NCBI GenBank assembly: GCA_964645535.1
Contig: CAZYCQ010000032.1
Span: 1-10,847 of the forward strand
Reading direction: 5' to 3'
Length of the DNA stretch: 10,847 nt
From: an uncultured archaeon
Lineage (GTDB): Archaea; Asgardarchaeota; Heimdallarchaeia; Heimdallarchaeales; Kariarchaeaceae
The notes under the pieces are model-generated. The model saw only the letters and a program-made list of their open reading frames with translations. It made no database searches and was not told where the DNA came from. Positions within the stretch are counted from its first letter, which is position 1, and each line of letters opens with the position of its first letter. Positions 1 to 10,847 of the stretch are shown here, piece by piece. A program made the translations under genes and the position numbers.

Positions 1-480
1 TTCCTGGGAGGCAAGCAACCTCAAAGTGAGAAGGGAATCATGATCGAGTTTCTGAATAATTGCCGATTTGCAAACTTCTGTTTTTTCATTCAAGAAAACG
101 TCAATAAGCAATTGTTGATCATCGAGCGACTGTATGCCTTCAAGTCGGACATATTTATTGGTATCCTGTTTGAGAAGTTCCGCAAGTGTTTTCTGGTCTT
201 CGATCTTTGCAATGGCCATTTTGCGTAACCACCAATCAGGGGAAGAAGTGACGACCCTAGCAAGGAGTTCATCTCCATCTAATTTGGATACCGCAAGTTT
301 CCGATTGTCTGCATTTGGATCTGAAAGGGCAATTTCACAGAGGATATGTTGATCAGAAATCTTTTGGATTGCATGGAAGCGAATGATGGAAACTGGATCA
401 TTCAGAGCCAATTGGATAAGATGAGACTGATCTTTAAGTTGATTGATTTCCTTCAGTTTGAGTTTCCAATTCTGGCTCAA
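1..480 (-). CDS. Alpha-solenoid repeat protein (26-aa HEAT/LRV-like repeats), 3' end truncated by the window edge; absent from the ORF track
   Basis: Manual translation of the minus strand from TTG at 480 gives 160 codons without a stop to base 1: MSQNWKLKLKEINQL-KDQSHLIQLALNDPVSIIRFHAIQKI-SDQHILCEIALSDPNADNRKLAVSKL-DGDELLARVVTSSPDWWLRKMAIAKI-EDQKTLAELLKQDTNKYVRLEGIQSL-DDQQLLIDVFLNEKTEVCKSAIIQKL-DHDSLL... This is five exact 26-aa units with consensus DQxxLxxxxxxDxxxxxRxxAIxKL. The start codon is uncertain because the frame stays open upstream into the rpoB end. Confidence 0.85.
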   Translation of the reverse strand, partial: MSQNWKLKLKEINQLKDQSHLIQLALNDPVSIIRFHAIQKISDQHILCEIALSDPNADNRKLAVSKLDGDELLARVVTSSPDWWLRKMAIAKIEDQKTLAELLKQDTNKYVRLEGIQSLDDQQLLIDVFLNEKTEVCKSAIIQKLDHDSLLTLRLLASQE

Positions 481-514
481 TTCAATTATGGGTTGATTTA
501 TGAGATTAAGAAGC

Positions 515-3500
515 TTATGTCTTTTCCGTGAGCCGGATACGAGGGGCAATACCCATTGACATCAATTCTTGCAGAAGGAGCTTGAATGCATAGGAGACGA
601 CAATCTTGCTTACATTGACCTCGTCTCTACAAAGGGGACACTGCATTTTCTCCAGCTTACGATTGTAATAGGCCAAGAAACCGCACTGTTCACAGAATAG
701 CGCTTCTGACTTGTCAGATTCATCCAACAGTCTTTCTTTGAGAACCAAAGCGGTTCCATGCCCGATAAGGCAATCACGTTCCATTTCACCAAATTTCAGA
801 CCACCTTCACGTGATCGACCTTCAGTTGGCTGTCTTGTAAGGATTTGAACGGGGCCTCGAGCTCGTGCATGGATTTTGTCATTCACAAGGTGGTGGAGTT
901 TCTGATAGAATGCGATTCCGATAAAGACATCGGTATCAAGCATTTCTCCAGTACGCCCATCGTACATCAATTCCCTTCCATACCGTTGATATCCCGCAGC
1001 ATGCAAGGCTTCTGTGATGTCATCGACTCTTTCTCCTTCGAATGGCGTTGCGGTAATGAAACGACCAGAAATTGCGGCAAGCTTACCTGCAAGAAGCTCA
1101 ATTAATTGGCCAATTGTCATTCTAGATGGAATGGCATGTGGATTGATAATAAGGTCGGGAGAAAGACCATTCTCGGTGAATGGCATGTCGGCAGGATTGA
1201 CAAGGTTTCCAAGAACTCCTTTCTGTCCATGACGGCTAGCGAATTTGTCACCCAATTCAGGGATTCTAAGAGAACGCATTCTAACTTTAACAAGTTTGTG
1301 ACCTTCCTGTGTTTCAGTCAAGATAACAGAATCGACAATGCCGGATTCCCCGAATCTCATGGCTTGTGAGGTTTCACGTCGTTGTTCGGTTCCAATATCG
1401 AAATCCTGTTGTTCTTCAATAAATCTCGGAGGACTAGTTCGACCAATGATCACTTCACCTTTCTTTCCATCAATAAATGTTTCCGGTTCAACAATTCCGT
1501 CTTCGGCCAAATGTCGATAGACTTCAGGATCCTTGTATCCTCTGACACTATCGTCAGGAATGCAGAATTTGTCTTCCTGTCCACCAGGATATCGACGTTC
1601 TTCGCTGACATATGCTCGGAAGAAAGTTGAGCGTCCCAAGCCACGATCGACAGCACCTTTATTGATGATCAGACCGTCCTCCATGTTGTAACCACCATAT
1701 GAGAGGACTGCGACCACAAAATTCTGTCCAGCGGGTCTTAAGTTGAATTTTATGGCATCGATACCATGTGTTTTCACTATTGGAACTTGTGGATAGTGAA
1801 GGATATGAGCACGGGTATCCATTCTCAGACGGAAGTTTGCTGCATAAATGCCCAATGATTGTTTGGCCATTCCTGCCTCATAGACGTTTCTGTCAGACCG
1901 GTTATGCTCTGGAAAGGGAATGAGTGATGCACAAATCCCGAGAATGGCAGCAGGGGAAATTTCCACATGGGTATGTTCCTTAGTTATGTCATCATAGGTC
2001 AGCGCAATGTAGCAGTTTTCTTCCTCTTCCGTATCGAGGTATTCGATGATTCCTTGACGTGTAAGGTCTCGCCATTGCAGTTCTCCAGAGAGAACACGTT
2101 CAACATGAGATTTGGTGAGAAGAGGACGTCCATCCTTAACAATTATCAAGGGTCTACGGACGCGACCTCTATCAGAATTGATCTGAATCTCCTTGGTTTC
2201 TTCATAGTAAGCCACATTTACACCAGGATCAAAGATACGATTTCTTCGTCCTTGCCTGATCTTATAGACAAGACTCTCCCCATCTGGATGAGTTCCAATG
2301 AAAGCACCATTTAGATAGACTTTTGTCACATTAGGATCACTTTCATTTCCATCAGGATCAACACCAAGTTCATAGGTTTCCTGTCGAACATGATCTTCAT
2401 CTCCTTCGGTGGAGATATAGGCTTGCAGTGCAAGATTTTTCACCAATCCACAATTTGGACCTTCTGGAGTTTCAGAGGGACAGATTTTTCCCCAATGAGT
2501 AGGATGGAGATCCCTTGCCTCGAAATGGGGTTGGGAACGTCCAAGAGGTGAAACAACTCTTCGGAGATGGCTGAGAGATGACATGTAATTTGTTCTATCA
2601 AGTAGTTGGGAAACACCAGCCTTTCCACCTACCCAATTGCCAGTTGCCAAGGCGTGACGGAGTCTTTCAGAAATGACATCGGCACGAACGGCAGTTTTCA
2701 GAATCGAACCCCTGTTTCTGTTGAAATTCCTTTCAAGCTGGTACTTTATATCTCGGATGAGGCTTCGGAAGGCATTTCTGAAAAGCAGAAGCAACAGGTC
2801 CCCAGCCAAATTCAACCGTTTGTTTGCGTAATGGTCTTTATCATCAGGAGATCGTTCACCCGTTTCCATTTCCAAGACTTTCTGAGCCATTTGGCAAAGA
2901 AATATGGCCTTCTTTCTACGATCGGACTTTTCATTGCCAAGATGAGGAAGGAGGTAGCGGTCAAGCACCTGCTGTGTACGACTCATCCGGTATTCTTTTG
3001 TTTGACCCACCGCAACCCGTTTTCCGATGAAATCAAGGGCTTCTTCCTCCTTCCTGACTTCCTCTGCCTGCAAGATTGGCAAGAGTTTGGCTCTAACCTT
3101 TGGAGTGGATCCAATTCTTCTTGCAATTTCACCATCTTTTTCCATACCCAAGGCACGAAGAAGCACAATCAGGGAAATCTTTCTGGCGACACTGGGAAAT
3201 GATACACGAAGATTCCCATCCCTTGCCCTTTCCAAAGTGACAGGTGCACGAAAACCTTTCATGGTCGAAAAGACCTTTGCAAGAGAAGTTGCGGTTTTGT
3301 TTTCAAGCTTCTCAACAAGTATTCGGTTTGGAGCAAGGTCCTCTTGGGTAACCAAAACTCTTTCGGAACCGTTGACAATGAAGTAGCCTCCTTCATCAAG
3401 TGGATCCTCTCCATGTCTGATTTTGGTTTCGTCATCCACACCATAAAGACGGCATTTAATGGAATTCAGCATAATTGGGAGGTGTCCTATGAAAACCTTA

Positions 3501-3919
3501 TCCTTCGGGGTCTTTCTAGTCTCTCCTTGAACTGCATCCGGATACACAGCAGTCATTGTGAGATAAATCGGAGCGGCATAGGTAAGATTCCGAATACGCG
3601 CTTCCATAGGCCAGATTTCAGATCGTGATCCATTGGCCTCTTTAATTTCAGGTTCCCCAACAGAGATTTCCTCAAGGATAACATACATACCCCTATTGTC
3701 TTCAGGGCGGATTTCAGCTTCTTCAGAGACAACTTGGGCAAGACCTTGGGTAATGAAAGAGTTATAGGAATCAAGGTGCTGGCGAACCAATCCAAGATCT
3801 TTGAACATGGCATTAAGGATGACCCACTTATCGTCGGCAGTCAATTGGTAATCTTCATTCAACGGATCCTCCATTTCGTCGAATGAAGAGGAGGAAGAAG
3901 GTGATCGATCAGTCATCAT
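515..3919 (-). CDS. rpoB: DNA-directed RNA polymerase subunit B (Rpo2), unsplit archaeal type
   Basis: 1134 aa with the hallmark motifs GLVRQHLDSYN, GGYFIVNGSERV, ETPEGPNCGLVKNL, GYNMED (metal-B acidic pair), GDKFASRHGQKG, PDLIINPHAIPSRMTIGQ, RQPTEGRSREGGLKFGEMERD, the C-terminal zinc ribbon CEQC...CPLC and YAFKLLLQELMSM. The B'' and B' halves are in one ORF. The start could be 3919, 3916 or 3874. Confidence 0.99.
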   Translation of the reverse strand: MMTDRSPSSSSSFDEMEDPLNEDYQLTADDKWVILNAMFKDLGLVRQHLDSYNSFITQGLAQVVSEEAEIRPEDNRGMYVILEEISVGEPEIKEANGSRSEIWPMEARIRNLTYAAPIYLTMTAVYPDAVQGETRKTPKDKVFIGHLPIMLNSIKCRLYGVDDETKIRHGEDPLDEGGYFIVNGSERVLVTQEDLAPNRILVEKLENKTATSLAKVFSTMKGFRAPVTLERARDGNLRVSFPSVARKISLIVLLRALGMEKDGEIARRIGSTPKVRAKLLPILQAEEVRKEEEALDFIGKRVAVGQTKEYRMSRTQQVLDRYLLPHLGNEKSDRRKKAIFLCQMAQKVLEMETGERSPDDKDHYANKRLNLAGDLLLLLFRNAFRSLIRDIKYQLERNFNRNRGSILKTAVRADVISERLRHALATGNWVGGKAGVSQLLDRTNYMSSLSHLRRVVSPLGRSQPHFEARDLHPTHWGKICPSETPEGPNCGLVKNLALQAYISTEGDEDHVRQETYELGVDPDGNESDPNVTKVYLNGAFIGTHPDGESLVYKIRQGRRNRIFDPGVNVAYYEETKEIQINSDRGRVRRPLIIVKDGRPLLTKSHVERVLSGELQWRDLTRQGIIEYLDTEEEENCYIALTYDDITKEHTHVEISPAAILGICASLIPFPEHNRSDRNVYEAGMAKQSLGIYAANFRLRMDTRAHILHYPQVPIVKTHGIDAIKFNLRPAGQNFVVAVLSYGGYNMEDGLIINKGAVDRGLGRSTFFRAYVSEERRYPGGQEDKFCIPDDSVRGYKDPEVYRHLAEDGIVEPETFIDGKKGEVIIGRTSPPRFIEEQQDFDIGTEQRRETSQAMRFGESGIVDSVILTETQEGHKLVKVRMRSLRIPELGDKFASRHGQKGVLGNLVNPADMPFTENGLSPDLIINPHAIPSRMTIGQLIELLAGKLAAISGRFITATPFEGERVDDITEALHAAGYQRYGRELMYDGRTGEMLDTDVFIGIAFYQKLHHLVNDKIHARARGPVQILTRQPTEGRSREGGLKFGEMERDCLIGHGTALVLKERLLDESDKSEALFCEQCGFLAYYNRKLEKMQCPLCRDEVNVSKIVVSYAFKLLLQELMSMGIAPRIRLTEKT

Positions 3920-3947
3920 ACCTTTTTGAGCGTGTATTTATTTGAAA

Positions 3948-3956
3948 TTAATTAAA
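3948..3956 (-). promoter_or_regulatory. Putative TATA box for rpoB
   Basis: The minus strand reads TTTAATTAA 29-37 nt upstream of the ATG at 3919, a spacing compatible with an archaeal short-leader transcript. The AT-rich context makes this weak evidence. Confidence 0.35.
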
Positions 3957-4127
3957 GGAACAATTTATGAGAATTGGGGTTGAATGACATATTCCTTACA
4001 TCAGTTGAACTTTCCAGTCGTTTTTCGGTACAGACCGGGTTCTACCGGAGTATTGGAAATGAAATTTGTGGATAAATTTGTCCATTTTTCCTTCGTTTGC
4101 TAAAGAAGCATCAGACCTTGAGAGAGG

Positions 4128-4168
4128 GCGAAAATTTTAGAGGAAGATAAAGCAGAGATAATTGAGGA
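4128..4168 (+). promoter_or_regulatory. Putative BRE-TATA (GCGAAAA-TTTTAGAG) and Shine-Dalgarno (GAGGA, 4164-4168) for the TPR-coiled-coil gene
   Basis: A purine-rich CGAAAA is followed by TTTTAGAG about 30-37 nt upstream of TTG 4172, and GAGGA lies just upstream of the start codon. The TATA match is imperfect. Confidence 0.35.
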
Positions 4169-4171
4169 TTT

Positions 4172-6211
4172 TTGACAGTCGATGATTCCATCCATCAACT
4201 CAAGCTTTACATTAATTCAGGGAAATTCATGGATGCTCTTGAGGAAATTAAGAATCTTGAGGAAACAACCCTTCCCTTGGACAAGAGAATAGAAATCGAC
4301 ATTCTTAAAGGAAAATTGTCGCTCGAATTAGGAGAAATTGAGGAAACTCGAAAAATTGTTGAAAGAGTGGTAAAAACTTCAAAAGAAATTAACAAGAATA
4401 CAGTTTTCCTCAAAGTCCTTACGTTGCAAATAGGACTTAATATTTTAGAAGGGAACATCGATCAGGCATTTATTCAAATCGATGAATTTGAACGACGATT
4501 AGAAAAGCTTTTGGATCGTGAAAAAAGAGAATTAGAAGAGGAAATTGGATATCTGCATTATGAGAAAGGGATACTGTATTCGCGGAAAGGCAATTATGAG
4601 ATAGCAATTGAGGAATTCAAGAAATATTACATGGTATGCAAACAGATGAGTTTACGTCGAAATTTTGGATTAACTGCATATCAGTTGGGAGAAATTTTTC
4701 GGCTGATTGGCAAGATTGAGACTGCAACAGATTATTTGATAGAAGCATTGCGTGTTTTTGAGGAGATTGAATATTATGAAGGAATGGCAGCCGTATATAC
4801 TGCATTGGAGGAGATATATCGATATGCAGGGGATACAGATATGGCATTTTCCTACGCCCAGAAAAAGAAGGATTTGGATGCGAATGTTCGTCTGAAGAAT
4901 GAGCTATTGAAATCAACAAGAACGATTACAAGGCTTAATCGCGAAATTGAGCAACTCAATAGGGAAAGGATGGAATTAGAACAGAGAGTGCTAAGTCTTG
5001 AATTCGAATTGAATTCAGATATGAGGAACCTGCAAGGCGATTTAAACGAAAACCTTCTTAGAGAAAGGAAAGAGATGGAGGAATTGAAAAAACTGCTTGA
5101 GGTAAAAGAAAAAGAAATTGAAGCGTTAAGAGAGAAATTGGAGGAGAAAAAAGAAGCGGATAAAAGCGATACGGAAGCAATTACAAGACAGCTACTAGAA
5201 CTTGAAGAAGAGAAGCAGAATCTCATATGGAAATTGGAGGGAAAAGATAAAGAGATTAGAAAGGCAGAAGAGAAAATTTTGTCGCTTGAAAGTTCTTTAA
5301 ACGAGAAGGAATCCAAAATTGAATTCTTGGAGAGAGAGATAGCAAGAAAGGAAGAAGAGATTGAACAGCTGGAAAACCAAATTGCAAAAATAAAGGAGGA
5401 ACATCAAAAAGACATTGATGAGTTGATTCTTGGACAAAAGGAGGAGCTCACCTATTTTGAAAAGAAATTCTTCAACCAGAATAAAGAAATTGAACAGAAA
5501 AACCAGCAAATAGCAGAATTAAGTGAAAAATTGAAGGAATTAGAAAGAGAGAACAATAAACTTGGACAAGAAATTCAGATGGTACGGAATGAACAAAATA
5601 ATGACAAAACAATAGAGCTTCAAAACAAGATCAAGCAATTGGAAACCAAGTTAAGTAAAGTGACACGACAAAAGGATACGATAGAAAACAGATTGGAATC
5701 CCGTGAGTTAGAATTAGCTAATTTTAAAGATAGGATAAGCACTCTTACAACCATGCTTAATGAGAGTGAAAAAGAAAAGGAGCAGGTAGTCTTAGACTTG
5801 AGTTTAGCCATGGAAAGAATTGAAGAACTGAAGCAAGTCATCGAAAACATGAAAGAAGAAAATAAAGAGTTGCAACAAGAAATTCTTGCAACACGAGACA
5901 GAAAAGAGGAACCAGAAGTTCCGGCAACTGCATCTCCAGTGAAAGCCGTTGAGAGAATGCCAATTATGAGAAGCACAGTCCAACAAAGGAAGAGGGAACA
6001 ACTGAAAACCCCAGAGGCTCTCAAGTTGGCGGACAGTGTAGAAGAGGTTTTAGAAATCGAAACGGAGATTAGATTAAGACGGTTGGCAATGAATGCAGGA
6101 ATTGCGCCATTTAAAGCCTTGGAAGCAGTTAAAGAACTGGAAAAGGCAGGGTTGATTGAAATAATTTATTCAGGAAAAGATGATTTGAATCCAATTATTA
6201 AGAAAAGGTGA
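4172..6211 (+). CDS. TPR-repeat / long coiled-coil / C-terminal winged-helix protein, function unknown
   Basis: TTG start. Residues ~1-230 form about six ~40-aa TPRs (e.g. GYLHYEKGILYSRKGNYEIAIEEFKK; GLTAYQLGEIFRLIGKIETATDYLIEAL; AAVYTALEEIYRYAGDTDMAFSYAQK). Residues ~235-578 are a proline-free, E/K/Q/L-rich heptad region. A Pro-containing linker covers ~581-615. Residues ~620-679 show a wHTH-like pattern (IRLRRLAMNAGIAPFKALEAVKELEKAGLIEII). No Walker A/B motifs, so it is not an SMC ATPase. Confidence 0.85.
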   Translation: MTVDDSIHQLKLYINSGKFMDALEEIKNLEETTLPLDKRIEIDILKGKLSLELGEIEETRKIVERVVKTSKEINKNTVFLKVLTLQIGLNILEGNIDQAFIQIDEFERRLEKLLDREKRELEEEIGYLHYEKGILYSRKGNYEIAIEEFKKYYMVCKQMSLRRNFGLTAYQLGEIFRLIGKIETATDYLIEALRVFEEIEYYEGMAAVYTALEEIYRYAGDTDMAFSYAQKKKDLDANVRLKNELLKSTRTITRLNREIEQLNRERMELEQRVLSLEFELNSDMRNLQGDLNENLLRERKEMEELKKLLEVKEKEIEALREKLEEKKEADKSDTEAITRQLLELEEEKQNLIWKLEGKDKEIRKAEEKILSLESSLNEKESKIEFLEREIARKEEEIEQLENQIAKIKEEHQKDIDELILGQKEELTYFEKKFFNQNKEIEQKNQQIAELSEKLKELERENNKLGQEIQMVRNEQNNDKTIELQNKIKQLETKLSKVTRQKDTIENRLESRELELANFKDRISTLTTMLNESEKEKEQVVLDLSLAMERIEELKQVIENMKEENKELQQEILATRDRKEEPEVPATASPVKAVERMPIMRSTVQQRKREQLKTPEALKLADSVEEVLEIETEIRLRRLAMNAGIAPFKALEAVKELEKAGLIEIIYSGKDDLNPIIKKR

Positions 6212-7233
6212 ATATATTCAAATTTGAAAAAAACATGCGAGATACAATGGCTGATGACTATGAACAAGCAAAGCAAGGAAATATAGATGCCATGTTCAGA
6301 TTAGGAAAATCATTCCAAGCGCAGCGGTTTTTTGAACCAGCAATTGAATGGTTAAGCAAGGCGGCGCAATTAGGCCATCATGAAGCAGCACTTCATATTG
6401 CAGATTTGTTCGTCAATCAACAGAAGCTTAATGATGCAGCGAAATGGATTGAAAAGGTACAGGATGACAACACCCTTCTTGCAAAGGAGGTCATAGGCAA
6501 ATACTTTTTCCTCCAAGGGGAAAATGAAAAGGCAGAACAATATTTACTTGATGCATGGAAAAATGGGAGCAGGGAAGCAGCACTTCTGTTAGGAAAGATG
6601 TACGAGCAGCAAGGACAGACAAATGAAGCAATAACGTGGTATGAGAAAGGATTAAAAGAGAATGTAGCAGGAAGCATTCCACATCTCATCAGGTTATTGA
6701 AACAAATGAACTTTGAAGAAATGGTTGATACGTGGATAGACTGGATTATTAAAAATATGGAACTTGATCATTTGAAACAGGTCATTCATGTTCTTTCTGA
6801 ACTAAAAGACCGAGATCGAGTTATTTATTGCCTCAAAGAAGCAGCACGAATGGAAGACCCTGAAGCTTTTGCTAGTCTTGGAATGATTGCATTTGGGGAA
6901 GGACAAATGGAGGAAGCCATCAAATATCTGGAAAATGCCATTGAAAATGGATTGGAGGAGGCCAGAGTAAATCTAGGGGTAGTTTTGATTGAAACTGGAA
7001 AAAAGGAGGAGGGATTGGAGGAACTAGAAAAGGCAGCAAAGATGGGAAATGCGGAAGCAATGTTCAATTTAGGGTTATATCTTGTTGACCAATCCCCTTT
7101 CACTGCATTGAAATGGTTGGAAGAGGCATTGGAGGGAGGGATAGAAGAGGCATTTGATATCATTGAAAAATTGCGTTCAGAAATGGAAAAGGCATATCAG
7201 AAAAAGGACAAAAAATCAGAACAGAATTTCTGA
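6208..7233 (+). CDS. Sel1-like/TPR repeat protein (about nine 32-aa repeats), predicted cytoplasmic
   Basis: Repeats such as GNIDAMFRLG...AIEWLSKAAQLG, GSREAALLLGKMY...AITWYEKG and GNAEAMFNLG...ALKWLEEALEGG. Aromatic residues recur at positions 48/80/112/144/176/240. The GTG start overlaps the upstream TGA (GTGA, 6208-6211). No signal peptide or TM helix is visible. Confidence 0.9.
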   Translation: MNIFKFEKNMRDTMADDYEQAKQGNIDAMFRLGKSFQAQRFFEPAIEWLSKAAQLGHHEAALHIADLFVNQQKLNDAAKWIEKVQDDNTLLAKEVIGKYFFLQGENEKAEQYLLDAWKNGSREAALLLGKMYEQQGQTNEAITWYEKGLKENVAGSIPHLIRLLKQMNFEEMVDTWIDWIIKNMELDHLKQVIHVLSELKDRDRVIYCLKEAARMEDPEAFASLGMIAFGEGQMEEAIKYLENAIENGLEEARVNLGVVLIETGKKEEGLEELEKAAKMGNAEAMFNLGLYLVDQSPFTALKWLEEALEGGIEEAFDIIEKLRSEMEKAYQKKDKKSEQNF

Positions 7234-7251
7234 GAAAGTGGCGTGAAATGA

Positions 7252-7267
7252 TAAACCCTTTTTAATT
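7252..7267 (+). promoter_or_regulatory. Possible internal promoter (TAAACCC-TTTTTAATT) for the GTPase gene, or an oligo-T terminator of the upstream pair
   Basis: A TATA-like TTTTAAT lies about 28-34 nt upstream of ATG 7294. GAGAGGA at 7268-7274 could instead serve as an SD for TTG 7285. Confidence 0.35.
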
Positions 7268-7284
7268 GAGAGGAAACCAATCTA

Positions 7285-8019
7285 TTGTACAATATGACAG
7301 AAACCGTGTCCTTCAAAAGAGATTTAGAAGGGATTCCGACAATTAAGCTTGTAATCTATGGTCCGGCAGAAGCTGGAAAAAGTACTTTATTGGAACTTTA
7401 TTCCATCATTCGCAGAATAGAGAATCCAAGATCCTATTCTGGAAAGTTAGCTTCAGTTAAAAATCCATTTGAAGAAACTGCATTGTTTGATCAGAATACA
7501 TTTGTGGTTGATAGTAAACAAGATAGGCAAGGTCCCTTACTTAAATACATGATCTATGCAGTTGCGGGACAAGATAGATACAAAGAAACCAGGGAAATTG
7601 TGTTGAATGGGTCAGAAGGAGTTTTATTGCTTCTTGATGCCAATAAGGCACAAAAGGATCGAAATCGGAAAATAATCAGAGAATTGAAGGAGTTTCTTGG
7701 AGATAAATTAGGCGTAAATGTTCCAGTGGTTGTTGCCTTGAATAAGATTGACATTAGCAGTGCAATCAGATTCAGCAGGGATGAAATCAATCAAATACTT
7801 CGAGAAGAAGGGCTTGGAGACAAAATTCCATTATTTGAGATATCCTGCCTCGATGCCAAAGATGATCTTTTGGAAATTCTCAAAAAAGAAGACAAGCAAA
7901 GCTATTTCGATGACAACGGCAATTTCAAAAAAGAGATGAGACCAGAGTCCGTTAAAAATCTAATTCGTCCAATCTATGAACTGACAAAACAAGTTATTGA
8001 GAAAAAAACAGGCGCTTAG
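7285..8019 (+). CDS. MglA-like small GTPase (Ras superfamily)
   Basis: G1 KLVIYGPAEAGKST; G2 region GKLASVKNPFEETALFD; MglA-type G3 lacking Asp, YAVAGQ (MglA: YTVPGQ); then IVLNGSEGVLLLLDA; G4 VVALNKID; G5 EISCL. The start is TTG 7285 or ATG 7294. Confidence 0.9.
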   Translation: MYNMTETVSFKRDLEGIPTIKLVIYGPAEAGKSTLLELYSIIRRIENPRSYSGKLASVKNPFEETALFDQNTFVVDSKQDRQGPLLKYMIYAVAGQDRYKETREIVLNGSEGVLLLLDANKAQKDRNRKIIRELKEFLGDKLGVNVPVVVALNKIDISSAIRFSRDEINQILREEGLGDKIPLFEISCLDAKDDLLEILKKEDKQSYFDDNGNFKKEMRPESVKNLIRPIYELTKQVIEKKTGA

Positions 8020-8891
8020 CCAGTGTTAGGACGAAAGATGAGGGTGGGAGAACCATCATCACTGAAATTAATGTCCATGATCCATTGGTTGCCAAATTCA
8101 TCGATAAGAGGGAGTATTTCAGGAGGCAATGTTAAACTACCATCATCAGAAAACAATATTTTTCGTGTGGAGGAAAGGTCAGAGATGTTGACTCCTGCAC
8201 CATGCTCCCCGATCAGACGACCATCAATTAGTTCCAAGGTTCTGTTTGCATGTTTTGCTACATGCTGTGAATGAGTGACAATCAAGAATGCAGTACCCAC
8301 CTCCTTGTGAATATCTTTAAACAAACCCATCAAACGTTCTGAATTCTCATAATCAAGGTTTCCCGTAGGTTCATCTGCCAAGATAAGATTTGGACGGGTA
8401 ATGAGTGCCCTTCCGATCGCGACACGTTGTTTTTCACCACCAGAAAGTTGTGAAGGAAGATTATCTCTTACATGATATATGTCCAAGAGTTTTAACATTT
8501 CATCAGCTAAATAATTTCTTTGGTTTTTTGGAGTTCCAGCAAACTGGAGAGTAAGCATGAGATTTCTTTTTGCAGAGAGGAATGGGATCAGATTTCCTTC
8601 TTGGAATACATATCCCAGAGTTTTCCGTCTGAAATTCACCAAGTCTTCCTCTTCAAGTTCAGATATTATGATGTCTTGAAATTGGACTGTTCCTGCACTT
8701 GGTTTTTGGAGTCCCCCCAATATACGAAGAAGAGTACTTTTTCCGGAACCACTGGTTCCCACAATGGATATAAAATCGTGATGATAGATTTCTAGATTTA
8801 TTCCATGAAGTGCAACCACATTTGAAGCCTTGTCCTTTCCCCGATAAATCGCGTAAACGTTTTTTGCAGTCATTAATTTTTTATCATCCAT
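8016..8891 (-). CDS. ABC transporter ATP-binding protein, LolD/MacB/SalX family, with C-terminal AbrB/MazE-like extension
   Basis: Walker [11 protein letters not shown]-loop GYVFQ, signature [15 protein letters not shown], Walker B/D-loop [12 protein letters not shown]-loop IVTHS. An SD-like AAGGAGTGA overlaps the permease stop, 7 nt upstream of the ATG. Confidence 0.96.
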
Positions 8892-8898
8892 TTTTCAA

Positions 8899-10847
8899 TC
8901 ACTCCTTCGTCGAAATAGTCAAGTCTTGGTTGATTGCATGTCGAGCACTAAGAAGAACTGAAAAGACAACGCCTATGATGATGATTGCAGAATTGAAGAA
9001 AATCAAAAGTGGATCTATTACCACATACCTCGGAATTGTAATTCCCAATAATAATTGCTTAATGAAACCAAAAAATCCATTGATCAAGAAGGAAAGACCA
9101 ATACCTATTAGATTAGCCAATAATGTTGCAATGAAGACAATCAAGAAATTTTCTCCAAAAATAACAAGATAAAGCTGGCGTGGGGTTGCGCCCAGTGTTT
9201 GAAATATTGCGAAATCTTGTTTTCTCTTTTCAACAAGAACGGCTGAGAAAGTAAAGGCACCAATGAAGGCCATTATCAGCGAAGTCAAATACATTAGATT
9301 GAGAATGCCTGAAATTCCAAACTGATCTTCTGATTTTGCTGTTTTTAATTCTGTTTGAAGACCGATAACTTCTGCAACATCAGGAAGTTTTTCAAGTTCT
9401 TTCATGACAAGAGCTTCATTGTTTGAATCGTCTAACTTCACCAGATAATCGGAAGCATTCAAGCCAGATTTGGGTGAAATCAGGGAAGTTATGCTTTGGA
9501 TGGTTTTCAATGATGTGATTCCTGCTGTCGAAGGAATTCCTCCAGGAGCAAATTCAAAGATACCTGCAATGGTTACATTATATCGGATAATTGTTGAATG
9601 ATTGTTTTCAGATTGAAATTTCACCGAAATAACATCCCCCTTTCCTACGTCGAGGATCTCTGCAGCAGTTCTGCCCAAGAGTACAAAGTTGTCATTTTTC
9701 TCCATCTGAACGAAAAGGGACGGATCAATTGCTCTTGGATCCCAATTAAGGAATTGTAGAAATGACGAATTCATTGCAAAAAGGGATCCGCGATAACTCA
9801 AAACCCTCAACGGTTTTTTGATGATAGGGGTGAATTGTTTGATGTGGGATATGGGTCTCAATTGGTCAGAATAATTTCCTTCTTCTGAAAAGACAATCTT
9901 GATATCTGCACCCACATTGAATTTGACCATTGCTTCTTTTTGAGCTAGATCAGTACGCCCTTGGATTGATGCAATGGAAACAATAGAAATGGCAAGAACC
10001 AAGATAATAATGAGATGTTTCGCGTCGCCACGACGTTTTAACCCGCTTTTAATTATCAGACCGACATTTTTCAGTTTGGGAAGATTGACAAATTGATTTT
10101 CAAATCTTTCAGAAAGAGTTTGAACCAACCGGCCAGATGCGGTAATACCACCTATCCAAAGCGCAGGCAAGGCAAACATTCGAAGGAGGAGGTCATTGAC
10201 AAAGAAATTTTCCAAAGGAGGAATAAATTTAATGGATTGCAGTATAACAACAAAAGCCGCAAAGCCACCATAAATCAACAATATCAGATCGATGTTGTTC
10301 CTTGCAATGAAACCTAATTTTTCTTCGGAATACAATTGGATACCGGAATAGATTTCCTCTTTAATGAACTGTTTGGCTTTTTTCTGAATGGCAAGTAACA
10401 TGGTAAAAAAAGGGATTATTGAAGCAATCAAGACAAACTGAACATTTGCATCTATAAAAGGGGCGATTAGGTGCCAATTGAAGGATAAAAAGCCTGATGA
10501 CGCAATAATCAGCCATACAGAAAGATTTGCACCAAGGAAACCAATCATGGATGCAATGAGAAATACCAATAACCCCTCTCGACGGATACCTGAGAGAATT
10601 TGGTCAGAATAAGCACCTTGAACTTTAAAAATCGCAATTTCCTGCCTTCTTTCTTCAAGAGAGAGGGTGAGACCAAATATTAGAAGATAAATGGCCAAAA
10701 CCACAAGAGGAAGTAAAACTACGATATCAAAGAACATAAGAAAGAACATGGTGAGTTGAAAAGGTGCAGTCAAGGTTTCAATTTCATTGGTACCGATCAC
10801 ATTGTCACCAGAAATTCGACTGACATCATTGATCAATTCCTGTATTT
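8899..10847 (-). CDS. ABC transporter permease, FtsX/MacB family with two FtsX domains; 5' end lies outside the window
   Basis: Two FtsX signatures (SLEERRQEIAIFKVQGAYSDQI and VLVEKRKQDFAIFQTLGATPRQL), multiple TM segments, and an extracellular domain with LGRTAAEILDVGKGDVI. The frame is open beyond the track's TTG (10836) to the window edge, so the true start is probably upstream. Confidence 0.93.
   Translation of the reverse strand, partial: IQELINDVSRISGDNVIGTNEIETLTAPFQLTMFFLMFFDIVVLLPLVVLAIYLLIFGLTLSLEERRQEIAIFKVQGAYSDQILSGIRREGLLVFLIASMIGFLGANLSVWLIIASSGFLSFNWHLIAPFIDANVQFVLIASIIPFFTMLLAIQKKAKQFIKEEIYSGIQLYSEEKLGFIARNNIDLILLIYGGFAAFVVILQSIKFIPPLENFFVNDLLLRMFALPALWIGGITASGRLVQTLSERFENQFVNLPKLKNVGLIIKSGLKRRGDAKHLIIILVLAISIVSIASIQGRTDLAQKEAMVKFNVGADIKIVFSEEGNYSDQLRPISHIKQFTPIIKKPLRVLSYRGSLFAMNSSFLQFLNWDPRAIDPSLFVQMEKNDNFVLLGRTAAEILDVGKGDVISVKFQSENNHSTIIRYNVTIAGIFEFAPGGIPSTAGITSLKTIQSITSLISPKSGLNASDYLVKLDDSNNEALVMKELEKLPDVAEVIGLQTELKTAKSEDQFGISGILNLMYLTSLIMAFIGAFTFSAVLVEKRKQDFAIFQTLGATPRQLYLVIFGENFLIVFIATLLANLIGIGLSFLINGFFGFIKQLLLGITIPRYVVIDPLLIFFNSAIIIIGVVFSVLLSARHAINQDLTISTKE

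Follow-up and report, generated by a model that had tools for sequence, protein, structure and literature searches.

A possible lineage-specific MglA-paralogue switch-plus-partner module in one family of Heimdall-group Asgard archaea

Introduction

Experiments have shown that bacterial MglA acts through TPR partners (PMC3983030, PMC7519303), a precedent on which a preliminary description of the locus reported here had drawn and which the published experiments bear out. In Bdellovibrio bacteriovorus, MglA (Bd3734), which carries S21 and has no MglB, forms a 1:1 complex with the 353-residue TPR protein Bd2492 (PMC3983030). Myxococcus xanthus MglA has a TPR effector, SgmX, and a coiled-coil partner, AglZ (PMC7519303, PMC7668184). 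The features of group 1 MglA proteins have been described (PMC4316618, Wuichet & Sogaard-Andersen 2014; PMC3199381, Miertzschke 2011), and roadblock-type MglB GAPs position the intrinsic arginine finger of MglA.

Asgard archaea have many small GTPases, very few of which come with a partner that can be predicted. For one MglA paralogue we name two candidates from gene neighbourhood and phyletic pattern, namely a Sel1/TPR protein and a rod protein with TPR, coiled-coil and winged-helix regions. We tentatively read the trio, at a little short of an even chance, as a lineage-specific MglA-paralogue switch-plus-partner module of one Heimdall-group Asgard family.

Results

Three conserved genes on one strand

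The window, by which we mean the whole stretch of DNA that was analyzed (10,847 nucleotides), carries the three genes and the associated elements listed below; Rfam and tRNA scans of the window returned no RNA genes.

4131-4139, plus strand: TATA-like element AAAATTTTA, a conserved motif about 35 nt 5' of the rod gene start
4172-6211, plus strand: rod gene, open reading frame of 679 aa (80 kDa, pI 5.1), analyzed with Pfam, an AlphaFold model, Foldseek and heptad analysis
6208-7233, plus strand: Sel1/TPR open reading frame, open from GTG 6208, 341 aa
6247-7233, plus strand: Sel1/TPR solenoid gene, 328 aa from ATG 6247, defined by Pfam, PDB matches and orthologue alignment
7259-7266, plus strand: TATA-like box TTTTTAAT, a conserved motif 27-30 nt 5' of the GTPase ATG
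7285-8019, plus strand: GTPase open reading frame from TTG 7285, 244 aa
7294-8019, plus strand: long-form MglA-like GTPase, 'type W', 241 aa from ATG 7294 (alternative start TTG 7285), defined by PDB, AlphaFold and Foldseek comparisons
7474-7476, plus strand: codon for the glutamate (in NPFEET) that replaces the MglA arginine finger

The open reading frames lie in the same direction and are built as the preliminary description had stated, and all three products are soluble, as it had also held, with maximum Kyte-Doolittle 19-residue means below 1.3. All three are conserved in relatives, whose versions share 24-75% amino-acid identity, and are therefore real genes.

The GTGA overlap between the rod and Sel1 reading frames, which had been taken as translational coupling, is present in the window sequence, but orthologues of the Sel1/TPR protein begin with a methionine that aligns with ATG 6247, and in L028 an in-frame stop lies directly 5' of the equivalent ATG. 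These start sites point to a true rod-Sel1 gap of likely about 35 nt; the overlap is probably an artefact of extending the reading frame, and coupling based on it is unsupported. The 51-nt gap described between the Sel1 and GTPase genes holds for TTG 7285 and becomes 60 nt with ATG 7294, the start in the database gene call. An AT-rich, TATA-like element precedes each of the three genes. Upstream of the rod gene the motif GAAAATTTTAGAG is kept in the window, L028 and L033, and ahead of the GTPase gene AATAAAyCyTTTTTAAT occupies the same position in the window, L028 and L031, with a similar motif in L033. From these sequences we infer that both elements may act as promoters; transcription of the GTPase from its own promoter alone, at about 7260, is among what the preliminary description had named as evidence against a joint module, and the conserved box at 7259-7266 is a candidate for such a promoter.

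A rod protein with TPR, coiled-coil and winged-helix regions

The product of the first gene divides into four regions.

Residues 1-220: TPR head, KLC/LGN-like (Pfam TPR_12; 12 model helices at pLDDT 83-96)
Residues about 222-576: coiled coil with about 340 residues of heptads (AlphaFold model helices 222-576)
Residues 577-604: disordered linker (AlphaFold model)
Residues 605-679 (nt 5984-6208): winged helix (AlphaFold model)

The TPR-coiled-coil-winged-helix architecture proposed earlier was recovered in each of its parts. Foldseek matches the head, identified by TPR_12, to the TPR domains of BtubC, LGN and KLC, and residues 236-576 contain no proline and show heptad periodicity at z = 11 relative to shuffled sequences. 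At the C-terminus, the AlphaFold model has the winged-helix topology H1-beta-H2-H3-beta-beta over residues 614-678 (pLDDT 72-85). This domain itself gave no direct match in Pfam or PDB sequence searches, and we identified it by way of a paralogue and of structural comparison: the homologous C-terminal domain of the paralogue on contig C37 scores above the cut-off for PF25212 (HVO_A0114) and also matches MarR and TrmB, and the structural neighbours of the rod domain in an atlas search are HTH_24, MarR, TrmB and the Cdc6 WHD (TM 0.66-0.75). The window domain, with 11 basic residues to 13 acidic ones, has a pI of 5.1, that of its orthologues lies anywhere between 4.8 and 9.8, and together they present no consistent basic surface; the acidic winged helix of the rod would probably bind protein. 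The coiled coil, roughly 50 nm long, may be prone to dimerize, and the TPR head may bind peptides. In the sister genera g2, g3 and g4 the rod orthologues are solitary and lie in unrelated contexts.

A Sel1/TPR protein that tracks the GTPase

The second product matches many TPR families in Pfam, with scores of 57.5 bits for TPR_16 and 53.3 bits for TPR_2, and the Sel1 family at 32.6 bits (cut-off 30.7). Its PDB sequence matches are Sel1-repeat proteins (6ok3, 8sxq) and consensus-TPR proteins, so the earlier assignment as a Sel1 solenoid stands. Across five orthologues of 24-57% identity there are 32 invariant columns overall, and an N-terminal FQxxRF motif is invariant, including its arginine (codon 6325-6327 in the window).

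Among the 41 genomes searched, the phyletic pattern of this gene is that of the GTPase paralogue. Strong matches occur in three congeneric genomes (E 5e-85 to 3e-28), and the match in G007 is weak (3e-7) yet lies beside the GTPase of that genome; the remaining matches (E >= 1e-13) are open reading frames of about 311-372 aa, mostly an order-wide C5-type paralogue. The C5 copy (C5:17771-18799) lies two genes from a Rab-like GTPase in the genome to which the window belongs, an arrangement that is unconserved in G003, G012, G026 and G035 and that we attribute to chance.

A long-form MglA paralogue with glutamate at the finger position

Both sequence and structure place the third product among MglA proteins, as had been claimed. 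The top four phmmer matches in the PDB are MglA (E 3e-11 to 2e-9), the best 13 Foldseek matches listed for the AlphaFold model (pLDDT 85), which reach a TM by target of 0.87, are MglA without exception, and Rab, Ran and Arf rank below MglA by either measure. The motifs are G1 GPAEAGKS, switch I NPFEET, G3 AVAGQ and G4 NKID. G3 lacks the conserved aspartate and has the catalytic glutamine (xVAGQ across type W), and the chain ends in a helical extension of about 50 residues.

The HMMER alignment sets the arginine of MglA (DRT) against glutamate in the window. This glutamate (NPxEET) is invariant in all eight aligned type W sequences and is also found in P0014 and P0016; short MglA and type L proteins retain GRT. 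The substitution predicts altered regulation of the GTPase. Type W sequences share 42-75% identity, and within them G1, the G2 threonine, the G3 Gly-Gln, G4 and G5 do not vary. Serine or alanine at the Ras-G12-equivalent position is common to type W and roadblock-coupled short MglA, and thus gives no argument for a GTP-locked state.

Type W is a fast-evolving clade. The careful maximum-likelihood tree shows it as monophyletic (100/99) on a long stem and nests it inside the type L clade of family f1 (100/100); in a second tree, to which further long-branch sequences were added, it falls outside type L. Monophyly of type L is not rejected by an AU test (p = 0.11), and the trees disagree on whether type W is a recent duplicate or an older paralogue. 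Among 1.84 billion representative proteins, 12 cluster representatives matched the type W query at E <= 1e-30, and NPxEET is present in three of the 16 top-ranked representatives with tabulated motifs. A contig search with the GTPase gave two loci, both distant.

The genome holds five Robl_LC7 genes (two on C19 and one each on C50, C81 and C27), with none on the window contig, C32, and none appeared in any of the trio loci, in line with the earlier remark that none is adjacent. A coupled mglB (roadblock) gene within four genes is among the features of group 1 MglA, as is the intrinsic arginine finger directly before the G2 threonine, and the window GTPase has neither. On C19 a canonical short MglA directly follows a roadblock gene, C37 carries a second long MglA paralogue, and four roadblock genes elsewhere in the genome are orphans. 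A distant roadblock partner, the other finding that the preliminary description had set against the module, could thus exist.

Comparison with described systems

The canonical MglA-MglB pairs (Thermus 3T12/3T1Q, Myxococcus 6IZW; PMC3199381, PMC4316618) share with the window GTPase the MglA fold (TM up to 0.87), a G3 of the form xVxGQ without the Walker-B aspartate, and an alignable switch I; the window protein departs from them in its glutamate in place of the arginine finger, its C-terminal extension and the lack of a roadblock gene on the contig. Like Bdellovibrio MglA, it has no cognate MglB adjacent and a non-glycine residue at the Ras-G12-equivalent P-loop position, and the Sel1/TPR protein (328-341 aa) is a candidate partner comparable with Bd2492, which is likewise a soluble TPR protein and has about 350 aa. 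In contrast, Bdellovibrio MglA is a short form that keeps the intrinsic arginine finger motif, bd2492 lies in the tamAB operon away from mglA whereas the Sel1 gene adjoins the GTPase gene, and the setting is a bacterium with type IV pili and predation rather than an archaeon. The Myxococcus parts list (MglA switch, TPR effector, long coiled-coil partners) is similar, but that MglA has an arginine finger and is paired with MglB as its roadblock GAP, the genes for its partners are scattered over the genome where the candidate partners in the window are adjacent, and neither SgmX nor AglZ unites TPR, coiled-coil and winged-helix regions in a single chain as the rod does.

With the eukaryotic Arf/Arl/Rab GTPases and their golgin and EEA1 tethers the trio shares general logic only, namely a small GTPase and a long coiled coil with terminal interaction domains. 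The window GTPase is an MglA-family protein, the two ends of the rod are a TPR domain and a winged helix with no GRIP, GRAB or Rab-binding domain in Pfam, and no membrane-anchoring feature was identified. As the trio was found in only two genera, it is an analogue of the eukaryotic systems at best, and the earlier suggestion of a precursor finds no support for descent.

Distribution and gene order

We found type W only in one Heimdall-group family, where two genera have it, and in a few metagenome contigs. Wherever it was found the trio is syntenic, in five of five reference genomes and in metagenome contigs: the genes are adjacent in G000, G001, G002, G003, G007, L028-L030 and L099, and L031 and L101 show part of the trio. 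The co-occurrence proposed as a check across Asgard genomes is thus seen within this family and is not Asgard-wide.

Three gene arrangements exist among the trio loci. Two of them have the Sel1 gene directly upstream of the GTPase gene and on its strand, and from the g1 to the g5 type the Sel1-then-GTPase pair has been inverted as a unit; the Sel1 and GTPase genes of G003 are on different strands, with the rod gene between them. Every readable trio locus is beside rpoB, and synteny may therefore be partly inherited rather than selected. Synteny in genus g1 extends beyond the trio, to the amino-acid permease gene and rpoB. Between g1 and g5 the proteins are 24-44% identical and the trio is contiguous; the far flank differs, with the amino-acid permease in one and NrfD in the other.

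Discussion

A functional linkage of the three genes is plausible, and the module looks young and lineage-specific. In the reading that we favor, the type W GTPase would no longer cycle through a roadblock GAP, and would either stay GTP-bound for long or need a new partner. The Sel1/TPR protein would be its most likely direct partner, as effector or regulator, since it was found only in genomes with type W, takes the upstream same-strand position in two of the three arrangements and has analogues in Bd2492 and SgmX, the closest precedents. The older rod protein may serve as a scaffold on which the GTPase-Sel1 pair acts, and the module may provide nucleotide-dependent localization or tethering, both weaker suggestions. 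By analogy with these two precedents, the three-gene module would be a variation on the known MglA-TPR pairing. We counted against it the promoter-like elements of the individual genes, the solitary rod orthologues, the adjacency to rpoB, the strand split in G003 and the four orphan roadblock genes.

Several of these observations fit functionally unrelated neighbours, inherited as a block beside rpoB in a shallow clade and shuffled by local inversions. The shared rpoB flank, the synteny of the wider g1 neighbourhood, the separate promoter-like elements with no conserved start/stop overlap, the solitary rods of the sister genera and the abundance of TPR proteins in these genomes would all be expected on that account; nevertheless the trio has remained contiguous at 24-44% g1-g5 identity though the far flank changed, the Sel1 gene follows the GTPase paralogue across the 41 genomes searched, and the pair has been inverted as a unit. 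We consider mere neighbourhood unlikely, yet of real weight. That the intrinsic arginine is gone while the catalytic glutamine and all G motifs are kept could instead mean that the Sel1 protein acts as a GAP of a new kind, giving an arginine in trans, with that of FQxxRF as the candidate and the rod as effector of the GTP form. The invariance of this arginine in such divergent orthologues and the finding of the Sel1 gene and type W only together agree with such a role, which is purely inferential and, to our judgment, improbable: it is one arginine among 32 invariant columns and thus unspecific, no TPR- or Sel1-type GAP for a Ras-like GTPase was found in the literature searched, and the finger-position glutamate could equally signal abandoned hydrolysis. 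A similarly long shot is the wider proposal that type W dropped roadblock regulation when its finger became glutamate and recruited the Sel1 solenoid as a regulator of a new class (a GAP with arginine in trans, or a GTP-state effector), the two together controlling a rod of about 50 nm, which would make an independent, Asgard-born GTPase-regulated coiled-coil tether.

The GTPase could also be a nucleotide-locked or catalytically degenerate structural subunit, part of a general drift of catalytic residues in the long-form family. Sister long-form lineages have independently changed the glutamine to glutamate (TxPGE, in f2 and f3) or lost both arginine and glutamine (f4 and metagenome clusters), and type W sits on a long branch; the invariance of its G motifs at 42-75% identity points to maintained nucleotide chemistry, and we hold such a pseudo-switch to be very improbable. 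Neither rod nor Sel1 genes adjoin the derived second copies in families f2, f3 and f4.

Its narrow range and its MglA rather than Arf/Rab ancestry give the module little bearing on the origin of eukaryotic trafficking; its worth would lie in exemplifying how prokaryotic Ras-like switches gain new partners.

An ABC ATPase and permease adjoin both the window GTPase and the C37 paralogue. We rejected a link to ABC transport, as ABC ATPase matches number more than 60 in the genome, the identity between these two ATPases is only 30%, and the close relative L031 is without the cassette. The sequencing runs listed with the locus are DNA runs from one hot-spring metagenome study.

Organization of the locus and gene starts

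The window opens contig C32, covering 10.8 kb of its 38.8 kb, in a metagenome-assembled genome of 3.6 Mb and 89% completeness; a hot-spring metagenome contains this DNA. Three plus-strand genes, encoding a TPR-coiled-coil-winged-helix protein (the rod), a Sel1/TPR protein and an MglA-like GTPase, lie between rpoB and genes for an ABC transporter; the preliminary description of this trio and its build was largely right.

Features of the window (coordinates, strand where applicable, feature)
1-549, minus, HEAT-repeat gene
515-3919, minus, archaeal rpoB, unsplit
4172-6211, plus, rod gene, 679 aa, Pfam TPR_12
7259-7266, TATA-like box TTTTTAAT, 27-30 nt 5' of the GTPase ATG, position kept in four loci of the genus
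8016-8891, minus, ABC ATPase
8899-10845, minus, FtsX/MacB-type permease

The rod and Sel1 genes had been proposed to be translationally coupled through a GTGA overlap. This overlap is present in the sequence (6208-6211), but the Sel1/TPR orthologues start at the Met equivalent to ATG 6247, the related locus L028 has an in-frame stop just 5' of the equivalent ATG, and the rod-Sel1 gaps are 43-46 nt in relatives; so coupling is improbable. For the GTPase, the gene call in the database begins at ATG 7294, downstream of the TATA-like box, and a second conserved AT-rich element lies 5' of the rod gene. These conserved elements make putative separate promoters for the GTPase and rod genes plausible. 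Of the earlier description, the operon and coupling detail is the part that was not right. The Sel1 orthologue of genome G001 (L010:384-1353, G001:C136) is split into overlapping ORFs at 384-944 and 940-1353, reflecting either a frameshift or an assembly error.

The HEAT-repeat gene follows rpoB and overlaps its 3' end by 35 nt, while the position 5' of rpoB is occupied by the divergent rod gene and not by rpoH, a layout shared with L028; rpoA1 is found away from rpoB on a different contig (G000:C9:15800-16783). At the other end of the trio, the GTPase gene and its convergent neighbour, the ABC ATPase gene, share 4 nt at their stop codons (8016-8019). The ABC cassette (ATPase, permease and second ATPase) is absent from the close relative L031, which indicates that it was inserted or deleted recently.

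The GTPase belongs to a divergent MglA-like clade

Both its sequence and its predicted structure (pLDDT 85) mark the window GTPase as MglA-like, with MglA accounting for all of the top 13 Foldseek matches listed, and it carries a helical C-terminal extension of ~50 residues. Its genome encodes three MglA-like proteins: the window copy, a second long-form copy on contig C37 with 45% identity to it, and a short MglA of 189 aa on C19, whose gene lies directly 3' of a roadblock gene in the canonical pair. Four further roadblock genes are present in the genome and none of these is on C32; the earlier observation that no roadblock gene adjoins the window GTPase therefore holds. A typical relative (most of the 40) has one short MglA and two long-form genes. 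Tabulation of motifs separates the MglA-like proteins into four groups, of which type W is the long-form clade of the window GTPase; type L shares its motifs with short MglA.

Motif groups of MglA-like proteins
Short MglA and type L: GxSLAGKT, DPSGRT, VAGQ
Gln-to-Glu lineage (families f2 and f3): TxPGE
f4 lineage (family f4): without Arg, without Gln
Type W (window): NPxEET, xVAGQ

The second Glu of the type W NPxEET motif aligns with the intrinsic arginine finger of MglA in a HMMER alignment, and all eight aligned type W sequences keep this Glu together with G1, the G2 Thr, the G3 Gly-Gln, G4 and G5. Since MglB acts by positioning the intrinsic Arg of MglA together with the catalytic Gln (PMC3199381, PMC4316618), we infer that type W would not be open to the GAP mechanism of roadblock proteins. 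The Ser or Ala at the position equivalent to Ras G12 was not taken as a sign of a GTP-locked state, because the roadblock-coupled short MglA has it too. When 1.84 billion representative proteins were searched exhaustively with a profile, no more than 12 cluster representatives fell at E <= 1e-30, and the NPxEET type was found in 3 of the 16 top-ranked representatives with tabulated motifs.

A careful tree recovers type W as monophyletic (100/99), gives it a stem of ~1 substitution per site and nests it inside the type L clade of family f1 (100/100), next to the type L proteins of the two genera that carry it. By contrast, in a second tree with more long-branch sequences it falls outside type L, and an AU test did not reject type L monophyly (p = 0.11). 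Given this conflict, type W may have arisen by recent duplication or may be a fast-evolving paralogue of greater age.

Distribution and synteny of the trio

Type W is present in all four genomes of the window's genus (g1) and in the single genome of a second genus, g5; the family's seven remaining genomes (63-94% complete) yielded none. Strong matches to the Sel1 protein come from three congeneric genomes; the g5 genome gave a weak match, but one that adjoins its type W GTPase. The remaining Sel1 matches are ORFs of about 311-372 aa, mostly the order-wide paralogue of C5 type. The trio is adjacent in every readable type W locus, in three arrangements.

Arrangements of the trio, written with rpoB to the right
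A: GTPase(-) Sel1(-) rod(-) rpoB(+); G000 (genome of the window), G002, G001, L028-L030; L031 partial
B: Sel1(-) rod(+) GTPase(-) rpoB(+); G003
C: Sel1(+) GTPase(+) rod(-) rpoB(+); G007 (the g5 genome), L099, L101

Every one of these loci adjoins rpoB and they therefore derive from a single ancestral region. The main alternative to a functional module is that the three genes are unrelated neighbours held together by inherited synteny, which we consider somewhat less likely. Between arrangements A and C the Sel1-then-GTPase pair is flipped as one unit, and the far flank of the trio carries an amino-acid permease in g1 versus NrfD in g5. Type L genes, and the derived copies of the other families, have neither rod nor Sel1 neighbours. 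Given the common origin of the loci, we take the synteny as moderate, not strong, evidence for functional linkage. Our preferred reading, held tentatively, is that of a young, lineage-restricted MglA-paralogue module in which the GTPase probably partners directly with the Sel1 protein and the rod may serve as a scaffold.

Loci of the g5 type contain a conserved 79-aa ORF directly 5' of the Sel1 gene (L099:1772-2011; L101:2932-3171), which had zero Pfam matches and is missing from the window arrangement.

Architecture of the rod and Sel1/TPR proteins

An AlphaFold model built from ten orthologues predicts that rod residues 1-220 form a 12-helix solenoid (pLDDT 83-96), followed by helices with two short breaks (222-576), a disordered segment (577-604) and an H-beta-H-H-beta-beta domain (605-679). 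The head matches the TPR domains of BtubC, LGN/Pins and kinesin light chain in Foldseek. Between residues 236 and 576 the rod has no proline, and its heptad periodicity there stands 11 SD over shuffles; at our estimate of 0.15 nm per residue, the predicted coiled coil would be roughly 50 nm long. Pfam and PDB sequence searches gave no direct matches to the C-terminal domain, and the structural neighbours of residues 600-679 in the Atlas are winged-helix regulators (TM 0.66-0.75). With a pI of 5.1 this domain is acidic, which gives no indication of DNA binding.

The C-terminal domain is homologous to the C-terminus of a ~260-aa coiled-coil plus winged-helix protein, for which most of the order's genomes gave a single match (42 of the 47 searched had one). 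The copy in the window's genome (G000:C37:24280-25053) matches PF25212, MarR and TrmB; for the protein as seen at this locus and at L046:877-1662, matches to Pfam DUF7310, HVO_A0114 and MarR were noted. In genome G015 the gene follows radA.

Reciprocal-best rod orthologues in genera g2 and g4, and the best full-length match in g3, are solitary, with MFS, PALP, CNNM, nickel-insertion and methyltransferase genes as neighbours; the rod predates the Sel1-GTPase pair. The Sel1/TPR protein has many TPR matches and a Sel1 score that exceeds the cut-off, and repeats of the typical Sel1-like kind recur in five orthologues, all of which keep an N-terminal FQxxRF motif unchanged.

Comparison with known systems

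Orphan MglA genes have precedent (59 of 449; PMC4316618), and MglA-like GTPases of Asgard archaea have been catalogued (PMC10933270; bioRxiv 10.1101/2024.02.28.582541). In the literature that we searched and read, no MglA paralogue whose finger position is Glu is described, nor is any linkage of such a paralogue to a Sel1 protein and a rod of TPR, coiled coil and winged helix. Of the features that define group 1 MglA systems, the window module lacks two: the intrinsic Arg and a coupled mglB. The working of bacterial MglA with TPR proteins has been shown experimentally: Myxococcus MglA acts with SgmX (PMC7519303, PMC7668184), and Bdellovibrio MglA (Ser21, no MglB) binds the TPR protein Bd2492 (353 aa) in a 1:1 complex (PMC3983030). 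By analogy the window module is predicted to work likewise, yet it is not a member of these effector pairs. The module also fails the features that define eukaryotic GTPase-tether systems, of which it had been suggested to be a possible functional precursor or analogue.

Related GTPase variants

The protein P0025, a more distant type W variant, has switch I NPARET and G3 VAGE (L100:9949-12144); its gene is convergent with that of a TPR_12 protein of other architecture, not a rod orthologue, and no Sel1 gene adjoins it at this locus. The TxPGE copies of f2 and f3, with Glu for the catalytic Gln, are second long-form copies (L038:14965-18138, L039:13979-17039, L104:6105-9217) whose genes adjoin that of a ~740-aa membrane-anchored protein. 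Two of these ~740-aa proteins, both from f2, have an HExxH motif, and genes for a TM protein and an ABC transporter of FtsX type lie alongside theirs. These loci look like a separate, conserved GTPase neighbourhood.

Several long-form MglA-like proteins (L089:127-834, L090:973-1728, P0030, P0031 and P0035) have neither the arginine finger nor the catalytic Gln, with motifs such as SPSGST and ATAGG; within this family the catalytic residues have drifted repeatedly. Genome G015 encodes an actin-like protein (ALP_N and MreB-like_C; L038:18256-19302) after its Gln-to-Glu GTPase, and an Arf-family GTPase of 339 aa (L038:3622-4641) near the type L copy.
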